Below are positions 1-34,917 of a stretch of DNA of 34,917 nt, piece after piece (positions within the stretch are counted from its first letter, which is position 1; each line of letters starts with the position of its first letter). The DNA comes from a virus. Its lineage: Duplodnaviria > Heunggongvirae > Uroviricota > Caudoviricetes. The notes beneath the pieces were generated by a model that was not told where the DNA came from, ran no database searches, and saw nothing but the letters and a program-made list of their open reading frames with translations. The position numbers and the translations under genes are program-made. Location of the stretch: the IMG/VR virus record IMGVR_UViG_2541047813_000003, positions 1 to 34,917 of that record; one strand, 5' to 3'.

Positions 1-1143
1 CTATGCTGTTTTGATATCTACGATAATCCAGTCTTTACCACGATCATCATTGTATCGGTCGGTCATTTTTCTGGATTTATGACCTAACAACTTTTGCGTA
101 TCCAGACCCTGTTCCCGATATAACCGTTCTGACAGAGATCGCTGCTCATGAAATGTGGGCGCAGTTCCTGGCTCCCATTTTATGCCACATTTTTCCCTGG
201 CCTTTTTAAAAGCCGTTGTAAGAGTATTTGCAGAAACCTGGTCTCCTCTGTTTGCTTGAGAGGTAGTGTGACGGTAATGGACCAGATATTTACTAACAAC
301 AGCATCCCTGCACTGAGATATAACTTCACGAAGGGTAATATTCAGAGCATCGCATTTCAGGCTAAGCGGAATAGCAAGTTTTGAACCGGTTTTTTCCTGA
401 GTAATGTGCAACATGTCGTCCCATATATCAGAGAATTTCAAATTGCAGATATCGCCTAAACGTTGTCCAGTAACAAGAGCAAGTAGCATGCCGCATTTTA
501 AATAGGGCTGCCGTCTGCTTACGCTTTCAAATATTGCCTGCCATTCGGGCAGTGATAATCTTTGGCGGTTTACTCGATTTCGCGGTTGTTTTGTTGCCTG
601 CGCTGGGTTAAATCCTGGCGGAACATGTCCTGCGTGTTGTGCTTCTTTGAAGACGTCGATCAACACCATTCTCACGACTTGCGCCATCCTGTTATGACCT
701 TCAGCCTTTACAGCATCAATTATTTCGGCAATATCAAGTGCGGTAATATCCTTGAGGTGTTGCATTCCACAATGCTCACGGAAAAGACGAATGGGTTTAC
801 CTTTTTGCCGATAGGAGTTGGGTTTTAGTTCATTATGTTGCAGCCTGTCCTCCTGGATAGAAATATATTTATCAAGCCATTCTGTCACCGTAATGTCTGA
901 ACGCCTGCCTTTCATTCTTTCTAGACGCTCATTGACGCTTAATATTTGTCGGGTACGTTGTTCAGCAATAATGGTATTTGCTTCAGTAGCAACTTGTTTT
1001 GCTTCATTCTCATCAGTTCCTAAGCTATGAAAACGACCGGATAGTGGATGTTTGTATTGCCAATATACCTTTCCGGTTCGCTTATCTAATTTGCAATATA
1101 AATTGGGTATAGAGATTTTGTGAGATCGGGGTCTAGCAGCCAT
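1..1143 (-). CDS. int: Tyrosine site-specific integrase (lambda Int family)
   Basis: 380-aa ORF; ATG at 1143, stop at 1-3; C-terminal catalytic region with the LGHKS...DRY tyrosine-recombinase signature; start overlaps the xis end, as in lambda. Confidence 0.9.
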   Translation of the reverse strand: MAARPRSHKISIPNLYCKLDKRTGKVYWQYKHPLSGRFHSLGTDENEAKQVATEANTIIAEQRTRQILSVNERLERMKGRRSDITVTEWLDKYISIQEDRLQHNELKPNSYRQKGKPIRLFREHCGMQHLKDITALDIAEIIDAVKAEGHNRMAQVVRMVLIDVFKEAQHAGHVPPGFNPAQATKQPRNRVNRQRLSLPEWQAIFESVSRRQPYLKCGMLLALVTGQRLGDICNLKFSDIWDDMLHITQEKTGSKLAIPLSLKCDALNITLREVISQCRDAVVSKYLVHYRHTTSQANRGDQVSANTLTTAFKKAREKCGIKWEPGTAPTFHEQRSLSERLYREQGLDTQKLLGHKSRKMTDRYNDDRGKDWIIVDIKTA

Positions 1144-1369
1144 CAGCGATTATCCGTTGGAGTTTTGGGTTTGCGTTTATTGGGAGTTGCGGTTCTGCAA
1201 GCGTTCCTACAAAACGGGAATTTCGGTCAATCATCCAGTAGCGACCAACTTTTATAGCGGGTGGGGCCATCATTTTCCCTTGCGCGTATTTTTTCAGAAC
1301 TCGCTCACTTGGTGCTAAGTCCCCAAATTCTTCTTTAGCCCAGTCCTGTAAAGTGATTAGTCGAGACAT
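1133..1369 (-). CDS. xis: Excisionase (Xis-like)
   Basis: 78-aa ORF directly upstream of and overlapping int; ATG at 1369 preceded by GAGGAGGACA RBS; small basic protein in the lambda Xis position. Confidence 0.8.
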   Translation of the reverse strand: MSRLITLQDWAKEEFGDLAPSERVLKKYAQGKMMAPPAIKVGRYWMIDRNSRFVGTLAEPQLPINANPKLQRIIADGC

Positions 1370-1508
1370 TTGTCCTCCTCTTAGCTGCTGAGGGAGTTTG
1401 TGACCGATATATCTGACATGATATTAAGCTCATGGCAGGTACATCTCTTGACTGGTCATAGAGATAAATTTAATGCTGAGAAATGCAGTATTGAATTTAT
1501 CAATTTTT

Positions 1509-1748
1509 CTATTTCCTGCGTATGGCACGTAACTTCTTAATGTGTTCTGCTGTATCGATCTCTTCGGCTATCCGATCTGCATCAGCTTTATTCACAGGTT
1601 CAAAGTCATGATTAAAGCGGAACATGCTGGCGATACATGTTCTGCCTTTTTGGATGTAGTGAACTTTGTTGTGGGTAGAACGCAGGATTTTGCAGGGAGT
1701 GCCGTGGTGGTCGACGTACCAGGTGTTAGGAAAAATGATTCTGAACAT
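1509..1748 (-). CDS. Hypothetical small protein (79 aa)
   Basis: ATG at 1748 with GAGGTG RBS about 6 nt upstream; no family recognised. Confidence 0.5.
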   Translation of the reverse strand: MFRIIFPNTWYVDHHGTPCKILRSTHNKVHYIQKGRTCIASMFRFNHDFEPVNKADADRIAEEIDTAEHIKKLRAIRRK

Positions 1749-1795
1749 TTTTACACCTCAGTTGGACGATGTTGAAATTTGCTGCTTTGAGGCCA

Positions 1796-2014
1796 TTACA
1801 ATCCCCATTGTTTGTTCTTAAGTTCGATCTCCTCCTGGCAACTTGCACAAGTCCGACAACCCTGAACGGCCAGGCGTCTTCGCTCATCTATGGGATCGCC
1901 ACACTCACAACAATGAGTGGCAGATATAGCCTGGTGGTTCAGGCGGCGCATTTTTATTGCTGTGTTGCGCTGTAATTCTTCAATTTCTGATGCTGAATCA
2001 ATGATGTCTGCCAT
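1796..2014 (-). CDS. TraR/DksA-family C4-type zinc-finger protein
   Basis: 72 aa with CxxC...CxxC (CCECGDPIDERR...CRTCASCQ), matching the TraR/DksA zinc-finger pattern found in F plasmid TraR and small lambdoid phage ORFs. Confidence 0.7.
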   Translation of the reverse strand: MADIIDSASEIEELQRNTAIKMRRLNHQAISATHCCECGDPIDERRRLAVQGCRTCASCQEEIELKNKQWGL

Positions 2015-2112
2015 CTTCCATTAATCCCTGAATTGTTGGTTAATACGCTTGAGGGTGAATGCGAATAATAGAAAAGGAGCCTGTAGCTCCCTGATGATTT
2101 TGCTTTTCATGT

Positions 2113-2328
2113 TCACCGTTCCTTAAAAACGCCGTTTAACATGCCGATCGCTAGGCTTAAATGAGTCGGTGTGAATCCCATCAGCGTTACCGTTTCGCGG
2201 TGCTTCTTCAGTACGCTACGGCAAATGTCATCGACGTTTTTATCCGGAAACTGCTGTCTGGCTTTTTTGATTTCACAATTAGCCTGACGGGCAATGCTGC
2301 GAAGGGCGTTATTATGTTCTATTGTCAT
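2113..2328 (-). CDS. Hypothetical protein (about 71 aa)
   Basis: Internal ATG at 2328 with GAGG RBS; starts 8 nt after the stop of the upstream TGT-like gene. The longer 117-aa ORF-track version would overlap that gene. Confidence 0.45.
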   Translation of the reverse strand: MTIEHNNALRSIARQANCEIKKARQQFPDKNVDDICRSVLKKHRETVTLMGFTPTHLSLAIGMLNGVFKER

Positions 2329-2335
2329 ATTGGCC

Positions 2336-3088
2336 TCACACTTCGAATGCCAACTGAGGGGTAAAGACGTCCCGTTCAGCGTTGTAATTAAGTGAACTGG
2401 CACTGTTGAATGATTCAATGCGTTCCACAAGAACTTGCGTACGGGTTTCTTTACTTGCGGGAGCATATGGCGAACCTACCCAGGATTTGTCGATGCCTAT
2501 ATTTCTTGCGACGTTCGTGCTGTCTGCAGACGAAAGCGGTACATGAGTAAAAATGTCTTTATTTAACATCCGTAACCCATGAATCTTGGTGATTGGGTAG
2601 CCGTACTGATCTACAACATGACGTATAAGATCGCGTAGTTTAGCCCGACACGCTCTCGGTCGTTTTGCATCGTATTCCCCCATCGAGCCGATGCAGACGC
2701 GGGGAAACTCATGGCACAGACGAATAAATCGCTCATCTGGTTCGTTCATGTGCCACACCGGAGCACCAATAAATTTACCGTGAGGCCATGCCGCAATCAG
2801 GGCGTCATTCTCTTCACTGGTTCCGCCGATAACATCCGGGATAACCGCGAATGAGAAACGAGGGTGATTACCCCAGCGTTCAACAAATCTGTAATATTCA
2901 TTCCAGTCTACGGCCTTGTTTTTTGTCCAGAATGTGAATGCACCATTATCAAGAGCAAATGATTGGGTGACTTCGGAAGCCAGATCAATCTGAGCTGGAT
3001 TAGCAAAACTGATGAATGCGTGTCTGCCTTTCCAGGCTTTCAACGCACAGGTATCGGGAGTTATTGGACCACCGTGAAAATGAATCAT
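2336..3088 (-). CDS. TGT-fold protein, DpdA-like (putative 7-deazaguanine DNA transglycosylase); assignment tentative
   Basis: 250 aa. Motifs in conserved order resembling tRNA-guanine transglycosylase as I recall it: ALDNGAFTF (cf. Tgt LTDSGGFQV), VIPDVIGG, CIGSMGEY, SADSTNVARNIG (cf. Tgt FDCVMPTRNARNG). No Zn-binding CxCxxC...H, as in phage DpdA. Start ATG overlaps the stop of the upstream small ORF (ATGA). Confidence 0.6.
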   Translation of the reverse strand: MIHFHGGPITPDTCALKAWKGRHAFISFANPAQIDLASEVTQSFALDNGAFTFWTKNKAVDWNEYYRFVERWGNHPRFSFAVIPDVIGGTSEENDALIAAWPHGKFIGAPVWHMNEPDERFIRLCHEFPRVCIGSMGEYDAKRPRACRAKLRDLIRHVVDQYGYPITKIHGLRMLNKDIFTHVPLSSADSTNVARNIGIDKSWVGSPYAPASKETRTQVLVERIESFNSASSLNYNAERDVFTPQLAFEV

Positions 3089-3249
3089 ACACTCTCCCGT
3101 TTATTATTTATCTCCTCAGCCAGTCGCTGGGCTTTCAGCGGATTTCGGATAACAGAAGGCCCGGGAAATACCCAGCCTCGCTTTGTAACGGAGTAGACGA
3201 AAGTGATCGCACCTACCCGGATATTATCGTGAGGATGCTTCATCGCCAT
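3085..3249 (-). CDS. Small ORF translationally coupled to exo (lambda orf60a-like)
   Basis: [33 protein letters not shown]...; ATG at 3243 overlaps the exo stop (ATGA), with an alternative in-frame ATG at 3249; stop overlaps the start of the TGT-like gene. Below the ORF-track size cutoff, found by manual translation. Confidence 0.45.
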
Positions 3250-3920
3250 TGCTCCCCAAATACAAAACCAATTTCAGCCAGTGCCTCGTCCATTTTTTCG
3301 ATGAACTCCGGCACCATCTCGTCAAAACTCGCCATGTACTTTTCATCCCGCTCAACCACGACATAATGCAGTCCTTCACGCTTCATACGCGGGTCATAGT
3401 TGGCAAAGTACCAGGCATCTTTTCGCGTCACCCACATGCTGTACTGCACCTGGGCCATGTAAGCTGACTTTATGGCCTCGAAACCACCGAGCCGGAACTT
3501 CATGAAATCCCGGGAGGTAAACGGGCATTTCAGTTCAAGGCCGTTGCCGTCACTGCATAAACCATCTGGAGAGCAGGCGGTACGCATACTTTCGTCGCGA
3601 TAGATGATCGGTGATTCAGTAACATTCACGCCGGAAGTGAACTCAAACAGGGCTCTGGCGTCGTTCTCGTACTGTTTTCCCCAGGCCAGCGCTTTAGCGT
3701 TAACTTCCGGAGCCACACCGGTGCAAACCTCAGCAAGCAGGGTGTGGAAGTAGGACATTTTCATGTCAGGCCACTTTTTTCCGGAGCGGGGTTTTGCTAT
3801 TACGTTATGAACTTCTGAAGCTGTGATGACGCCGAGCCGTAATTTGTGCCACGCATCATCCCCCTGTTCGACAGCTCTCACGTCGATCCCGGTACGCTGC
3901 AGGATAATGTCCGGTGTCAT
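3240..3920 (-). CDS. exo: Lambda exonuclease (Red alpha)
   Basis: 226-aa translation essentially identical to phage lambda Exo as I remember it; overlaps the bet stop. Confidence 0.95.
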
Positions 3921-4702
3921 GCTGCCACCTTCTGCTCTGCGGCTTTCTGTTTCAGGAATCCAAGAGCTTTTACTGCTTCGGCCTGTGTCAGTTCTGACGA
4001 TGCGCGAATGTCGCGGCGAAATATCTGGGAACAGAGCGGCAATAAGTCGTCATCCCATGTTTTATCCAGGGCGATCAGCAGAGTGTTAATCTCCTGCATG
4101 CTTTCATCGTTAACCGGAGTGATGTCGCGTTCCGGCTGACGTTCTGCAGTGTATGCGGTATTTTCGACAATGCGCTCGGCTTCATCCTTGTCATAGATAC
4201 CAGCAAATCCGAAGGCCAGACGGGCACACTGAATCATAGCTTTATGCCGTAACATTCGTTTGGGATGCGACTGCCACGGTCCCGTGATTTCTCTGCCTTC
4301 GCGGGTTTTGAATGGTTCGCGGCGGCATTCATCCATCCACTCGGTAACGCAGATCGGATGATTACGGTCCTTGCGGTAAATCCGGCATGTACATGATTCA
4401 TTGTCCTGCTCAAAGTCCATGCCATCAAACTGCTGGTTTTCATTAATGATGCGGGACCAGCCATCAACGCCCACCACAGGAACGATGCCGTTCTGCTTAT
4501 CAGGGAAGGCGTAAATTTCTTTCGTCCACGGATTAAGGCCGTACTGGTTGGCGACGATCAGCAATGCGATGAACTGCGCATCGCTGGCATCACCTTTAAA
4601 TGCCGTCTGACGAAGAGTGGTGATCAGTTCCTGTGGGTCGACAGAATCCATGCCGACACGTTCAGCCAGCTTCCCGGCTAGCGTTGCGAGTGCTGTACTC
4701 AT
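3917..4702 (-). CDS. bet: Red beta single-strand annealing protein
   Basis: 261-aa translation essentially identical to lambda Bet ([37 protein letters not shown]...). Confidence 0.95.
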
Positions 4703-4707
4703 CCGTT

Positions 4708-5004
4708 TTATACCTCTGAATCAATATCAACATGGTGGTGAGCAATGGTTTCAACCATGTACCGGATGTGTTCTGCCATGCGCTCCTGAAACTCAACATC
4801 GTCATCAAACGCACGGGTAATGGCTTTTTTGCTGGCCCCGCAGCGTTGCAAATGATCGATGCAGAGTGATTCAAACAGGTGCTGTGGAAGACCTTTTTCC
4901 ATGTCGTCTGCCAGTTCTGCCTCTTTCTCTTCACGGGCGATCTGCTGGTAGTGACGCGCCCAGCTTTGAGCCTCAAGACGATCCTGAATGTAATAAGCGT
5001 TCAT
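4708..5004 (-). CDS. gam: Gam, RecBCD inhibitor (short 98-aa form)
   Basis: 98-aa translation matches lambda Gam ([34 protein letters not shown]...). An in-frame TAA lies upstream of the ATG, so no long N-terminal extension is encoded. Confidence 0.9.
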
Positions 5005-5079
5005 GGCTGAACTCCTGAAAATGGCTGTGAAAATATCGCCCGCGAAATGCCGGGCTGATTAGGAAAACAGGAAAGGGGA

Positions 5080-5370
5080 TTAGTGATTCAGGCCGTTGCC
5101 GCGCCCGTCGAGAAAAACTTCCACGAGCAAATCACGGGTATAAGTGCGCTCGATGCCGCGATGCAGATAAAGCCGTCCGCGTAAATTAGCTGATGCAGTC
5201 CAGGTACCATCTTTGTGTTTGACCAGCATTCCTGGCATGACCGCACCTCGATTAACGGTCTGCGTTCCGTAATGTTGATGAACCATAAAAACTCCTGCCC
5301 GTAAGCTGGGCTGCTGAACATATAGAGACTTCTGCGCGTATTCAGGCGGTGGATGGCCGCCGGTTGTCAT
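5080..5370 (-). CDS. Hypothetical protein, first gene downstream of predicted pL (lambda N/kil position)
   Basis: 96 aa from the ATG at 5370 (GAGGCGG RBS about 8 nt upstream). The ORF track extends the frame to a TTG at 5490, adding an arginine-rich stretch (RLREVRGVKRTRERR). Function unknown. Confidence 0.4.
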
Positions 5371-5508
5371 AACTAAGCCGCCTCGTTGAAACGACTGAGG
5401 TATGAAGTGTTGAGTTGATTTCAGCTGGTCACACCGACGTTCACGCGTCCGCTTCACCCCTCGCACTTCCCGAAGCCTGCTGAAATTCAAGCTGCGGACC
5501 TAAGCGGT

Positions 5509-5558
5509 CATCGCAACGGTGAATCAGGTGGTTGCCGTATCGTTGTGTTGTTGCGATG
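5509..5558 (-). promoter_or_regulatory. Stem-loop at the 5' end of the predicted pL transcript
   Basis: On the minus strand CAUCGCAAC ...32 nt... GUUGCGAUG (9-bp perfect inverted repeat), beginning at about +1 of the predicted pL transcript; no U-tract follows, so not a terminator. Confidence 0.3.
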
Positions 5559-5563
5559 AATTT

Positions 5564-5592
5564 ATTTAAAACTATAGTTGTTTTGTTGTCAA
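5564..5592 (-). promoter_or_regulatory. Predicted leftward early promoter pL
   Basis: Minus strand TTGACA (plus 5587-5592), 17-bp spacer, TTAAAT (plus 5564-5569); sits between the repressor-operon terminator and the leftward early genes. Confidence 0.5.
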
Positions 5593-5600
5593 CAACAAAA
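5581..5600. promoter_or_regulatory. Candidate oL operator palindrome overlapping pL -35
   Basis: TTTTGTTG-TCAA-CAACAAAA, 8-bp perfect inverted-repeat arms; further GTTGTT copies across 5577-5640; related to the palindrome at pR. Confidence 0.4.
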
Positions 5601-5729
5601 GTTGTTTTATTGGTTGTTTTAGATGTAACTGGTTGTATTTAGGATGGGTTTATTTTGTGACTTGCATCGCATAGCGATAACTGAAGGGAGATTGTGGTGG
5701 TTTTTTGAACGGTATACGTGATGAGGGGA

Positions 5730-5762
5730 GGGGATAAAAGAAAACCCGGCACGGTGGCCGGG
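5730..5762 (-). terminator. Intrinsic terminator ending the repressor operon
   Basis: Minus-strand hairpin CCCGGC-CACCGU-GCCGGG followed by UUUUCUUUUAU, starting 6 nt after the stop of the 5768-6709 gene. Confidence 0.6.
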
Positions 5763-5767
5763 TATCT

Positions 5768-6709
5768 TTATTCGAATGGAAGATCTATTTGCCTTTGAGG
5801 ATTCAACTGTTTTTTTACATGCTCAATTTCGAATATGGTTTTTATGGCATCTCCGATCATATATTGAGTTACTTTTAAATCTACAAGTAACATATCACCT
5901 TTAGAAAAATTTAAGGTGTTGTTATCAATATCGCTGATGAATTTCTGGTCTTTTATTTCAGCCAAAAAGCTACTGGCACCATCAGAAAACCGCCACCGGC
6001 TTCCTTCATTGAAGGAAATATTTTTAATTTGAAGGGCTTTCTCTACTGTGTACTCTGAAATTATTGATTCTGCTGGTAGATTGACTTTGAAATAATGTGC
6101 TTCTTGCTTGTTGATCGTCATGAATGTCAAACCATCATCGACAGTAGAGGCAAAGCTGTCAATGCCTTCCTGCTCTAATGGCTTACTTATAACTTCTTGT
6201 AATGAAGAGCGAAGTTTAATATTTTTATAAAGTTCAATAACGTTACTGTCGTAGATCTCGCTTTCGTCATCAACAAAGACTTCGATGTTGCTATCAGGCA
6301 AATTGTGTAATTTTTTTATTTTCCTTGGACCTATCCATTTTATCAGTTGAATTAGGCCTTTGCATATTTTTTCTTTAGAACCAGGACAGAGTCCAATAAA
6401 AGCAATCAAATTCGCAGCGGCTGTTGCTGAATCGCCGGATAAAAAATCAACAGCCTGTTTGAACCAAGATGTAGATGAGGCAACCAGATCTATTCCAAAT
6501 GAGCCAGCTTTAAATGATGCATTGACTTTTACAGAAACAACAGTCTTGTTTCCGTAGAGAGTTTTACCGGCTTCCTCTAATGCATCTGATAGTGATAGAA
6601 GGGCAGGAGCAAGGTCTCGCACGTTCATTTCATGCGTTTCCAGTGCCGGACCGTCGTATACTATCCTGAACTTCATATCATTGGTTTCCGAATTGTTGCC
6701 CGCATCCAT
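5768..6709 (-). CDS. Uncharacterized protein (about 313 aa) in the rexAB-equivalent slot, co-oriented with cI
   Basis: ORF 5768-6721 (GTG at 6721); first ATG at 6709 with AGGTGA RBS, alternative ATG at 6676. AT-rich relative to flanks. No recognisable catalytic or membrane motif; the sequence does not remind me of RexA/RexB. Confidence 0.75.
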   Translation of the reverse strand: MDAGNNSETNDMKFRIVYDGPALETHEMNVRDLAPALLSLSDALEEAGKTLYGNKTVVSVKVNASFKAGSFGIDLVASSTSWFKQAVDFLSGDSATAAANLIAFIGLCPGSKEKICKGLIQLIKWIGPRKIKKLHNLPDSNIEVFVDDESEIYDSNVIELYKNIKLRSSLQEVISKPLEQEGIDSFASTVDDGLTFMTINKQEAHYFKVNLPAESIISEYTVEKALQIKNISFNEGSRWRFSDGASSFLAEIKDQKFISDIDNNTLNFSKGDMLLVDLKVTQYMIGDAIKTIFEIEHVKKQLNPQRQIDLPFE

Positions 6710-6782
6710 TATGGCATTCACCTGATCACATATACAGTTAATTTACGATATTGTCTTAAATCTTAAAACTTCTATTGTATGG

Positions 6783-7472
6783 CTACCCATGCTTCCTATA
6801 CGTCTGCGGCATGCTCCCAATAACCTTACCGAAGATGAACACCCGGTTCATCTCGTCTTTCTCGATCGGGTCCCAAGGTGAGTAGCTCTTGTTATCAGAG
6901 ATAACCAGCAGCTTATCCTTCATCATTTGCAGACGCTTTACATGGGCTGTGTCGTCGTACAGAAACGCATAGATACCATCACCGTCGAAAGATTTAACCG
7001 TGATATCAACGAACAGCAGATCACCTGGTTCGATCGTTCCTGACATGCTGTCACCGCGTACGTTAATGATACGGATATTTTCCGCCTTCCTGCCATCGAA
7101 CATGTGACGAGCATCGTCAAACGAATACTCAACCGAACGTAGAACTTCTACAAACTCACGGTTGATGACTCCCGGCCCGGCACTCACTTCGATATCAAGA
7201 ACGTCAATCTTAAAGTATTTGGAATGGCTGACAGTTGTTTGTATTGGTTGCACTGTACTGTCTGACATATTTCCAACGCCAGAAGATAACCATTCTGCGC
7301 GCACACCCAAAGCGTTCGCGATCTCCACGATTTTAGTTGTTTGGTTAGCTTTCCCTGTTTCGATTTTCTGAATAGCTGCTTGGCTAACCCCGACCAAATC
7401 CCCAAGCGCCTTTTGTGTAAGGCCTCGCGCTAATCTGGCTTCTTTAAGTCTTTCTGAGAGTGTTGTTTTCAT
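6783..7472 (-). CDS. Prophage repressor (CI-type; N-terminal HTH plus C-terminal S24 LexA-like peptidase domain)
   Basis: 229 aa from the ATG at 7472: HTH (LTQKALGDLVGVSQAAIQKIE), Ala-Gly cleavage site (EVSAGPG), catalytic Ser (GDSMSGT) and Lys (VKRLQ). No SD before the ATG, and pRM -10 is 6 nt upstream, so the mRNA is probably leaderless as for lambda cI. Confidence 0.85.
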   Translation of the reverse strand: MKTTLSERLKEARLARGLTQKALGDLVGVSQAAIQKIETGKANQTTKIVEIANALGVRAEWLSSGVGNMSDSTVQPIQTTVSHSKYFKIDVLDIEVSAGPGVINREFVEVLRSVEYSFDDARHMFDGRKAENIRIINVRGDSMSGTIEPGDLLFVDITVKSFDGDGIYAFLYDDTAHVKRLQMMKDKLLVISDNKSYSPWDPIEKDEMNRVFIFGKVIGSMPQTYRKHG

Positions 7473-7478
7473 AGTCCA

Positions 7479-7507
7479 AATGTACAACCAAGGTTTTATT
7501 TCATCAA
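7479..7507 (-). promoter_or_regulatory. Predicted repressor maintenance promoter (pRM-like)
   Basis: Minus strand TTGATG (plus 7502-7507), 17-bp spacer, TACATT (plus 7479-7484), ending 6 nt before the cI ATG. Confidence 0.45.
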
Positions 7508-7514
7508 ACGAAAA

Positions 7515-7537
7515 TGGTTGTTGACTAAAAACAACCA
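7515..7537. promoter_or_regulatory. Candidate oR operator palindrome overlapping pR -35
   Basis: TGGTTGTT-GACTAAA-AACAACCA (8-bp perfect inverted arms); an adjacent 10-bp palindrome AACCATGGTT (7532-7541) and AACCAAGGTT (7487-7496) share the same half-site. Confidence 0.45.
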
Positions 7538-7549
7538 TGGTTTTAATCT
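7521..7549 (+). promoter_or_regulatory. Predicted rightward early promoter pR
   Basis: TTGACT (7521-7526), 17-bp spacer, TAATCT (7544-7549); followed by a GGAGG RBS and the cro-like ATG at 7577. Confidence 0.55.
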
Positions 7550-7576
7550 TGATTCAAATTAACCACGGAGGTTGTT

Positions 7577-7807
7577 ATGAACCCAGCCATCAAAACAGCG
7601 ATCAATATCGTTGGTTCACAAAAGAAACTAGGCGCTGCCTGCGAAGTTTCACAGCAGGCCGTCTATAAGTGGCTTCACAACAAAGCAAAGGTATCCCCTG
7701 AACATGTCGGCAGCATTGTTACGGCTACTGGTGGAGTAGTGAAGGCATACCAGATTCGCCCGGATCTTCCGAAGTTGTTTCCACACACTGAAAAGAACGC
7801 AGCTTAA
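7577..7807 (+). CDS. Cro-like HTH regulator
   Basis: 76-aa ORF divergent from the repressor gene, with an HTH-like segment (QKKLGAACEVSQQAVYKWL). Confidence 0.8.
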   Translation: MNPAIKTAINIVGSQKKLGAACEVSQQAVYKWLHNKAKVSPEHVGSIVTATGGVVKAYQIRPDLPKLFPHTEKNAA

Positions 7808-7819
7808 ATTTCCATTTCA

Positions 7820-7833
7820 CGCTCTTTAACAAT
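7820..7833 (+). promoter_or_regulatory. boxA-like element (nutR-position)
   Basis: CGCTCTTTAACAAT just after the cro-like stop; matches the boxA consensus CGCTCTTTA and the rrn-type boxA GCTCTTTAACAAT as I recall them. No convincing boxB hairpin follows. Confidence 0.4.
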
Positions 7834-7876
7834 AAGCAATCAACTTAACAGTCAATTCAAACTAAAGGAGTCAATT

Positions 7877-8416
7877 ATGCAACCACTTACATACCAACAG
7901 ACTAGCGGATTTAGCCCGACTGCGGTGATAAATCGTTCTCAAACAAAACAAGCTCCAGGCCACGAAAAAATCCGTGATGCCGTCCGCGCCTGGTCGGCTG
8001 TAGATAATCAGGATGTCGTTGCCGCACTCATTGTGAATGAGTATCGGGAGCAGGGCGGCGGCACCATCGATTTCCCTGATGATGTCAGCCGTGCACGCCA
8101 GAAGCTGTTCCGCTTCCTCGATAACAAATTCGATTCTGAAAAATACCGAAATAACGTGCGTGAACTGACCCCGGCAATTCTGGCGGTACTACCGCTGGAA
8201 TATCGCGGTTACCTAGTTGAGCAGGATAGCTTCATGGCTCGGCTGGCTGAAATGGAAAAGGAACTCAGTGAGGCAAAGCAGGCGGTCATTCTCAACGCAC
8301 CACGCCACCAGAAACTGAAGGAGATGAGTGAAGGCATTGTGTCGATGTTTCGAGTGGACCCGGATCTGGCTGGTCCACTGATGGCGATGGTCACCACCAT
8401 GCTGGGGGCAATATGA
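7877..8416 (+). CDS. Hypothetical protein in the cII position (possibly YdaT-like)
   Basis: 179-aa ORF with strong RBS (AAAGGAG); contains an EYREQGGG segment reminiscent of YdaT-type proteins that follow Cro-like genes in some E. coli prophages (recollection only). Confidence 0.6.
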   Translation: MQPLTYQQTSGFSPTAVINRSQTKQAPGHEKIRDAVRAWSAVDNQDVVAALIVNEYREQGGGTIDFPDDVSRARQKLFRFLDNKFDSEKYRNNVRELTPAILAVLPLEYRGYLVEQDSFMARLAEMEKELSEAKQAVILNAPRHQKLKEMSEGIVSMFRVDPDLAGPLMAMVTTMLGAI

Positions 8417-8502
8417 CAGGTTCAGAAATGGCGAAAGCCGGTCTGCTGGAACAGAACCGACTTTCAGGTGCAAATCGTAACACACTCATTGCGGGAGGAA
8501 TT

Positions 8503-9432
8503 ATGGCAAACACTGCTGAGATATTCAATTTTCCAGTGCCGGATGCGGCACAAAAGGAGCCGCGCGTGGCAGATCTCGATGATGGTTATACGCGCATTGC
8601 AAATGAGTTGCTGGAAGCTGTGATGCTGGCCGGATTAACACAGCACCAGCTTCTGGTCTTTCTGGCTGTCATGCGCAAAACATATGGCTTTAATAAAAAA
8701 CTGGATTGGGTTAGCAACGAGCAACTTTCCGAATTAACCGGGATATTGCCGCACAAGTGTTCTGCTGCAAAAAGTGTTCTGGTAAAGCGTGGGATTTTTA
8801 TTCAGAGCGGGCGGAATACCGGCATTAATAATGTGGTCAGTGAATGGTCTACATTACCCGAATCAGGTAAGAAAAATAAAGTTTACCTGAAAGAGGTAAA
8901 TTTACCTGAATCAGGTAAAAAAAGTTTACCCAAATCAGGTAAAGGCGTTTACCCGAATCAGGTAAACACAAAAGACAAACTAACAAAAGACAATATAAAA
9001 CCTTTTTCGTCCGAGAATTCTGGCGAATCCTCTGACCAACCAGAAAACGATCTTCCTGTGGTGAAACCGGATGCTGCAATTCAGAGCGGCAGCAAGTGGG
9101 GGACAGCAGAAGACCTGACCGCCGCAGAGTGGATGTTTGACATGGTGAAGACCATCGCGCCATCAGCCAGAAAACCGAATTTTGCAGGGTGGGCTAACGA
9201 TATCCGCCTGATGCGTGAACGTGACGGACGTAACCACCGCGACATGTGCGTGCTGTTCCGCTGGGCATGCCAGGACAACTTCTGGTCCGGTAACGTGCTA
9301 AGTCCGGCCAAACTCCGCGACAAGTGGACCCAACTCGAAATCAACCGTAACAAGCAACAGGCAGGCGTGACAGCTAGCAAACCAAAACTCGACCTGACAA
9401 ACACAGACTGGATTTACGGGGTGGATCTATGA
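8503..9432 (+). CDS. O: Replication initiator protein O (lambda-type)
   Basis: N-terminus MANTAEIFNF...VADLDDGYTRIANELLEA resembles lambda O; ATG at 8503 has a strong GGGAGGA RBS (the ORF track extends upstream to 8413); the C-terminal half is near-identical to lambda O; iterons lie inside the gene. Confidence 0.85.
   Translation: MANTAEIFNFPVPDAAQKEPRVADLDDGYTRIANELLEAVMLAGLTQHQLLVFLAVMRKTYGFNKKLDWVSNEQLSELTGILPHKCSAAKSVLVKRGIFIQSGRNTGINNVVSEWSTLPESGKKNKVYLKEVNLPESGKKSLPKSGKGVYPNQVNTKDKLTKDNIKPFSSENSGESSDQPENDLPVVKPDAAIQSGSKWGTAEDLTAAEWMFDMVKTIAPSARKPNFAGWANDIRLMRERDGRNHRDMCVLFRWACQDNFWSGNVLSPAKLRDKWTQLEINRNKQQAGVTASKPKLDLTNTDWIYGVDL
8853..8966. repeat. Replication origin iterons (ori-lambda-type) inside O
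   Basis: Four to five copies of an about 19-bp unit TTTACCYGAATCAGGTAAA with internal dyad TTACC...GGTAA (8853-8871, degenerate 8881-8900, 8901-8919, 8925-8943, 8948-8966), followed by an A-rich stretch (8967-9010). Confidence 0.8.
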
Positions 9433-10130
9433 AAAACATCGCCGCACAGATGATTAACTTTGACCGTGAGCAGATGCGCCGGATCGCCAACAACATGCCG
9501 GAACAGTACGACGAAAAGCCGCAGGTACAGCAGGTAGCGCAGATAATCAACGGTGTATTCAGCCAGTTACTGGCAACTTTCCCGGCGAGCCTGGCTAATC
9601 GTGACCAGAACGAACTGAACGAAATCCGCCGCCAGTGGGTTCTGGCTTTCCGGGAAAACGGGATCACCACGATGGAACAGGTGAGCGCCGGAATGCGTGT
9701 TGCCCGTCGGCAGAATAGACCATTTCTGCCATCACCCGGGCAGTTTGTTGCATGGTGCCGGGAAGAAGCATCCGTTACCGCCGGGCTGCCAAACGTCAGC
9801 GAGCTGGTTGATATGGTTTACGAGTATTGCCGGAAGCGTGGTCTGTATCCGGATGCAGAGTCTTATCCGTGGAAATCAAACGCGCACTACTGGCTGGTTA
9901 CCAACCTGTATCAGAACATGCGGGCCAATGCGTTGACTGACGCGGAATTACGGCGCAAGGCTGCCGATGAACTGTCCTGTATGACCGCGCGAATTAACCG
10001 TGGTGAGGCGATACCTGAACCAGTAAAACAACTTCCTGTCATGGGCGGTAGACCTCTAAATCGTGCACAGGCTCTGGCGAAGATCGCAGAAATCAAAGCT
10101 AAGTTTGGGCTGAAAGGAGCAATTGTATGA
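9429..10130 (+). CDS. P: Replication protein P (DnaB helicase loader)
   Basis: 233-aa translation essentially identical to lambda P; ATG overlaps the O stop. Confidence 0.95.
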   Translation: MKNIAAQMINFDREQMRRIANNMPEQYDEKPQVQQVAQIINGVFSQLLATFPASLANRDQNELNEIRRQWVLAFRENGITTMEQVSAGMRVARRQNRPFLPSPGQFVAWCREEASVTAGLPNVSELVDMVYEYCRKRGLYPDAESYPWKSNAHYWLVTNLYQNMRANALTDAELRRKAADELSCMTARINRGEAIPEPVKQLPVMGGRPLNRAQALAKIAEIKAKFGLKGAIV

Positions 10131-10429
10131 CGGGCAAAGAGGCAATTATTCATTACTTGGGGACTCATAAGAACTTCTGTGCGCAGGACGTTGCCGCGGT
10201 AACAGGTGCAACCGTAACCAGCATAAATCAGGCTGCGGCTAAAATGGCGCGGGCAGGAATCCTGGTCGTTGATGGTAAGGTCTGGCGAACGGTGTATTAT
10301 CGGTTCGCTACCAGAGAAGAATGGGAAGGAAAGGTGAGCACGAATTTGATTTTTAAGGAGTGTCGCCAGAGTGCCGCGATGAAACGGGTATTGAGGGTAT
10401 ATAAAAGAACATCAATGGGTACACAATGA
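10127..10429 (+). CDS. ren: Ren
   Basis: 100-aa translation closely resembles lambda Ren (MTGKEAIIHYLGTH...VTSINQAAAKMARAG...). Confidence 0.85.
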   Translation: MTGKEAIIHYLGTHKNFCAQDVAAVTGATVTSINQAAAKMARAGILVVDGKVWRTVYYRFATREEWEGKVSTNLIFKECRQSAAMKRVLRVYKRTSMGTQ

Positions 10430-10496
10430 TGAAACAGGTGAGTTGAGTTCAAACTGTAGTACAATTCTCTCCAGTTTGAACAGGAAAGAATATGCT

Positions 10497-10829
10497 ATGA
10501 ATCCTTATATTTATCTTGGTGGTGCAATACTTGCAGAGGTCATTGGTACAACCTTAATGAAGTTTTCAGAAGGTTTTACACGGTTATGGCCATCTGTTGG
10601 TACAATTATTTGTTATTGTGCATCATTCTGGTTATTAGCTCAGACGCTGGCTTATATTCCTACAGGGATTGCTTATGCTATCTGGTCAGGAGTCGGTATT
10701 GTCCTGATTAGCTTACTATCATGGGGATTTTTCGGCCAACGGTTGGACCTGCCAGCCATTATAGGCATGATGTTGATTTGTGCCGGTGTGTTGGTTATTA
10801 ATTTATTGTCACGAAGCACACCACATTAA
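10497..10829 (+). CDS. emrE: SMR-family multidrug efflux transporter EmrE
   Basis: 110 aa from the ATG at 10497 (MNPYIYLGGAILAEVIGTTLMKFSEGF...), matching E. coli EmrE with conserved Glu14 and four TM segments; the ORF track starts at an upstream TTG. Confidence 0.9.
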   Translation: MNPYIYLGGAILAEVIGTTLMKFSEGFTRLWPSVGTIICYCASFWLLAQTLAYIPTGIAYAIWSGVGIVLISLLSWGFFGQRLDLPAIIGMMLICAGVLVINLLSRSTPH

Positions 10830-11084
10830 AAATAATTTGTTTTTAAACGACTAAAATATGGAGGCTCGTATATTTATATGGGCCTCGTTTTATGCTTTTT
10901 GTTAATGTCTTTAGTTTTTATTCATTCTTTTGTGCTTTCAAGATTATGGTGTAAGAAAATTGCAATGCGATTATTGTTGTATATTCAAGATAATGTGACC
11001 TTAATTGTCTTTTTAAATAAAAATTAAACAAAAATCATATCTCACCACTAAGGTTTATAAAAGCATACTTTAGCAGGTGTCACC

Positions 11085-12611
11085 ATGAAAAAAGCCATAG
11101 CATATATGCGATTTTCATCACCAGGTCAGATGTCTGGTGATTCATTAAACCGCCAGAGAAGGCTTATTACTGAATGGCTAAAGGTAAATAGTGATTATTA
11201 CCTTGATACCGTAACGTATGAAGATTTGGGGTTAAGCGCATTCAATGGAAAGCATGCACAATCAGGAGCTTTTTCGGAATTTTTAGATGCTATAGAACAT
11301 GGTTATATATTGCCAGGGACTACATTGTTAGTTGAAAGTCTGGACAGACTTTCAAGAGAAAAAGTCGGTGAAGCGATTGAGCGTCTGAAATTGATTTTGA
11401 ATCACGGTATTGATGTTATAACTCTTTGCGATAATACAGTCTATAATATTGACTCATTGAATGAGCCATATTCATTAATAAAAGCCATACTTATAGCACA
11501 AAGGGCAAATGAAGAAAGCGAGATAAAGTCAAGTCGGGTTAAATTATCATGGAAGAAAAAACGGCAGGATGCACTGGAGTCAGGCACGATTATGACGGCT
11601 TCTTGTCCGAGATGGCTCTCATTGGATGACAAAAGAACGGCTTTTGTTCCAGACCCCGACAGGGTGAAAACTATTGAGCTAATTTTTAAACTCAGGATGG
11701 AAAGGCGCTCATTGAATGCAATAGCCAAGTATTTAAATGATCATGCTGTAAAGAATTTCTCAGGAAAAGAAAGTGCATGGGGACCTTCTGTAATTGAAAA
11801 ATTATTAGCGAATAAAGCTCTGATAGGTATATGCGTACCTTCATATCGTGCAAGAGGGAAAGGGATAAGTGAAATCGCTGGCTATTATCCCAGAGTCATA
11901 TCAGATGATTTGTTTTACGCTGTACAGGAAATTCGGTTGGCACCTTTTGGTATTAGCAATAGTAGCAAGAATCCTATGCTAATAAATCTACTTCGAACAG
12001 TTATGAAGTGTGAGGCTTGTGGTAATACCATGATTGTTCATGCGGTATCTGGAAGTTTGCATGGCTATTATGTTTGTCCGATGAGAAGATTACATCGATG
12101 TGACAGACCATCAATAAAAAGAGATTTGGTTGATTATAATATCATTAATGAATTGCTTTTTAATTGTAGCAAAATTCAACCAGTTGAAAACAAGAAAGAT
12201 GCTAATGAAACTTTAGAGTTAAAAATTATTGAGCTTCAGATGAAAATTAATAATTTAATCGTTGCATTGTCTGTCGCGCCTGAAGTTACCGCTATAGCAG
12301 AGAAAATAAGACTATTAGATAAGGAATTACGAAGGGCTTCGGTATCATTAAAAACTTTGAAGAGTAAAGGGGTGAGTTCACTTGGTGATTTTCATGCTAT
12401 TGATTTAACCAGTAAAAATGGGCGAGAGCTATGTCGTACACTTGCCTATAAAATATTCGAAAAAATTATAATTAATACAGATAATAAAACCTGTGATATC
12501 TATTTTATGAATGGCATTGTTTTTAAACACTATCCTTTAATGAAAGTAATATCCGCCCAGCAGGCGATAAGTACTCTTAAATATATGGTTGATGGTGAGA
12601 TTTATTTTTGA
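11085..12611 (+). CDS. ybcK: Large serine recombinase (DLP12 YbcK-like)
   Basis: 508 aa; N-terminal resolvase/invertase catalytic domain (AIAYMRFSSPGQ...), recombinase domain, Cys-rich zinc ribbon (CEACGN...CPMRRLHRC) and coiled-coil C-terminal region. AT-rich; same neighbourhood as ybcK in DLP12. Confidence 0.8.
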   Translation: MKKAIAYMRFSSPGQMSGDSLNRQRRLITEWLKVNSDYYLDTVTYEDLGLSAFNGKHAQSGAFSEFLDAIEHGYILPGTTLLVESLDRLSREKVGEAIERLKLILNHGIDVITLCDNTVYNIDSLNEPYSLIKAILIAQRANEESEIKSSRVKLSWKKKRQDALESGTIMTASCPRWLSLDDKRTAFVPDPDRVKTIELIFKLRMERRSLNAIAKYLNDHAVKNFSGKESAWGPSVIEKLLANKALIGICVPSYRARGKGISEIAGYYPRVISDDLFYAVQEIRLAPFGISNSSKNPMLINLLRTVMKCEACGNTMIVHAVSGSLHGYYVCPMRRLHRCDRPSIKRDLVDYNIINELLFNCSKIQPVENKKDANETLELKIIELQMKINNLIVALSVAPEVTAIAEKIRLLDKELRRASVSLKTLKSKGVSSLGDFHAIDLTSKNGRELCRTLAYKIFEKIIINTDNKTCDIYFMNGIVFKHYPLMKVISAQQAISTLKYMVDGEIYF

Positions 12612-12935
12612 GTAATAATCACTTTTTCAACCGTGCTATGGTATGAAAGTAAAGTGACTAATATGATATTAACTATCTTGAACGAAGCGCCCTGAGCTAT
12701 AGTTTTACTATAGGCACTGCCACTGGATGTTGGCATTCTTGCTCTAGTAGCTCAACAATACCCAATCACAAAACAATTCACTGATAACAAACTTTGTGCA
12801 CGTGCTTGGTTATGGCGAACAGGTGATGTTAACCTCTTGCCTGAATGCCACTCCACTTCATTAAGTATCTGAGCACCGAGAGGCTGGTCACGCCCCCATT
12901 AAAAATAATTTCTTTTGAATCGAGTGAAATAGGTT

Positions 12936-12962
12936 AGCCCGCATAAGTGCGGGCTGCTTTTT
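12936..12962 (+). terminator. Intrinsic terminator-like hairpin
   Basis: AGCCCGCA-TAAG-TGCGGGCT followed by GCTTTTT; lies between the convergent recombinase and esterase genes. Confidence 0.45.
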
Positions 12963-13968
12963 ACAGGTCAGCGTTTGTTTTTTGTTGTTGGGTAGCGGTT
13001 TTTATGGGGGTTCCCAGGTTTTTAGTAAACCACTCAACAACTCTGTTTATAATAATTGGCTGATACCATGTATTATCGCCATGCTCAGCCCCTTCTACCA
13101 GAACGTACTCAGCGTTATCGCCGTTCTTCTTCAACATCCTGAATAGTTTGGCGCTTTGCTCAGGTGAAACCAGAGTGTCTTTGCTACCATGCATAATAAG
13201 AAATGGGGGTTTTACTCCTTTCATATGTCCGATTGGACTGGCGTTTAGCGCTTTTTCTTTTGACGCTGTTATGGGGGCTCCCGCAAAACTTCTGAATGCA
13301 GGGCCATTGATCATTAAGGCTTCGGTTACGGCAGGAGATCGATGAACCTCCTGCACTGATTCAGGGAACCCCTCGCCAATATTCAACAAGTCAGAAATCC
13401 CATAAAGTGTGGCAACTGCCTGAACATCTGCTGATTGCTGAAGAAAGTCACCTTTATTAAAGGTTTTGTCACCATTTGTAGTTCCCATCATCTGGGCAAG
13501 CCATCCACCGGCAGAGTCACCCAGAACTCCGATTCTTTGAGGATCAATCCCATAATCGCTGGCATGTTCTCTCAAGTAACGTATTGCAGCTTTCCCATCC
13601 TCAACTGGTGCTGGAAATGTATCAGGAATTGTTCTGTATTCTACAGCGGCCACAACAAAACCAGCTTCAGCCAGAGCCATTCTCATTTCAATAAATTTGT
13701 CATGTTCAGAAGACATGAATCCGCCGCCGGGATAATAAATAATGGCTGGTTTTAAATCATTTGTTCGCGGGACAAGAACTGACATGTGAAGCTGTCTGAC
13801 AGAACGAGTTCCTTTTATCTGGGAATAAACAACATCACCAATGAGATCGACCTGGTTTCTGGTGGGTGAAACACTAATGATATCTGCACCCGGGGTGTAA
13901 CCAGGAAAATTAGTCTGGACAGGTGTTGCACAACTCCCGACCGACATGGCCATTGACATACCATACAA
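12961..13968 (-). CDS. Alpha/beta-hydrolase fold esterase/lipase (HGGG-type)
   Basis: 335-aa ORF with oxyanion-hole motif YYPGGGF, nucleophile elbow GDSAGG and a C-terminal His (AEHGDN); N-terminus ambiguous (see findings). Confidence 0.8.
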   Translation of the reverse strand: MYGMSMAMSVGSCATPVQTNFPGYTPGADIISVSPTRNQVDLIGDVVYSQIKGTRSVRQLHMSVLVPRTNDLKPAIIYYPGGGFMSSEHDKFIEMRMALAEAGFVVAAVEYRTIPDTFPAPVEDGKAAIRYLREHASDYGIDPQRIGVLGDSAGGWLAQMMGTTNGDKTFNKGDFLQQSADVQAVATLYGISDLLNIGEGFPESVQEVHRSPAVTEALMINGPAFRSFAGAPITASKEKALNASPIGHMKGVKPPFLIMHGSKDTLVSPEQSAKLFRMLKKNGDNAEYVLVEGAEHGDNTWYQPIIINRVVEWFTKNLGTPIKTATQQQKTNADL

Positions 13969-14353
13969 TAGTGTTGCAGATGATAATATCTTGTTAATTT
14001 TTATGTTTTACATGCCTTGACTTATCGGATGAAATTCTCTTACTGAATTTAACGGCAGTTTAATAGCAGTACAACTCGTGGTAGCTAGGGAAATATCCCA
14101 GTCGTGGTTAAGGTTGTACTTGACGGCTATTATTTCAACAATGCTTAAAGTGAGAGCTTAAGGTTATGCGTATGTTTTACAGTCCGAGTAGATTCTGACC
14201 AATAGCTTCTTTGTATAATTCTGTCAGAAATAAATCTTGGCTTGCATGAAGTTTGAGACCTTATCTTGTTTGATTATGAATAATCAATTCGCCATAATTG
14301 TATCACCGGAGCCTGAACAACTCCTGTGACTTCTGCGCTAAACGGGGACGTTT

Positions 14354-14455
14354 ATGCGCACATACAATCCAACCTATCTTCTCCATTCACAGATGCAGAA
14401 ATGCACCTGCGATTTTTTGCATCCAGCGTTTGGCCTCTGCGGAGGTGAATCGTGA
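14354..14455 (+). CDS. Small ORF (33 aa), possibly YlcH-like
   Basis: ATG at 14354; [33 protein letters not shown]; stop overlaps the GTG start of the next gene; recollection of a 33-aa ylcH at this position in DLP12. Confidence 0.3.
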
Positions 14456-14907
14456 ACCTCCCACAAGATGGCATCAAATTGCATCGCGGCAACTTCACCG
14501 CTTTCGGCCAGCAGATCCAGCCTTATCTGGAGGACGGAAAATGCTTTCGCATGGTGCTTAAACCGTGGCGTGAGAAACGCAGTCTTTCCCAGAATGCACT
14601 CAGCCATATGTGGTACAGCGAAATCAGTGAATACCTCATCAGCAGGGGGAAATCGTTCGCTACCGCAGCATGGGTAAAAGATGCTCTCAAACACACATAC
14701 CTCGGTTATGAAACCAAGGACCTGGTTGATGTCGTAACCGGCGAAATCACTACTATCCAGTCGTTACGCCATACCTCCGATCTTGATACCGGAGAGATGT
14801 ATGTCTTCCTGTGTAAGGTTGAAGCCTGGGCGATGAATATTGGCTGCCACCTGACTATTCCGCAGCGCTGCGAGTTCCAGCTGCTGCGCGACAAGCAGGA
14901 GGCGTAA
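14452..14907 (+). CDS. NinB/Orf-family recombination protein (YbcN-like)
   Basis: 151 aa, GTG start with GGAGGTG RBS; position and size match DLP12 YbcN, a lambda Orf(NinB) homolog; followed by ninE. Confidence 0.75.
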
Positions 14908-15077
14908 TGGCTACACCGCTTATTCGTATCATGAACGGACACATCTACAAAGTACCAAATCGTCGTAAGCGTAAACCTGAGCTGAAGCCATCCGAAATAC
15001 CAACACTGCTCGGGTATACCGCCAGCCTGGTTGATAAAAAATGGTTGCGACTGGCAGCAAGGAGGAATCATGGCTGA
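14907..15077 (+). CDS. ninE: NinE-like protein
   Basis: 56-aa ORF found by manual translation ([30 protein letters not shown]...[11 protein letters not shown]); ATG overlaps the previous stop (TAATG); C-terminal basic region resembles lambda NinE. Confidence 0.6.
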   Translation: MATPLIRIMNGHIYKVPNRRKRKPELKPSEIPTLLGYTASLVDKKWLRLAARRNHG

Positions 15078-15360
15078 TTTGAGAAAAGCAGCGCGTGGTC
15101 GGGAATGCCAGGTAAGAATCCCTGGCGTATGTAATGGCAATCCTGAAACGTCAGTACTGGCACATATCCGGCTGGCTGGATTGTGCGGTACCGGTATCAA
15201 ACCGCCAGACCTGATTGCCACCATTGCATGTTCTGCCTGCCACGACGAAATCGACCGTCGCACGCATTTTGTTGACGCTGGATATGCAAAAGAATGCGCG
15301 CTGGAAGGTATGGCGAGAACACAGGTTATCTGGTTGAAAGAGGGGGTTATTGAGGCGTGA
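15070..15360 (+). CDS. ybcO: YbcO-like Cys-rich putative nuclease
   Basis: 96 aa from the ATG at 15070 ([23 protein letters not shown]...), overlapping the ninE stop; conserved Cys/His pattern; immediately precedes rusA as in DLP12. Confidence 0.7.
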
Positions 15361-15719
15361 ATACCTACAGCATCACATTACCTTGGCCTCCGAGCAATAA
15401 TCGCTATTACCGCCATAATCGTGGGCGCACGCACGTCAGCGCAGAGGGGCAGGCATACTGCGATAACGTCGCCCGAATCATTAAAAACGCAATGCTGGAT
15501 ATCGGCTTGGCTATGCCAGTGAAAATCCGTATTGAGTGCCACATGCCGGATCGCCGTCGCCGTGACCTGGATAATCTGCAAAAAGCCGCTTTTGACGCAC
15601 TCACCAAAGCAGGTTTCTGGCTGGATGATATTCAGGTCGTTGATTACCGTGTTGTGAAGATGCCCGTTACCAAAGGTGGGAAGCTGGAGCTGACCATCAC
15701 CGAACTGGGAGATGAATGA
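15357..15719 (+). CDS. rusA: Holliday junction resolvase RusA
   Basis: 120-aa translation matches E. coli/DLP12 RusA ([32 protein letters not shown]...). Confidence 0.95.
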
Positions 15720-15856
15720 TGTTTGAGTCTTATATGGCAGAGCGTCTTCGCCGCCGCTGGGTGCGCCTGCGCTTATATCGTTTTCCTGGTTCTGTTTTGA
15801 CCGATTACCGAATACTGAAGAATTACGCCAAAACCCTGACAGGAGCAGGAGTATGA
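15716..15856 (+). CDS. ylcG: YlcG-like small protein (46 aa)
   Basis: Manual translation [46 protein letters not shown]; ATG overlaps the rusA stop; matches the position of ylcG in DLP12. Confidence 0.45.
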
Positions 15857-15941
15857 AGTCAGAGATAACAATCAACTAATACTGTTTTGTTGATTTTTGC
15901 TTGTAATTGGCGTTCTGGTCTGATTTTTGTGGAGTAAGTTG

Positions 15942-16325
15942 ATGCGTGATATTCAGATGGTTCTTGAGCGTTGGGGAGCGTGGGCGGCTAATAATCATGA
16001 AGATGTGACCTGGTCGTCCGTTGCCGCCGGTTTTAAGGGATTAATTCCTTCAAAAGTAAAATCTCGCCCGCAATGTTGTGACGATGACGCGATGATCATT
16101 TGCGGGTGCATGGCCCGTCTGAAAAAGAACAACAGCGATTTACACGATTTATTAGTAGATTATTATGTATGTGGTATGACATTCATGTCACTGGCAAGTA
16201 AGCATTGCTGCTCGGATGGTTATATCGGGAAAAGGTTACAGAAGGCTGAGGGCATAATTGAAGGGATGTTAATGGCATTAGATATCCGGTTAGATATGGA
16301 TATCGTTGCTAATAATTCTAATTGA
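15942..16325 (+). CDS. Q: Late-gene antiterminator Q (phage 21/DLP12 QuuD type)
   Basis: 127 aa from the ATG at 15942 (GGAGTAAG RBS); [26 protein letters not shown]...; matches my recollection of DLP12 QuuD. Confidence 0.85.
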
Positions 16326-16339
16326 TATGCAATTGTTTA

Positions 16340-16375
16340 CTAAAAGTTATTAAAAATGGGGCGTGGAAACGCCCC
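16340..16375 (-). terminator. Intrinsic terminator (minus strand), probable nmpC terminator
   Basis: Hairpin GGGGCG-UUUCCA-CGCCCC followed on the minus strand by AUUUUUAAUAACUUUU. Confidence 0.45.
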
Positions 16376-16462
16376 CAAAATAAAGGGTAATATATAACAG
16401 AAGGTTTATATAGTAAGAAGCAAGGTAGTGCTTCTAAAGGAAGTGGCTTGAGGGCTCCACTT

Positions 16463-16504
16463 ATATGTTGCGGAGGCAAAGCCTCCCGCAACATATCTTT
16501 TTCG
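16463..16504 (+). terminator. Intrinsic terminator (plus strand) downstream of Q
   Basis: Long imperfect hairpin TATGTTGCGGAGG-CAAAG-CCTCCCGCAACATA followed by TCTTTTTCG. Confidence 0.5.
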
Positions 16505-16513
16505 TAAGTCAGA

Positions 16514-17596
16514 TTAGAACTGATAAACCAGACCTACAGCGACGATGTCGTCGGTATCAATACCAGCTGTTTTGGTAAACTTACTATCGTCAATTAAGTT
16601 GATTTTGTAATCAACAAAAGTGGACATGTTTTTATTAAAGTAGTAAGTAGCACCGACATCGACATACTTGACTAAGTCTCGGTCACCATGAACACCAAGG
16701 TCTTTACCTTTTGACTGAAGGTAAGCAACAGATGGTCGCAGACCGAAGTCAAACTGATATTGTGCTACTGCTTCAAAGTTTTGTGCTTTGTTTGCAATAT
16801 GGTTATTACCAAAAACGGTCATATTCTGAGTTTCAGAATATGTGGTAGCCAGATAGATATTGTTCGCATCATATTTCAGGCCTGCAGCCCATACTTCCGC
16901 ATTTTTGCCGGAGGCATTGAATTTGCTCTTACCATAGGCGACCTGACCGTCAGTGCGATCTGATTTAGCATAGGTTGCACCCACGCCGAATCCTTCATAC
17001 TCATAAGTAGTGGAGAAACCGAAACCATCACCATTGGCTTCAGTTACGTCAGTGCGGTCATTTTTACCCTGATACTGAGCAGCAAAGTTCAGGCCATCGA
17101 CCAGACCAAAGAAGTCGTTGTTACGATAAGTTGCAACACCAGTAGTGCGACCAGTCATGAACACATCTGTTTGGGTCCAGGTATCACCACCGAATTCTGG
17201 CAGGACGTCAGTCCACGCACCGATGTCGTATGCTACACCGTAGTTACGGCCGTAATCGATTGAGCCGTAATCACCAAATTTCAGGCCTGCAAATGCAAGA
17301 CGGGTTTTGTCTTTGGAAGAACCTTGAGATTCAGCACGGTTGCCTTTGAATTCATATTCCCACTGACCGAAACCAGTCAGTTGATCGTTGATTTGGGTTT
17401 CACCTTTGAAGCCAAGACGGGCATAAGTAGTATCACCATCATCTGCATCATTAGAGGAAAAGTAGTGCTTGGCATTAACTTTCCCGTATAGATCCAGCTT
17501 GTTACTGTCTTTATTATAAATTTCAGCTGCCTGAGCAGACATCGCCATCAGTACTGATGCAGCTACAGCAGAAATTGCCACTGTTAATTTTTTCAT
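16514..17596 (-). CDS. nmpC: Outer-membrane general porin (OmpC/OmpF family; NmpC/OmpD-like)
   Basis: 360 aa; signal peptide [23 protein letters not shown]; porin hallmarks including the C-terminal VGLVYQF beta-strand; antisense between Q and the lysis genes as in DLP12; intact here. Confidence 0.9.
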
Positions 17597-18022
17597 TGTA
17601 CGCCCTTTTTTTTGAACTATTATTAAAAAATGATGTCACTGCGCGATAAATATTCATCTAATCAATGCGATTATTTCAAGATGTAAGTTTTAGTTTCTCA
17701 TTTAATTTGTGAAGTAGATCTCTATTTTTATCTGAACCTTTTCTATCTAATCCTATTCATGGCTCTTGTTTGAACGAAAATAAATCTATTAGCTAATTTA
17801 TATTAATGGCACTTATTTATAAGCGCTCTATAATTCTTTAGCTTAATTTAAACAAACTAAAAATAACATCGGAAATTATTCATTGGTTATTTGTTGAAGT
17901 TTTCTTATGTATTTGTGGTGGTGTTTTGAACACTCGGTGGCATTCTCACAAATATCATTTAGTAGTTTACGTACGTAAAAAATTGGTTATGCTGTTAAGA
18001 GTGGTTACTTCGTCACACAGCT

Positions 18023-18055
18023 TAAACCCGCCGTCGAGCGGGTTTTTCCATTTTT
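18023..18055 (+). terminator. Intrinsic terminator upstream of holin (candidate tR')
   Basis: AAACCCGC-CGTCGA-GCGGGTTT followed by TTCCATTTTTT, about 130 nt before the holin start. Confidence 0.5.
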
Positions 18056-18185
18056 TGAGTCTCGATATTAGCTGATAACCCAATACCTGAGTTATTCACT
18101 GACTCCAAATCTGTTACGTTTCTGCCTTTATTGCGATACGTAGTATCCCCTTAATTTACACCCGCTTTGTCTGCGAGGTGGGGTT

Positions 18186-18401
18186 ATGAAATCCATGGAT
18201 AAGTTAACAACGGGTGTCGCCTATGGCACCTCAGCAGGTAGTGCCGGGTACTGGTTTTTACAGTTGCTCGATAAAGTCACGCCCTCACAGTGGGCGGCAA
18301 TAGGTGTGCTGGGTAGTCTGGTATTTGGCTTGCTGACGTATCTGACAAACCTTTATTTCAAGATTAAAGAAGATAAGCGTAAGGCTGCGAGAGGTGAATA
18401 A
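18186..18401 (+). CDS. S: Class II pinholin (S21 type) with dual-start motif
   Basis: 71 aa [26 protein letters not shown]...; two TM segments; Met1 and Met4 give the antiholin/holin dual start typical of phage 21 S; GAGGTGGGG RBS. Confidence 0.9.
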
Positions 18402-18898
18402 TGTCGCCATCATTACGCAAGGCTATTGCTGCTGCTATTGGTGGTGGGGCTGTTGCCATAGCGTCTGTGCTCATCACTGGTCCGAGTGGTGACGATGGCC
18501 TGGAAGGTGTCAGCTACATACCATACAAAGATATCGTTGGCGTATGGACTGTATGTCACGGACACACCGGAAAAGACATCATGCTCGGTAAAACGTATAC
18601 CGAAGCAGAATGCAAAGCCCTCCTGAATAAAGACCTTGCCACTGTCGCCAGACAAATTAACCCGTACATCACAGTCGATATACCGGAAACAACGCGCGGC
18701 GCTCTTTACTCATTCGTTTACAACGTGGGCGCTGGCAATTTCAGAACATCGACGCTTCTTCGCAAAATAAACCAGGGCGATATCAAAGGCGCATGTGATC
18801 AGCTACGGCGCTGGACATACGCTGGCGGTAAGCAATGGAAAGGGCTGATGACTCGCCGTGAGATTGAGCGTGAAGTCTGTTTGTGGGGGCAACAATGA
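18401..18898 (+). CDS. R: SAR endolysin (T4-lysozyme-like muramidase, R21 type)
   Basis: 165 aa; N-terminal Gly/Ala-rich signal-arrest-release TM segment ([18 protein letters not shown]) followed by a lysozyme domain; start overlaps the holin stop (TAATG). Confidence 0.9.
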
Positions 18899-18986
18899 GC
18901 ATGATTTGCTTTTTCATGGCAGCGTTGCTCGCATTCAATGGCAACGATGCGTGGCCGTGGTTTCTGGCTGTTGGAGTGTTGATGTC

Positions 18987-19448
18987 ATGAGTCGGTTAAC
19001 CGCGATTATCTCCGCTCTGCTCATCTGCATCATCGTCTGCCTGTTATGGACTGTTAATCATTACCGTGATAACGCCATTACCTACAAAGCCCAGCGCGAC
19101 AAAAATGCCAGAGAACTGAAGCTGGCGAATGCGGCAATTACTGACATGCAGATGCGTCAGCGTGATGTTGCTGCGCTCGATGCAAAATACACGAAGGAGT
19201 TAGCTGATGCGAAAGCTGAAAATGATGCTCTGCGTGATGATGTTGCCGCTGGTCGTCGTCGGTTGCACATCAAAGCAGTCTGTCAGTCAGTGCGTGAAGC
19301 CACCACCGCCTCCGGCGTGGATAATGCAGCCTCCCCCCGACTGGCAGACACCGCTGAACGGGATTATTTCACCCTCAGAGAGAGGCTGATCACGATGCAA
19401 AAACAACTGGAAGGAACCCAGAAGTATATTAATGAGCAGTGCAGATAG
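18987..19448 (+). CDS. Rz: Inner-membrane spanin Rz
   Basis: 153 aa from the ATG at 18987 ([21 protein letters not shown]...); N-terminal TM, coiled-coil periplasmic domain; near-identical to lambda Rz. Confidence 0.85.
19207..19389 (+). CDS. Rz1: Outer-membrane lipoprotein spanin Rz1 (embedded in Rz, +1 frame)
   Basis: 60 aa with lipoprotein signal and lipobox (LPLVVVGC), proline-rich mature part; entirely within Rz. Confidence 0.8.
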
Positions 19449-19479
19449 AGCTGCCCATATCGATGGGCAACTCATGCAA

Positions 19480-19773
19480 TTATTGTGAGCAATAGACACG
19501 CGCTTCCAGCGGAGTATAAATGCCTAAAGTAATAAAACCGAGCAATCCATTTACGAATGTTTGCTGGGTTTCTGTTTTAACAACATTTTCTGCGCCGCCA
19601 CAAATTTTGGCTGCATCAACAGTTTTCTCCTGTCCAATTCCCGAAACGAAGAAATGATGGGTGATGGTTTCCTTTGGTGTTACTGCTGTCGGTTTGTTTC
19701 CAACAGTAAACGTCTGTTGAGCACATCCTGTAATAAGCATTGCCAGAGCGGCAGAAAACAACATTTTTTTCAT
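19480..19773 (-). CDS. bor: Bor lipoprotein (serum-resistance family)
   Basis: 97 aa from the ATG at 19773 (MKKMLFSAALAMLITGCAQQTF...); lipobox ITGC; near-identical to lambda Bor. Confidence 0.9.
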   Translation of the reverse strand: MKKMLFSAALAMLITGCAQQTFTVGNKPTAVTPKETITHHFFVSGIGQEKTVDAAKICGGAENVVKTETQQTFVNGLLGFITLGIYTPLEARVYCSQ

Positions 19774-20251
19774 CTTATTATCCTGCATTGTTAAAAACGG
19801 CAGAATCCTATGTGACAACAATTAAACGATAGTTAAATGGATTGATGAAAATTAAAACTATATAGGTGGATGCTCAGCCTATTGGAGGAGGGAGGCACTC
19901 AGAATCCTGTGGAATGAAATAAACCGCTCTATCTGTCCATTACCCTTTTAGCTGCGCTGTATCGTCGCCGTATTCCCGCATTAACCATGACCGTAGCCCG
20001 ACGGGGAATTCCTTCTGCGTGAGTGTGCGGGAATAATCAAAAACGATGCACACCGGGTTTTTACCGCGTTTATGGTTCGCGGGGGGGGGGCCCTCATGCT
20101 CGCCAGTCCTGTGCGGGGGTGGAAGAAACAGGACGTGTATTCAGGTCTGTGTGACTGTGGTCGCAAGACTTTTGTCGTTCAGCTATTAAATCCCATTACG
20201 AAGTAGACCAGAACGGCCAACGGGTCCTTTCCGGCGATCCGACAGGTTACG

Positions 20252-20263
20252 GGGCGGCGACCT
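20252..20263. other. cosN cohesive-end sequence
   Basis: GGGCGGCGACCT preceded by ...CCGACAGGTTACG, i.e. the lambda right-end/left-end junction as I remember it. Confidence 0.8.
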
Positions 20264-20420
20264 CGCGGGTTTTCGCTATTTATGAAAATTTTCCGGTTTA
20301 AGGTGTTTCCGTTCTTCTTCGCCGTAACCTAATGTTTTTATTTAAAACACCCCCTGAAAAGAAAGGAAACGACAGGTCCTGAAAGCGAGCTTTTTGGCCT
20401 CTGTCGTTTCCTTTCTCTGT
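20264..20420 (+). promoter_or_regulatory. cosB terminase-binding region (R3, IHF site, R2, R1)
   Basis: Three CGTTTCC-containing R elements (about 20305-20320, 20361-20376 inverted, 20401-20416) with an AT-rich bend site between, as in lambda cosB. Confidence 0.6.
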
Positions 20421-20440
20421 TTTTGTCCGTGGAATGAGCA

Positions 20441-20960
20441 ATGGAAGTCAACAAAAAGCAGCTGGCTGACATTTTCGGTGCGAGTATCCGTACCATTCAG
20501 AACTGGCAGGAACAGGGAATGCCCGTTCTGCGAGGCGGTGGCAAGGGTAATGAGGTGCTTTATGACTCTGCCGCCGTCATAAAATGGTATGCCGAAAGGG
20601 ATGCTGAAATTGAGAACGAAAAGCTGCGCCGGGAGGTTGAAGAACTGCTGCAGGCCAGCGAGACAGATCTCCAGCCAGGGACTATTGAGTACGAACGCCA
20701 TCGACTTACGCGTGCGCAGGCCGATGCACAGGAGCTGAAAAATGCCAGAGACTCCGCTGAAGTGGTGGAAACCGCATTCTGTACTTTCGTGCTGTCGCGT
20801 ATCGCAGGTGAAATTGCCAGTATTCTCGACGGGATCCCCCTGTCGGTGCAGCGGCGTTTTCCGGAACTGGAAAACCGACATGTTGATTTCCTGAAACGGG
20901 ATATCATCAAAGCCATGAACAAAGCAGCCGCGCTGGATGAACTGATACCGGGGTTGCTGA

Positions 20961-20986
<26 letters not shown>
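20441..20986 (+). CDS. nu1: Terminase small subunit Nu1
   Basis: 181-aa translation essentially identical to lambda Nu1 (MEVNKKQLADIFGASIRTIQNWQEQGMPV...). Confidence 0.95.
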
Positions 20987-24667
<3,681 letters not shown>

Positions 24668-24687
<20 letters not shown>

Positions 24688-25987
24688 TCTCCCGCATATT
24701 GCCAGTATGGCCTTTAATGAGCCGCTGATGCTTGAACCCGCCTATGCGCGGGTTTTCTTTTGTGCGCTTGCAGGCCAGCTTGGGATCAGCCGCCTGACGG
24801 ATGCGGTATCCGGCGACAGTCTGACTGCCGGAGAGGCACCCGCGACGCTGGCGTTATCCGGTGATGATGACGGACCACGACAGGCCCGCAGTTATCAGGT
24901 CATGAACGGCATCGCCGTGCTGCCGGTGTCCGGCACGCTGGTCAGCCGGACGCGGGCGCTGCAGCCGTATTCGGGGATGACCGGTTACAACGGCATTATC
25001 GCCCGTCTGCAACAGGCTGCCAGCGATCCGATGGTGGACGGCATTCTGCTCGATATGGACACGCCAGGCGGAATGGTGGCGGGAGCATTTGACTGCGCTG
25101 ACATCATCGCCCGTGTGCGTGACATAAAACCGGTATGGGCGCTGGCCAACGACATGAACTGCAGTGCAGGTCAGCTGCTTGCCAGTGCTGCCTCCCGGCG
25201 TCTGGTCACGCAGACCGCCCGGACAGGCTCCATCGGCGTCATGATGGCTCACAGTAATTACGGTGCTGCGCTGGAGAAACAGGGTGTGGAAATCACGCTG
25301 ATTTACAGCGGCAGCCATAAGGTGGATGGCAACCCCTACAGCCATCTTCTGGATGACGTCCGGGAGACACTGCAGTCCCGGATGGATGCAACCCGCCAGA
25401 TGTTTGCGCAGAAGGTGTCGGCATATACCGGCCTGTCTGTGCAGGCTGTGCTGGATACCGAGGCTGCAGTGTACAGCGGTCAGGAGGCCATTGATGCCGG
25501 ACTGGCTGATGAACTTGTTAACAGCACCGATGCGATCACCGTCATGCGTGATGCACTGGATGCACGTAAATCCCGTCTCTCAGGAGGGCGAATGACCAAA
25601 GAGACTCAATCAACAACTGTTTCAGCCACTGCTTCGCAGGCTGACGTTACTGGCGTGGTGCAAGCGACGGAGGGCGAGAACGCCAGCGCTGCGCAGCCGG
25701 ACGTGAACGCGCAGATCACCGCAGCGGTTGCGGCAGAAAACAGTCGCATTATGGGGATCCTCAACTGTGAGGAGGCTCACGGACGCGAAGAACAGGCATG
25801 CGTGCTGGCCGAAACCCCCGGTATGACCGTGGAAACGGCCCGCCGTATTCTGGCCGCAGCACCACAGAGTGCACAGGCGCGCAGTGACACTGCGCTGGAT
25901 CGTCTGATGCAGGGGGCACCGGCACCGCTGGCTGCAGGTAACCCGGCATCTGATGCCGTTAACGATTTGCTGAACACACCAGTGTAA
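24668..25987 (+). CDS. C: Head maturation protease C
   Basis: 439 aa from the GTG at 24668 (VTAELRNLPHIASMAFNEPLMLEP...), matching lambda gpC; the ORF-track start at 24533 is inside B and rejected. Confidence 0.85.
25382..25987 (+). CDS. nu3: Scaffolding protein Nu3 (in-frame internal start within C)
   Basis: ATG at 25382 in the C frame (MDATRQMFAQ...), giving a 201-aa product as for lambda Nu3; assignment by analogy. Confidence 0.6.
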   Translation: MDATRQMFAQKVSAYTGLSVQAVLDTEAAVYSGQEAIDAGLADELVNSTDAITVMRDALDARKSRLSGGRMTKETQSTTVSATASQADVTGVVQATEGENASAAQPDVNAQITAAVAAENSRIMGILNCEEAHGREEQACVLAETPGMTVETARRILAAAPQSAQARSDTALDRLMQGAPAPLAAGNPASDAVNDLLNTPV

Positions 25988-25996
25988 GGGATGTTT

Positions 25997-26329
25997 ATGA
26001 CGAGCAAAGAAACCTTTACCCATTACCAGCCGCTGGGCAACAGTGACCCGGCTCATACCGCAACCGCGCCCGGCGGATTGAGTGCGAAAGCGCCTGCAAT
26101 GACCCCGCTGATGCTGGACACCTCCACCCGTAAGCTGGTTGCGTGGGATGGCACCACCGACGGTGCTGCCGTTGGCATTCTTGCAGTTGCTGCTGACCAG
26201 ACCAGCACCACACTGACGTTCTACAAGTCCGGCACGTTCCGTTATGAGGATGTGCTCTGGCCGGAGGCTGCCAGCGACGAGACGAAAAAACGGACCGCGT
26301 TTGCCGGAACGGCAATCAGCATCGTTTAA
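25997..26329 (+). CDS. D: Head decoration protein D
   Basis: 110 aa from the ATG at 25997 ([12 protein letters not shown]...), matches lambda gpD. Confidence 0.9.
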
Positions 26330-26385
26330 CTTTACCCTTCATCACTAAAGGCCGCCTGTGCGGCTTTTTTTACGGGATTTTTTTT

Positions 26386-27411
26386 ATGTCGATGTACACA
26401 ACCGCCCAGCTGCTGGCGGCAAATGAGCAGAAATTTAAGTTTGATCCGCTGTTTCTGCGTCTCTTTTTCCGTGAGAGCTATCCCTTCACCACGGAGAAAG
26501 TCTATCTCTCACAAATTCCGGGACTGGTAAACATGGCGCTGTACGTTTCGCCGATTGTTTCCGGTGAGGTTATCCGTTCCCGTGGCGGATCCACCTCTGA
26601 ATTTACGCCGGGATATGTCAAGCCGAAGCATGAGGTGAATCCGCAGATGACCCTGCGTCGCCTGCCGGATGAAGATCCGCAGAATCTGGCGGACCCGGCT
26701 TACCGCCGCCGTCGCATCATCATGCAGAACATGCGTGACGAAGAGCTGGCCATTGCTCAGGTCGAAGAGATGCAGGCCGTTTCTGCCGTGCTTAAGGGCA
26801 AATACACCATGACCGGTGAAGCCTTCGATCCGGTTGAGGTGGATATGGGCCGCAGTGCGGCGAATAACATCACGCAGTCCGGCGGCACGGAGTGGAGCAA
26901 GCGTGACAAGTCCACGTATGACCCGACCGACGATATCGAAGCCTACGCGCTGAACGCCAGCGGTGTGGTGAATATCATCGTGTTTGATCCGAAAGGCTGG
27001 GCGCTGTTCCGTTCCTTCAAAGCCGTCAAGGAGAAGCTGGATACCCGTCGTGGCTCTAATTCCGAGCTGGAGACAGCGGTGAAAGACCTGGGTAAAGCGG
27101 TGTCCTATAAGGGGATGTATGGCGATGTTGCCATCGTCGTGTATTCCGGACAGTACGTGGAAAACGGCGTCAAAAAGAACTTCCTGCCGGACAACACGAT
27201 GGTGCTGGGGAACACTCAGGCACGCGGTCTGCGTACCTATGGCTGTATTCAGGATGCGGACGCACAGCGCGAAGGCATTAACGCCTCTGCCCGTTACCCG
27301 AAAAACTGGGTGACCACCGGCGATCCGGCGCGTGAGTTCACCATGATTCAGTCAGCACCGCTGATGCTGCTGGCTGACCCTGATGAGTTCGTGTCCGTAC
27401 AACTGGCGTAA
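26386..27411 (+). CDS. E: Major capsid protein E
   Basis: 341 aa, matches lambda gpE. Confidence 0.95.
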   Translation: MSMYTTAQLLAANEQKFKFDPLFLRLFFRESYPFTTEKVYLSQIPGLVNMALYVSPIVSGEVIRSRGGSTSEFTPGYVKPKHEVNPQMTLRRLPDEDPQNLADPAYRRRRIIMQNMRDEELAIAQVEEMQAVSAVLKGKYTMTGEAFDPVEVDMGRSAANNITQSGGTEWSKRDKSTYDPTDDIEAYALNASGVVNIIVFDPKGWALFRSFKAVKEKLDTRRGSNSELETAVKDLGKAVSYKGMYGDVAIVVYSGQYVENGVKKNFLPDNTMVLGNTQARGLRTYGCIQDADAQREGINASARYPKNWVTTGDPAREFTMIQSAPLMLLADPDEFVSVQLA

Positions 27412-27452
27412 TCGTGGCCCTTCGGGGCCATTTTCTCTCTGTGGAGGAGTCC

Positions 27453-27851
27453 ATGACGAAAGATGAACTGATTGCCCGTCTCCGCTCGCTGGGTGAACAA
27501 CTGAACCGTGATGTCAGTCTGACGGGGACGAAAGAAGAACTGGCGCTCCGTGTGGCAGAGCTGGAAGAGGAGCTTGATGACACGGGCGACACTGCCGGTC
27601 AGGATACCCCTCTCAGCCCGGAAAATGTGCTGACCGGGCATGAACATGAGGTGGTATCAGCGCAGCCGGATACCGTGATTCAGGATACGGCTGAACTGGT
27701 CACGGTCGTGGCACTGGTGACGCTGCATACTGATGCACTTCACGCCACGCGGGATGAACCTGTGGCATTTGTGCTGCCGGGAACGGCGTTCCGTGTCTCT
27801 GCCGGTGTGGCAGCTGAAATGACAGAGCGCGGCCTGGCCAGAATGCAATAA
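27453..27851 (+). CDS. FI: DNA packaging protein FI
   Basis: 132 aa from the ATG at 27453 (MTKDELIARLRSLGEQL...), matches lambda gpFI. Confidence 0.85.
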   Translation: MTKDELIARLRSLGEQLNRDVSLTGTKEELALRVAELEEELDDTGDTAGQDTPLSPENVLTGHEHEVVSAQPDTVIQDTAELVTVVALVTLHTDALHATRDEPVAFVLPGTAFRVSAGVAAEMTERGLARMQ

Positions 27852-27862
27852 CGGGAGGCGCT

Positions 27863-28216
27863 GTGGCTGATTTCGATAACCTGTTCGATGCTGCCATTGC
27901 CCGCACCGATGAAACGATACGCGGGTACATGGGAACGTCAGCCACCATGACATCCGGTGAGCAGTCCGGCGCAGTAATACGTGGTGTTTTTGATGACCCT
28001 GAAAATATCAGCTATGCCGGACAGGGCGTGCGCGTTGAAGGCTCCAGCCCGTCCCTGTTTGTCCGGACTGATGATGTGCGGCAACTGCGGCGTGGAGACA
28101 CGCTGACCATCGGTGAGGAAAACTTCTGGATAGATCGTGTTTCGCCGGATGATGGCGGAAGCTGTCATCTCTGGCTTGGACGGGGCGTACCGCCTGCCGT
28201 TAACCGTCGCCGCTGA
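27863..28216 (+). CDS. FII: Head-tail joining protein FII
   Basis: 117 aa, GTG start, matches lambda gpFII. Confidence 0.9.
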   Translation: MADFDNLFDAAIARTDETIRGYMGTSATMTSGEQSGAVIRGVFDDPENISYAGQGVRVEGSSPSLFVRTDDVRQLRRGDTLTIGEENFWIDRVSPDDGGSCHLWLGRGVPPAVNRRR

Positions 28217-28227
28217 AAGGGGGATGT

Positions 28228-28806
28228 ATGGCCATAAAAGGTCTTGAGCAGGCCGTTGAAAACCTCAGCCGTATCAGCAAAACGGCGGTGCCTGGTGCCG
28301 CCGCAATGGCCATTAACCGCGTTGCTTCATCCGCGATATCGCAGTCGGCGTCACAGGTTGCCCGTGAGACAAAGGTACGCCGGAAACTGGTAAAGGAAAG
28401 GGCCAGGCTGAAAAGGGCCACGGTTAAAAATCCGCAGGCCAGAATCAAGGTTAACCGGGGGGATTTGCCCGTAATAAAGCTGGGTAACGCGCGGATTGTC
28501 CTGTCCCGACGCAGGCGTCGTAAAAAGGGGCAGCGTTCAGCCCTGAAAGGTGGCGGCAGCGTGCTTGTGGTGGGAAACCGTCGTATTCCCGGCGCGTTTA
28601 TTCAGCAACTGAAAAATGGCCGCTGGCATGTTATGCAGCGTGTGGCCGGGAAAAACCGTTACCCCATTGATGTGGTGAAAATCCCGATGGCGGTGCCACT
28701 GACCACGGCGTTTAAACAGAATATTGAACGGATACGGCGTGAGCGTCTTCCGAAAGAGCTGGGCTATGCGCTGCAGCATCAACTGAGAATGGTAATAAAG
28801 CGATGA
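28228..28806 (+). CDS. Z: Tail completion protein Z
   Basis: 192 aa, matches lambda gpZ. Confidence 0.9.
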   Translation: MAIKGLEQAVENLSRISKTAVPGAAAMAINRVASSAISQSASQVARETKVRRKLVKERARLKRATVKNPQARIKVNRGDLPVIKLGNARIVLSRRRRRKKGQRSALKGGGSVLVVGNRRIPGAFIQQLKNGRWHVMQRVAGKNRYPIDVVKIPMAVPLTTAFKQNIERIRRERLPKELGYALQHQLRMVIKR

Positions 28807-29198
28807 AACATACTGAACTCCGTGCAGCCGTACTGGATGCACTGGAGAAGCATGACACCGGGGCGACGCTTTTTGATGGTCGCCCCGCTGTTTTTGATGA
28901 GGCGGATTTTCCGGCAATTGCCGTTTATCTCACCGGCGCTGAATACACGGGCGAAGAGCTGGACAGCGATACCTGGCAGGCGGAGCTGCATATTGAAGTT
29001 TTCCTGCCTGCTCAGGTGCCGGATTCAGAGCTGGATTCGTGGATGGAGTCCCGGATTTATCCGGTGATGAGCGATATTCCGGCACTGTCAGATTTGATCA
29101 CCAGTATGGTGGCCAGTGGCTATGACTACCGACGCGACGATGATGCGGGCCTGTGGAGTTCAGCCGATCTGACGTATGTCATTACCTATGAAATGTGA
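28803..29198 (+). CDS. U: Tail terminator protein U
   Basis: 131 aa, matches lambda gpU. Confidence 0.9.
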
Positions 29199-29205
29199 GG
29201 ACGAT

Positions 29206-29946
29206 ATGCCTGTACCAAATCCTACAATGCCGGTGAAAGGGGCCGGGACCACACTATGGGTTTATAAGGGGAACGGTGACCCTTATGCGAACCCGCTTTC
29301 AGACGTTGACTGGTCGCGTCTGGCAAAAGTTAAAGACCTGACGCCCGGCGAACTGACCGCTGAGTCCTATGACGACAGTTATCTCGATGATGAGGATGCG
29401 GACTGGACTGCGACCGGGCAGGGGCAGAAATCAGCCGGAGATACCAGCTTCACGCTGGCGTGGATGCCCGGAGAGCAGGGGCAGCAGGCGCTGCTGGCGT
29501 GGTTTAATGAAGGTGATACCCGTGCCTATAAAATCCGCTTCCCGAACGGCACGGTCGATGTGTTCCGTGGCTGGGTCAGCAGTATCGGTAAAGCGGTGAC
29601 GGCGAAGGAAGTGATCACCCGCACGGTGAAGGTCACCAATGTGGGACGCCCGTCGATGGCAGAAGATCGCAGCACGGTAACAGCGGCCACCGGCATGACG
29701 GTAACGCCAGCCAGTGCTTCCGTAGTGAAAGGGCAGAGCACGACGCTGACCGTGGCATTCCAGCCGGAAGGCGCAACCGACAAGAGCTTCCGTGCGGTGT
29801 CAGCGGATAAAACAAAAGCCACCGTGTCGGTCAGTGGTATGACCATCACCGTGAACGGCGTTGCTGCAGGCAAGGTCAACATTCCGGTTGTATCCGGTAA
29901 TGGTGAGTTTGCTGCGGTTGCAGAAATCACCGTCACCGCCAGTTAA
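29206..29946 (+). CDS. V: Major tail tube protein V
   Basis: 246 aa from the ATG at 29206 ([22 protein letters not shown]...), matches lambda gpV including the C-terminal Ig-like region. Confidence 0.9.
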
Positions 29947-29961
29947 TCCGGAGAGTCAGCG

Positions 29962-30384
29962 ATGTTCCTGAAAACAGAATCATTTGAACATAACGGCGTG
30001 ACCGTCACGCTTTCTGAACTGTCAGCCCTGCAGCGTATTGAGCATCTTGCCTGGTTGAAAGAGCAGGAAAAAAAGGCTGAATCCAGCGGCAACCTGCAGG
30101 TGTCTGTAGAGGATCTTATCAGAGGCGGGGCGTTTCTGGTGGCGATGTCTCTGTGGCATAACCATCCGCAGAAGACAAAGCTGCCGTCCATGAATGAAGC
30201 CATTACGCAGATTGAGCAGGAAGTGCTTACCACCTGGCCCACGGAGGCAATTGCTCAGGCTGAAAACGTGGTGTTACGTCTGTCCGGAATGTCTGAGTTT
30301 GTGGTGAATAATTCCCCTGAACAGGCAGATGACGCCGGGCCTGCAGAGCCTGTTTCTGCGGGAAAGTGTTCGTCGGTGAGCTGA
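29962..30384 (+). CDS. G: Tail assembly chaperone G
   Basis: 140 aa, matches lambda gpG; contains the slippery site near its 3' end. Confidence 0.9.
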   Translation: MFLKTESFEHNGVTVTLSELSALQRIEHLAWLKEQEKKAESSGNLQVSVEDLIRGGAFLVAMSLWHNHPQKTKLPSMNEAITQIEQEVLTTWPTEAIAQAENVVLRLSGMSEFVVNNSPEQADDAGPAEPVSAGKCSSVS

Positions 30385-30800
30385 GTTTTGCCCTGAAACT
30401 GGCGCGTGAGATGGGGCGACCCGACTGGCGCGCCATGCTTGCCGGGATGTCATCCACGGAGTATGCCGACTGGCACCGCTTTTACAGTACCCATTATTTT
30501 CATGATGTTCTGCTGGATATGCACTTTTCCGGGCTGACGTACACCGTGCTCAGCCTGTTTTTCAGCGATCCGGATATGCATCCGCTGGATTTCAGTCTGC
30601 TTAACCGGCGCGAGGCTGACGAAGAGCCTGAAGATGATGTGCTGATGCAGAAAGCGGCAGGGCTTGCCGGAGGCGTTCGTTTTGGCCCGGACGGGAATGA
30701 AGTTATCCCCGCTTCCCCGTATGTGGCGGACATGATGGAGGATGACGTAATGCTGATGACAGTATCAGAAGGGATCGCAGGAGGAGTCCGGTATGGCTGA
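30360..30800 (+). CDS. T: T portion of the G-T fusion, expressed by -1 programmed frameshift
   Basis: Slippery heptamer G GGA AAG at 30360-30366 in the G frame; the -1 frame continues as the 144-aa T ORF to 30800, as in lambda G/GT. Confidence 0.75.
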   Translation, partial: GKVFVGELSFALKLAREMGRPDWRAMLAGMSSTEYADWHRFYSTHYFHDVLLDMHFSGLTYTVLSLFFSDPDMHPLDFSLLNRREADEEPEDDVLMQKAAGLAGGVRFGPDGNEVIPASPYVADMMEDDVMLMTVSEGIAGGVRYG

Positions 30801-33258
30801 ACCGGTAGGCGATCTGGTCGTTGATTTAAGTCTGGATGCGGCCAGATTTGACGAGCAGATGGCCAGAGTCAGGCGTCATTTTTCCGGTACGGAAAGTGAT
30901 GCGAAAAAAACAGCGGCAGTCGTTGAACAGTCAATGAACCGGCAGGCGCTGGCTGCACAGAAAGCGGGGATTTCCGTCGGGCAGTATAAAGCTGCCATGC
31001 GTATGCTGCCTGCGCAGTTCACCGACGTGGCCACGCAGCTTGCAGGGGGGCAGAATCCGTGGCTCATCCTGCTGCAACAGGGTGGTCAGGTGAAGGACTC
31101 CTTCGGCGGGATGATCCCCATGTTCAGGGGGCTTGCCGGTGCGATCACCCTGCCGATGGTTGGTATCACTTCGCTGGCGGTGGCGACCGGTGCGCTGGCG
31201 TATGCCTGGTATCAGGGTGACTCAACCCTGTCCAATTTCAATAAAACGCTGGTCCTTTCCGGTAATCAGGCGGGACTGACGGCAGATCGTATGCTGGCCC
31301 TGTCCAGATCCGGGCAGGCGGCAGGGCTGACGTTTAACCAGACCAGCGAGTCACTGACGGCGCTGGTGAATGCCGGTGTGCGTGGTGGTGAGCAGTTTGA
31401 GGCAATCAGCCAGAGTGTGGCGCGTTTCTCCTCTGCATCCGGCGTGGAGGTGGACAAGGTCGCTGAAGCCTTCGGGAAGCTGACCACTGACCCGACGTCT
31501 GGGTTGACGGCGATGGCGCGCCAGTTCCATAACGTGACGGCGGAACAGATTGCGTATGTTGCTCAGTTGCAGCGTTCCGGCGATGGGGCCGGGGCATTGC
31601 AGGCGGCGAACGAGGCCGCAACGAAAGGGTTTGATGACCAGACCCGTAAACTGAAAGATAACATGGGTACGCTGGAGACCTGGGCAGACAAGACTGCACA
31701 GGCATTCAAATCCATGTGGGATGCGGTGCTGGATATTGGTCGCCCGGACTCCTCTGCAGATATGCTCGCCAAAGCTGAAAAGGCTTTTGATGAAGCGGAT
31801 AAAAAATGGCAGTGGTATCAGAGCCGAAGCCACCGGCGCGGTAAAACGTCAGCATTTCTTGCCAATCTCCGGGGGGCATGGGAGAAGAGAGAGAATGCGC
31901 GACTTGGGCTTTCAGCCGCCACGTTGCAGGCAGATCTTGAAAAGGCCAGTGAGATGGCAGCAAAAGATCGGGCCGAGTCTGAGGCATCACGGCTGAAATA
32001 TACCGAAGAGGCGCAGAAGGCTTACGAACGCCTGCAGACACCGCTGGAGAAATATACCGCCCGCCAGGAGGAACTGAATAAGGCACTGAAAGACGGAAAA
32101 ATCCTGCAGGCAGATTACAACACGCTGATGGCGGCGGCGAAAAAGGACTATGAAGCGACGCTGAAAAAGCCGAAGCAGTCCGGCGTGAAAGTGTCTGCGG
32201 GCGATCGTCAGGAAGACAGTGCTCATGCTGCCCTGCTGACGCTTCAGGCAGAACTCCGGACACTGGAGAAGCATGCCGGAGCGAATGAGAAAATCAGCCA
32301 GCAGCGCCGGGATTTGTGGAAGGCGGAAAGTCAGTTCGCGGTACTGGAGGAGGCGGCGCAACGTCGCCAGCTGTCCGCACAGGAGAAATCCCTGCTGGCG
32401 CATAAAGATGAGACGCTGGAGTACAAACGCCAGCTGGCTGCACTTGGCGATAAGGTCACGTATCAGGAGCACCTGAACGCGCTGGCGCAGCAGGCGGATA
32501 AATTCGCACAGCAGCAACGGGCAAAACGGGCAGCCATTGAGGCGAAAAACCGGGGGCTGACTGACCGGCAGGCAGCGCGGGACGCCACGGAACAGCGCCT
32601 GAAGGAACAGTATGGCGATAATCCGCTGGCGCTGAATAACGTCATGTCAGAGCAGAAAAAGACCTGGGCGGCTGAAGACCAGCTTCGCGGGAACTGGATG
32701 GCAGGCCTGAAGTCCGGCTGGAGTGAGTGGGAAGAGAGCGCCACGGACAGTATGTCGCAGGTAAAAAGTGCAGCCACGCAGACCTTTGATGGTATTGCAC
32801 AGAATATGGCGGCGATGCTGACCGGCAGTGTCATTGGCGGTGCATCAGCGTCAGGCGGTACAGCCATTCAGGCATCTGCGGCGAAATTCCATTTTGCGAC
32901 CGGAGGATTTACGGGAACCGGCGGCAAATATGAGCCAGCGGGGATTGTTCACCGTGGTGAATTTGTCTTCACGAAGGAGGCAACCAGCCGGATTGGCGTG
33001 GGGAATCTTTACCGGCTTATGCGCGGCTATGCCACCGGCGGTTATGTCGGTACACCGGGCAGCATGGCGGACAGTCGGTCGCAGGCGTCCGGGACGTTTG
33101 AGCAGAATAACCATGTGGTGATTAACAACGACGGCACGAACGGTCAGATAGGGCCACAGGCGCTGAAGGCTGTTTATGACGTAGCCCGTAAGGCGGCAAT
33201 GGATGTTGTGACCGGGCAGATGCGTGATGGTGGTCTGTTCTCCGGAGGTGGACGATGA
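30793..33258 (+). CDS. H: Tail tape-measure protein H
   Basis: 821 aa, alpha-helical/coiled-coil-rich, with a hydrophobic segment near the N-terminus and a C-terminal Gly-rich region; matches lambda gpH. Confidence 0.9.
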   Translation: MAEPVGDLVVDLSLDAARFDEQMARVRRHFSGTESDAKKTAAVVEQSMNRQALAAQKAGISVGQYKAAMRMLPAQFTDVATQLAGGQNPWLILLQQGGQVKDSFGGMIPMFRGLAGAITLPMVGITSLAVATGALAYAWYQGDSTLSNFNKTLVLSGNQAGLTADRMLALSRSGQAAGLTFNQTSESLTALVNAGVRGGEQFEAISQSVARFSSASGVEVDKVAEAFGKLTTDPTSGLTAMARQFHNVTAEQIAYVAQLQRSGDGAGALQAANEAATKGFDDQTRKLKDNMGTLETWADKTAQAFKSMWDAVLDIGRPDSSADMLAKAEKAFDEADKKWQWYQSRSHRRGKTSAFLANLRGAWEKRENARLGLSAATLQADLEKASEMAAKDRAESEASRLKYTEEAQKAYERLQTPLEKYTARQEELNKALKDGKILQADYNTLMAAAKKDYEATLKKPKQSGVKVSAGDRQEDSAHAALLTLQAELRTLEKHAGANEKISQQRRDLWKAESQFAVLEEAAQRRQLSAQEKSLLAHKDETLEYKRQLAALGDKVTYQEHLNALAQQADKFAQQQRAKRAAIEAKNRGLTDRQAARDATEQRLKEQYGDNPLALNNVMSEQKKTWAAEDQLRGNWMAGLKSGWSEWEESATDSMSQVKSAATQTFDGIAQNMAAMLTGSVIGGASASGGTAIQASAAKFHFATGGFTGTGGKYEPAGIVHRGEFVFTKEATSRIGVGNLYRLMRGYATGGYVGTPGSMADSRSQASGTFEQNNHVVINNDGTNGQIGPQALKAVYDVARKAAMDVVTGQMRDGGLFSGGGR

Positions 33259-33584
33259 AAACCTTCCGCTGGAAAGTGAAACCCGGTATGGATGTGGCTT
33301 CGGCCCCTTCTGTAAGAAAGGTGCGCTTTGGTGATGGCTATTCCCAGCGAGCGCCTGCCGGGCTGAATGCCAACCTGAAAACGTACAGCGTGACGCTTTC
33401 TGTTCCCCGTTGGGAGGCCGCGGCGCTGGAGTCGTTTCTGGAAGAGCACGGGGGCTGGAAAGCCTTTCTGTGGACGCCGCCTTATGAGTGGCGGCAGATA
33501 AAGGTGACCTGCGCAAAATGGTCGTCGCGGGTCAGTATGCTGCGTGTTGAGTTCAGCGCAGAGTTTGAACAGGTGGTGAACTGA
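33255..33584 (+). CDS. M: Tail tip protein M
   Basis: 109 aa, matches lambda gpM. Confidence 0.9.
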   Translation: MKTFRWKVKPGMDVASAPSVRKVRFGDGYSQRAPAGLNANLKTYSVTLSVPRWEAAALESFLEEHGGWKAFLWTPPYEWRQIKVTCAKWSSRVSMLRVEFSAEFEQVVN

Positions 33585-34282
33585 TGCAGGATATCCGGCA
33601 GGAAACACTGAATGAATGCACCCGTGCGGAGCAGTCGGCCAGCGTGGTGCTCTGGGAAATCGACCTGACAGAGGTCGGTGGAGAACGTTATTTTTTCTGT
33701 AATGAGCAGAACGAAAAAGGTGAGCCGGTCACCTGGCAGGGGCGACAGTATCAGCCGTATCCCATTCAGGGGAGTGGTTTTGAACTGAATGGCAAAGGCA
33801 CCAGTACGCGCCCCACGCTGACGGTTTCTAACCTGTACGGTATGGTCACCGGGATGGCGGAAGACCTGCAGAGTCTGGTCGGCGGAACGGTGGTCAGGCG
33901 TAAGGTTTACGCCCGTTTTCTGGATGCGGTGAACTTCGTCAACGGAAACAGCGACGCCGATCCGGAGCAGGAGGTGATCAGCCGCTGGCGCATCGAGCAG
34001 TGCAGCGAACTGAGCGCGGTCAGTGCCTCTTTTGTACTGTCCACGCCGACGGAAACGGATGGTGCCGTTTTTCCGGGGCGCATCATGCTTGCTAATACCT
34101 GCACCTGGACCTATCGCGGTGATGAGTGCGGTTATCACGGTCCGGCGGTCGCGGATGAATATGACCAGCCGACATCCGAAATCACGAAGGATAAATGCAG
34201 CAAATGCCTGAGTGGCTGTAAGTTCCGCAATAATGTCGGCAACTTTGGCGGCTTCCTTTCCATTAACAAACTTTCGCAGTAA
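33584..34282 (+). CDS. L: Tail tip protein L
   Basis: 232 aa, matches lambda gpL (C-terminal Cys cluster). Confidence 0.9.
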   Translation: MQDIRQETLNECTRAEQSASVVLWEIDLTEVGGERYFFCNEQNEKGEPVTWQGRQYQPYPIQGSGFELNGKGTSTRPTLTVSNLYGMVTGMAEDLQSLVGGTVVRRKVYARFLDAVNFVNGNSDADPEQEVISRWRIEQCSELSAVSASFVLSTPTETDGAVFPGRIMLANTCTWTYRGDECGYHGPAVADEYDQPTSEITKDKCSKCLSGCKFRNNVGNFGGFLSINKLSQ

Positions 34283-34287
34283 ATCCC

Positions 34288-34917
34288 ATGACAGAGACAG
34301 AATCAGCGATTCTGGCGCACGCCCGGCGATGTGCGCCAGCGGAGTCGTGCGGCTTCGTGGTGAGAACGTCGGAAGGGGAAAGATATTTTCCCTGCGTGAA
34401 TATCTCCGGTGAGCCGGAGGATTATTTCCGGATGTCGCCGGAGGACTGGCTGCGGGCAGAGATGCAGGGTGAGATTGTGGCGCTGGTCCACAGCCACCCC
34501 GGTGGCCTGCCCTGGCTGAGTGAGGCTGACCGGCGGCTGCAGGTGCAGAGTGATTTGCCATGGTGGCTGGTCTGCCGGGGGGCGATTCATAAATTCCGCT
34601 GTGTGCCGCATCTTACCGGGCGGCGCTTTGAGCACGGGGTGACGGATTGTTACACGCTGTTCCGGGACGCTTACCATCTGGCGGGGATTGAGATGCCGGA
34701 TTTTCATCGTGAGGATGACTGGTGGCGTAACGGCCAGAATCTCTATCTGGATAATCTGGAGGCCACAGGGCTGTATCAGGTGCCGTTGTCATCAGCACAA
34801 CCGGGTGATGTGCTGCTGTGCTGTTTTGGTTCATCGGTGCCGAATCATGCCGCCATTTACTGTGGTGACGGCGAGCTGCTGCACCATATTCCTGAACAAC
34901 TGAGTAAACGAGAGAGG
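34288..34917 (+). CDS. K: Tail tip assembly protein K (partial; runs off the window end)
   Basis: ATG at 34288 (MTETESAILAHARRCAPAESCGFVV...); reading frame open to the last base of the window. Confidence 0.85.
   Translation, partial: MTETESAILAHARRCAPAESCGFVVRTSEGERYFPCVNISGEPEDYFRMSPEDWLRAEMQGEIVALVHSHPGGLPWLSEADRRLQVQSDLPWWLVCRGAIHKFRCVPHLTGRRFEHGVTDCYTLFRDAYHLAGIEMPDFHREDDWWRNGQNLYLDNLEATGLYQVPLSSAQPGDVLLCCFGSSVPNHAAIYCGDGELLHHIPEQLSKRER

Follow-up and report, generated by a model that had tools for sequence, protein, structure and literature searches.

The window analyzed here spans 34,917 nucleotides of a tailed virus genome (Caudoviricetes; IMG/VR record IMGVR_UViG_2541047813_000003) and carries a 250-aa ORF which, judging by gene overlaps, follows gam, bet and exo in the early leftward operon (Table 1). 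The exo gene, located upstream in the same operon, ends with ...CAA TGG CGA TGA, its stop codon occupying positions 3242-3240 as read directly from the DNA. Two ATG codons are available to the small ORF that comes next, at 3249 and 3243; PGAP and the match to the Pfam family DUF1317 (1.5e-32, beginning at residue 3 of the ORF) both point to the latter, and with this start the DUF1317 ORF overlaps exo by ATGA. The other end of this ORF reads GTA TGA and forms a second ATGA overlap (3088-3085) with the 250-aa ORF, which opens with ATG ATT and is preceded by GGAG about 8 nt upstream of its start. A spacer of 7 nt (ggccaat) separates the stop codon of the 250-aa ORF (TGA, 2338-2336) from the next start codon, an ATG at 2328 that opens a 71-aa ORF. 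The original prediction, made from the sequence by a model, posited a chain of stop/start overlaps from exo through the small ORF to a gene resembling tRNA-guanine transglycosylases (TGT), and direct reading bears this out at both junctions; the 8 nt that it gave for the distance to the close downstream ORF reflects a counting convention. As the true downstream gene, we also considered a 117-aa ORF (2113-2466) that overlaps the 250-aa ORF and corresponds to SfI_0033 in Shigella phage SfI, and rejected it, given that PGAP and the PHROG 303 match favor the 71-aa form.

Table 1. Features of the locus, numbered from the first letter of the window
Feature	Coordinates	Strand	Basis or remarks
exo, lambda exonuclease, last Red gene	3240..3920	-	PGAP: lambda exonuclease family protein
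Small DUF1317 ORF, 52 aa from ATG 3243	3085..3243	-	Pfam, PGAP start, direct read
Probable DpdA-family gene, gamma-proteobacterial singleton subgroup, 250 aa	2336..3088	-	RefSeq WP_000581109.1 'hypothetical protein'; 100% identical to SfI_0034
Codons L46-D47-N48-G49-A50-F51, D-x-G-[GA]-F motif	2936..2953	-	Putative general acid/base Asp D47 and base-stacking Phe F51
Codons S187-A188-D189-S190-T191-N192	2513..2530	-	Putative nucleophile Asp D189
71-aa ORF, PHROG 303	2113..2328	-	ORF list, PHROG match, PGAP
Terminator-like hairpin, then T-run, just 3' of the 71-aa ORF	2074..2092	-	Consensus scan only; putative

The 250-aa ORF is a real gene under strong purifying selection: in comparisons with 28 homologs, dN is 0.07-0.14 with synonymous sites saturated, and none of the 28 contains an internal stop codon. 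The homologs form 6182 clusters at 90% identity and 1591 clusters at 50% identity. Besides the identical SfI_0034, relatives are encoded by phages BTP1 and SPN3UB (68% identity each), Athena1 (66%), SEN1 (39%) and 7-11 (36%; BLASTP E 1e-36). Two members of the wider family are fusion proteins, one joined to QueD and the other to a Dam-type DNA methyltransferase; the gene for the Dam fusion adjoins gpA of a P2-like prophage. Each of the two was found on a single contig, is missing the initial beta strands of the barrel, and could be a deletion chimera. The homolog from Vibrio phage K391 has genes for a helicase, a primase and a DNA methyltransferase as its neighbors.

Enzymes of the DpdA family replace guanines of DNA with 7-deazaguanines. 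The 250-aa protein matches PHROG 887 ("queuine tRNA-ribosyltransferase") at 4e-99, and the same PHROG is matched by the DpdAs of Escherichia phage CAjan (8.2e-96) and Salmonella phage 7-11 (7.1e-74). When an alignment of 58 diverse family members, with identity to the window protein down to 32%, was compared with the CAjan DpdA using hhalign, the match had a probability of 98.95% (E 9.8e-18, 172 columns), with LDNGAF paired with LDSGAF of CAjan and SADS paired with SCDS. Pfam and NCBIfam scans of the 250-aa protein yielded no relevant match, and none of the 58 family members matched a Pfam family at E values up to 1. Since the DpdAs of CAjan (which is validated) and 7-11 likewise lack a Pfam match, the blank is uninformative for DpdA membership, and the failure to match PF01702 excludes Tgt proper and not the superfamily. 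On the negative side, simple sequence comparison gives no link to Tgt or to bacterial DpdA: the PADLOC DpdA model did not match the protein at E values up to 10, and hhalign detected no match between the family profile and the single E. coli Tgt sequence. Searches of PDB sequences with phmmer and profile hmmsearch returned chance matches only (HipT, GCN4 constructs), and a phmmer search of the same sequences with the CAjan DpdA found nothing. Modeling predicts a TIM barrel of the TGT type, that is, a TGT-like (beta/alpha)8 barrel, and the nearest solved fold is that of Cap10. By the fold and profile tests that were proposed along with the original prediction, the protein belongs to the TGT superfamily and, through PHROG 887 and the hhalign match to CAjan, to the phage DpdA family in particular. 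The DpdA-type interpretation is supported at the family level, and the product is probably a DNA-guanine transglycosylase that belongs to the phage DpdA family and, within it, to the 'singleton' gamma-proteobacterial subgroup, whose DNA-modifying activity is putative.

The motifs that had been quoted in favor of this assignment are present: the translation of the 250-aa ORF contains SFALDNGAFTFW and LSSADSTNVARNIG, and the Tgt strings set against them, LTDSGGFQV and FDCVMPTRNARNG, occur in the translated tgt gene of MG1655. [quoted passage not shown] Its four cysteines (positions 14, 125, 132 and 147) are scattered, in agreement with the predicted lack of a Zn-binding cluster, and the CAjan DpdA has no such cluster either.

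Across the 58 diverse family members, D47, H170, D189 and S190 are invariant, and H5, D85, H113, G134, L172 and R173 are nearly so. The D(+4)F spacing of D47 and F51 is the same in D95/F99 of the bacterial DpdA (bDpdA; PMC10164549) and in the DSGGF motif of E. coli Tgt. In the hhalign alignment, the D189 motif is paired with SCDSS of CAjan, and the offsets of D, R(+6) and N(+7) counted from D189 agree with FDCVMPTRN of Tgt. From motif and spacing, we infer that D47 and D189 are equivalent to D95 and D256 of bDpdA, for which, as for D130 and H181, catalytic roles have been described (PMC10164549); H170, 19 residues before D189, is likely to be the partner of the latter. In bDpdA, D130 and H181 recognize guanine or deazaguanine by its Watson-Crick edge (PMC10164549). 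D85 and H113 are spaced in the same manner, but the base-recognition Asp of CAjan aligns three columns past D85, at a Gly in the protein studied here, so that the equivalence of D85 and D130 rests on spacing. The active site predicted from these comparisons is conserved: D47 would serve as acid/base, F51 would stack on the base and D189 would be the nucleophile, D85 and H113 are candidate readers of the guanine edge, and the G134 loop and the region around H170 and L172 complete the set.

Compared with the DpdA1 enzymes of CAjan (gp35) and Enterobacteria phage 9g, which are accompanied by a full preQ0 pathway, the protein shares D-x-G-A-F, P-x-(W/F)-H, I-G-(G/S), K-(I/L)-H and S-x-D-S in addition to the common PHROG, whereas the identity is about 19%, the protein is 56 residues shorter, chiefly at the C-terminus, and folE, queD, queE, queC and yhhQ are not adjacent to its gene. 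With the bacterial DpdA from Salmonella Montevideo (PDB 7UI4), it shares a similar spacing of the positions corresponding to D95, F99, D130, H181, G206 and D256. Unlike that enzyme, it has no structural Zn site, and its gene has no DpdB ATPase partner (PGAP annotation of the prophage names no dpdB, dpdC or dpd cluster); given the 250 aa here versus the 413 residues of the target chain, the DpdA-specific insertions are missing. The resemblance to Cap10 of type IV CBASS (PDB 9NTN) includes a conserved Asp/His catalytic pair (D248/H226 in Cap10, analogous to D189/H170; 10.1101/2025.04.06.647259) and an Asp-rich base-reading pocket, but it is one of fold only, at 9% identity in the structural alignment. 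Furthermore, the gene in question is phage-encoded rather than located in a defense island, has no Cap9 or CD-NTase neighbors, and resides in a prophage for which PGAP names no Cap9, CD-NTase or Qat partner.

The window had been predicted to lack preQ0 genes, and this holds: among the genes that PGAP annotates in an identical prophage, none is named as part of the preQ0 pathway, and a tblastn search of the window with FolE, QueD, QueC, QueE and YhhQ of CAjan gave a best E value of 0.16. In the 80 related viral loci that we gathered by means of the alignment of close homologs (neighbor counts are based on 77), genes for preQ0/G+ synthesis were not found within 10 kb on either side in a single case. 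Of the 77 loci, only 30 have the DUF1317 ORF as the immediate upstream neighbor of the DpdA-like gene and only 17 have the 71-aa ORF as its immediate downstream neighbor, and in many of the related loci Red genes are absent nearby. Because the neighbors differ between phages, the proposed 'module' is a single mobile gene, and the same counts led us to reject the DUF1317 and 71-aa ORFs as its obligate partners. The original notion was that of a possible module coupled to the Red operon; the overlaps are real in this phage, but the coupling is not conserved across the related loci. What remains is an accessory gene standing by itself in the non-essential exo-xis region of an E. coli lambdoid prophage beside icd.

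This gene is already known. The 'third group' of Hutinet et al. (2019) consists of singleton genes in gamma-proteobacterial phages (SfI, HK106, SPN3UB, BTP1, SEN1, 7-11, SE131, PEAT2 and Athena1), from which the present case shows no substantive difference; there, too, preQ0/G+ genes are lacking and the hosts have the queuosine pathway. SfI is listed in that work as a DpdA-only phage, with its protein given as DpdA in Supplementary Data 1, so that the finding amounts to a rediscovery of a lone DpdA catalogued in 2019. The copy described here belongs to an E. coli prophage integrated at icd, and the immunity region of this prophage is not that of SfI. Overall, we are dealing with an ordinary accessory gene that had been catalogued before.

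Hosts of DpdA-only phages generally possess the full Q pathway (PMC6884629), and reliance of the DpdA-like gene on the host pool appears feasible. When expressed alone in E. coli, the 9g DpdA introduces 790 dPreQ0 per 10^6 nt into plasmid DNA, the VH7D DpdA2 yields 2765 dPreQ1 per 10^6 nt, and the nt-1 DpdA2 yields 926-1607 modifications per 10^6 nt, falling to zero in a queD mutant (PMC6884629; PMC10516641). Because phage DpdAs expressed on their own in E. coli do so, modification of DNA from host preQ0 or preQ1 by the protein in question is plausible. All DpdAs tested so far insert a 7-deazaguanine (PMC10516641). In CAjan, dPreQ0 stands in place of about 32% of G and disappears from the phage DNA upon deletion of dpdA (PMC6884629), but no such level would be expected here. 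The closest relative tested, at 36% identity, is that of Salmonella phage 7-11; the DNA of this phage lacks dPreQ0 and contains only 50 dADG per 10^6 nt. Mycobacteriophage Orion, from the other (Mycobacterium) singleton cluster, has no modification, preQ0 synthesis being absent from both phage and host (PMC6884629). Our literature searches found no experiments testing the singleton DpdAs that temperate or lambdoid phages encode.

On this basis, a tentative mechanism can be outlined. The DpdA-like protein would be made together with the recombination genes upon induction or infection and would act on double-stranded phage DNA after replication. D189 would displace guanine at particular sequence motifs, giving rise to a covalent enzyme-DNA intermediate, which would then be resolved by a host-made 7-deazaguanine base, either preQ0 (from QueC) or preQ1 (from QueF), with D47 acting as the base. 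Owing to the dependence on a small host pool, the level of modification would probably be low and, as observed for DpdAs expressed alone, stay far below 1% of G. The packaged DNA could thereby gain partial protection from restriction.

An alternative is that the singleton subgroup has kept the guanine/7-deazaguanine pocket and acquired a new target, be it exchange or binding of a tRNA base, or a protein-linked 7-deazaguanine like that of Cap10, in which case it might interfere with immune systems based on deazaguanine, such as type IV CBASS or QatABCD. In Cap10, the TGT fold with its conserved Asp/His pair has been remodeled to bind protein-linked 7-amido-7-deazaguanine (10.1101/2025.04.06.647259), and the invariance of H170 and D189 would fit such a role. 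The singletons form their own clusters in the similarity network, including the gamma-proteobacterial one, and Hutinet et al. (2019) themselves raised the possibility that these have diverged in function; moreover, the related phage 7-11 is nearly devoid of DNA modification, and no que genes adjoin the gene in any of the 80 loci. Nevertheless, we consider a changed target unlikely. The homology is to a phage DpdA that modifies DNA (E 1e-17, same PHROG), as opposed to the 9% identity with Cap10 in the structural alignment; Cap9, CD-NTase and a Qat partner are all absent from the window; and the genomic contexts are those of DNA metabolism, namely Red in this phage, the helicase, primase and methyltransferase genes of K391, and the Dam fusion next to gpA. 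A more far-reaching reading, which we keep in view as distinctly improbable, is that the lone DpdAs of temperate gamma-proteobacterial phages do not camouflage DNA at all. They would have been repurposed, for example to capture or pass on 7-deazaguanines, whether free or linked to protein, and thereby disarm type IV CBASS or QatABCD, or else to insert some base that is neither preQ0 nor preQ1. What leaves room for it is that the closest fold among solved structures is that of Cap10, that the subgroup clusters alone, and that 7-11, the one gamma-proteobacterial relative tested, barely modifies its DNA.

The protein might also act on guanines in DNA without installing a 7-deazaguanine, through guanine exchange or a glycosylase-like reaction leading to abasic sites, and thus serve replication, recombination or host takeover instead of protection from restriction. 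The linkage of the gene to recombination genes, the conserved pair of catalytic Asp residues, the absence of deazaguanine supply genes and the guanine exchange that bacterial DpdA/B performs in vitro (PMC10164549) are all compatible with such an activity. However, the linkage to exo and DUF1317 varies among the related loci (DUF1317 directly upstream in 30 of 77, and many loci without Red nearby), every DpdA tested to date does insert a 7-deazaguanine (PMC10516641), and abasic sites formed without control would damage the DNA of the phage itself, which makes this option highly doubtful. That the gene is an inactive remnant in the variable region of lambdoid prophages is hardly credible, even if RefSeq and all the other sources give the product as 'hypothetical protein' and the 250-aa length falls short of both the 306 aa of the CAjan DpdA and the 413-residue target chain of the bacterial enzyme (7UI4). 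The same dN values with saturated dS, reading frames intact in 28 of the 28 homologs, catalytic residues invariant in 58 sequences with identity down to 32%, and the thousands of clusters in the family argue against decay, and strong purifying selection led us to reject it.

Should the probable DpdA-family transglycosylase be active, low-level, motif-specific 7-deazaguanine marks on the DNA of a temperate phage would bear on restriction evasion and also on sensitivity to recently described defenses that target deazaguanine-containing DNA, such as Dag glycosylases. An inducible lambdoid prophage of E. coli, for which que mutants are available, offers a convenient setting for the question posed in 2019, namely whether singleton DpdAs mark DNA from the host pool or have another function. 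Phage annotation pipelines already tag the family as "queuine tRNA-ribosyltransferase". The annotation could be improved elsewhere, given that RefSeq still labels the protein 'hypothetical protein' in all 100 of the 100 complete E. coli genomes carrying the gene.

Searches against Pfam, NCBIfam, the PADLOC DpdA model and PDB sequences gave no match for the 250-aa protein of the window. The protein is matched at 4e-99 by PHROG 887 ("queuine tRNA-ribosyltransferase"), a profile that also matches the validated CAjan DpdA (8.2e-96) and the DpdA of phage 7-11 (7.1e-74), and BLASTP aligned it with the latter at 36% identity (E 1e-36). Comparison of the family profile with CAjan DpdA using hhalign (98.95% probability, E 9.8e-18, 172 columns) paired LDNGAF with LDSGAF, PVWH with PCFH, IGS with IGG, KIHGLRM with KLHAFGI and SADST with SCDSS; in this output, the base-reading Asp is offset by 3 columns relative to CAjan. 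By sequence similarity, the protein is a member of the phage DpdA family within the TGT superfamily, and the original prediction of a TGT-fold, DpdA-like enzyme is thus supported at the fold and family level. The ORFs and junctions on which that prediction relied are all present, as are the motifs ALDNGAFTF and SADSTNVARNIG, and the E. coli Tgt strings used for comparison are correct. The reported lack of a Zn-binding Cys cluster is real and common to CAjan DpdA; it sets the phage proteins apart from Tgt and bacterial DpdA but not from functional phage DpdA.

D95 and D256 serve bacterial DpdA (bDpdA) as general acid/base and nucleophile, respectively, and the D95A and D256A substitutions abolish guanine exchange; F99 provides base stacking, D130 and H181 recognise the guanine edge, and the loop that receives the 7-substituent is made by G206/G207 (PMC10164549). 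The window protein contains D47 and F51, with the same +4 spacing as D95 and F99, and D85, H113, the G134 loop, the H170/L172 region and D189 resemble the remaining bDpdA positions in order and, approximately, in spacing. The offsets of D189, R195 and N196 equal those of D264, R270 and N271 in Tgt. These residue equivalences, drawn from motifs and spacing, are putative, and D85 is a tentative candidate for the base-reading Asp. In a predicted structural model, each candidate active-site position falls at the C-terminal end of a beta strand or just beyond it. By analogy, H170 and D189 may be the counterpart of the Asp/His pair D248/H226 employed by Cap10 of type IV CBASS (10.1101/2025.04.06.647259).

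The gene is the second of three ORFs tightly packed downstream of exo. Read directly from the sequence, the 3' end of exo (CGA TGA) forms an ATGA overlap with one ATG of the DUF1317 ORF, the end of which (GTA TGA) forms a further ATGA overlap with the start of the 250-aa ORF at 3088-3085; GGAG lies about 8 nt 5' of this ATG, and 7 nt separate the TGA of the 250-aa ORF from the start of the 71-aa ORF. A 117-aa ORF (2113-2466, minus strand; SfI_0033 in the phage SfI record) that overlaps the 3' end of the DpdA-like gene was rejected, PGAP and PHROG 303 backing only the 71-aa form from 2328.

Features of the window around the DpdA-like gene and elsewhere in the prophage
Feature	Coordinates	Strand	Basis or remark
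Terminator-like hairpin	2092-2074		3' of the 71-aa ORF
71-aa ORF (orf71)	2113-2328	-	PGAP and PHROG 303 match
250-aa DpdA-like ORF	2336-3088	-	sequence reading; RefSeq "hypothetical protein" WP_000581109.1
Small DUF1317 ORF	3085-3243, alternative ATG 3249	-	ORF and Pfam
exo, lambda-type exonuclease gene	3240-3920	-	directly upstream of the three ORFs
Terminator-like hairpin	5055-5038	-	
Terminator-like hairpin	5763-5744	-	
317-aa "hypothetical" gene	5768-6721	-	between the kil-like gene and the S24 (cI-like) repressor
emrE	10497-10829		SMR efflux
ybcK-like gene	11085-12611		serine recombinase
Alpha/beta hydrolase gene	12961-13953		
ompC-like gene	16514-17596		porin
iss/bor	19480-19773		serum survival lipoprotein

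The original prediction also made the gene part of a possible module coupled to the Red operon. This coupling holds in the lineage of the window only: of 77 related loci, 30 have DUF1317 as the immediate upstream neighbour and 17 have the 71-aa ORF as the immediate downstream neighbour, many loci lack a Red gene nearby, and P22-like, P2-like and lytic Vibrio and Salmonella phages carry homologues too. The unit amounts to one mobile accessory gene, and the ATGA overlaps represent ordinary phage operon packing that implies early expression, not functional partnership. In Vibrio phage K394 (locus L008, 6449-7468), a longer DpdA-like protein of 339 aa is encoded between head-completion genes and a tRNA gene, not among early genes.

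Shigella phage SfI encodes the same protein as the window (SfI_0034, 100% identity). In Supplementary Data 1 of Hutinet et al. 2019, "NC_027339 Enterobacteria phage SfI YP_009147480" appears under DpdA, and all the pathway columns of that row are blank; because the SfI genome has only one matching place among the matches listed, we infer that YP_009147480 is the SfI counterpart of the window protein. The finding is therefore already known, having been catalogued in that table, which also has SPN3UB, BTP1, SEN1, 7-11, SE131, PEAT2 and Athena1, all homologues found here, and HK106, which is not among the matches listed. The same study defined a "third group" of 76 DpdA-only phages and noted that the singleton clusters may have diverged in function. 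It tested two singletons: 7-11 yielded only 50 dADG per 10^6 nt and Orion none, preQ0 being made by neither Orion nor its host (PMC6884629). The later literature searched contained no test of a singleton from a temperate enterobacterial phage. The remaining value lies in a convenient E. coli system to settle the singleton DpdA role and in a possible improvement of the RefSeq annotation.

As originally noted, no preQ0-pathway gene is present in the window (none in the PGAP annotation; best tblastn E 0.16), and none was found within 10 kb on each side of a homologue of at least 83% identity in any of 80 IMG/VR loci. For use of the host queuosine-precursor pool, as originally proposed for this enzyme, there is experimental precedent. 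Expressed alone in E. coli, 9g DpdA gave 790 dPreQ0 per 10^6 nt in plasmid DNA (PMC6884629); nt-1 DpdA2 by itself yielded 926-1607 per 10^6 nt but nothing in a queD mutant, and VH7D DpdA2 alone gave 2765 dPreQ1 per 10^6 nt (PMC10516641). One member of the wider family is fused to QueD (PF01242, 1.2e-24) and another, from a P2-like prophage, to a DNA methyltransferase of the Dam type (PF02086, 8.6e-62). These fusions weakly support a link of the family with both the deazaguanine pathway and DNA modification, since both lack the first barrel strands and each comes from a single contig. The QueD/PTPS fusion (335 aa; L005, a high-GC phage-like contig of JGI metagenome 3300041077, 2840-3847) has a complete QueD/PTPS domain and a DpdA-like domain that is short of roughly 25 residues at its N-terminus; its neighbours include no further recognisable que gene. 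In the 421-aa fusion (L006, a P2/186-like prophage in Logan SRR27214370, 8001-9266), a D12 DNA adenine methyltransferase is cut shortly after DPPY and the DpdA-like part begins at DNGAF. The gene for this fusion directly precedes the replication gene gpA and may have arisen as a chimera, by deletion between two neighbouring DNA-modification genes.

At 90% identity the DpdA-like family forms 6182 clusters, and at 50% identity 1591. The 28 homologues compared (protein identity 83-91%) share only 71-76% of nucleotides with the window gene; dN is 0.07-0.14, synonymous sites are saturated and none of the 28 has an internal stop. An alignment of 58 diverse members, whose identity to the window protein goes down to 32%, shows no variation at D47, H170, D189 and S190 and almost none at H5, A50, P84, D85, H113, E116, G134, L172 and R173. 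Judged by these comparisons, the 250-aa ORF is a real, functional gene, and an inactive remnant is highly improbable. The best explanation, which we consider fairly probable, is an active DpdA, expressed early as part of the leftward operon, that would exchange guanine in specific motifs of phage DNA, at a low level, for host preQ0 or preQ1, conferring partial protection against restriction. As the main alternative, the singleton subgroup might retain the deazaguanine pocket but act on a changed target, either tRNA or a Cap10-style protein-linked deazaguanine. This appears unlikely: a Cap10 match of the predicted fold and the weak modification in 7-11 speak for it, but homology in sequence to DpdA enzymes that modify DNA, together with the DNA-metabolism contexts, speaks against it; if true, it could make singleton DpdA an anti-defence factor. 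A base-exchange or glycosylase role without deazaguanine is less likely and seems distinctly doubtful.

The first 9 kb of the window are 100% identical to a lambdoid prophage adjoining icd in several E. coli genomes, such as strain YP3, and of 5426 complete E. coli genomes, 100 carry the 250-aa gene at no less than 99% identity. The genes run in the order int, xis, DUF4222, TraR/DksA-like, orf71, the 250-aa gene, DUF1317, exo, bet, gam, kil-like, the 317-aa gene and the S24 repressor, which places the 250-aa gene in the stretch from exo to xis, a variable accessory region of the leftward early operon. In the interval from the repressor to kil, gam, bet and exo (window 5287-5767 and 6722-6782), the PGAP annotation shows no N-like antiterminator gene. 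The 317-aa gene occupies the rexAB position of lambda, matches the PADLOC candidate defence family PDC-S42 (E 3.4e-86) and is probably an anti-phage gene that the prophage expresses in the lysogen. The prophage additionally carries several cargo genes, from emrE to iss/bor, named after the PGAP annotation of the identical prophage.

Follow-up and report, generated by a model that had tools for sequence, protein, structure and literature searches.

A conserved, apparently untranslated leader module upstream of kil in lambdoid phages of Escherichia coli: a candidate early-operon regulatory RNA

Organization of the Early Operons

The window, i.e., the whole 34,917-nt stretch of DNA that was analyzed, is a lambdoid prophage or phage of a Bievrevirus-like group, with PhiR47_2, IdasGreatGrand, Turner and 4A7 as its nearest relatives. 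The following genes and signals were located in it:

1-1143, minus strand: int
3240-3920, minus strand: exo
3917-4702, minus strand: bet
4708-5004, minus strand: gam
5080-5490, minus strand: the ORF under study, 136 aa from TTG
5513..5557, minus strand: C-rich 5' spacer of the pL transcript, AUCGCAACAACACAACG...GUUGCGAU, with the predicted start near 5557
5564..5592, minus strand: predicted pL, TTGACA (5592-5587), 17 nt, TTAAAT (5569-5564), read directly
5744..5763, minus strand: intrinsic terminator (7-bp G+C-rich stem and T-run) at the end of the cI/317-aa gene unit upstream of pL
5768-6721, minus strand: 317-aa LAPAL-family gene in the rexAB position
6783-7538, minus strand: S24/HTH repressor (cI)
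7577-7807, plus strand: YdaS-like cro
7877-8416, plus strand: YdaT-like cII
rightward of cII, plus strand: O, P, Ren, NinB, RusA and a Q-like antiterminator

The ORF at 5080..5490 had been described, from the sequence alone, as a single gene occupying the position of N. It is indeed present and encodes 136 aa from a TTG codon, with a translation starting MNFSRLREVRGVKRTRERRCDQLK. It also contains the in-frame ATG (5370-5368) with GAGGCGG ahead of it that had been noted before, and it is the sole sizeable minus-strand ORF between gam and pL. Its placement in the 'N position' was borne out by the gene order and by the location of pL at 5592-5564, whose repeats recur at pR. The order pL - leader - kil - gam - bet - exo is the same in 4A7, PhiR47_2, HK639 and phi80.

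The predicted pL overlaps operator repeats (GTTGTTGAC / AACAAC), and the same repeats and -35/-10 layout are found at pR (7514-7550). pL was missed by a simple promoter scan because of its -10 element, the second position of which is not A. Phages of different immunity groups become homologous at 5557/5556; in a third immunity group the spacer is replaced and homology is rejoined at about 5524. The first ~20 nt of the spacer in the window are similar to the phi80/HK639-type spacer CAUCGAAACGAAACAUCGA.

The kil Gene

Contrary to the sequence-only reading, which had recognized no kil in this interval, the C-terminal 68 aa of the ORF product correspond to a Kil protein of the KilR/phi80 type:

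5080..5286, minus strand: kil, a 68-aa KilR/phi80-Kil-type candidate FtsZ inhibitor (ATG 5286-5284, stop 5082-5080)
5292..5296, minus strand: kil Shine-Dalgarno sequence AGGAG, 5 nt ahead of ATG 5286, read directly

The ORF product matches PHROG family phrog_294 ('Kil protein for bacterial septation inhibition') in its C-terminal part only (E 2.5e-38). The 68-aa product matches NCBIfam NF008465 ('FtsZ inhibitor protein') over residues 1-68 against positions 1-70 of 73 (E 1.8e-17), with a score of 63 bits that lies under the curated cutoff of 92 bits. Both matches are confined to the C-terminal 68-77 residues of the ORF product. The precomputed protein family of the Kil product is PF27398. No match for it was found in the local copy of Pfam, and it does not belong to the lambda Kil family, which may be the reason why kil had been missed.

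Kil of phi80, HK225 and HK639 could be aligned with the 68-aa product over its entire length (M1 to H68). The alignment contains 19 invariant columns, M1 and H68 among them, and identity to phi80 and HK639 Kil is 38-42%. DNA homology to the Kil genes of Citrobacter, Kluyvera, Silvania, Enterobacter and Pseudocitrobacter prophages starts exactly at 5286, and in phage D2 a lambda-type kil is substituted exactly at this ATG, with the Shine-Dalgarno sequence retained. An uninterrupted 68-aa frame was found in 109 of 112 related loci. Variable sites in kil are distributed as 11/14/34 over codon positions 1/2/3, with 44 synonymous and 23 non-synonymous changes; gam, the alignment of which was mixed, was left out as a codon-position comparison. 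In the RefSeq annotation of an identical prophage, a 207-nt CDS is called 'phage encoded cell division inhibitor protein' and the sequence upstream of it is unannotated.

ATG 5370, previously considered the best-supported start, must give way to ATG 5286, which has AGGAG at 5 nt and at which both the homology and the module boundaries begin. There is hardly any doubt, in our judgment, that Kil starts at 5286 and that the upstream extension is non-coding. The protein gene of the ORF appears to be an ordinary Kil, and the ORF itself a composite of a real gene (the last 68 codons) and an untranslated leader. The predicted untranslated pL leader of ~270 nt consists of 204 nt of the ORF and 67 nt further upstream. 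Many phage records and metagenome catalogues list 96-, 128- and 136-aa 'Kil' or 'hypothetical' proteins; these are extended too far upstream of the gene, which encodes 68 aa.

The Extension Upstream of kil

The sequence-only reading had offered the extension as a possible divergent N-like antiterminator with an arginine-rich motif (ARM), translated from TTG 5490. This candidate was rejected for lack of homology, a disrupted frame and the absence of a codon signal. Residues 1-68 of the ORF (5287-5490) had no match in Pfam, PHROG or NCBIfam. BLASTP of the extension against phi80 N gave no alignment, and a comparison with PDB, the N and Nun peptides included, gave nothing at E<=10. Using tblastn with N (lambda N among the queries), Nun and HK225 gp38, we found nothing in the window or in related loci, while the positive control was found. 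The profile, PDB, BLASTP and tblastn searches thus agree with the earlier statement that no lambda N is recognizable here. Since the window and its relatives contain no homologue of N, Nun or HK225 gp38, the phage appears to lack N, and the suggestion that it regulates early transcription differently is supported as far as sequence can show.

The frame itself is poorly preserved. At least six kinds of frameshift or stop disrupt it in ~20 of 119 related loci, in which kil stays intact. In a diverged group of homologues (type A2, see below) a TGA is present five codons after the TTG in seven out of seven cases (alignment columns 38-40). Variable sites in 5490-5371 are distributed as 6/4/6 by codon position (8 synonymous, 10 non-synonymous), without third-position bias. 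TTG 5490 is preceded by a weak AGG only, ~10 nt upstream, and PGAP annotates nothing on the extension among the E. coli genomes listed. A protein search with the 136-aa ORF returned only variably extended Kil calls, and the 'divergent' 95-aa forms among them turned out to be frameshift-ridden assemblies.

The arginine-rich translation reported earlier does exist, but it is not beyond chance: when the 35-kb window was translated in six frames, 19 stretches of 15 aa contained at least 6 R and at least 7 R+K. We infer that the 'arginine-rich motif' is a mere translation of a G-rich stem-loop region. The extension is better explained as structured RNA with compensatory base changes than as protein.

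Two Modules in the Leader

The leader is composed of two exchangeable modules, A and B, split at about 5406:

5557-5407, minus strand: module A (core 5512-5418, ~95 nt, type A1), a candidate cis-acting regulatory/antiterminator RNA
5287..5406, minus strand: module B, a conserved non-coding hairpin-rich element
5396-5376, minus strand: hairpin 1 of module B; the 'GAGGCGG RBS' is its loop and 3' arm
5361-5345, minus strand: hairpin 2 of module B, GGCGG/CCGCC, invariant
5311-5297, minus strand: hairpin 3 of module B, GCCC/GGGC, just before the kil Shine-Dalgarno sequence, covarying

Both TTG 5490 and the 'ARM' (5478-5434) fall inside the module A core, which would correspond to about +45 to +140 of the transcript predicted from pL. 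The 161-nt stretch that follows the predicted start was found in 2210 of 5426 complete E. coli genomes with identity of 95-99%, and the core is near-invariant in 119 IMG/VR and phage loci. In 85 unique related sequences, nucleotide diversity was 0.001-0.03 across 5510-5271 vs. 0.03-0.10 in kil, a comparison with some bias, as an exact 19-mer had served to choose the loci.

A diverged type, A2, was revealed by nhmmer (E 7e-13) in two IMG/VR loci, L300 and L355, and a targeted scan brought the number of A2 loci to 15. A2 is ~82% identical to A1 in the core, and the flanks are unalignable. Type A1 is found behind three operator types. Type A2 is always located just after the promoter, behind eight further operator types, those of the phi80 and HK639 promoters included. 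Taken together, at least 11 operator types precede module A, which begins where transcription starts. The genes downstream of A2 include others than kil. According to a covariance model (CM) of module A, each phage contains exactly one copy, and no second copy was detected in pR operons by blastn-short, nhmmer or the CM (R2).

It should be mentioned that the pR operon contains two collinear 13-15-nt matches to the leader that flank the boxA located after cro, each with E about 2. Two other candidates were set aside. The HK639 'M3-like RNA', considered as a right-operon partner, co-occurs with A2 and is absent from the window; it may be simply an oop-like terminator hairpin. The Pas sRNA described in a preprint concerns unrelated loci. 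No Rfam family reached its gathering score in the window and the leader gave only chance-level matches, a result that is uninformative on put because Rfam has no put family (0 matches for the HK022 locus).

In module B, hairpin 1 is formed by stems that differ and yet remain complementary in four lineages (AGUCG/CGGCU, AGCAAC/GUUGCU, GGCAGA/UCUGCC and GAGUC/GGCUC). ATG 5370 is located within an invariant stretch, UUAGUUAUGACAACC, and a further conserved run, GCGCAGAAGUCU, lies 3' of hairpin 2. The nine codons that begin with ATG 5370 do not vary among more than 240 loci. In the majority of other phages, the equivalent ATG opens an ORF of 15-21 aa (MTTGGHPPP..., with a PPP motif), and past codon 9 the run GCGCAGAAGUCU is read in three frames in different phages, which indicates that the constraint there is on the nucleic acid and not on the peptide. 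The 96-aa call arises because the mini-ORF of the window happens to run in frame into kil.

Homologues of module B were found after gp38 in HK225, in Enterobacter phage ENT1 and downstream of putL in HK639, the annotation of which shows hairpin 2 as a terminator. The IMG/VR loci with module B number more than 120, and in several of these an HK022-type putL is located 0.6-1.4 kb further upstream. In phi80 the homology begins at the end of tL1A, which follows N, and the annotated Rho-dependent terminator tL1B lies ~115 nt downstream of the stretch that matches module B. In phi80 and HK639 alike, module B directly follows an intrinsic terminator. The gene ahead of module B was rejected as a diagnostic feature, the upstream ORF being hypervariable accessory cargo. 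No canonical intrinsic terminator was found in the window between module A and kil; terminator-like sites are present at 5055-5038 and 2092-2074. In locus L300, a strong intrinsic terminator is located between A2 and module B/kil.

Predicted Structure of Module A

RNAalifold applied to 22 unique A1 and A2 cores predicted two stem-loops, independently of the pair counts given below:

about 5506-5462, minus strand: stem-loop I (SL-I), with a covarying stem 5493-5489 / 5478-5474 and the loop AUUUCAGC (5486-5479)
5458-5427, minus strand: stem-loop II (SL-II)
5425-5418, minus strand: the tail GCUGAAAU, complementary to the SL-I loop, at which conservation ends

Three compensatory pairs (AU<->CG, GC<->AU and AU<->GC) were revealed in module A. 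The SL-I stem is 100% paired and contains AU<->CG and GC<->AU together with a CG->UG change; the changes in SL-II are AU<->GC and GU<->AU. In controls with the partners slid by 1-3 columns the number of compensatory pairs was 0. The compensatory changes constitute modest evidence, since all of them derive from one A1/A2 split and hence from few independent events, and variation among the E. coli A1 copies is too low for covariation. Some A1/A2 differences break predicted pairs (columns 59-82 and 67-74). The first candidate hairpins, around 5473/5468, were rejected, as frequent C.A combinations spoke against them. The single-sequence fold of module A is not unusually stable (z -1.4; whole leader, z -0.5).

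The loop AUUUCAGC of SL-I and the invariant tail GCUGAAAU are perfectly complementary, and a pseudoknot may form between them. The loop-tail helix is invariant across copies.

Replacement of putL and nutL-N by Module A

Comparison of promoter-proximal regions revealed that: (i) L300 and HK639 are identical from the -10 region through ~50 nt of the transcript and again over ~60 nt before the first gene, while between these identical flanks HK639 contains the 75-nt putL and L300 contains the ~100-nt A2 core; (ii) in phi80 the same 5' spacer is followed, past the point of divergence, by boxA/nutL and N; (iii) A2 is found behind phi80's own pL promoter and operators in L376 and L377, and behind the pL promoter and operators of HK639 in L374 and L383.

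The replacing element is not a member of the put family, since a put CM (R1) that scored 93-98 bits for putL and 51 bits for putR gave no match for the leader of the window, the A1 and A2 loci, or leaders from other genera. In the window its best match lay outside the leader and scored 8.4 bits, and a run with filters off gave about 6 bits. Module A also lacks the put signature blocks (GAACGGC and GGCGGGUUCAGGAUGAACGGCAAU). A Kil search of 185k species genomes yielded nine loci, the leaders of which belong to other sequence types and match neither the put CM nor the module A CM.

Module A is very probably a selected and structured leader RNA cassette that occupies the slot of nutL-N and putL.

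Possible Function of Module A

The put RNAs bind the beta' zinc-binding domain. They act in cis as antiterminator RNAs (PMC9378689). Put-like mechanisms in N-less lambdoid phages have so far been a matter of speculation among specialists (PMC12315714), and put is the sole phage example of an RNA that binds RNA polymerase against termination in a 2025 review (PMC12360218). We propose that module A could act in a similar way. On leaving RNA polymerase, the nascent module A RNA would act in cis on the transcribing complex, like put RNA, and would make it resistant to the Rho-dependent and intrinsic terminators that, in this model, otherwise keep kil, gam-bet-exo and xis-int silent. A need for antitermination is suggested by the lack of N, Nun and put, by the terminator between A2 and kil in L300, by the terminator-like sites of the window, by the proximity of module B to the annotated terminators of phi80, and by the NusG-dependent termination that holds off kilR of the Rac prophage (PMC5793797).

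Different parts of this proposal deserve different confidence. The reading as a whole (kil, an untranslated leader, and module A replacing nutL-N/putL as a cis-acting RNA) seems to us rather probable, a rating that blends three steps: the gene limits, the cassette and the antitermination function. For the last step taken separately, processive antitermination without a phage protein, the chances are close to even and perhaps slightly below; the assignment draws on position and complementary distribution. The most specific formulation is more tentative: module A could be a third, previously undescribed, self-sufficient early-antitermination RNA, unrelated to put, that swaps with nutL-N and putL and is present in prophages of ~40% of complete E. 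coli genomes.

Among the alternatives, the leader might be a local attenuator, i.e., a 5'-UTR control of Rho escape and Kil translation without processive modification of RNA polymerase, in which the mini-ORF of ATG 5370 may participate. C-rich, G-poor tracts are indeed present at 5556-5525 and 5420-5395, and the kilR gene of the Rac prophage is held off by NusG-dependent termination (PMC5793797). The position of module B next to tL1A and upstream of tL1B in phi80, its overlap with the annotated HK639 terminator, and the invariant beginning of a mini-ORF that usually encodes a PPP motif point in the same direction. However, these features fit module B better than module A. Module A is not specific for kil, since A2 precedes other genes as well, and the fact that it takes the exact place of putL and nutL-N speaks for a device of their type. 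As for the mini-ORF, its peptide is not conserved past codon 9, where the nucleotides are read in three frames, and its 'Shine-Dalgarno sequence' lies inside a covarying hairpin. We regard this explanation as unlikely.

It seems still less likely, and quite improbable, that module A, instead of being self-sufficient, is recognized like a nut site by an antiterminator protein that acts in trans and is encoded elsewhere, by the phage or as part of the host Nus complex. Its core begins with an invariant CGCUUAG that matches lambda boxA (CGCUCUUA) at 5 of 8 positions and is followed 8 nt downstream by a covarying hairpin, an arrangement that loosely recalls boxA-boxB. A near-consensus boxA, CGCTCTTTAACAA (7820-7832), is also located directly after cro in the pR operon of the window's immunity type; no hairpin follows it. 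This boxA is tied to one cro/immunity type, however, and is absent from the 4A7-type relatives that contain the same module A. No good boxA was found in the pL leader, nor were paired nut sites (boxA and boxB) or any other common element found across both early operons; in particular, the pR operon is devoid of a second module A. Against a partner protein stands the lack of N, Nun and gp38 homologues in the window and in module-A loci. Nothing is encoded between pL and kil, and the genes downstream of A1 and A2 differ, which leaves module A without a conserved partner gene next to it.

The conservation of module A could also reflect hitch-hiking in a recently spread prophage module, without a function of its own. 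The A1 copies are 95-99% identical, variation within E. coli is too low for strong tests, and the diversity profile is biased by the selection of loci on an exact 19-mer. We find this very improbable, since module A is preserved behind no fewer than 11 unrelated operator/promoter types and in several contexts downstream, is sharply bounded by the transcription start on one side and the end of GCUGAAA on the other, retains an identity of about 82% between A1 and A2 despite unalignable flanks, and differs between A1 and A2 in its stems in a compensatory way.

Finally, we give almost no credence to an N-like arginine-rich antiterminator that starts at TTG 5490 (or ATG 5370) and is fused to or precedes Kil: the frame 5490-5080 is open in the window and in ~80% of close relatives, KRTRERR is similar to ARM motifs and 96-aa products are common from gene callers (P0002, 472 members), but the A2 homologues contain TGA in this frame, the extension shows at least six kinds of disruption, no codon-position signal and no homology, start signals at TTG 5490 are weak or absent, comparable arginine-rich windows arise 19 times by chance, and RefSeq calls a 68-aa CDS.

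Significance and Comparison with Known Systems

Module A may credibly be proposed to represent a new class of regulatory RNAs of early operons, and a conserved, structured leader cassette that swaps with putL and nutL-N makes this candidate concrete and easily testable. If module A works alone on RNA polymerase, it would add to the phages of E. coli a second class of natural RNAs with this property. If the proposal is true, module A would control expression of the toxic kil and of the Red genes for recombination in a large part of the E. coli prophages, would help to explain how nascent RNA controls elongation, and would provide a compact part for synthetic biology.

The Kil protein resembles Rac KilR and phi80 Kil in its length of 68 aa, in its alignment from M1 to the C-terminus and in its location between pL and the recombination genes. 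The resemblance is limited to 38-42% identity with phi80 and HK639 Kil and lies under the NCBIfam curated cutoff; its activity is predicted from sequence.

With nutL and N of phi80 and lambda, module A shares the slot directly after pL. The 5' spacer of phi80 is common to the A2 leaders, and module B follows in both. Unlike these phages, the window has neither an N gene nor a matching site in the pR operon, and module A has no boxB-type hairpin with a conserved GNRA-like loop and only a weak boxA-like heptamer.

The put RNAs of HK022 and HK639 differ from module A in sequence and structure, including the signature blocks, and a put-like activity of module A is a prediction. HK022, with its putL and putR, also differs in having a second copy in the pR operon. 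Nevertheless, the put RNAs, like module A, are promoter-proximal in the pL transcript of N-less lambdoid phages and consist of about 75-100 nt; their two irregular stem-loops have a predicted counterpart in module A. The likeness is closest for HK639, where A2 is found between the very flanks that hold putL and where a single copy is annotated, as for module A.

More distant parallels are other processive antiterminator RNAs such as EAR, found in the eps operon of Bacillus. EAR is a structured leader RNA that has been proposed to act in cis and to make RNA polymerase terminator-resistant without a dedicated protein. It belongs to another phylum and is presumably unrelated in sequence, but the principle of a leader RNA acting in cis is the same as that proposed here for module A.

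Leader Elements Upstream of kil

The pL operons of N-type, put-type and module-A-type lambdoid phages (named for the antiterminator protein N, the cis-acting antiterminator RNA put and the candidate antiterminator RNA cassette module A) have in common an invariant 45-nt element, UUAGUUAUGACAACCGGCGGCCAUCCACCGCC, with a covarying hairpin 5' of it. In the window both lie in module B, the hairpin-rich part of the leader before kil.

Window 5345–5396: invariant 45-nt element and covarying hairpin
Compared loci L003 2501–2560, L011 33100–33165 and L261 2501–2580: the same element and hairpin

A mini-ORF with a polyproline motif begins within the 45-nt element and in most phages is 15–21 aa long. 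The element and its mini-ORF may constitute a leader peptide or attenuator upstream of kil; alternatively, the element may be purely an RNA element.

Prophages in Citrobacter, Kluyvera, Silvania, Enterobacter and Pseudocitrobacter that bear kil likewise have no N, and neither does a Klebsiella phage that shares the operator type of the window. Other structured leaders were revealed at such loci.

L132–L139, about 200 nt upstream of kil (kil at 4001): other structured leader types
L260 2570–2660: other structured leader type

Three leader types were recognized among these other-genus and Klebsiella loci: the first carries the motif ACGUUCCGCCAGCCUGGCGACAAGGGCAAAG, the second a long hairpin of about 95 nt and the third a CCACC...GGUGG module. 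The put and module-A models gave zero matches in the leaders of L132–L139 and L260. Since these leaders fit neither model, additional classes of leader cassette may exist.

Downstream of kil, a terminator-like structure separates this gene from gam. In lambda, the same sequence is translated as an N-terminal extension carried by the long form of Gam.

5038–5055, minus strand: terminator-like hairpin GCCCGGCATTTCGCGGGC followed by GATATTTTCA

Elements of the pR Operon and the ren-ninB Region

Immediately 3' of cro, the window contains a near-consensus boxA.

7820–7832, plus strand: boxA CGCTCTTTAACAA, one mismatch to the rrn boxA

It is linked to the cro/immunity type of the window and is missing from 4A7-type relatives. 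No boxB-like hairpin was found 3' of this boxA, and the window also lacks an N gene; in the pR operon, the Nus complex of the host might work on its own.

A pR-side hairpin, annotated in HK639 as "M3-like RNA" and located there directly 3' of cII, is missing from the window. It was found together with module A2 (the diverged type of module A) and also with putL.

L011 37910–37969; L355 8526–8546; L373 7244–7264; L379 2638–2658: "M3-like RNA" hairpin

On the reverse strand this hairpin looks like a terminator with a T-run behind it, so it may be the end of an oop-like antisense RNA rather than an antiterminator.

Farther along, the ren-ninB interval holds apparent morons.

Within 10443–13968: QacE-like small membrane protein; 508-aa serine recombinase/invertase-like protein; 335-aa esterase (opposite strand)
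10861–10886: strong terminator

The Region Between cI and pL

Non-coding DNA upstream of pL is kept across immunity groups (diversity 0.15–0.24), with more variable DNA on either side.

5600–5745, minus strand: conserved non-coding stretch of about 145 nt, bounded by the upstream terminator on one side and the pL operators on the other
5551–5578, plus strand: promoter-like site directed into this stretch
5768–6721, minus strand: gene for a 317-aa LAPAL-family protein (NF053583, phrog_3243)

In the window and in L001, L002, L008, L009 and L260, the slot from cI to pL is a hot spot for cargo. The window has the LAPAL-family gene there; PhiR47_2 carries GevA/GevT, 4A7 an ASCH-domain pair, PhiR30_1 and PhiR68_2 other pairs, and a Klebsiella phage RexA/RexB. 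In lambda, the position equivalent to this slot of the window is occupied by rexAB.

What the first reader, a model, noticed from the sequence alone, without database searches (positions are those of the whole stretch)
5768..6721. Unassignable AT-rich gene in the rexAB-equivalent slot, co-oriented with the repressor: candidate lysogen-expressed defense gene
A gene of about 313 codons sits between the CI repressor gene and the predicted pL promoter, on the repressor strand, 61 nt downstream of the cI stop, and is followed directly by a strong intrinsic terminator (5730-5762). This is the position rexA-rexB occupy in lambda, i.e. cargo transcribed with the repressor from pRM in the lysogen. Its DNA is visibly AT-richer than the GC-rich Red and morphogenesis modules around it, suggesting separate acquisition. 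I cannot recognise any catalytic, nucleotide-binding or membrane motif in the protein, and it does not resemble RexA or RexB as I recall them. Immunity-region cargo in lambdoid prophages is repeatedly abortive-infection or exclusion genes, so a single-gene anti-phage function is the leading hypothesis.
Basis: partly seen in the sequence, partly recalled or inferred. Interest (0 to 1): 0.85.

Follow-up and report, generated by a model that had tools for sequence, protein, structure and literature searches.

The report
Prophage repressor-linked candidate anti-phage gene
A real 313-codon gene sits as swappable cargo directly behind the repressor gene of an E. coli lambda-like prophage. It belongs to a very large uncharacterised family that two published computational screens already list as a candidate anti-phage defence gene, and nobody appears to have tested it.

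Summary
An ORF at 5768-6709 (minus strand, 313 aa from the ATG) lies between the cI stop (6783) and an intrinsic terminator (5734-5763). The terminator lies upstream of a pL-like promoter and operator (about 5570-5600). GC is 0.35 against 0.51 in the flanks.

Homology to five related phages stops exactly at the cI stop codon and at the terminator, so 5769-6782 is an exchangeable cassette. Relatives carry seven other cargos there, all co-oriented with cI, or nothing. Those cargos include GevTA, HipA/HipD and PADLOC candidates.

The protein is not unassignable. It matches PADLOC PDC-S42 (3e-86), NCBIfam NF053583 "LAPAL motif" (2e-80) and phrog_3243. The exact accession, WP_000338655.1, is a DefensePredictor "predicted novel defense gene" (log-odds 6.4) that was not among the units screened. 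I found no experimental test.

The family has at least 5,310 clusters, all stand-alone proteins of about 300 aa with no conserved partner gene. In viral contigs the commonest upstream neighbour is a cI-type repressor.

The fold has a highly conserved N-terminal domain, a Gly/Ala-rich hydrophobic helix, a ferredoxin-like middle domain and an acidic C-terminal OB fold. No catalytic motif is visible.

Best reading: lysogen-expressed, single-protein anti-phage cargo, about 0.6. The mechanism is unknown.

The parts
5768..6709 (-). Cargo gene. It encodes a 313-aa LAPAL-motif protein (WP_000338655.1; PADLOC PDC-S42, NCBIfam NF053583, phrog_3243). Coordinates include the stop codon at 5768-5770.
   Evidence: AF2 model pLDDT 83.8.
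6710..6782 (-). AT-rich leader that belongs to the cassette. It holds the Shine-Dalgarno AGGTGA at 6718-6723. No hairpin terminator lies between the cI stop and the cargo start.
5769..6782 (.). Exchangeable cargo cassette. Similarity to related phages ends at 6783 on one side and at 5762-5771 on the other.
   Evidence: The empty site in PhiR34_1 is about 115 bp.
5734..5763 (-). Intrinsic terminator of the repressor operon. It is backbone sequence shared by all relatives and insulates pL-kil from read-through.
6783..7472 (-). cI repressor (HTH_3 plus Peptidase_S24), 229 aa as annotated.
7473..7576 (.). OR/pRM/pR region between cI and cro. It contains the 25-bp perfect palindrome at 7514-7538, which includes TTGACT.
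5570..5600 (-). pL-like promoter with an operator-like site (GTTGTTGACAACAAAACAA, 5578-5596). It reads into kil-gam-bet-exo.
   Evidence: kil = phrog_294.

Best explanation
The gene is accessory cargo of the prophage immunity operon. It is inserted between the cI stop codon and the operon's terminator, so it should be transcribed with cI from pRM in the lysogen. This is inferred from the anatomy, not shown.

Its product is a soluble, acidic, stand-alone protein of about 35 kDa with no conserved partner. It most likely protects the lysogen against superinfecting phages, the same role RexAB (lambda), BstA (BTP1) and the toxin-antitoxin cargos of sister phages play in this slot.

Proposed working (inference). 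The more variable middle and C-terminal OB-fold domains recognise a phage-made cue, more likely a protein than naked ssDNA because the OB domain is acidic. The strongly conserved N-terminal YDGPAL...DLAPAL domain, with the adjoining Gly/Ala-rich hydrophobic helix, executes the response. Only two invariant charged residues (D19, D272) and no nuclease, NTPase, NADase or peptidase motif are seen. The action is therefore probably stoichiometric, by sequestration, oligomerisation or membrane perturbation, rather than enzymatic.
For: Anatomy:
- The gene is co-oriented with cI, has a good SD, has no intervening terminator, and is followed by a strong shared terminator and then pL.
- Cassette borders fall exactly at the cI stop and at the terminator in five relatives.
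- Seven other cargos occupy the slot, all co-oriented with cI, and one relative has an empty site.
- Three of those cargos match PADLOC candidates. Two are deposited as GevT/GevA and HipA/HipD toxin-antitoxin pairs.

Independent predictions:
- PDC-S42 at 3.4e-86 over the full length. PDCs were derived by 'guilt-by-embedding' inside Hma, BREX, DISARM and type I RM loci.
- WP_000338655.1 is a 'Predicted novel defense gene' with mean log-odds 6.42 in DefensePredictor Table S5.

Context of homologues:
- Directly behind unrelated repressors in E. coli Rac-like prophages, Salmonella, a prophage in a metagenome scaffold (taxon not determined) and Methylobacter prophages.
- Next to the integrase in Lactobacillus A2, a Listeria phage, a Bifidobacterium phage and one further integrated element.
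- Beside a BstA_C protein in Acinetobacter and behind a MADS-like ATPase.
- In 51 viral loci the upstream neighbour carries HTH_3 in 17, S24 in 14 and CI_repr in 6.

Other points:
- The only recurrent neighbour is a repressor, and there is no partner gene.
- Presence is patchy and recent: 34 of 5,426 E. coli genomes, all >=99% identical, behind at least two different cI alleles, with occasional IS1 or frameshift inactivation.
- The cI-N region is a known hotspot holding rexAB and bstA (PMC8585504).
- Domain conservation: motif 14-37 is 75% identical to distant members, against 34-35% for the middle and OB domains.
Against: No experiment supports it. No expression data or phenotype exist, and the accession is absent from DefensePredictor's screened and validated tables. 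That predictor's overall validation rate was about 45%.

In a one-genome-per-species sample, most immediate neighbours are ordinary chromosomal genes and few are known defence genes.

NCBIfam names the family a 'putative phage structural protein'. In a few Mu-like prophages the gene lies after gpG in the head module.

Confidence: 0.6

Rival explanations
1. The gene is a lysogenic-conversion moron whose benefit is unrelated to phages. It would be expressed in the lysogen but would modulate host physiology, for example stress, SOS or DNA metabolism, through its OB-fold domain.
For: The positional evidence is the same as for defence. Many homologues sit alone among housekeeping genes rather than in defence islands. 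DinI-like neighbours occur in two viral loci. No effector motif is recognisable.
Against: Two independent defence predictors flag it. Sister cargos in the same slot are defence-type systems. The patchy, recently spread and sometimes inactivated distribution is typical of defence genes. There is no signal peptide or canonical transmembrane segment that would suggest a surface or virulence role.
Confidence: 0.17
2. The gene is a counter-defence (anti-defence) or other infection-stage accessory protein that serves the phage itself. One example would be an acidic decoy that binds a host defence or repair protein.
For: The protein is strongly acidic, with pI 5.07 and net charge about -10, and the OB domain has pI about 5.0. 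It has no catalytic motif. It is carried only by phages and mobile elements in the close contexts examined.
Against: It lies in the repressor operon, which is transcribed in lysogens, upstream of the terminator that precedes pL. It does not lie in the early lytic pL/pR operons where lambdoid anti-defence genes such as gam and ral sit. Homologues also occur embedded in or beside host defence loci.
Confidence: 0.1
3. The gene encodes a phage structural or morphogenesis protein, as the NCBIfam name 'LAPAL motif-containing putative phage structural protein' implies.
For: The NCBIfam label. In Mu-like prophages the gene follows the gpG-like Phage_tail_S gene, and in L048 it precedes the Mu protease I gene. 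OB folds occur in some tail proteins (general knowledge, not tested here).
Against: Here the gene lies in the immunity region, opposite in orientation to the late genes and bracketed by cI and a terminator. Nearly identical phages lack it or carry unrelated genes in its place, so it cannot be an essential virion part. Only 3-4 of 51 viral loci have a morphogenesis neighbour, against 17 or more with a repressor. No PHROG structural category is assigned.
Confidence: 0.05

Closest known systems
RexA/RexB of phage lambda
   Same: Same genomic slot and logic. It is cargo between cI and pL on the repressor strand, closed by a terminator, and hence expected to be made in the lysogen. The slot is recognised as a mosaic hotspot (PMC8585504).
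   Different: This is one gene rather than two. It has no sequence match to any PADLOC model other than PDC-S42 at E<=10. It has no multi-pass membrane protein like RexB; at most it has a borderline hydrophobic helix.
BstA (Salmonella prophage BTP1) abortive-infection protein
   Same: A single protein of about 300 aa encoded directly downstream of the prophage repressor, presumably sharing its promoter. It is widespread in prophages of several proteobacterial classes. A LAPAL homologue lies about 1.2 kb (two genes) from a BstA_C gene in Acinetobacter.
   Different: No KilA-N or BstA_C domain was detected. The fold is different: N-terminal alpha/beta domain, then a ferredoxin-like domain, then an OB fold. 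No aba-like self-immunity element was looked for.
PADLOC PDC-S42 / NCBIfam NF053583 (LAPAL_fam) / phrog_3243
   Same: Full-length, high-scoring membership in all three. The window protein is simply a member.
   Different: These are catalogue families without tested function. The NCBIfam product name ('structural protein') conflicts with the gene's context here.
GevT/GevA, HipA/HipD and PDC-M63 cargos of sister phages (PhiR47_2, PhiR5_1, PhiR30_1)
   Same: They occupy exactly the same cassette site, between the same cI stop and the same terminator, in phages 95-97% identical in the flanks.
   Different: They are two-gene systems unrelated in sequence. The LAPAL gene stands alone.
OB-fold ssDNA-binding proteins (RPA, Rim1/SSB, PriB, ExoVII large subunit)
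   Different: Sequence identity is 6-15% and there is no Pfam SSB match. The domain is acidic, unlike typical ssDNA binders. The whole three-domain architecture has no counterpart in the PDB.
EACC1 (Effector Associated Constant Component 1; Kaur et al. 2020, PMC7159879)
   Same: Sub-threshold Pfam hits in 4 of 62 family members; for the two whose coordinates were obtained, they align the same region to EACC1 positions 43-104. That region is the small-residue-rich hydrophobic helix plus the following segment. EACC1 is described as one conserved TM helix with a glycine-rich patch flanked by alpha+beta extensions.
   Different: Scores are below Pfam's cutoff (13-15.6 bits against 23.6). The window protein itself does not hit. 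No caspase-type partner gene is present. This is a lead only.

Membership tests
PADLOC PDC-S42 / NCBIfam NF053583 LAPAL_fam / phrog_3243 | Full-length HMM match above the family cutoff | tested here: met
   PDC-S42: E 3.4e-86, residues 15-316 against profile 3-300 of 302. NF053583: 270 bits against a cutoff of 60. phrog_3243: E 1.3e-116.
PADLOC PDC-S42 / NCBIfam NF053583 LAPAL_fam / phrog_3243 | LAPAL sequence motif | tested here: met
   VRDLAPALL at residues 30-38 of the 313-aa protein. L33 and P35 are invariant and A34, A36 and L37 are at least 90% conserved across 45 members.
Immunity-operon (cI-to-pL) lysogen-expressed cargo, the RexAB/BstA kind | Located between the repressor stop and pL, co-oriented with the repressor, with no terminator before it and one after it | tested here: met
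Immunity-operon (cI-to-pL) lysogen-expressed cargo, the RexAB/BstA kind | Transcribed in the lysogen | not testable with these tools
   No transcriptome is available. This is inferred from the anatomy only.
Immunity-operon (cI-to-pL) lysogen-expressed cargo, the RexAB/BstA kind | Confers resistance to superinfecting phages | not testable with these tools
   Only computational predictions exist. The accession is not in DefensePredictor's screened set, Tables S6-S8.
RexA/RexB | Sequence homology to RexA or RexB, and a two-gene sensor plus membrane-channel organisation | tested here: not met
   The PADLOC scan at E<=10 returned only PDC-S42, assuming PADLOC-DB v2.0.0 holds RexAB models (from my knowledge, not checked here). 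The gene is single, with no conserved neighbour.
BstA | [quoted passage not shown] | tested here: not met
   Neither domain appears in the Pfam scans of the protein or of 62 family members, or among the PADLOC matches.
SSB/RPA-type ssDNA-binding proteins | OB fold | tested here: met
SSB/RPA-type ssDNA-binding proteins | Sequence-family membership and a basic nucleic-acid-binding surface | tested here: not met
   No Pfam or PDB sequence match. The OB domain has median pI 5.0 and net charge about -4. Actual DNA binding was not testable.
Phage structural protein (NCBIfam product name) | Encoded in, and conserved with, the morphogenesis module | tested here: not met
   Here the gene lies in the immunity region. 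It is absent or replaced in phages with 95-97% identical flanks. A repressor neighbour is far commoner than a morphogenesis neighbour.
EACC1 (PF19953) | Pfam match above the gathering score, and a caspase-type partner gene | tested here: not met
   Best score 15.6 bits against a cutoff of 23.6, in 4 of 62 members and not in the window protein. No conserved partner.

The most novel reading that the evidence does not exclude
The LAPAL family would be a very widespread, single-chain, non-enzymatic immune protein of a new architecture. It has at least 5,310 clusters across Proteobacteria, CPR phyla, Bacteroidota, Firmicutes and Actinobacteria phages. In this reading, an acidic OB-fold and ferredoxin-like sensor holds a conserved N-terminal domain and a latent Gly/Ala-rich hydrophobic helix (EACC1-like) in a soluble state. 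Recognition of a phage protein releases the helix to oligomerise in, or perturb, the membrane. That would be a one-protein functional analogue of RexA plus RexB.
Probability: 0.15. Interest if true: 0.75.

Novelty: new member of a known kind. Interest (0 to 1): 0.5.

Why it matters
If the prediction holds, one of the largest still-uncharacterised candidate defence families would gain a function and a convenient model. The gene is single and 942 bp long. It has a natural promoter context in E. coli. Natural isogenic comparators exist, namely phages with the same backbone and an empty or differently filled slot.

The protein has no recognisable enzymatic motif and a three-domain fold with no solved counterpart, so the mechanism would probably be new.

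The locus also documents, at base-pair resolution, a cassette-exchange site between the cI stop codon and the operon terminator. That site could be mined for further cargo, and several occupants have no database match at all.

The idea that this gene is defensive is already in the literature as a prediction, so the finding sharpens and contextualises a known candidate and does not reveal something unsuspected.

Tried and rejected
Searches that found nothing useful:
- Pfam on the protein: only a noise hit, DUF2004 at E 0.11.
- Profile search of PDB sequences: nothing at E<=10.
- Rfam on 5000-8000: only a spurious miRNA hit.
- Foldseek against AFDB50: the library was unavailable.

Ideas tested and rejected or left weak:
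- A conserved partner gene. All-against-all comparison of up to four genes either side in 88 loci found only repressors recurring, so a two-gene system is rejected.
- A canonical transmembrane segment. The window protein's maximum KD19 is 1.31, and 18 of 45 relatives reach 1.6 at the same position. This is borderline and is kept only as a lead.
- Classical ssDNA-binding function. It is weakened by the acidic OB domain.
- Defence-island enrichment of immediate neighbours in diverse genomes. It is weak, with a few methyltransferases, one MADS-like ATPase and one PDC-M63B.

Literature:
- 'PDC-S42', 'LAPAL motif', 'LAPAL' with 'phage', 'WP_000338655' and 'GevT' with 'prophage' gave no papers.
- Brenes & Laub 2025 (pmid 40409266) is probably the source of the PhiR phages, though the reference list was not opened to confirm it. 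It is not held, so I could not check whether it tested this gene.
- The supplements of the PADLOC 'embedding' preprint do not mention S42.

Side question:
- A put- or nut-like structured leader after pL. The fold z-score is -0.66, so it is not supported.

Full report
**What is there**

The window begins at the integrase end of a lambda-like prophage that sits next to icd in E. coli genomes. On the minus strand the order is exo, bet, gam, kil, a pL-like promoter, a terminator, the gene in question, then cI. cro, a YdaT-type 'cII', O and P follow on the plus strand.

The ORF finder gives 5768-6721 (317 aa, GTG start). That GTG lies inside the Shine-Dalgarno AGGTGA (6718-6723), 8 nt before the ATG at 6709. 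The product is therefore 313 aa, as in RefSeq (WP_000338655.1) and in the 100%-identical protein cluster P0001.

The cI stop is at 6783. No hairpin terminator lies in the 73-nt leader.

Four nucleotides after the cargo stop comes ACCCGGCCACCGUGCCGGGU followed by UUUUCUUUU. Its dG is -16.6 kcal/mol, z is -4.3, and no shuffle of 200 folds as well.

About 150 nt further on the same strand, GTTGTTGACAACAAAACAA (5578-5596) repeats the operator-with-embedded-minus-35 design of the 25-bp palindrome at OR (7514-7538). This is the pL/OL region, and it reads into kil.

GC falls to 0.345-0.38 over the gene, against 0.51-0.53 in the Red genes.

**It is an exchangeable cassette**

Megablast of 5300-7900 found the flanks in 2,241 of 5,426 complete E. 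coli genomes, but the whole arrangement in only 21.

I aligned the window with five sequenced relatives: PhiR47_2, PhiR5_1, PhiR34_1, PhiR26_1 and Perceval. Similarity runs at 91-97% up to 5762-5771 and resumes at 89-98% at 6783-6784, which is the terminator and the cI stop codon.

Between these points the relatives carry the following:
- GevT/GevA
- HipA/HipD
- a putative lipoprotein
- a 340-aa protein plus a membrane protein
- a PDC-M63-like pair
- an ASCH-containing pair
- a three-gene set
- only about 115 bp (PhiR34_1)

All of these cargos are co-oriented with cI. GevT matches PADLOC PDC-M11A, HipA/HipD match PDC-M66A/B, and the PhiR30_1 pair matches PDC-M63A/B.

The terminator therefore belongs to the backbone, and cargo is placed inside the repressor transcription unit. 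That is the arrangement of rexAB in lambda and bstA in BTP1. [quoted passage not shown]

The cargo gene itself occurs in 34 of 5,426 E. coli genomes, always at least 99% identical. It lies behind at least two different cI/cro alleles. One copy is split by IS1 and a few carry a 2-nt deletion.

**What the protein is**

It is not unassignable. It matches these families over the full length:
- PADLOC PDC-S42: E 3.4e-86.
- NCBIfam NF053583, 'LAPAL motif-containing putative phage structural protein': 270 bits against a cutoff of 60.
- phrog_3243, unknown function.

Pfam and PDB sequence searches are empty.

PDC families are 'phage defence candidates' proposed because a member was found embedded inside Hma, BREX, DISARM or type I RM loci. 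They were added to PADLOC untested (bioRxiv 10.1101/2024.01.29.577857).

Independently, the exact accession is listed in DefensePredictor's Table S5 as a 'Predicted novel defense gene' with mean log-odds 6.42, against a strict cutoff of 4. It is absent from the fully held tables of screened and validated units (PMC13092281). No paper text mentions the accession, PDC-S42 or the LAPAL motif.

The defence hypothesis is therefore already published as a prediction, and as far as I can find it has never been tested.

**Family and context**

An exhaustive profile search finds 5,310 50%-identity cluster representatives at E<=1e-3, and 1,739 at E<=1e-30. The best 150 are all stand-alone proteins, nearly all of about 280-350 aa (a few are shorter fragments). 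Hosts range over Proteobacteria, CPR phyla, Bacteroidota, Nitrospinota and others. Relatives at 27-33% identity occur in Lactobacillus phage A2, a Listeria phage and a Bifidobacterium phage.

Contexts of individual homologues:

| Homologue and host | Context |
|---|---|
| 60% identical, E. coli Rac-like prophages | Directly behind the repressor and before kilR-recE-recT. K-12 Rac holds ydaG, ydaF and sieB in that interval. |
| 56% identical, Salmonella | Behind an HTH repressor and before kilR-gam |
| About 40% identical, metagenome scaffold (taxon not determined) and Methylobacter | Behind S24 repressors |
| Phage A2, Listeria phage, Bifidobacterium phage, one further integrated element | Beside the integrase |
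| Acinetobacter | Shares a small island with a HIRAN protein and a BstA_C protein |
| One uncultured gammaproteobacterium | Follows a MADS-like ATPase |

Among 51 non-redundant viral-contig loci, the upstream neighbour is co-oriented in 43. It carries HTH_3 in 17, Peptidase_S24 in 14 and Phage_CI_repr in 6. Morphogenesis neighbours, Mu gpG or gpF, occur in 4.

In a one-genome-per-species sample the picture is more dilute. Repressors are still the only recurrent neighbour (12 of 88 loci) and there is no conserved partner gene. Many copies sit alone among housekeeping genes and few sit next to known defence genes. This agrees with the PADLOC authors' remark that embedding-derived candidates associate less with defence islands.

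The 'structural protein' name probably reflects the Mu-like cases, where the gene lies between gpG and the protease gene. It does not fit this locus.

**Structure**

AlphaFold2 with a 45-sequence alignment gives pLDDT 83.8 and pTM 0.70. The domains are:
1. An N-terminal alpha/beta domain (residues 12-79) bearing F-x-V-Y-D-G-P-A-L ... M-D-V-R-D-L-A-P-A-L. This is by far the most conserved part, at 75% identity to distant members over residues 14-37, against 34-35% elsewhere.
2. A low-confidence linker with a Gly/Ala-rich hydrophobic helix (about 90-112). It is the most hydrophobic segment in 40 of 45 members. It reaches the classical transmembrane threshold in 18 of them, but not in the window protein.

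The OB domain and the whole protein are acidic, with pI about 5.0 and 5.07 and a net charge of about -10. That argues against a simple ssDNA binder.

The only invariant charged residues are D19 and D272, and no nuclease, NTPase, NADase or peptidase signature is present.

Four of 62 members give sub-threshold hits to Pfam EACC1. In the two members whose hit coordinates I obtained, the hits align the hydrophobic helix region in the same register. Kaur et al. describe EACC1 as a conserved TM helix with a glycine-rich patch flanked by alpha+beta extensions, acting in conflict systems (PMC7159879). This is a lead, not a membership.

**Interpretation**

Shown:
- The gene, its family memberships and its exact placement inside the repressor operon.
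- The cassette nature of the slot.
- The recurrence of family members behind unrelated repressors.
- The absence of a partner gene.
- The fold.

Inferred:
- Co-transcription with cI in the lysogen.
- An anti-phage role, at about 0.6.
- A non-enzymatic sensor-effector mechanism, in which the variable middle and OB domains sense a phage product and the conserved N-terminal domain plus hydrophobic helix act.

Rivals:
- Non-defence lysogenic conversion, about 0.17.
- Counter-defence or another phage-serving accessory role, about 0.1.
- A structural protein, about 0.05.

**Novelty and score**

This is a new, well-anchored member of a known kind: defence-type cargo of the cI-pL hotspot. It comes from a catalogued but functionally untested family. 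A specialist would not be surprised by the location or the prediction, because both are in print. The unknowns are the mechanism and whether the prediction is true. The locus offers an unusually clean test system. Interest: 0.5.

Noticed in passing
window 5321-5570: No N-like antiterminator gene lies between the pL-like promoter and kil. There is only a leader of about 200 nt. It has no Rfam match and folds no better than shuffles (z -0.66). How leftward transcription passes terminators in this phage group is unclear.
   Followed up: partly
window 7514-7538 and 5578-5596: A 25-bp perfect palindrome (ATGGTTGTTGACTAAAAACAACCAT) lies between cI and cro and contains a TTGACT -35 element. A related half-palindromic site with TTGACA lies at pL. 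These are probably the repressor operators. The longest cI ORF (251 aa) runs through the palindrome, so the annotated 229-aa start at 7472 is more plausible.
   Followed up: partly
L008:1966-3516, L024:1276-2798, L007:1968-2348 (same slot in phages Perceval, PhiR70_1, PhiR26_1): Several alternative cargos of the same cI-to-terminator slot have no PADLOC match at all. They are a 340-aa protein plus a 168-aa membrane protein, a three-gene set (two of its genes scanned) and a 126-aa putative lipoprotein. They are further untested candidates for lysogen-expressed functions.
   Followed up: partly
window 10400-12800: A second AT-rich block (GC 0.30-0.40) lies after the replication genes. In the annotated E. 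coli N50 copy it holds emrE and a ybcK-type serine recombinase, followed by an alpha/beta hydrolase on the opposite strand. This resembles DLP12-like nin-region cargo.
   Followed up: no
window 16514-17596 and about 19480-19773: A porin gene (annotated ompC in the identical N50 prophage) and an iss/bor-type serum-survival lipoprotein gene sit on the minus strand around the lysis cassette. These are classic lysogenic-conversion morons.
   Followed up: no
window 7877-8416: The gene in the cII position is a YdaT-domain protein. It is annotated 'toxin YdaT domain-containing protein' in RefSeq and 'cII' in the PhiR phage records.
   Followed up: no
L194 and L195 (E. coli 2013C-3264 and STEC17-183); hit H77 (STEC388): The identical cargo cassette sits behind a different cI/cro allele in some genomes. 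It is interrupted by IS1 in STEC388 and carries a 2-nt deletion in a few STEC and JNEC strains, which gives a 286-aa annotation. The cassette both shuffles between immunity types and decays.
   Followed up: partly
L048:4341-7131 and L029:5470-6906: In Mu-like prophages the LAPAL gene is inserted right after the gpG-like Phage_tail_S gene. In L048 it also lies before the Mu protease I gene, which places it inside the head-morphogenesis block.
   Followed up: partly
L011:6001-9067 (Acinetobacter pittii): A small chromosomal island combines a LAPAL homologue, a HIRAN-domain protein, a 78-aa ORF and a BstA_C-domain protein. The same arrangement appears in four assemblies.
   Followed up: no

Follow-up and report, generated by a model that had tools for sequence, protein, structure and literature searches.

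In phage lambda, the cI repressor activates pRM from a position at about -42. In phage 434, the operators are 14 bp long, with the outer 5 + 5 bp contacted and the central 4 not, and there are three of them in each of OR and OL (PMC1636474). In prophage CP-933P, the cargo beside the repressor gene is a toxin-antitoxin pair (PMC8630535, PMC9986795); the cargo of the prophage considered here is a defence candidate. Our locus lies in a stretch of 34,917 nucleotides (34.9 kb, hereafter the window) that makes up IMG/VR record IMGVR_UViG_2541047813_000003. On our reading, positions 7476-7560 and the pL region quite probably form a lambda-type lysis/lysogeny switch, in which a repressor of the phage-434 structural class would act at operators that are 14-bp dyads.

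The module is carried by 1,524 of 5,426 complete E. coli genomes (~28%) and by at least 588 IMG/VR contigs, and its relatives span about 15 enterobacterial genera. RefSeq labels its proteins merely “S24 family peptidase” and “transcriptional regulator,” and the cI start given in some phage records is wrong, making the gene too long. This immunity type is ordinary for lambdoid phages, yet without an earlier description; a literature search by phage names and lambdoid operators gave neither an account of it nor any binding, footprint, transcription-start, or induction results, and a full-text search with the operator 14-mers matched only unrelated eukaryotic papers. Viable phage isolates exist with exactly this repressor, and a PhiR phage panel that has it is mentioned in a preprint (bioRxiv 10.1101/2025.11.03.685801), which leaves the induction route unstated. 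Since the proposed mechanism matches what phage biology would lead one to expect, its general interest is modest. For more utilitarian goals, the operator definition (A-C/A-A-A-C-Y, in a 14-bp dyad) and the promoter geometry should make it possible to type such prophages by immunity, to predict homo- and heteroimmunity, to annotate leaderless cI genes correctly, and to design reporters and inducible constructs.

Genes and promoters of the switch region

The genes and promoters are as follows.

5564-5592, minus strand: pL, -35 TTGACA at 5592-5587, -10 TTAAAT at 5569-5564 (17-nt spacer) or TAAATA (18-nt spacer)
5744-5763, minus strand: terminator-like GC-rich hairpin at the end of the putative cI-cargo operon, 7-bp stem with 6 GC pairs, followed by a T-run
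5768-6721, minus strand: cargo gene in the rexAB-equivalent slot, 317 aa (PADLOC PDC-S42, 3.4e-86; phrog_3243)
6783-7472, minus strand: cI-type repressor, 229 aa, N-terminal 434-like helix-turn-helix (HTH) and C-terminal S24 autocleavage domain
7479-7507, minus strand: pRM, -35 TTGATG at 7507-7502, 17-nt spacer, -10 TACATT at 7484-7479
7521-7549, plus strand: pR, -35 TTGACT at 7521-7526, 17-nt spacer, -10 TAATCT at 7544-7549, inferred +1 near 7556
7577-7807, plus strand: Cro, 76 aa, YdaS/P22-Cro family (Pfam PF15943, 4.1e-17; PF14549, 8e-5)
7877-8416, plus strand: CII equivalent of the YdaT family (Pfam PF06254, 1.4e-29; phrog_163, CII-like activator)

The repressor matches Pfam HTH_3 (5.5e-13) and Peptidase_S24 (PF00717, 1.2e-18, profile positions 5-116 of 116). 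In a phmmer search against the PDB, its best match is the 434 repressor (1per/2or1, E 4.5e-9, residues 5-68); 434 Cro (E 2.7e-7) and UmuD/UmuD' are also among the matches. Its recognition helix is SQAAIQK. An initial sequence-only reading had called the protein LexA-like (S24), and the S24 domain, the Ala-Gly bond and the Ser/Lys dyad are all found, in the motifs VSA98-G99PG (Ala98-Gly99), G-D-S142-M (Ser142) and HVK179RL (Lys179). Because this LexA-like autocleavage module is intact, RecA-stimulated cleavage in the SOS response is the probable route of induction, and the S24 motifs make SOS inducibility a reasonable expectation. As to the start of the gene (ATG at 7472), about 18 relatives keep a TAnnTT -10 at a distance of 6-7 nt from this ATG and lack a Shine-Dalgarno sequence. 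A longer 251-aa reading frame from the ATG at 7538 was considered and rejected; in-frame stops break it in 13 of 18 relatives, in favour of the earlier proposal of a leaderless cI. Sequence support is strong for a leaderless cI mRNA from pRM, whose +1 would be the A of the ATG at 7472. The cargo gene is probably cotranscribed with cI from pRM, and the content of this slot differs among homoimmune phages.

Both pR (TTGACT-17-TAATCT) and the divergent pRM (TTGATG-17-TACATT) were read where the sequence-only reading had placed them, with pRM ending 6 nt (7478-7473) before the cI ATG. A generic sigma-70 scan called none of pR, pRM and pL, because the pR -10 matches at only 3 of 6 positions and pRM at only 8 of 12 overall; by the same scan the region holds 2 promoter-like sites versus 5.9 in shuffles, i.e., fewer. 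The promoter hexamers by themselves being not above chance, it is positional conservation in relatives that supports them. In all relatives compared, the pRM -10, as TAnnTT, adjoins OR3 (see below) and is separated from the ATG by 6-7 nt; TTGAYT and TAnnnT of pR are kept at the same positions; and TGACA immediately past OL2 is kept in 19 relatives. The third promoter, pL, lies about 1.9 kb from pRM/pR and is directed leftward into kil, gam, bet, and exo, with an ambiguous -10, there being two candidates. The stretch downstream of pL has no recognised N gene, and the pL leader (5375-5557, minus strand) gave no signal as a structured put/nut-like RNA (z = -0.13). An Rfam scan of 4900-8500 returned nothing relevant.

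In CP-933P, YdaT has the published operator TTGATT-N6-AATCAA, which lies where cro ends. Here the cro 3' end and the interval from cro to ydaT have only 3-mismatch matches to it (7775-7792 and 7826-7843); the nearest 2-mismatch match is upstream of cro, at 7549-7566. Matches overall numbered 24 against 21.4 expected, not above chance, and YdaT here may be of different specificity.

Predicted operator sites and a proposed switch

The proposed recognition unit is a 14-bp dyad, ACAAC-N4-GTT(G/T)T, with the half-site GTTGT/ACAAC; scores below are matches out of 10 to ACAAC-N4-GTTGT, and dyads are listed without strand.

7484-7497: OR3, ACAACCAAGGTTTT, 9/10, centred at -18.5 from pRM
7508-7521: OR2, ACGAAAATGGTTGT, 8/10, right half strong, left half (ACGAA) weak but conserved
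7531-7544: OR1, ACAACCATGGTTTT, 9/10, occupying the pR spacer and sharing one base, the first, with the pR -10
5568-5581: OL1, AAAACTATAGTTGT (minus strand ACAACTATAGTTTT), 9/10, in the pL spacer, adjoining the -10
5592-5605: OL2, ACAACAAAAGTTGT, 10/10, a perfect dyad 24 bp from OL1, overlapping the first base of the pL -35
5623-5636: candidate OL3, ATGTAACTGGTTGT, a strong half (TGGTTGT) and a weak half, 31 bp from OL2

OR thus comprises three sites and a candidate fourth (considered below), and OL two clear dyads and a candidate third with one good half. Centre-to-centre spacing is 24 bp from OR3 to OR2 and 23 bp from OR2 to OR1. OR2 adjoins the pRM -35, overlaps the first base of the pR -35, and has its centre at about -42 from both promoters, so that the geometry is mirror-symmetric: from pR, OR1 is at -18.5 and OR2 at -41.5; from pRM, OR3 is at -18.5 and OR2 at -42.5. 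From pL, OL1 is at -17.5 and OL2 at -41.5. OL has no third dyad at precisely +23/24 bp from OL2, and the other options have one good half each, either at +31 (5623-5636) or overlapping OL2 (5604-5617). The +31 candidate resembles OR2 (A.G.AAATGGTTGT), and in relatives a lone ACAACCA half-site is kept at -31 or about -42 from OL2.

These sites are peculiar to the switch. The sequence ACAAC-N4-GTTKT occurs four times in the window (starting at 7484, 7531, 5568, and 5592), always in OR or OL, where 0.17 would be expected, and none of 100 shuffles reached four; all five matches of at least 9/10 in the window likewise fall in OR or OL. Since matches of 8/10 are also found elsewhere in the window, the assignment of OR2 rests on its position and conservation.

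The same dyads are found at loci with the helix SQAAIQKIE in Klebsiella, Kosakonia, Enterobacter, Providencia, Morganella, Photorhabdus, Izhakiella, Brenneria, Erwinia, Serratia, Pantoea, and Xenorhabdus; upstream of cI their positions are fixed, and downstream of it they form a pair, spaced by 23-24 bp, whose distance from cI varies. When the loci are aligned across genera, conservation falls on the half-sites, the promoter hexamers, and the Shine-Dalgarno sequence. A matrix of 120 half-sites gives A1 in 120/120, A3 and A4 in 120/120, C5 in 119/120, and Y6 in 113/120, though with the sites chosen by similarity to the consensus, the conservation at positions 1-5 is partly circular. Within the population, a comparison of 80 homoimmune contigs found variable columns in 1 of 50 half-site positions versus 46 of 148 elsewhere (p = 2.8e-6), the OR3 half-sites being invariant in all 80 and those of OL1 in 78. 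The dyad centres vary both across genera and within the population, and the half-sites do not; the OR3 centre varies freely among genera (CGAG, TGAA, TACA, CAGA, and others).

Heteroimmune relatives give the complementary picture. The ACAAC-type dyad has no match in the two heteroimmune loci L085 and L003. In heteroimmune Lambda_4C10 the flanks are homologous, and exactly the OL segment (5557-5650) and the segment with the cI N terminus, OR, and cro are replaced. That phage has a 14-mer of its own, ATACG-CTTG-CGTAT, at the position equivalent to OR3, with related sites at OR1 and OL, and its helices are AQPTIWR in cI and AQPTVWR in Cro. The helices of both Cro and cI co-vary with operator type. 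A GTTGTGTTGTTG run at 5542-5553 lies in the flank shared with the heteroimmune phage and hence is not specific to immunity.

The proposed switch, in which the binding of the repressor, the order in which its sites fill, cooperativity, activation, the start points of transcription, and inducibility are all predicted from the DNA, would operate as follows. A cI-like dimer would bind the 14-bp dyads through the half-site A-(C/A)-A-A-C-Y, reading the outer 5-6 bp and leaving the centre essentially free. OR1, in the pR spacer, and OR2, on the pR -35, would jointly block pR. The conserved weakness of one OR2 half makes it probable that filling of this site relies on cooperativity with OR1, and at about -42 from pRM, adjoining the -35, OR2 would be in the activating position for that promoter. 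OR3 covers the pRM core, so that cI synthesis would be shut off at high repressor levels or on binding of Cro. At pL, OL1 and OL2 would mirror the geometry of OR1 and OR2 on pR. Cro, with a recognition helix (SQQAVYK) that resembles that of cI, most likely competes for the same sites; given that the helices are similar and not identical, we only infer this shared preference.

Alternative readings and a candidate fourth operator

The sequence-only reading is borne out in taking this for an immunity region, in which pRM and pR diverge and have a half-site in common with pL, some distance away. Its shared half-site, here GTTGT/ACAAC, is right, but the palindromes that it drew as units are unsupported, with the halves mispaired. 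The 8-bp inverted repeat that it saw on the pR -35 is real, but 9 bp long (ATGGTTGTT at 7514-7522 and AACAACCAT at 7530-7538, with 7 nt between the arms), and it consists of the right half of OR2 and the left half of OR1. The two palindromes said to flank it, AACCAAGGTT at 7486-7495 and AACCATGGTT at 7533-7542, are both present, but the latter overlaps the right arm of the repeat; they are the centres of OR3 and OR1, respectively. At pL, there is indeed a palindrome over the -35, a perfect 9-bp inverted repeat (TTTTGTTGT at 5581-5589 and ACAACAAAA at 5592-5600) whose span, 5581-5600, overlaps the minus-strand TTGACA at 5592-5587, and the further copies expected there are found as GTTGT at 5601-5605, 5613-5617, and 5632-5636. 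That the repressor reads such longer palindromes (TGGTTGTT-N7-AACAACCA on the pR -35, AACCATGGTT, AACCAAGGTT, and TTTTGTTG-TCAA-CAACAAAA at pL) we regard as very improbable, even though each is a perfect inverted repeat in the window and the GTTGT/ACAAC parts of the 7514-7538 repeat are kept across genera. Among homoimmune contigs, AACCATGGTT reads AACCATAGTT in 70 of 80 (position 7539 is A, not G), and 74 of 78 break the pL palindrome TTTTGTTG/CAACAAAA, in which 6 of 16 arm columns vary and natural variants exist at 5585 and 5587. Across genera, the OR3 centre is often nonpalindromic (e.g., ACAACTGAAGTTGT and ACAACTACAGTTGT), and extension of the arms past GTTGT/ACAAC matches in just 9 of 16 relatives, the level of chance. 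Moreover, the everted GTTGT-N9-ACAAC of OR becomes N10 at OL and in some relatives, ACAAC-N4-GTTGT being constant; OR3 has no everted partner; and dimers of the 434 class bind 14-bp dyads (PMC1636474).

The same 7514-7538 repeat might instead act as a hairpin in RNA or DNA, for instance to terminate or attenuate leftward transcripts of the pRE type, with no role as protein sites. A terminator scan flags it on both strands, and its RNA fold has -9 kcal/mol (z = -3.2). From the opposite perspective, the stem is rich in AT and contains just 3 GC pairs, 7 of 16 relatives do not keep the arm extensions paired, termination between pRE and cI would thwart the establishment of lysogeny, and the arms are fully accounted for as OR2 and OR1 halves. 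The hairpin was rejected, and we give it scarcely any credence. Least probable of all, to the point of being negligible, is that low-complexity, T/G-rich intergenic DNA threw up the repeats by chance. The AT richness of the region and the lack of a significant hit in the generic promoter scan would suit this reading, but the count of sites was reached by none of the 100 shuffles, the sites are kept in about 15 genera and absent in heteroimmune relatives, and the half-sites are invariant at the p value given above. Chance origin is refuted by these three findings.

A different sort of doubt is whether the 14-mers are real and the switch logic is unlike that of lambda, with no cooperativity or no pRM activation, as is reported for 933W, or with a four-site or looping arrangement, made by the extra sites, as the essential unit, as has been proposed for CP-933P. 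Pointing this way are a conserved fourth match of at least 9/10 over the cro Shine-Dalgarno, the in-phase lone half-sites at -31 or -42 from OL2, the four equally spaced repeats in the OR of CP-933P (PMC8630535), and a published abstract according to which the 933W repressor is noncooperative at adjacent sites (PMC3317979). However, the 23/24-bp spacing, the weak OR2, and its position at about -42 from pRM, adjoining the -35, match the lambda design, and nothing in the sequence requires a different logic, which we consider unlikely. The preferred reading remains the lambda-type switch acting through 14-bp dyads.

The fourth match is the single unexpected feature of the region.

7562-7575: candidate fourth operator, ACCACGGAGGTTGT, 9/10, its centre at +12.5 relative to pR and at 31 bp from OR1

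It is the sole match of at least 9/10 in the window beyond OR1, OR3, OL1, and OL2; the cro Shine-Dalgarno, GGAG, makes up its middle 4 bp; and of 15 relatives that have the complete OR layout, 11 show a dyad of at least 9/10 there, with differing half-site variants. A tentative possibility, which we rate as rather doubtful, is that it is a working operator, holding the GGAG in its noncontacted centre and making up, with the half-sites upstream of OL2, a four-plus-three architecture. If so, one 14-bp element at +12 of pR would double as the ribosome-binding site and as a site for repressor or Cro, and four-plus-three sites (for looping or a roadblock, with the half-sites 31 or 42 bp upstream of OL2) would stand in place of the classical three-plus-three. 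With the module in about 28% of complete E. coli genomes, such a design would be among the commonest switches in that species.

Comparison with known systems

Phage 434 provides the closest repressor of solved structure, its DNA-binding domain being homologous to the N-terminal domain of cI here (E 4.5e-9). The two systems share 14-bp operators that start ACAA, with the outer 5 + 5 bp conserved and the central 4 variable, several sites in both OR and OL, and a C-terminal domain of the autocleaving type. The 434 recognition helix, however, is TQQSIEQ, which differs from SQAAIQK at 5 of 7 positions, only the first Gln being kept. The half-site here has a fixed C as its fifth base and a pyrimidine as its sixth, whereas 434 conserves only the outer four, and 434 Cro is a paralogue of the repressor DNA-binding domain, unlike the YdaS/P22-Cro family protein found here. 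In addition, the cI N-terminal domain is <60% identical to that of every classical phage in the collection compared. By these helix and identity differences, the predicted immunity specificity is distinct, 434-like in kind but not imm434.

The organization is that of lambda: divergent pRM/pR, three operators at 23-24 bp with the weak middle one by the pRM -35, a probably leaderless cI mRNA, matching operators at a pL some 2 kb off, a cargo slot at the rexAB position, and flanking exo, bet, gam, kil, O, and P. Lambda operators, in contrast, are 17 bp long, the lambda repressor belongs to another HTH family and has an N-terminal arm, and here no N gene is recognised and a YdaT-family protein takes the place of CII. 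With CP-933P and Rac, our prophage shares the YdaS-family Cro, the YdaT-family CII equivalent, a probably leaderless repressor gene, divergent pRM/pR, and a pL analogue; their repressors are PaaR2 or RacR, and the one here, an S24 protein of the cleavable type, has a 434-like HTH, just as their operators are 18-bp GTTTAGTAA-type repeats and those here ACAAC-N4-GTTGT. A heteroimmune sibling module is found in Lambda_4C10, phage 4A7, and the Raoultella prophage L085, which have a homologous cI C-terminal domain and flanking DNA about 90% identical. In this Lambda_4C10 type, gene order and the 5+4+5 operator layout are kept at matching positions, and the helices are AQPTIWR/AQPTVWR with half-sites of the ATACG/ATAGC type as opposed to ACAAC. 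The sibling pair SQAAIQK/ACAAC versus AQPTIWR/ATACG, on one scaffold and one layout, offers a natural specificity swap for working out HTH recognition rules.

Early region and the cI-pL slot

The sequence of the window includes a lambdoid prophage early region, arranged as follows.

3240-3920, minus: exo
3917-4702, minus: bet
4708-5004, minus: gam
5080-5370, minus: kil
about 5560-5650: intergenic region after kil
5768-6721, minus: 317-aa gene; lies between pL and cI, the rexAB-equivalent slot
6783-7472, minus: repressor gene (cI), 229 aa, with HTH_3 and Peptidase_S24 domains
7577-7807, plus: cro-like gene, 76 aa
7877-8416, plus: CII equivalent, YdaT family
8413-9432, plus: O
9429-10130, plus: P

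In PADLOC the 317-aa gene hits PDC-S42, a defence candidate (E 3.4e-86); it has no Pfam domain. In homoimmune phages, those sharing this repressor specificity, the same slot is either empty (PhiR34_1) or filled with other cargo annotated GevT/GevA or HipA-like, and hence it is a variable defence/cargo hotspot. Directly past the replication genes is an EmrE-like small multidrug resistance gene (10497-10829, plus; PF00893, 2.1e-35), the position it also has in the DLP12 prophage of E. coli K-12.

The predicted operator unit

The sequence-only reading took long palindromes as the operators: a perfect inverted repeat at the pR -35, which is in fact 9 bp (ATGGTTGTT / AACAACCAT, 7514-7522 / 7530-7538); AACCAAGGTT at 7486-7495 and AACCATGGTT at 7533-7542; and, over the minus-strand TTGACA of pL, TTTTGTTGT / ACAACAAAA (5581-5589 / 5592-5600). 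An unbiased repeat search returned a 15-nt direct repeat, ACAACCA(A/T)GGTTTTA, at 7484 and 7531, 47 bp apart, which as a dyad is ACAAC-N4-GTTTT. The pattern ACAAC-N4-GTTKT occurs 4 times in the 34.9-kb window against 0.17 expected, a count reached by no shuffle. These 4 sites and a fifth between the repeats are the predicted operators.

5568-5581: OL1, pattern match
5592-5605: OL2, pattern match
7484-7497: OR3, pattern match
7508-7521: OR2, ACGAAAATGGTTGT, one perfect and one weak half, midway between 7484 and 7531
7531-7544: OR1, pattern match

From centre to centre, the OR dyads are spaced 24 and 23 bp and the OL pair 24 bp. With these 14-bp dyads as the units, the 9-bp inverted repeat pairs the right OR2 half with the left half of OR1, and the two palindromes of 10 bp coincide with the centres of the putative OR1 and OR3.

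Four independent comparisons separate the dyads from the palindromes: population polymorphism, cross-genus footprint, heteroimmune swap, and spacing. Among 80 contigs encoding an identical repressor, 1 of 50 half-site columns is variable versus 46 of 148 others (p = 2.8e-6). Moreover, position 7539 is A rather than G in 70 of the 80, destroying AACCATGGTT, and 5585 and/or 5587 is changed in 74 of 78, destroying the pL palindrome, so that palindromes proposed as operators are mostly broken where the repressor is unchanged. With one genome scanned per species, the helix SQAAIQKIE is kept in loci of Klebsiella, Kosakonia, Enterobacter, Providencia, Morganella, Photorhabdus, Xenorhabdus, Izhakiella, Brenneria, Erwinia, Serratia, and Pantoea (repressors 33-80% identical). 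In each of these loci the dyads recur with their distances from the cI start unchanged; in nearly all, two more dyads spaced 23-24 bp lie downstream of cI, how far varying with the cargo. No ACAAC-type dyads were found in a Raoultella relative, which has another helix. Conservation in the cross-genus alignment falls on the half-sites, the Shine-Dalgarno sequence (SD), and the -35 and -10 hexamers, while the OR3 centre is highly variable (CGAG, TGAA, TACA, CAGA, CTTG). The internal spacing of ACAAC-N4-GTTGT is constant everywhere, but that of the everted GTTGT-N9/N10-ACAAC is not. The consensus from 120 half-sites is A1, C/A2, A3, A4, C5, Y6, a7, positions 1-5 being partly circular because sites were picked by similarity.

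In the heteroimmune phage Lambda_4C10, with flanks about 90% identical to the window, the replaced segments are exactly 5557-5650 and the cI N-terminus/OR/cro block. At the OR3-equivalent position is another 14-mer, ATACG-CTTG-CGTAT; one related site lies at the OR1 position and two, spaced 25 bp, lie at OL. The helices are AQPTIWR (cI) and AQPTVWR (Cro), versus SQAAIQK and SQQAVYK in the window. Modules of this type retain the 5+4+5 layout with ATACG/ATAGC-type half-sites (Lambda_4C10 locus L003, 4065-4157 and 1668-1706; Raoultella prophage L085, 2919-2982). A separate perfect palindrome, CAAAAC-AC-GTTTTG, lies there between the OR3 and OR1 equivalents. Since the GTTGTGTTGTTG run (5542-5553) is inside the flank common with Lambda_4C10, it falls outside the operator set.

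With one mismatch allowed in the ten specified positions, the sole extra match in the window is a candidate fourth operator, ACCAC-GGAG-GTTGT (7562-7575), whose central 4 bp are the cro SD. It is at +12.5 from pR and 31 bp from OR1, and 11 of 15 relatives match at least 9 of 10 positions, the perfect half being the left in some and the right in others. Upstream of OL2 (window 5604-5640; relatives L084-L114) is a lone ACAACCA half-site, conserved at -31 in Escherichia, Klebsiella, Kosakonia, Enterobacter, Serratia, and Brenneria and about -42 in Morganella, Providencia, Photorhabdus, and Xenorhabdus, one helical turn apart. The imperfect half (AAAAC/GTTTT) of OR1 and OL1 adjoins the -10 of pR/pL in every genus examined, a conserved asymmetry that may stem from constraint on the promoter or from tuning of affinity. 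These features may represent extra low-affinity sites and tuned affinities. A perfect TTGATT-ATGAAT-AATCAA (14270-14287), far from the immunity region in the intergenic gap 13968-14298, matches exactly the operator consensus published for YdaT of CP-933P, and a copy with 2 mismatches sits at 7549-7566, in the stretch from the pR -10 to the cro SD.

Promoters and the probable leaderless cI start

Read directly, the promoter elements, like the repeats, are all where they had been placed.

7521-7526 and 7544-7549, plus: pR, -35 TTGACT, 17 nt, -10 TAATCT
7507-7502 and 7484-7479, minus: pRM, -35 TTGATG, 17 nt, -10 TACATT, 6 nt from ATG 7472
5592-5587, minus: pL -35, TTGACA

Because the hexamers are weak by consensus, and a generic promoter scan called none of the three and found fewer promoter-like sites than in shuffles, independent support was needed. 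In relatives, a TTGAYT hexamer shares the last base of OR2, TAnnnT shares the last base of OR1, TGACA lies immediately past OL2, and, in all of them, TAnnTT adjoins OR3, the cI ATG being 6-7 nt away. A 251-aa cI ORF from ATG 7538, inside OR1, is used in the PhiR34_1 record, and some phage records call a cI of this length (PV340559.1, L002 1983-2738); we reject it, since in-frame stops break the extension in 13 of 18 relatives, and the 229-aa cI, probably leaderless as first proposed, is the conserved form.

With starts inferred at 7472 (pRM), about 7556 (pR), and about 5557 (pL), OR1 and OR2 are at -18.5 and -41.5 of pR, OR3 and OR2 at -18.5 and -42.5 of pRM, and OL1 and OL2 at -17.5 and -41.5 of pL, a predicted design that is mirror-symmetric. 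In lambda, cI at OR2 activates pRM from about -42. Between pL and kil is a leader of about 180 nt (5375-5557, minus), with no unusual RNA fold (z = -0.13) and, in heteroimmune phages too, a conservation of about 90%; it contains a short ORF (5395-5490, minus) with the Arg-rich stretch GVKRTRERR, and no N-like gene was recognised in this phage.

The proposed switch and known systems

The reading that sequence comparison supports best combines a lambda-type switch with 434-class components. By occupying OR1 and OR2, repressor dimers would block pR, OR2 probably being filled cooperatively, as its weak half is conserved, and would probably stimulate the transcript from pRM, which is predicted to be leaderless; OR3 would limit pRM, and OL1 and OL2 would block pL. 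Cro, with a helix similar to that of cI, would compete for the same sites. In its C-terminal domain the repressor carries Ala98-Gly99, Ser142 within GDSM, and, 37 residues further on, Lys179, and RecA-stimulated self-cleavage would inactivate it. In the sequence-only reading, the immunity region, the half-site, and the S24 repressor stand, as probably does the leaderless cI, but the operator units do not.

The immunity module is present in 1,524 of 5,426 complete E. coli genomes. Its DNA-binding domain is at least 99% identical in only six recent phage records (next best, 65%) and in no classical phage compared, and a description of the ACAAC-N4-GTTGT operator or its immunity type was not found in the searchable literature. 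CP-933P and Rac have YdaS/YdaT-type Cro and CII equivalents, as here; for CP-933P, experiments have shown that the repressor gene is leaderless and that analogues of pRM, pR, and pL exist (PMC8630535, PMC9986795), but its operators differ. Among solved structures, the repressor comes closest to the DNA-binding domain of the 434 repressor (E 4.5e-9) and to 434 Cro. Operators of 434 span 14 bp, of which the outer 5+5 are contacted and the middle 4 are not, and OR and OL hold three each (PMC1636474); the predicted sites recover this 14-bp architecture, with three at OR and two clear dyads at OL. Of the 434 recognition helix, just the first Gln is kept, and therefore a different specificity of the same class is indicated: the working mode appears like that of lambda and 434, with a repressor within the 434 structural class that is nevertheless not imm434.

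Follow-up and report, generated by a model that had tools for sequence, protein, structure and literature searches.

Processive antitermination has its textbook case in the early genes of lambdoid phages, where two solutions are known: the N protein acting with nut sites, and the put RNA. The put RNA, about 70 nt long with two GC-rich stem-loops, is known to serve lambdoid phages without N, and it acts on RNA polymerase directly, whereas boxA acts via Nus factors. It is established that NusB/S10 binds a consensus boxA and that Nus complexes can counteract Rho even when there is no N. What, then, might a boxA do that stands at the nutR position and has been stripped of both boxB and N? Such an arrangement is seen at the locus described here, which lies in a stretch of 34,917 nucleotides that we call the window. 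Widespread, functional phages and prophages of Escherichia coli that have neither N-nut nor put keep a perfect host-type boxA at the nutR place.

The early region of the window

The DNA is that of a lambda-like prophage of E. coli, its type being DLP12 or Bievrevirus-like. The features of its early region that bear on the question are as follows.

3917-4702, minus strand: bet
4708-5004, minus strand: gam
about 5080-5286, minus strand: kil (phrog_294)
about 5560-5590, minus strand: pL (TTGACA...TTAAAT), with a non-coding leader of ~260 nt from pL to kil
5744-5763: intrinsic terminator
5768-6721, minus strand: 317-aa ORF (phrog_3243), an accessory ('moron') gene with its own terminator at 5744-5763
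6783-7472, minus strand: cI (S24/HTH), divergent from cro
7521-7549, plus strand: putative pR, with a -35 of TTGACT (7521-7526), a 17-nt spacer and a -10 of TAATCT (7544-7549)
7577-7807, plus strand: cro analogue of 76 aa with a YdaS-type helix-turn-helix, stop codon TAA at 7805-7807
7808-7876, plus strand: untranslated cro-cII spacer of 69 nt
7820-7833, plus strand: boxA CGCTCTTTAACAAT, with its core GCTCTTTAACA at 7821-7831, 45 nt 5' of the cII-like ATG
7845-7857, plus strand: probable deletion scar TTAACAG/TCAATT, with one arm of a former hairpin left in the window (CAGTC, 7849-7853)
7877-8416, plus strand: cII analogue of the YdaT family, 179 aa, the first gene 3' of boxA
8413-9432, plus strand: O (Phage_rep_O), overlapping P
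9429-10130, plus strand: P (Phage_lambda_P), overlapping ren
10127-10429, plus strand: ren (Ren-like)

Pfam and PHROG scans matched the cro analogue to PF15943 (4e-17), weakly to P22_Cro, and to phrog_35 (transcriptional repressor); the cII analogue matched PF06254 (1e-29) and phrog_163 (CII-like activator). The putative pR scores below the promoter-scan threshold and is assigned from its position between the divergent cI and cro genes; its site falls within the operator-like inverted repeat ATGGTTGTTGACTAAAAACAACCAT (7514-7538). If transcription starts there, boxA is at about +265 on the RNA. After ren the gene order is emrE, a ybcK-like recombinase, a convergent esterase gene, and then ninB through a Q-like antiterminator (15927-16325). 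From cro to emrE the genes overlap or are tightly packed, so that apart from the 69-nt spacer there is little untranslated RNA for Rho.

Intrinsic-terminator-like hairpins are found 3' of emrE (10861-10886) and 3' of the ybcK-like recombinase gene (12935-12956), and the convergent esterase gene (12961-13968, minus strand) lies between ren and ninB/Q. The plaque-forming phage PhiR47_2 has this same terminator/esterase block. A promoter-like site is located at 14270-14298.

A consensus boxA follows the cro analogue

A preliminary description of the window had placed an rrn-type boxA just past the stop codon of the cro-like gene, matching both the consensus and, over 13 nt, the boxA of ribosomal RNA operons. 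Both points are borne out. Twelve nucleotides intervene between the cro stop and CGCTCTTTAACAAT, which begins at the 13th nucleotide past the stop. Its last 13 nt (GCTCTTTAACAAT) show no difference from the boxA of the E. coli rrn leader, 5'-CACugcucuuuaacaauuua-3' (PMC2724277), and its core GCTCTTTAACA conforms to GYTCTTTAANA, the consensus that Baniulyte et al. give for gamma-proteobacteria (PMC5725501/10.1101/091223), including the critical C4, in the sense orientation with respect to pR-cro-cII. The nutR site of lambda has cgcucuuacaca (PMC2724277).

The match is statistically significant. The exact boxA 12-mer is the sole match in the window even with two mismatches allowed; chance alone predicts 0.004 copies per window, counting both strands, and 3e-6 on the sense strand of the 69-nt spacer, and the expectation for the exact match of 13-14 nt to the rrn boxA is about 1e-6 in the spacer. 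The 9-mer CGCTCTTTA contained in the motif is by itself not significant (0.27 expected per window). No further site within one mismatch of the boxA consensus was found on either early transcript. The element is predicted to be accessible as single-stranded RNA, since it is fully unpaired in the centroid structure of 7800-7900. The pR transcript thus carries a genuine consensus boxA in the place usual for nutR.

A second exact copy of CGCTCTTTA occurs at 18700-18708 on the plus strand, within the lysozyme ORF (18401-18898). Because this 9-mer is expected 0.27 times per window, we regard that copy as a chance match.

The spacer RNA is unstructured and G-poor

Folding revealed no hairpin in the 43 nt between boxA and the YdaT-type cII analogue (7834-7876), in keeping with the earlier remark that no convincing boxB follows. 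The minimum free energy of RNA 7800-7900 is -4.1 kcal/mol (z = +0.19) and that of RNA 7820-7879 is -3.6 kcal/mol (z = -0.26). In the minimum-free-energy fold the boxA segment GCUCUUU pairs weakly with AAAGGAGU of the Shine-Dalgarno region. The spacer (7808-7876) has the composition A27 C15 G6 T21, with a C/G ratio of about 2.5. This G-poor, unstructured RNA is what would be expected of a Rho-loading (rut-like) region such as lambda tR1.

The direct repeat AGTCAATT noticed in the preliminary description is real (7850-7857 and 7869-7876), and a third, related copy, AATCAACT, lies at 7838-7845. All copies contain TCAA and read TTGACT or TTGATT on the minus strand, and the last one (7869-7876) overlaps the Shine-Dalgarno sequence AAGGAG at 7865-7870. 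Prophage CP-933P, with a related but different immunity region (PaaR2/YdaS/YdaT, with a YdaT of about 141 aa), has a YdaT half-site AATCAA/TTGATT and a YdaT-activated promoter between ydaS and ydaT (PMC9986795, PMC8630535); these two studies make no mention of boxA, nut or terminators. The repeats of the window are similar to this half-site and would be better candidates for DNA sites of the CII analogue, or for part of a pRE-like region, than for RNA signals. As for boxA itself, we considered its complement as the -10 of a leftward pRE-like promoter and rejected this, the candidates TTGTTA, and TGAAAT at a 19-nt spacing, being poor.

The window has no recognizable N, nutL or put

The preliminary description had suggested that the organization may differ from that of lambda N-nut, and in this it was right: the window contains no N gene, nutL, second boxA or put RNA. 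ORF and PHROG analysis placed only kil between pL and gam. In tblastn searches with the N proteins of phi80, lambda, P22 and phi21 and with HK022 Nun, nothing was found in the window at E<=1. Of these queries, only that of phi80 N was taken from a database record; the same five queries do recover N in control loci. PHROG and Pfam scans of the early ORFs of the left and right operons found no N, and there is no small basic ORF with a coding signature near pL or pR.

One candidate was tried and rejected, namely that ORF 5080-5490 (minus strand), with its arginine-rich N-terminus (..VKRTRERR..), encodes an N-like protein fused to Kil. The phrog_294 Kil match covers only residues 60-136 of this ORF. 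In 48 natural variants, substitutions at the three codon positions numbered 8/4/5 in the upstream part and 5/7/18 in kil. The upstream extension has no third-position bias, unlike kil, and is therefore non-coding leader.

On the minus strand downstream of pL no boxA-like sequence, and hence no nutL, was found with up to one mismatch (<=1). An Rfam scan of the whole window gave nothing at gathering thresholds, and the pL leader scored no better than shuffled controls against HK022 putL and putR and the HK639 putL-like RNA. The cro-cII spacer has neither two GC-rich stem-loops nor sequence similarity to put. RNAalifold applied to 24-30 variants of the pL leader returned one-sided (wobble) changes only, which are not informative. 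The leader between pL and kil (5287-5545, minus strand) is strongly structured and is common to the two classes of loci described below, class A and class B, from just past the -10; its segment 5345-5406 corresponds by homology to the stretch of phi80 that lies between tL1A and tL1B, two terminators. If there is any leftward antitermination, this leader may be its seat.

Annotated, plaque-forming relatives also have this gene order without N (PhiR47_2, PhiR5_1, PhiR26_1, PhiR34_1, IdasGreatGrand and Turner). With no N and no boxB, the boxA of the window can act only without N. Since a partner hairpin and a leftward site are missing too, it is either a version of the lambda antitermination site that uses host factors only or a remnant of such a lambda-type site.

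The lone boxA is widespread but dispensable for the operon

The 401-nt stretch 7500-7900, which covers pR, cro, the spacer and the start of cII, is present in 1524 of 5426 complete E. coli genomes (28%), mostly at 95-99% identity, and in hundreds of IMG/VR contigs. We call this group class A. Its loci were sampled in two ways, 80 by cro identity and 30 by cII identity, and the spacers obtained were almost identical. Among the 80 loci the spacer is nearly invariant, with one boxA variant (CGCTCTTTGACAAT) and three or four other changes. Class A copies are 96-100% identical, and such near-identity gives no power to measure purifying selection on boxA. A distant blastn search of phage genomes with the 75-nt spacer found no homologue outside class A except matches confined to boxA. 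PhiR47_2, PhiR5_1 and other plaque-forming phages carry exactly the hairpin-less spacer of the window. As plaque formers carry this spacer and the region as a whole occurs in 28% of complete E. coli genomes, a lone boxA can at least be reconciled with a functional phage.

Class B phages (Perceval, 4A7 and others) have the cII-O-P-ren genes and the pL leader of the window together with a different cro, but their immunity regions are free of boxA throughout, so the operon can do without it. Among diverse YdaT-type cII loci from GTDB species genomes, a consensus boxA was found within 160 nt upstream in only 2 of 52. N was detectable in only 2 of 55 YdaT-type loci, and a recognizable put-like RNA in 5. 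With boxA in only 2 of 52 YdaT-type loci, the motif is largely not conserved among homologous immunity regions. The processive antitermination of the rightward transcript that had been proposed from the boxA remains a suggestion.

The hairpin was probably lost by a 12-nt deletion

Five IMG/VR contigs (L104, L171, L345, L346 and L347) have 12 extra nucleotides (ACTGATTAACAG) after position 7851, so that the junction that reads TTAACAG/TCAATT in the window is TTAACAG-ACTGATTAACAG-TCAATT in these siblings. They share cI, cro, the pL leader and kil-gam with the window at about 96% identity, and such sibling prophages are rarer than the hairpin-less form. According to folding, the extra nucleotides create a hairpin, GACUG-AUUAA-CAGUC, 17 nt 3' of boxA.

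The order cro(YdaS)-boxA-17 nt-hairpin-cII(YdaT) recurs in three distant loci, L118 and L093 from IMG/VR and L295 from Escherichia sp. E1V33, where the hairpin is GGCUGA-(AUUA/GUAA)-UCAGCC. Alignment indicated that the sibling and distant hairpins are homologous; one stem pair differs on both sides (G-C to A-U), and the loops are variable. Between diverged flanks, the boxA of the three distant loci is identical at 14 of 14 positions. None of these three loci gave a match to the five N/Nun queries, and their left operons resemble that of HK639.

Since both siblings and distant homologues keep the hairpin, the spacer of the window is most simply a deletion derivative, formed between TTAACAG repeats, of a module of boxA plus hairpin. 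The reverse event, an imperfect duplication that created the hairpin, is less likely because of the homologues in L118 and L295. Thus, as judged from these alignments, the lone boxA most probably descends from a boxA-hairpin module that a 12-nt deletion has deprived of its hairpin. This history suits the decay of a nutR-like module as well as it suits a new design.

The slot after cro is mosaic

In the P22-like Salmonella phage UPF_BP1, an almost exact copy of HK022 putR directly follows a homologous YdaS-type cro (L207 2728-2800). HK639, Klebsiella phage ST101-KPC2phi6.1 and class B phages (Perceval) have a GC hairpin across the stop codon of a homologous cro. Locus L309 has a lambda boxB, with lambda N, after a YdaS-type cro. 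The Leclercia prophage L298 has a P22-like N, boxA and boxB at both nutR and nutL, and the same boxA upstream of a homologous cII. From these sequence comparisons, the slot after the YdaS-type cro is mosaic and holds different elements in different phages.

The GC hairpin has the form GCCGC-TTAA(C)-GGCGGC, with variants, over the cro stop and is followed by CCTAACCACGAAAGGGAAAGCAATG (L203 4950-4995, L206 4075-4113 and L205 4220-4275). It is also seen in many of the loci L290-L344, just upstream of the match. Hairpin and CCTAACCACGAAAGGGAAAGCAATG are conserved 5' of the YdaT-type cII across many enterobacterial genera and with several unrelated types of cro.

Comparison with known boxA and put systems

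As at lambda nutR, the boxA of the window lies a few nucleotides past the cro stop and before cII on the pR transcript and has the same core, and its G-poor, rut-like surroundings resemble those of lambda tR1. Unlike lambda, the window has no boxB hairpin, N gene or nutL, and its boxA is the rrn consensus rather than lambda's CGCUCUUA. It is identical to the rrn leader boxA at 13 of 13 positions (GCUCUUUAACAAU), again with CAC just upstream. The rrn complex (NusA, NusB, NusE, NusG, SuhB and S4) acts without a phage protein, which is the sole mode open to the boxA of the window. In contrast to rrn, the window has no upstream boxB-like hairpin and no boxC, and the downstream RNA is translated mRNA rather than long untranslated rRNA.

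Function of boxA without N is documented for rrn, for the suhB 5' UTR (PMC5725501/10.1101/091223) and for CRISPR arrays (PMC7665894). The suhB boxA represses translation and promotes Rho termination (PMC5725501/10.1101/091223), while that of CRISPR leaders blocks Rho (PMC7665894). Baniulyte et al. 2017 compiled a list of 407 putative boxA sites and used as a criterion for Nus targets a boxA at <=50 nt from a start codon (PMC5725501/10.1101/091223). Like the suhB and CRISPR elements (Baniulyte 2017; Stringer 2020), the window has a stand-alone consensus boxA without N at a short distance from a start codon (45 nt), and Rho would be the expected target. Those elements differ in being chromosomal and experimentally validated, whereas that of the window is a candidate element in a prophage immunity region.

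Early leaders of phages outside the lambdoid group contain the element as well. T7, which has no N, has the identical 14-mer CGCTCTTTAACAAT at genome positions 812-825 (L348 413-426), 63 nt past promoter A3. In the Vectrevirus ULINTec4 the early region contains boxA twice (L349 893-910 and 1063-1076), and one Vectrevirus copy shares 18 nt, TCACGCTCTTTAACAATA, with the window. By sequence, these T7 and SP6/K1E-like leaders appear comparable to the window in placing boxA on an early transcript made by the host polymerase in a phage without N; they differ in that the phages are virulent and the leader is promoter-proximal and followed by an RNase III site. The 14-mer is also present in leader-like contexts in many IMG/VR phage contigs, often with a GC hairpin immediately 5', as in rrn.

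The put RNAs of HK022 and HK639 share with the boxA of the window the slot after a homologous YdaS-type cro, as in UPF_BP1. They differ in that the spacer of the window has no two-stem GC-rich structure and that spacer and pL leader have no similarity to put.

Possible roles of the lone boxA

We tentatively favor, at somewhat less than even odds, the view that this boxA is an N-independent loading site for NusB/S10 of the rrn/CRISPR/suhB type that confers partial Rho resistance on the pR transcript. The starting points are the sequence, position and statistical significance of the element and the absence of N, boxB, nutL and put; that Nus factors act here, and that the phage benefits, is what we infer. 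Established biochemistry predicts that NusB-S10 will bind a consensus boxA exposed on nascent RNA and that a Nus complex will then form on RNA polymerase. The NusB-S10 (NusE) dimer would bind the boxA as the spacer RNA emerges and, with NusA, NusG and SuhB, would stay on the elongating RNA polymerase as it does at rrn, CRISPR leaders and the suhB 5' UTR. The most likely outcome would be a modest, partial resistance to Rho, both on the cro-cII spacer, which is a tR1-like place, and along the cII-O-P-ren operon. The intrinsic terminators that follow emrE (10861-10886) and ybcK (12935-12956) would still stop a polymerase with an rrn-type complex; Q is therefore probably reached in some other way.

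A bolder version seems to us rather unlikely. It holds that an N-less prophage family, present in ~28% of complete E. coli genomes, has cut nutR down to a bare rrn-consensus boxA and hijacks the host ribosomal antitermination complex, so that the early right operon (the cII analogue, O and P), the lysis-lysogeny decision and replication are tied to Nus-factor and ribosome-synthesis status. If true, this would be a third mode of lambdoid early antitermination beside N-nut and put. Class B without boxA, the rarity of boxA in related loci and the lost hairpin all argue against any important role for the element, under the favored view as well. That the hairpin was lost suggests that selection on the module has relaxed, and mosaic exchange at a conserved sequence, instead of selection in genomes without N, could account for the identity of boxA from one lineage to another.

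The main rival view, which we find somewhat doubtful, is that the element is a functionless relic of a nutR-type module of boxA and hairpin, left behind after replacement of the pL-proximal region had removed the protein partner. The boxA would then persist because the lineage is young or because mosaic recombination re-imports it repeatedly, and Nus binding would be without consequence. Such decay agrees with the 12-nt deletion that took the hairpin out of most copies, the lack of N and nutL, the class B phages with the same operon without boxA, and the rarity of boxA among YdaT-type loci; at 96-100% identity among class A copies, retention needs no selection. It is harder to reconcile with a boxA that is perfect (14/14) while the flanks of class A and of L118/L295 differ strongly, or with the L118/L295 lineages, which gave no match to the five N/Nun queries and have retained boxA as well as a hairpin whose stem has changed in a compensatory way and whose loop varies. 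The identical sequence is kept by T7 and SP6-like phages, which have no N, and an accessible consensus boxA is expected to load Nus factors regardless.

Three further explanations would give the element other tasks. One is control of the cII analogue as in suhB, in which a loop between boxA and RNA polymerase lowers initiation at the Shine-Dalgarno sequence 32 nt downstream and exposes the cII-like mRNA to Rho, so that the CII level and the lysis-lysogeny outcome follow Nus-factor availability. The boxA ends 45 nt 5' of the ATG, inside the <=50-nt window, suhB is regulated in this way, the spacer is rut-like, the deletion moves boxA 12 nt nearer to the Shine-Dalgarno sequence, and GCUCUUU can pair weakly with AAAGGAGU. 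We nevertheless think it improbable: the pairing is weak (-3.6 kcal/mol, z = -0.26) and any boxA generically complements any Shine-Dalgarno sequence, lambdoid boxA elements at this position are normally antiterminating, and with O and P translationally linked downstream, Rho termination in cII would cut off the replication genes too. The chances are slimmer still that boxA, with the hairpin of the siblings, is read by an unrecognized phage antiterminator, an N analogue without detectable similarity and possibly encoded elsewhere, in a cryptic N-nut-like system. N proteins are extremely diverse, and the N-terminal part of phi80 N has no obvious arginine-rich stretch; the N-like Gp17 of mEp021 is encoded in an unusual place, the right operon (PMC11893012); and the lineages of L118, L295 and L104 have conserved the hairpin, with covariation. 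However, the dominant variant, found in viable phages, has no hairpin, there is no second site on the pL transcript and no small basic coding ORF near pL or pR, and every early ORF has another assignment. Least probable of all, to the point of being hard to credit, is a constraint at the DNA level, from a leftward pRE-like promoter or an operator region for the CII analogue, with the likeness to boxA incidental. The YdaT-activated promoter between ydaS and ydaT of CP-933P (PMC9986795, PMC8630535) and the TTGACT, TTGACT and TTGATT on the minus strand of the spacer would agree with such a constraint. An exact 13-14-nt match to the rrn boxA with an expectation of about 1e-6 in the spacer, the occurrence of the same 14-mer in unrelated phage leaders including T7, and the poor -10 candidates that the boxA complement offers 16-19 nt from the -35-like hexamers all argue against it.

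If the lone boxA does work by N-independent Nus loading, the recently recognized targets of such Nus complexes, so far rRNA, suhB and CRISPR arrays, would extend to the development of temperate phages, and natural plaque-forming variants with the hairpin, without the hairpin and without boxA would provide a simple genetic system for the action of a bare Nus complex on a translated operon. If it does not, the locus is a clean example of the decay of a nut module after the loss of N and a warning against inferring antitermination from a boxA motif alone.

Further observations on the left operons

In the HK639-like left operons of L118 (7100-7340 as oriented) and L295 (3940-4260, minus strand), the operon starts with a hairpin that is directly followed by GCTTTTTAACAA, the variant annotated as the nutL boxA in phi80. 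After it comes a long GC-rich leader that is conserved between the two loci, and no N is detectable there. In the window, the 317-aa ORF (5768-6721) fills a rexAB-like slot between cI and pL. Relatives hold GevT/GevA, HipA/HipD or other cassettes at this position, so this is probably a slot for defence or accessory ('moron') genes. The left operon of the window also includes a DksA-like zinc-finger ORF (phrog_54; 1796-2014, minus strand) and an ORF at 2336-3088 (minus strand) that matches the queuine tRNA-ribosyltransferase family (phrog_887).

Follow-up and report, generated by a model that had tools for sequence, protein, structure and literature searches.

The question raised by this locus is what kind of protein is encoded where lambda carries cII, and on which DNA sites it might act. 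The DNA analysed here (34,917 nucleotides, referred to as the window) is a lambdoid prophage that carries int, exo/bet/gam, kil, a cI-like and a cro-like gene, cII, O, P and ren, followed by emrE, a serine recombinase gene, ninB, rusA and Q; it is an intact cousin of DLP12. An earlier note, made from the sequence without database searches, had called the 179-aa product in the cII position unassigned. The gene is already known, neither unassigned nor novel, and a very common member of a characterised family; with high confidence, its product is a phi80-type CII of the YdaT family that acts as a CII-like regulator. What looks new, as read from the sequence, is that the predicted target of the protein occurs twice in conserved places, namely inside its own gene and over the promoter upstream of ninB.

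Gene call and neighbourhood

The reading frame, its strand and length, and the strong ribosome binding site described in the earlier note were all recovered (Table 1). Gene callers gave an identical 179-aa product, which belongs to clusters (P0002 and P0004) with thousands of member sequences. A start at codon 17, which is GTG here and ATG in many relatives, was considered and rejected: 11 of 45 relatives have CTG at this place, while all 45 have ATG or GTG as codon 1.

The assignment to the cII position was likewise correct. The gene order is cI-like, cro-like (YdaS family), cII, then O, P and ren, and the gene has the layout known from ydaT: directly downstream of a YdaS/Cro-type gene, opposite to the repressor gene and upstream of the replication genes. 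The Pfam matches of the Cro-like gene to P22_Cro and HTH_3 are weaker than that to YdaS_toxin. The spacer between cro and cII contains a boxA-like element; in phage 4A7, which has the same cII allele, the spacer with boxA is swapped for unrelated sequence.

The last base of the cII stop codon is 8416, and the long form of the O reading frame begins at 8413. Alignments to O-family profiles all set in at residue 31, corresponding to the ATG at 8503, which is preceded by GGGAGGA; the longer frame is probably an ORF-calling artefact, and the distance of 87 nt to the preferred O start given in the earlier note is right. The gap exists because it is occupied by an oop/M3-like antisense unit. Four of the 15 pairs of its stem show compensatory changes among four phages, and in phi80 and HK639 an M3 (oop-like) RNA with the same promoter hexamers is annotated at the equivalent place. 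A search of Rfam gave nothing credible in the cro-cII-O region or in the leader upstream of ninB, and hence neither the antisense unit nor the leader belongs to a curated RNA family.

Table 1. Positions of the genes and sequence elements discussed in the text.
Feature	Position	Strand	Remarks
CI-like repressor gene	6783-7538	-	HTH and S24 peptidase; presumed target of CII-activated leftward transcription
Cro-like gene	7577-7807	+	YdaS family, 76 aa; PF15943 YdaS_toxin (E = 4e-17), P22_Cro, HTH_3, phrog_35
boxA-like element CGCTCTTTAACAA	7820-7832	+	cro-cII spacer; context only
Shine-Dalgarno AAGGAG	7865-7870	+	6 nt 5' of the ATG; read directly from the sequence
cII-like gene	7877-8416	+	179 aa, ATG start; very probable phi80-type CII (YdaT family)
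Candidate -10 TAGTCT	7899-7904	-	putative leftward PRE-like promoter, 20 nt from the box
Intragenic YdaT-type box GTGATAAATCGTTCTCAA	7925-7942		candidate CII operator; gene nt 49-66, codons 17-22
oop/M3-like antisense unit	8417-8528	-	promoter, stem-loop and U-rich tail in the 87-nt cII-O gap
U-rich tail	~8421-8431	-	ends beside the cII stop codon
Stem-loop	~8432-8466	-	15 pairs; fold -27.5 kcal/mol, z = -3.6
Antisense promoter TTGAAT-17-CATAAT	8528-8500	-	TG before the -10; -10 overlaps the O start codon; from promoter scan
Second YdaT-type box TTGATTATGAATAATCAA	14270-14287		perfect match to the published consensus TTGATT-N6-AATCAA
Sigma-70-like rightward promoter	14270-14298	+	-35 TTGATT (left half of the box), 17-nt spacer, -10 CATAAT at 14293-14298
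Conserved structured leader	14299-14451	+	from the promoter to ninB (14452-14907); 9 pairs with compensatory changes

A YdaT-family protein and its relatives

The Pfam family PF06254 (YdaT_toxin) matches residues 67-154 of the protein (E = 1.4e-29, 102.8 bits against a cut-off of 21), and PHROG 163 (phrog_163, 'CII-like transcriptional activator') matches residues 17-179 (E = 5e-67); no NCBIfam family was found for the protein. By tblastn it is 96-99% identical to the products of genes annotated as 'cII', 'activator protein cII' or 'CII-like' in 16 isolated coliphages, among them 4A7, Lambda_4C10, D2, 1W, 3W, Perceval and the PhiR series. The protein already has a name in Pfam, in PHROG and in GenBank phage records, and the label unassigned does not hold. 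More distant relatives are found in CobraSix (74%) and in HK639 and HK225 (52-53%, also tblastn), and the identity to the cII products of phi80 and of mEp237 is 67% over the full length. The cro-cII module is present in 2223 of 5426 complete E. coli genomes, in which RefSeq names the product 'toxin YdaT domain-containing protein'. The earlier note had likened the segment EYREQGGG to YdaT-type proteins that follow Cro-like genes, and this lead was sound on both counts: Rac YdaT has EEYLRQGGGE where the protein has NEYREQGGGT, in line with the PF06254 match, and the upstream gene matches PF15943 (YdaS_toxin).

The fold points to the same family. A phmmer search against the PDB returned real matches only to the YdaT structures 8bt1 (E = 5e-4) and 3c4r (E = 1e-3). 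An AlphaFold model built on 43 family members (mean pLDDT 80) predicts residues 1-24 to be disordered and the remainder to be all-helical. Compared with the PDB by Foldseek, a check proposed in the earlier note, the only confident matches of the model are YdaT crystal structures: six chains of 8bt1 and 3c4r are found at a probability of 1.00 (target-normalised TM 0.67-0.69), the hit ranked next has a probability of 0.3, and no other match exceeds 0.54. The model places a POU-like HTH domain at about residues 29-113, with the HTH formed by helices 45-58 and 70-82, the latter being the recognition helix. The earlier note had seen no obvious HTH; one is present, albeit an atypical one, and it was overlooked because an unusual loop of 10-11 residues, 11 in the model, separates the two helices. 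Such a long inter-helix loop is a structural hallmark of the YdaT family (PMC9986795). The segment NEYREQGGG (residues 53-61) forms the end of helix 2 and the start of the loop. The recognition helix (QKLFRFLD) is close to QKIFRWLD of CP-933P YdaT and contains R79, which is at least 90% conserved among the 43 family members and aligns with R60 of CP-933P and R57 of Rac YdaT, the only residue of the recognition helix that is conserved throughout the family, and one needed for DNA binding (PMC9986795, PMC11879457). The predicted model continues with a long helix of 20 residues (119-138), which lies within the structural alignment to the YdaT chains, and with two more conserved helices (143-177). 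In the YdaT structures a long C-terminal helix builds the antiparallel four-helix bundle of the tetramer.

Functional work on YdaT proteins describes them as equivalents of lambda CII and not as toxins; those of Rac and CP-933P activate the leftward promoter of the repressor operon, and their operator is (A/T)TGATT-N6-AATCAA (PMC8630535, PMC9986795, PMC11879457). In CP-933P, YdaS and YdaT are functional analogues of Cro and CII and form no toxin-antitoxin pair, and YdaT turns on a leftward promoter that is otherwise silent (PMC8630535). The structure of CP-933P YdaT is that of a 222-symmetric tetramer with POU-like HTH domains; the protein footprints TTGATT-N6-AATCAA and can hold two operator duplexes; in this defective prophage a single strong site was reported, and looping was left open (PMC9986795). 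Rac YdaT footprints ATGATTCATGAAAATCAA over its own start codon and raises leftward racR transcription 29-fold. It also recognises the box of CP-933P, and further sites of binding are the racR-ydaS intergenic region and the promoter of host rcsA (PMC11879457).

We regard it as very improbable that the protein serves as a host-poisoning toxin, forming a toxin-antitoxin pair of the YdaS/YdaT kind, and not as a phage regulator. The Pfam family names ('Bacterial toxin ydaT' and 'Bacterial toxin YdaS') and the RefSeq name would suit such a role, as would the toxicity of Rac YdaT on over-expression, but this toxicity runs via, and is accounted for by, transcriptional activation of host rcsA (PMC11879457), and CP-933P YdaT is non-toxic and forms no such pair with YdaS (PMC8630535, PMC5917428). 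The predicted fold is moreover that of YdaT, a DNA-binding POU-like HTH tetramer (Foldseek match; PMC9986795), the gene lies within an intact lambdoid immunity and replication region, and its nearest classical relative is phi80 cII. The suggestion of a toxic or regulatory protein thus survives in its regulatory half, which agrees with the YdaT papers and with the phi80 relative, while the toxic half goes against the published work on homologues.

Lambda CII itself has 97 aa and no detectable sequence relationship to the protein. Its targets are TTGC-N6-TTGC direct repeats, to which it binds in the form of an unusual dimer of dimers. The two genes share their position, an antisense oop-type RNA that follows, a control site apparently inside the 5' coding region of the gene, and, by analogy, the presumed role of an early protein establishing repressor synthesis. 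Shared position and the 'cII' annotation of many records would also fit a diverged member of the lambda CII family acting on such direct repeats, but lambda-type CII gave no match in Pfam or other profiles at E <= 0.01, and in fold only YdaT matches. TTGC-N6-TTGC occurs once in the window (3723-3736), far from the gene, with 2.9 occurrences expected by chance, and the 222-symmetric tetramer of YdaT fits inverted, not direct, repeats (PMC9986795). As far as sequence and fold can tell, membership of the lambda CII family is refuted, and we give it practically no weight.

Among named systems, the phi80-type assignment is best illustrated by phi80 itself. Its CII (NC_021190 gp48; X13065) is 67% identical across 100% of its length (179-180 aa) and has the same N-terminal extension and C-terminal helices; its gene is flanked by the cro-like gene 30 and the O-like gene 15, and the oop-like M3 RNA follows it. 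The two phages differ in the flanking cI and cro alleles, in the cro-cII spacer (boxA in the window, a GC hairpin in phi80) and in the sequence of the antisense-RNA hairpin. The old phi80 record X13065 gives a cII of 132 aa; this annotation was rejected, as it would truncate the conserved domain within its first helix. The presumed role of phi80-type CII in establishing lysogeny, with clear plaques as the cII phenotype, rests on the classical genetic naming of phi80 cII in GenBank records.

CP-933P YdaT (8bt1; see also 3c4r) shares with the protein its fold, a near-identical recognition helix with the conserved Arg and the long helix after the DNA-binding domain, and its gene directly follows a YdaS-type cro. 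It differs in sequence (~27% identity) and length (141 aa), lacks the N-terminal extension and has a disordered C-terminus. Rac YdaT (E. coli K-12, b1358; 140 aa compared with 179) is 35% identical over the DNA-binding domain, including 'EYxxQGGG'. Relative to these characterised short YdaT proteins, the phi80-type has a 24-residue N-terminal extension and a conserved C-terminal helix pair of ~40 residues as extra parts. The DNA specificity of the protein is inferred from such homologues, which are 27-35% identical.

A candidate operator inside the gene

A YdaT-box-like element is found at gene positions 49-66 in every relative. It reads GTGATAaatcgtTCTCAA in the window (7925-7942), ATGATAaatcgcAATCAA in mEp237 and ATGATAaaccgcGCTCAA in phi80, where it occupies the same codons. 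The core of the window box matches the footprinted Rac box ATGATT-N6-AATCAA (PMC11879457), which also lies at the 5' end of its gene; the CP-933P box overlaps the ydaT start codon, whereas the window box lies within the coding sequence. From the ideal palindrome TTGAT-N8-ATCAA the window box deviates at 2 of 10 positions.

Conservation of the element was assessed in 69 loci across Enterobacteriaceae, codon-aligned and reduced to 45 representatives below 92% nucleotide identity. T50, G51, A52, T53, T63 and C64 are invariant in all 45. The Ile codon of the box is the rare ATA in 40 of the 45 representatives; elsewhere in the gene, ATA is used by 0-3 sequences at four of the five remaining Ile columns and by 16 of 45 at the fifth. 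Codon 21 always ends in T, although the encoded amino acid varies (N, A, S, Y and others). In just three columns the third base is invariant although the amino acid is not, and all of them fall within the first 21 of 177 (P ~0.0015). Codons 1-22 encode the predicted disordered N-terminus, and the constraint is for this reason most simply explained as acting on the DNA. The phage 4A7 provides a complementary observation: its cII is 98% identical, its cro and cI are different, and the sequence upstream of the ATG is unrelated, with the joint exactly at the ATG. Any control site that travels with cII must therefore lie inside the gene.

This conservation might also reflect a signal at the RNA level instead of an operator or promoter, such as control of translation initiation, a pause at the ATA codon, an RNase site, or a site targeted by a small or antisense RNA. 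Conservation sets in at the start codon itself (ATGCA..CACTT) and extends over the rare ATA, and any leftward antisense transcript would cover codons 1-22. However, the invariant bases form TGAT-N8-(A/C)TCA, the core of the footprinted Rac and CP-933P boxes, which are found at the equivalent place at the 5' end of ydaT (PMC11879457, PMC9986795), and in L042 and ENT1 the element is a perfect palindrome, for which a single-stranded signal offers no obvious sense. An RNA-level explanation is in our judgement unlikely, and we favour, with some reserve, the interpretation of 7925-7942 as the probable operator of the 179-aa protein.

If the box is an operator, a leftward promoter may adjoin it. All 41 ungapped representatives have a minus-strand TAnnnT, which is TAGTCT in the window, at a distance of 20 nt from the box; the bases concerned, at gene positions 23, 27 and 28, are constant although the amino acids are not. 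No -35 consensus was found for this candidate in the aligned representatives. A TAnnnT without a -35 would have the look of an activator-dependent promoter whose operator overlaps the -35 region, and such a leftward analogue of PRE may start near 7885-7895. We consider this promoter a possibility that falls slightly short of even.

Rac shows the same offset, with a minus-strand TATGAT exactly 20 nt left of its box, but the promoter reported to be activated there, PracR4, is ~190 bp away (PMC11879457). As a layout of the whole YdaT family, the arrangement of box, 20 nt and minus-strand -10 was rejected: Rac fits, but CP-933P-type loci have TTAACG or CTACAA at this distance and no TAnnnT geometry. 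The idea is for this reason confined to the phi80-type, and the lack of generality also counts in favour of the RNA-level alternative named above.

The second box upstream of ninB

The second box lies 6.4 kb downstream (3.0 kb in phi80), the larger distance in the window being due to the inserted emrE, recombinase and esterase genes. It reads TTGATT-ATGAAT-AATCAA and thereby matches all 12 specified bases of the published consensus TTGATT-N6-AATCAA, the operator footprinted by CP-933P YdaT. CCATAAT starts four nucleotides after the box, such that the box covers the -35 and the spacer of the promoter preceding the ninB-to-Q region. In the record of phage 82 (X92588) the identical hexamers are already annotated as putative -35 and -10, and a downstream hairpin is marked as 'possible regulator-binding site'. 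In phi80 the corresponding palindrome, TTGATA-N6-TATCAA, likewise stands 4 nt before CCATAAT and upstream of a YbcN-family gene.

Compared between the window and phages 82, HK639, CobraSix, HK225, KO-TP1 and phi80, the arrangement TTTGAT(T/A)-N6-(A/T)ATCAA-N4-(C/G)CATAAT is invariant with a free spacer; over all loci compared, the half-sites are constant against more than 20 spacer variants. Homology between these phages begins exactly at the second box, with unrelated left flanks. The strict palindrome TTGAT-N8-ATCAA occurs once each in the window, phi80 and HK639, always at this position, compared with an expectation of 0.00-0.05 per genome, and mEp237 and ENT1 have boxes with one mismatch beside the same leader hairpin.

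Relaxed searches of the window remained at chance level: TGATW-N8-TCA gave 4 matches (2.7 expected), and TTGAT-N8-ATCAA with two mismatches gave 22 (20.5 expected). Weaker copies of the box are not called because these searches cannot be distinguished from chance; two such uncalled copies are seen in the cI-cro spacer (7549-7566) and in the cro-cII spacer (7826-7843). A relaxed box search likewise found no pI-like site near int.

The distribution of the box is suggestive of co-occurrence with YdaT-type cII. In the phage comparisons the box is found in 7 of 7 phages with a YdaT-type cII and in neither of two with a lambda-type cII; the latter, phiES15 and ST11-VIM1phi8.1, have kept the leader hairpin without the box and without a YdaT-family gene. 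DLP12 has lost cII and kept an orphan box. In a set of 80 E. coli nin modules that are nearly identical, 36 of 45 with YdaT-type cII have the box, the rest having mostly degenerate boxes, and 3 of 5 with lambda-type cII have a perfect box as well; here the box simply travels with the module and the comparison does not discriminate. For Klebsiella and Enterobacter loci with a YbcN-type ninB, the box is found at 27 of 37 with YdaT-type cII and at 1 of 28 with the lambda type (Fisher 6e-9); when the upstream regions are clustered at 90% identity, the counts are 17 of 28 against 1 of 6 clusters and significance is lost (p = 0.078). The proposed link between the second box and CII rests mainly on the identity with the experimental operator and on the pattern of constant half-sites and free spacer.

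We note that the palindrome at 14270-14287 need not be a site of CII. It could be a part of the ninB-leader promoter or belong to another regulator, with a coincidental match to the consensus, and this explanation deserves serious consideration, even if we hold it to be the weaker one. The box accompanies the nin module even where the prophage has a lambda-type cII, and also in DLP12 without any cII; the association is not significant at cluster level (p = 0.078), and the left half doubles as the -35 hexamer. Yet the right half, (A/T)ATCAA, falls into the spacer, has no part in promoter function and is still constant, unlike the freely varying 6 nt between the two halves. All 12 specified bases fit a consensus obtained from experiments on two YdaT proteins, the box is the sole strict site in each of the three genomes, and deep relatives with lambda-type cII (phiES15, ST11-VIM1phi8.1 and 27 of the 28 Klebsiella loci) have kept the leader hairpin without the box. 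On balance, binding of the 179-aa protein to 14270-14287, as predicted from the sequence, has about an even chance of being true.

The geometry suggests a site of repression, of a transcriptional roadblock or of looping. In DLP12 the promoter together with the leader gives inadequate expression of rusA (PMC4118853), and any regulation at the second box may for this reason be of either sign. The literature searched contains no paper that ties YdaT or CII to ninB or ylcH, or that describes the second site. An intact phage with two sites could loop, because the 222-symmetric tetramer can hold two operator duplexes; that the two-operator layout of phi80-type CII serves to loop out O-P-ren, to shut off the nin/Q promoter directly, or both, is a tentative idea that we consider rather unlikely in this specific form.

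Taken as a mechanism, cII would be transcribed rightward from pR behind the Cro-like gene after infection, with the small antisense RNA unit just 3' of it, and the protein would bind inverted repeats of the type TTGAT-N8-ATCAA. Like lambda CII, it would push towards lysogeny, switching on leftward transcription into the CI-like repressor gene from a promoter whose operator and weak -10-like element lie within the first 22 codons of cII. The gene would thereby carry its own control site when recombined beside different cro and cI alleles. At the second, perfect operator, over the -35 and spacer, the protein would repress the promoter preceding ninB-to-Q or take part in a loop.

As a discovery the gene itself counts for little, and the comparative by-products are of modest interest to phage biologists. 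A misleading label is corrected: 'CII-like' fits the evidence, in place of the 'toxin YdaT' of RefSeq and Pfam. For phi80-type phages the candidate sites provide a testable location of the establishment promoter and operator, for which the phi80 record has no annotation, and an intragenic site would explain how the gene stays functional when shuffled beside unrelated cro and cI alleles. A second conserved operator would also bear on the role of the second DNA-binding face of the YdaT tetramer. In E. coli K-12, DLP12 harbours an orphan copy of the operator upstream of ylcH-ybcN, on which an incoming phi80-type phage or a resident YdaT could act. Lambda CII delays Q via the antisense promoter paQ. 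The box over the ninB-leader promoter would at most be a functional analogue of paQ; if shut-off of nin/Q by CII is true, it would be a protein-based counterpart of this antisense control of late genes.

Candidate operator and structured leader of ninB

The region upstream of ninB combines a candidate YdaT box with a structured leader (coordinates of these and of all other features are listed in the table). The box matches the YdaT operator consensus perfectly and covers the −35 hexamer and the spacer of a conserved promoter 5' of ninB. Comparison across many phages shows that its half-sites are invariant and its spacers hypervariable, and its left edge is the exact start of the homology between phages. 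We also note an orphan copy of the ninB-upstream box in the DLP12 prophage of K-12, located 5' of ylcH-ybcN.

The leader folds into two hairpins and a third stem, the latter being followed by a U run, and compensatory changes are found at 9 pairs. The loop of hairpin 1, GCCUGAACAAC, is invariant and is retained even in phages whose cII is of the lambda type; this hairpin corresponds to the 'possible regulator-binding site' annotated in the phage 82 record, and hairpin 2 to 'IR4' of phi80. No Rfam match was obtained for the leader.

Features in the window and in comparison loci
Feature	Position	Strand	Characteristics
Candidate YdaT box over promoter	14270-14298		TTGATT-N6-AATCAA; upstream of ninB
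Structured leader, conserved	14299-14451		~150 nt; between the TTGATT-17-CATAAT promoter and ninB
C-terminal helix pair of CII, residues 143-179	8303-8413		APxHQKLKExSEGI...GPLMxMVTSMLG
-10-like TATGAT	L006 (Rac, E. coli K-12) 2652-2657	minus	5/6 to -10 consensus
Oop/M3-like antisense unit	8417-8528	minus	extended -10 promoter, covarying stem-loop, U-rich tail
Long O reading frame, 5' part	8413-8502		ATGA overlap with cII stop
Cro-cII spacer	7808-7876		recombination joint, by comparison with locus L001 3971-4000
TTGATTcaaattAACCAC	7549-7566		cI-cro spacer; left half-site perfect
Insertion between ren and nin region	10443-13968		emrE-like SMR transporter gene, 508-aa serine recombinase (YbcK-like), esterase-family gene

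The CII protein and sites in Rac

The C-terminal helix pair, which is closed by a hydrophobic tail, is the best-conserved part of the phi80-type protein and is lacking in the solved YdaT (141 aa). It might serve as a proteolysis signal, as a contact to RNA polymerase or in oligomerisation. In the Rac prophage, imperfect sites in the spacer equivalent to cI-cro are among those bound by Rac YdaT; the window has TTGATTcaaattAACCAC there, which is not distinguishable from chance. The published leftward start of Rac, PracR4, reportedly lies ~190 bp away from the YdaT box. The Rac TATGAT is located exactly 20 nt left of the footprinted box, and a YdaT-dependent leftward start adjoining the box, in addition to PracR4, therefore becomes possible.

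Flanks of cII and relation to DLP12

The promoter of the antisense unit downstream of cII overlaps the O start codon, and its U-rich tail terminates at the cII stop codon. Several phage records annotate O from 8413; alignments to O-family profiles begin only at residue 31, corresponding to ATG 8503, which has a strong Shine-Dalgarno sequence of its own, and codons 1-30 are probably not translated. On the other side of cII, phages 4A7, phi80, HK639 and CobraSix carry a GCCGCC-taac-GGCGGC hairpin at the cro end, whereas the cro-cII spacer of the window contains a boxA-like element instead, with no obvious boxB hairpin in this spacer. The genes inserted between ren and the nin region are found there in DLP12 as well, which suggests that the window is an intact relative of this cryptic prophage.

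Follow-up and report, generated by a model that had tools for sequence, protein, structure and literature searches.

Introduction

Large serine recombinases that move genetic elements, such as SprA of SPbeta, the integrases of A118, phiC31 and Bxb1, TnpX of Tn4451 and Ccr of SCCmec, are located at the end of the element that they move, beside an att site, and the ends of such elements are defined. EmrE of E. coli K-12, on the other hand, is an efflux pump, a function established by experiment. EmrE and a large serine recombinase are both encoded in DLP12, a defective prophage of K-12 located at argU and carrying an IS3 in ren, where the gene order is renD-emrE-ylcJ-ybcK-ybcL-ybcM-ylcH-ybcN. 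In K-12 the recombinase gene ybcK is reported to be silenced: its 5′ UTR contains a Rho/NusG-dependent terminator (PMC4150792) and its DNA is bound by Hfq/polyP (PMC10954037). In strain LF82, DMEM induces emrE, while ybcK and a neighbouring esterase gene are absent from the morons expressed by the lysogen (PMC9928086). Accessory genes of temperate phages have also been described in terms of hotspots (PMC9122126; bioRxiv 10.1101/2022.05.12.491691).

The slot between ren and ninB/ybcN is an already known accessory-gene locus of DLP12/Perceval-type lambda-like prophages; our literature search found no description of the ren-ninB slot as such. Here we analyse this locus in a 34,917-nt stretch of DNA (hereafter the window), and consider it likely that an intact lambdoid prophage of the DLP12/Perceval type has its accessory-gene (‘moron’) slot at positions 10394-14268, a slot whose cargo is exchanged by general phage recombination and in which the serine recombinase is a passenger.

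Results

Content of the slot

The prophage in the window is complete and integrated at icd. A previous sequence-only reading had credited it with a tyrosine integrase of its own, and indeed a lambda-type enzyme (Arm-DNA-bind_1 and Phage_integrase domains) is encoded at 1-1143 on the minus strand, with the excisionase adjoining. The same reading had described an AT-rich island in the ren-to-nin interval, holding emrE, a 508-aa large serine recombinase and a convergent esterase, none of them related to phage growth. All three genes were recovered by Pfam between ren (10127-10429, plus strand; PHROG 142 Ren-like exclusion protein, E=1e-41) and the NinB-like gene ybcN (14452-14907, plus strand; PHROG 72 NinB/Orf, E=4e-52), and their dispensability for phage growth is supported. 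The conserved right flank also includes ylcH (14354-14455, plus strand), named after the annotation of an identical record. The limits of the island did have to be corrected: the slot extends from ~10394, within the final 12 codons of ren, to 14268, and further contains the small ORF ylcJ, a rha fragment and a copy of the emrE 3′ end. Its GC content is the lowest among 311 windows of equal length (0.386 versus 0.499 for the whole window), that of the emrE-ybcK part being 0.356. E. coli UPEC132 has the segment with 100% identity, and the complete arrangement is present in 172 of 5,426 complete E. coli genomes.

The first gene, emrE (10497-10829, plus strand; PF00893, E=2e-35; PHROG 1395), encodes a 110-aa SMR multidrug/quaternary-cation efflux pump that has E14 and differs from K-12 EmrE by 1 residue; its dN/dS is 0.01-0.1, measured against a lineage with a dS of 0.44. 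In the gap that separates ren from emrE lies a hairpin (10447-10481, plus strand; inverted repeat I17) with 13-nt arms, 92% complementary, and a 9-nt loop, for which Rfam gave no match. Downstream of emrE we find an intrinsic-terminator-like hairpin (10861-10886, plus strand), an 11-pair stem followed by a T-run, and a small hydrophobic ORF of 49 aa (10878-11027, plus strand), named ylcJ in K-12 and listed as hypothetical in the identical UPEC132 record. The intact ybcK follows (11085-12611, plus strand).

Convergent with ybcK, the minus strand encodes an alpha/beta-hydrolase esterase (12961-13953/13968, or to 14004 including the normal start) of BD-FAE/HSL-like type, with PGGGF and GDSAG motifs (PF20434 (BD-FAE), E=3e-44; PHROG 3341 esterase), whose closest solved structures are the metagenomic lipase 6nkf and acetyl-xylan esterases. 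Comparison of start codons with locus L008, Rb-50 and Perceval shows that the normal ATG (14002-14004) is ATA in the window, so that only a 330-335-aa product is possible, from which the first part of the signal peptide is missing. We infer that it is the host, and not the phage, that emrE and the esterase serve.

Cargo varies within constant boundaries

As the sequence-only reading anticipated, cargo varies between prophages, with at least 11 occupant types among related ones. K-12 and PhiR34_1 carry emrE-ybcK-ybcLM, as the sequence-only reading had correctly stated for DLP12, and in Turner emrE-ybcK is followed by rha with small ORFs. Conversely, emrE-ybcLM is found without ybcK in ~2,300 genomes, Rb-50 carries emrE-esterase without ybcK, and in ~430 genomes the esterase lies beside an inverse autotransporter, in the absence of both emrE and ybcK. 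Other recombinase-less slots contain PD-lambda-1/Rha, an acyltransferase/lipoprotein pair, Rha, or two small ORFs.

All 12 slot variants that we read, with or without ybcK, regain homology exactly at position 14269, including the recombinase-less PD-lambda-1/Rha, acyltransferase/lipoprotein, inverse autotransporter/esterase and two-ORF types. This right junction (14269-14330, plus strand), upstream of ylcH-ybcN, consists of a palindrome, a putative -35/-10 pair and then an inverted repeat. The palindrome, TTTGATT-N6-AATCAA, overlaps the putative -35 (TTGATT), the putative -10 is CATAAT (promoter-like match at 14270-14298), and record X92588 of phage 82 annotates identical elements as a putative -35/-10 and a regulator-binding site. 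On the left side, variants lacking emrE lose homology at 10393-10402, inside the 3′ end of ren, and the ren tail is specific to each cargo type in the variants compared. Since the same boundaries are found in variants without the recombinase, they belong to the phage backbone and are not att sites.

These results bear directly on the proposal, made from the sequence, that YbcK may mobilise (by excision/integration) or invert a cassette lying within the prophage, with adjacent cargo varying through gene pick-up or exchange. The cargo immediately 3′ of ybcK (ybcLM, esterase, or rha with small ORFs) does vary as such a cassette would predict. Yet where that proposal looked for cassette boundaries and flanking repeats, comparison across relatives yields the single right junction shared with recombinase-less variants, the esterase travels without ybcK, an inverted-repeat search of the island returned no meaningful flanking pair, and not one inversion junction was found in 5,426 genomes. 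Furthermore, in E. coli we see ybcK only 3′ of emrE within the ren-ninB slot, and hence no sign of its transposition elsewhere.

The ylcJ-ybcK module and its scars

Homology limits in relatives define a ylcJ-ybcK module (10839-12650, plus strand) that is present or absent as a unit between emrE and the next module: homology of emrE-only alleles (HS type) to the window stops at 10837, and K-12 and PhiR34_1 part from it at 12650. This ylcJ-ybcK(-rha′) unit is polymorphic, 2.07-2.08 kb of DNA being cleanly present or absent, and is missing in Rb-50 and in HS-type alleles. Its left junction, right after the emrE stop, is identical in the HS versus K-12 and the Rb-50 versus window comparisons, a pattern that a site-specific event would also give.

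Two scars lie to the right of the module. The first is a pseudogene fragment of the rha/P22AR C-terminal domain (~12668-12889, plus strand), which matches residues ~145-200 of a 250-aa protein, changes frame and has in-frame stops; its relatives, in PhiR26_1, PhiR5_1 and many E. coli prophages, are 77-92% identical at the DNA level. The second (12890-12956, plus strand) repeats the emrE 3′ end in diverged form and includes a terminator-like hairpin at 12935-12956; one of its frames ends in SRPH* where emrE ends in SRSTPH*. This copy is the right member of a 52-nt direct repeat (D1; 77% identity) whose left member is at 10821-10872, and whose 15-nt identical core is CATTAAAAATAATTT. The Rb-50 junction is a hybrid of left and right copies, with the crossover inside this core.

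A unit flanked by direct repeats, and missing in relatives with one left junction, again favours a nested cassette, as does the finding that, in 4 of the 31 family loci (the window, L021, L051 and L019), diverged direct repeats of an adjacent gene flank the recombinase segment. Deletion between the repeats, however, explains the Rb-50 junction equally well. The L021 repeat is part of a separate upstream insertion, and is missing from L030, a close relative of L021 with the same LSR-DinI-DUF1367 block; L010 and L021, which come from different phage contexts, have in common only the recombinase gene and 68 nt upstream. Moreover, K-12, Turner and the window carry different DNA to the right of ybcK, and the right ends of the three segments have no common end sequence, nor any sequence or dyad symmetry shared with the left end. 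We therefore regard a YbcK-driven cassette as quite unlikely. The sequence-only reading is thus supported in part: the AT-rich ren-to-nin island, the kinship with DLP12 and the varying cargo stand, whereas the serine recombinase as mover or inverter is not supported, and what survives of that idea, in weaker form, is the presence/absence polymorphism of ylcJ-ybcK.

General phage recombination offers a likely explanation of why cargo differs among related phages. The slot is a composite of at least three independently assorting modules, namely emrE with its own terminator, ylcJ-ybcK, and the esterase together with its upstream region, and the rha fragment and the duplicated emrE 3′ end are scars of former joins between the second and the third. 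Homologous exchange would be anchored in the conserved flanks (ren on the left, the promoter region of ylcH-ybcN on the right), and illegitimate or short-homology joins would take place at gene borders. Consensus promoter matches in the island do not exceed the level of shuffled sequence (12 found versus 13.2 expected), so we can only infer that each module is transcribed autonomously.

YbcK is an intact and conserved recombinase

YbcK has the Pfam domains PF00239 (Resolvase), PF07508 (Recombinase) and PF13408 (Zn_ribbon_recom), belongs to PHROG 95 integrase (E=3e-120) and retains all catalytic and zinc-ribbon residues, the family-invariant ones being R9, S11, Q15, SLDRLSR (85-91), R140, E143, E144, C309, C312, C331 and C339. 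The catalytic residues of the family are kept across genera at 29-61% identity. At the sequence level, ybcK is under purifying selection, with 44 nucleotide differences leading to just 9 amino-acid differences (dN/dS ~0.07).

This conservation, which would also fit a nested cassette, is one reason why it is very improbable that the island is decaying junk, that is, neutral hitch-hiker genes without present function and a dead integrase. The scars and pseudogene fragments, the esterase start codon lost in the window, the silencing of ybcK in K-12 and a variant in which ybcK is truncated by a random deletion (strain wlxctx60) would fit decay; strong purifying selection on both ybcK and emrE, the established activity of K-12 EmrE and the retention of the cassette by virion-forming phages speak against it.

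Conservation would equally be expected of a second or alternative phage integrase, perhaps captured from another phage by mosaic exchange and acting on an unrecognised attP/attB pair (for example to let the phage integrate at a second site, or to act on some other element of the cell). Consistent with this, the YbcK family profile matches the serine integrase structures of SPbeta (SprA) and A118, and homologs with 51-59% identity in Atlantibacter, Erwinia and Yersinia are the last or near-last prophage gene, the position expected of an integrase, adjoining host genes (smpB, lepA) or another prophage. Nevertheless, ybcK lies 10 kb inside a prophage that has a lambda-type Int/Xis pair, and no sampled E. 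coli genome joins phage DNA to the chromosome beside it. The flanks of the homologs are not conserved either, and the prophages of Atlantibacter, Erwinia and Yersinia, read at one end, may also have tyrosine integrases. Such an integrase is hence unlikely, and we favour YbcK as a passenger of the shuffling rather than its agent, probably kept transcriptionally low in the lysogen, with DNA substrates that, judging from sequence comparison, would lie outside the island and its surroundings. Sequence alone does leave room for a role of YbcK in moving DNA.

Comparison with known systems

The closest system is DLP12 itself, which has the same slot and gene order, with 96.8% DNA identity from ren to 39 nt past ybcK and homology resuming at the same right junction before ylcH-ybcN. 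It differs in having ybcL-ybcM where the window has the rha fragment, the emrE 3′ remnant and the convergent esterase, and in being defective and located at argU. The full arrangement is found in isolated phages, namely Perceval (the LF82 prophage, genus Bievrevirus), 4A7, Lambda_4C10, 1W, 3W, D2 and PhiR47_2, whose 4.8-kb interval is 98.0-98.5% identical and contains the same genes. In Perceval, which likewise has a tyrosine integrase and Xis, these are annotated ‘Multidrug transporter EmrE’, ‘Large serine recombinase’ and ‘alpha/beta hydrolase’; in contrast to the window, its esterase keeps the ATG and is 347 aa long.

With element-moving large serine recombinases YbcK shares the three-domain architecture and the catalytic residues. 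In contrast to theirs, its gene is internal to a prophage with its own Int/Xis, and we found neither defined ends nor att-like dyads for a ybcK element, nor any alternative location. Serine invertases (Gin, Cin, Pin, Hin) have the same type of catalytic domain and, as for Gin and Pin, some YbcK homologs (those of Atlantibacter, Erwinia and Yersinia) come directly after tail-fibre assembly genes. YbcK, however, is of the large integrase type, whereas invertases are of ~190 aa, and no segment here is flanked by inverted repeats or found in inverted form in the 5,426 genomes.

The slot as a whole resembles the accessory hotspots of temperate phages, such as the lambda nin region with its morons and the P2/P4 defence hotspots. 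The window's own slot proteins match none of the PADLOC defence models, but occupants of the slot in relatives include PD-lambda-1, as annotated in PhiR26_1, a defence gene already described. In all these cases a fixed site between backbone genes receives unrelated cargo of lower GC content that differs between close relatives.

An AT-rich accessory island between ren and ylcH-ybcN

Gene calls bore out the sequence-only reading of an AT-rich island in the ren-to-nin interval, with emrE, a large serine recombinase gene and a convergent esterase gene. The GC content of positions 10394-14268 is 0.386, against 0.499 for the whole window, and this is the minimum among 311 windows of the same length, which confirms that observation. 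Downstream of ren (10127-10429), the island carries emrE (10497-10829; 110 aa, full-length SMR domain), a ylcJ-like ORF of 49 aa (10878-11027), ybcK (11085-12611; 508 aa, with Resolvase, Recombinase and Zn_ribbon_recom domains) and, on the strand opposite to ybcK, the alpha/beta-hydrolase esterase gene (12961-13953/13968; BD-FAE). The NinB-like gene ybcN follows at 14452-14907. The gene order given there for DLP12, the cryptic prophage of K-12, was also correct (K-12 has renD-emrE-ylcJ-ybcK-ybcL-ybcM-ylcH-ybcN), and the prophage does have its own integrase, a lambda-type tyrosine recombinase with Arm-DNA-bind_1 and Phage_integrase domains (1-1143, minus strand), with an excisionase gene beside it. 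The window as a whole represents a complete prophage of the lambdoid type, and across the 4.8 kb tested it is 100% identical to E. coli UPEC132, where the copy adjoins icd.

Promoter-like matches in the slot were at chance level. Terminator-like hairpins lie 3' of emrE and 3' of ybcK and the rha/P22AR pseudogene fragment that follows it (8 found against 3.0 ± 2.0 expected). A search of 9800-15000 for riboswitches and other known RNAs, emrE leader included, gave no Rfam match at E<=1, and none of the five slot proteins matched an anti-phage defence function in PADLOC. The stretch from the ren stop to emrE also contains a hairpin with 13-nt arms (GTTCAAACTGTAG / CTCCAGTTTGAAC; 10447-10481), which has neither a T-run nor an Rfam match.

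Elsewhere in the window, a second low-GC stretch (0.36-0.38; 5768-6709, minus strand) holds a hypothetical gene of 313 aa between a cell-division-inhibitor (kil-type) gene and a cI-type repressor gene. This is the position of rexAB in lambda, and the gene is a possible exclusion or defence gene. Two further morons are placed as in DLP12: downstream of Q there is an OmpC/NmpC-type porin gene (16514-17596, minus strand) and, past the lysis genes, one for an iss/bor lipoprotein (19480-19773, minus strand). GC falls to 0.30 at 17501-18000.

The slot has fixed borders and at least eleven types of occupant

To the window and K-12 we added ten further variants of the slot. The cargo does vary between related prophages, as had been anticipated: ren and ylcH-ybcN enclose at least 11 types of occupant, which have the right junction in common. 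PhiR34_1 carries emrE-ybcK-ybcL-ybcM; Turner, emrE-ybcK with a rha fragment and small ORFs; PhiR26_1, PD-lambda-1, Rha and others; PhiR30_1, an acyltransferase and a lipoprotein; PhiR5_1, small ORFs and Rha. ST131-type prophages have an inverse autotransporter and the esterase, Rb-50 has emrE and the esterase, and 110 genomes have two small ORFs. In wlxctx60 a deletion truncates ybcK, and a degraded remnant at fliE-yedK retains emrE-ybcL-ybcM.

In every intact slot variant read, the right junction is exactly window 14269, where TTTGATT-N6-AATCAA is followed by CATAAT. Within 14269-14330 this palindrome, whose 6-nt spacer varies among slot variants, overlaps a putative -35 element, and CATAAT and a second inverted repeat come after it. 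The record of phage 82 (X92588) annotates the same elements as the putative -35/-10 of the orf33-orf151 (ylcH-ybcN) operon, with a possible regulator-binding repeat 3' of them. On the left, emrE-less variants diverge inside the last dozen ren codons (10393-10402), and each cargo type comes with a separate ren tail. Because recombinase-less variants have these borders too, they are borders of the phage backbone.

The slot thus shows traits expected of a moron hotspot: a fixed place between backbone genes, unrelated cargo in close relatives, and a base composition unlike that of the backbone (0.386 against 0.499). Judging from the genome records of PhiR26_1, PhiR30_1 and PhiR5_1, whose cargo is entirely different or much shorter, the cargo appears dispensable for phage growth. 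The interval is an accessory slot of DLP12/Perceval-type phages, known both as a kind of locus and in its arrangement, and we consider it probable that its cargo varies by general recombination and not by the recombinase. Exchange would have ren and the ylcH-ybcN promoter region as its anchors, and the joins would fall at gene borders. With its right junction fixed at a promoter and its left one inside ren, the slot is a clean example of lambdoid accessory-slot evolution, and the comparison also gives one-gene-at-a-time assortment of modules and readable join scars.

emrE and the esterase gene assort separately

SMR efflux pumps are proteins of ~110 aa with four TM helices and a membrane-embedded Glu14. 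The emrE product is predicted to be one by its length, its full match to PF00893 (positions 2-93 of 93, E=2e-35) and its Glu14, which lies in MNPYIYLGGAILAEV; it differs from K-12 EmrE by 1 aa. Roughly 2,300 of 5,426 E. coli genomes have emrE without ybcK (the 3,698 genomes that match, less the 1,399 that have both genes). A multidrug pump gene often treated as part of the E. coli core is thus found in phage-derived DNA at two places, and is carried by viable phages. At the second place, fliE-yedK, these roughly 2,300 genomes have a degraded, DLP12-like remnant without ybcK (locus 5989-8239 in strains HS and Z0117EC0098), made up of the last ren bases, emrE, ybcL, ybcM, a partial ylcH and the quuD 3' end. 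There emrE is directly followed by ybcL-ybcM, and window homology stops at 10837, just past the emrE stop. This emrE has a dS of ~0.44 to the prophage gene, yet only 1-2 aa differences. In LF82, emrE is induced in DMEM, and neither ybcK nor the esterase gene belongs to the set of prophage genes whose expression is five-fold above background (PMC9928086).

Matches to PF20434 (E=3e-44) and PF07859 (E=8e-23), together with PGGGF (oxyanion hole) and GDSAG (nucleophile elbow, G-x-S-x-G) in its translation, argue that the convergent gene encodes an alpha/beta-hydrolase of the BD-FAE / hormone-sensitive-lipase-like kind; the solved structures that it matches best are those of lipase 6nkf and acetyl-xylan esterases. 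The start at 14002-14004 (minus strand) is ATG in the ST131-type locus L008, in Rb-50 and in Perceval, giving 347 aa with an N-terminus, MKINKILSSATLLYGMSMAMSVGSC, that looks like a lipoprotein signal peptide. It is ATA in the window, in which only a product of 330-335 aa is possible, without the first part of the signal peptide; in this lineage the enzyme may stay unexported or be silent. The gene is present in 604 genomes, some 430 of which have an inverse autotransporter gene in place of emrE and ybcK, and in the genomes without these two genes the match runs from the esterase stop codon to window 14268. In the ST131-type slot (L008 2417-7048, and L009) the inverse autotransporter, of 1,183 aa with IAT_beta, Big_1 and invasin D3 domains, is followed by the same esterase. 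One ST131-type strain has an IS66-family element between the two.

Join scars and the Rb-50 junction

Three pieces separate ybcK from the esterase gene in the window. The first is ~40 nt in common with K-12. The second (~12668-12889), also found in Turner, is a rha/P22AR fragment with 77-92% identity to Rha genes from other prophages; it contains stops and, by tblastn, covers residues ~145-200 of 250 with a frame change. The third (12890-12956) duplicates the emrE 3' end in diverged form, includes a terminator hairpin, and makes a 52-nt direct repeat of 77% identity with 10821-10872.

The emrE-esterase junction of Rb-50 follows the left repeat copy up to an identical core, CATTAAAAATAATTT, and the right copy beyond it. 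The junction is explained equally well by a deletion between the 52-nt repeats and, in the opposite direction, as the state before insertion of a 2.07-kb circle through one crossover in the core. Both the Rb-50 (emrE-esterase) and HS-type (emrE-ybcL) alleles are without the 2.07-2.08-kb ylcJ-ybcK unit, and the right parts of the two units differ. To judge from the alignments, the repeats, fragments and hybrid junction bear the signs of recombination at gene borders, both homologous and illegitimate, which is the common route to lambdoid mosaicism.

YbcK is a conserved large serine recombinase

By its domains and residues, YbcK would be an intact large serine recombinase. Its catalytic domain matches PF00239 (E=8e-19), and matches to PF07508 and PF13408 follow. 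Among 22 aligned family members, R9, S11, Q15, D87, R88, R91, R140, E143 and E144 are invariant, as are the SLDRLSR motif and the four cysteines of the zinc ribbon (C309, C312, C331 and C339). The single sequence found no match among solved structures; the family profile alone did, aligning with SPbeta SprA (positions 143-472) and the A118 integrase (262-476), and the profile alignment points to the presence of an embedded coiled coil. The window and K-12 ybcK genes differ at 44 nt, with only 9 aa differences (dN/dS 0.07), a constraint equal to that on ybcN. Neutral decay of the island is therefore most implausible: YbcK keeps its catalytic and zinc residues under this constraint, and is not a wreck.

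In K-12, a Rho/NusG-dependent terminator in the ybcK leader holds transcription down (PMC4150792), and deletion of ybcK leaves excision of an unrelated island unaffected (PMC5426353); the binding of Hfq to ybcK DNA depends on polyphosphate (PMC10954037). The supplements of a systematic survey of large serine recombinases (PMC10083194) had no entry with predicted YbcK att sites under the accession numbers and name tried. YbcK is thus a conserved, selected but silenced protein inside phages that already have an integrase; service as an alternative integrase is unlikely.

Cargo variation probably does not depend on the recombinase

The sequence-only reading had also proposed that the recombinase mobilises or inverts a cassette nested in the prophage, and had called for comparing boundaries and flanking repeats across relatives. 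Shared borders could indeed be defined and the 52-nt direct repeat came to light, but inverted repeats at the module borders did not: the best pairs (12-24 nt, 73-100% complementarity) lie inside genes. Synthetic inversion-junction queries, for 12651-14268 and separately for 10394-12650, matched at no place with >=80% coverage in 5,426 genomes. On these two grounds an inversion switch of the Gin/Pin/Hin type was rejected.

Mobilisation has in its favour the clean presence/absence polymorphism of the ylcJ-ybcK unit, whose left junction agreed in two comparisons. Against it, slot borders are the same without the recombinase, and the right ends differ: K-12 has 268 nt and then ybcL (position 7738 of its locus), Turner has a longer rha fragment, and the window unit ends at 12889/12893. 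Att sites of serine integrases are ~40-50 bp long, with an imperfect dyad around a 2-bp crossover, and lie beside the recombinase gene or at the ends of the element. The right junction in K-12 has no repeat in common with the left one and no dyad, and sequence comparison, which weakly symmetric sites may escape, found neither an att-type dyad nor a common end sequence at the module borders. A spread sample of the emrE-ybcK-matching E. coli genomes (3,698 in all) never had ybcK without emrE upstream; as it always follows emrE in the slot, it gives no sign of moving to other sites. A precise-excision test with a concatenated query (ren/emrE leader plus ybcK-distal flank) found no genome with emrE and ybcK both removed; it was this query that revealed the emrE-esterase allele of Rb-50. 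With boundaries common to recombinase-less variants, a cassette mobilised or inverted by YbcK is unsupported, and we hold it to be quite improbable. The recombinase would rather be a conserved orphan that the genome comparisons do not make the agent of cargo variation, though it may be able to move its own 2-kb unit.

YbcK homologs occupy accessory positions of unrelated elements

Atlantibacter, Yersinia, Erwinia, Pantoea, Kluyvera, Ewingella and Citrobacter have full-length homologs, of 29-61% identity. The elements that carry these homologs are otherwise unrelated, and the homologs take up accessory positions in them. They lie in the nin region or beside replication genes (Pantoea dispersa, loci L021 and L030, Ca. 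Pantoea alvi), at the prophage end after a tail-fibre assembly gene, adjoining smpB, lepA or another prophage (Atlantibacter, Erwinia, Yersinia), or in a plasmid-/ICE-like region by a pilV-like gene (Citrobacter). Marker-based typing classified few of 24 further Enterobacterales loci, so no family-wide context statistics are claimed. Flanks from seven contexts have no conserved att-like sequence beyond the coding start, and L010 and L021, close relatives in two contexts, have in common the gene and 68 nt upstream, nothing more.

These recombinases might define very small integrative units nested in prophages, each consisting of the recombinase and zero to few cargo genes. A circle would insert into a phage gene or beside it, and diverged partial copies of that gene would remain on both sides, such as the emrE 3' end in the window, the 3' part of the Ca. 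Pantoea alvi P gene and the Citrobacter pilV. The units would hop from one accessory position to another in unrelated phages, for example the nin region or the tail-fibre end, and to plasmids. If so, ylcJ-ybcK and its rha fragment (10839-12893) would be one unit and Rb-50 its empty site. We give this little chance. Diverged direct repeats of a neighbouring gene flank the recombinase segment at 4 of 31 loci, and with so few convincing cases they were rejected as a family-wide signature. The L021 repeat proved to belong to another insertion, upstream of the recombinase segment, and the close relative L030 is without the duplicate.

Individual loci had further features. L021 (3755-5695 and 7623-10831), a lambdoid contig, has a SIR2-domain gene in the same P-to-nin interval and a 229-nt duplicate of the DUF1367 gene 5' end upstream of the recombinase. 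In Citrobacter koseri (L019 6145-11573), a homolog of 49% identity lies between pilV/shufflon-N-like gene copies, one intact and the other a decayed tandem copy 68% identical, and TraD and MobA genes occur in the same region. In Ca. Pantoea alvi (L051 6281-9592), P-gene repeats enclose a reverse-oriented homolog and a 112-aa ORF: the full phage P gene is on one side, and a 380-nt, 75%-identical copy of its 3' part on the other.

Comparison with known elements and prophages

Elements of the SPbeta, Tn4451 and SCCmec types have defined ends, whereas the ybcK segment has a shared left junction and differing right ones. Similarly, elements mobilised by large serine recombinases occur at several loci and contexts, whereas ybcK occupies one slot only in the E. 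coli genomes sampled.

The complete arrangement is present in 172 of 5,426 complete E. coli genomes and, at 98.0-98.5% identity, in the isolated phages 4A7, Lambda_4C10, 1W, 3W, D2, PhiR47_2 and Perceval. Perceval is a virion-forming prophage of LF82 (PMC9928086) and, like the window prophage, has a tyrosine integrase and Xis; its record already names a 'Multidrug transporter EmrE', a 'Large serine recombinase (DLP12 YbcK homolog)' and an 'alpha/beta hydrolase'. DLP12 itself is homologous to the window at 96.8% from ren to 12650, 39 nt beyond the ybcK stop, and homology resumes at 14269. The locus is therefore an ordinary one: the known emrE-ybcK neighbourhood of DLP12 in an intact relative, with the same sequence already annotated in several isolated phages.
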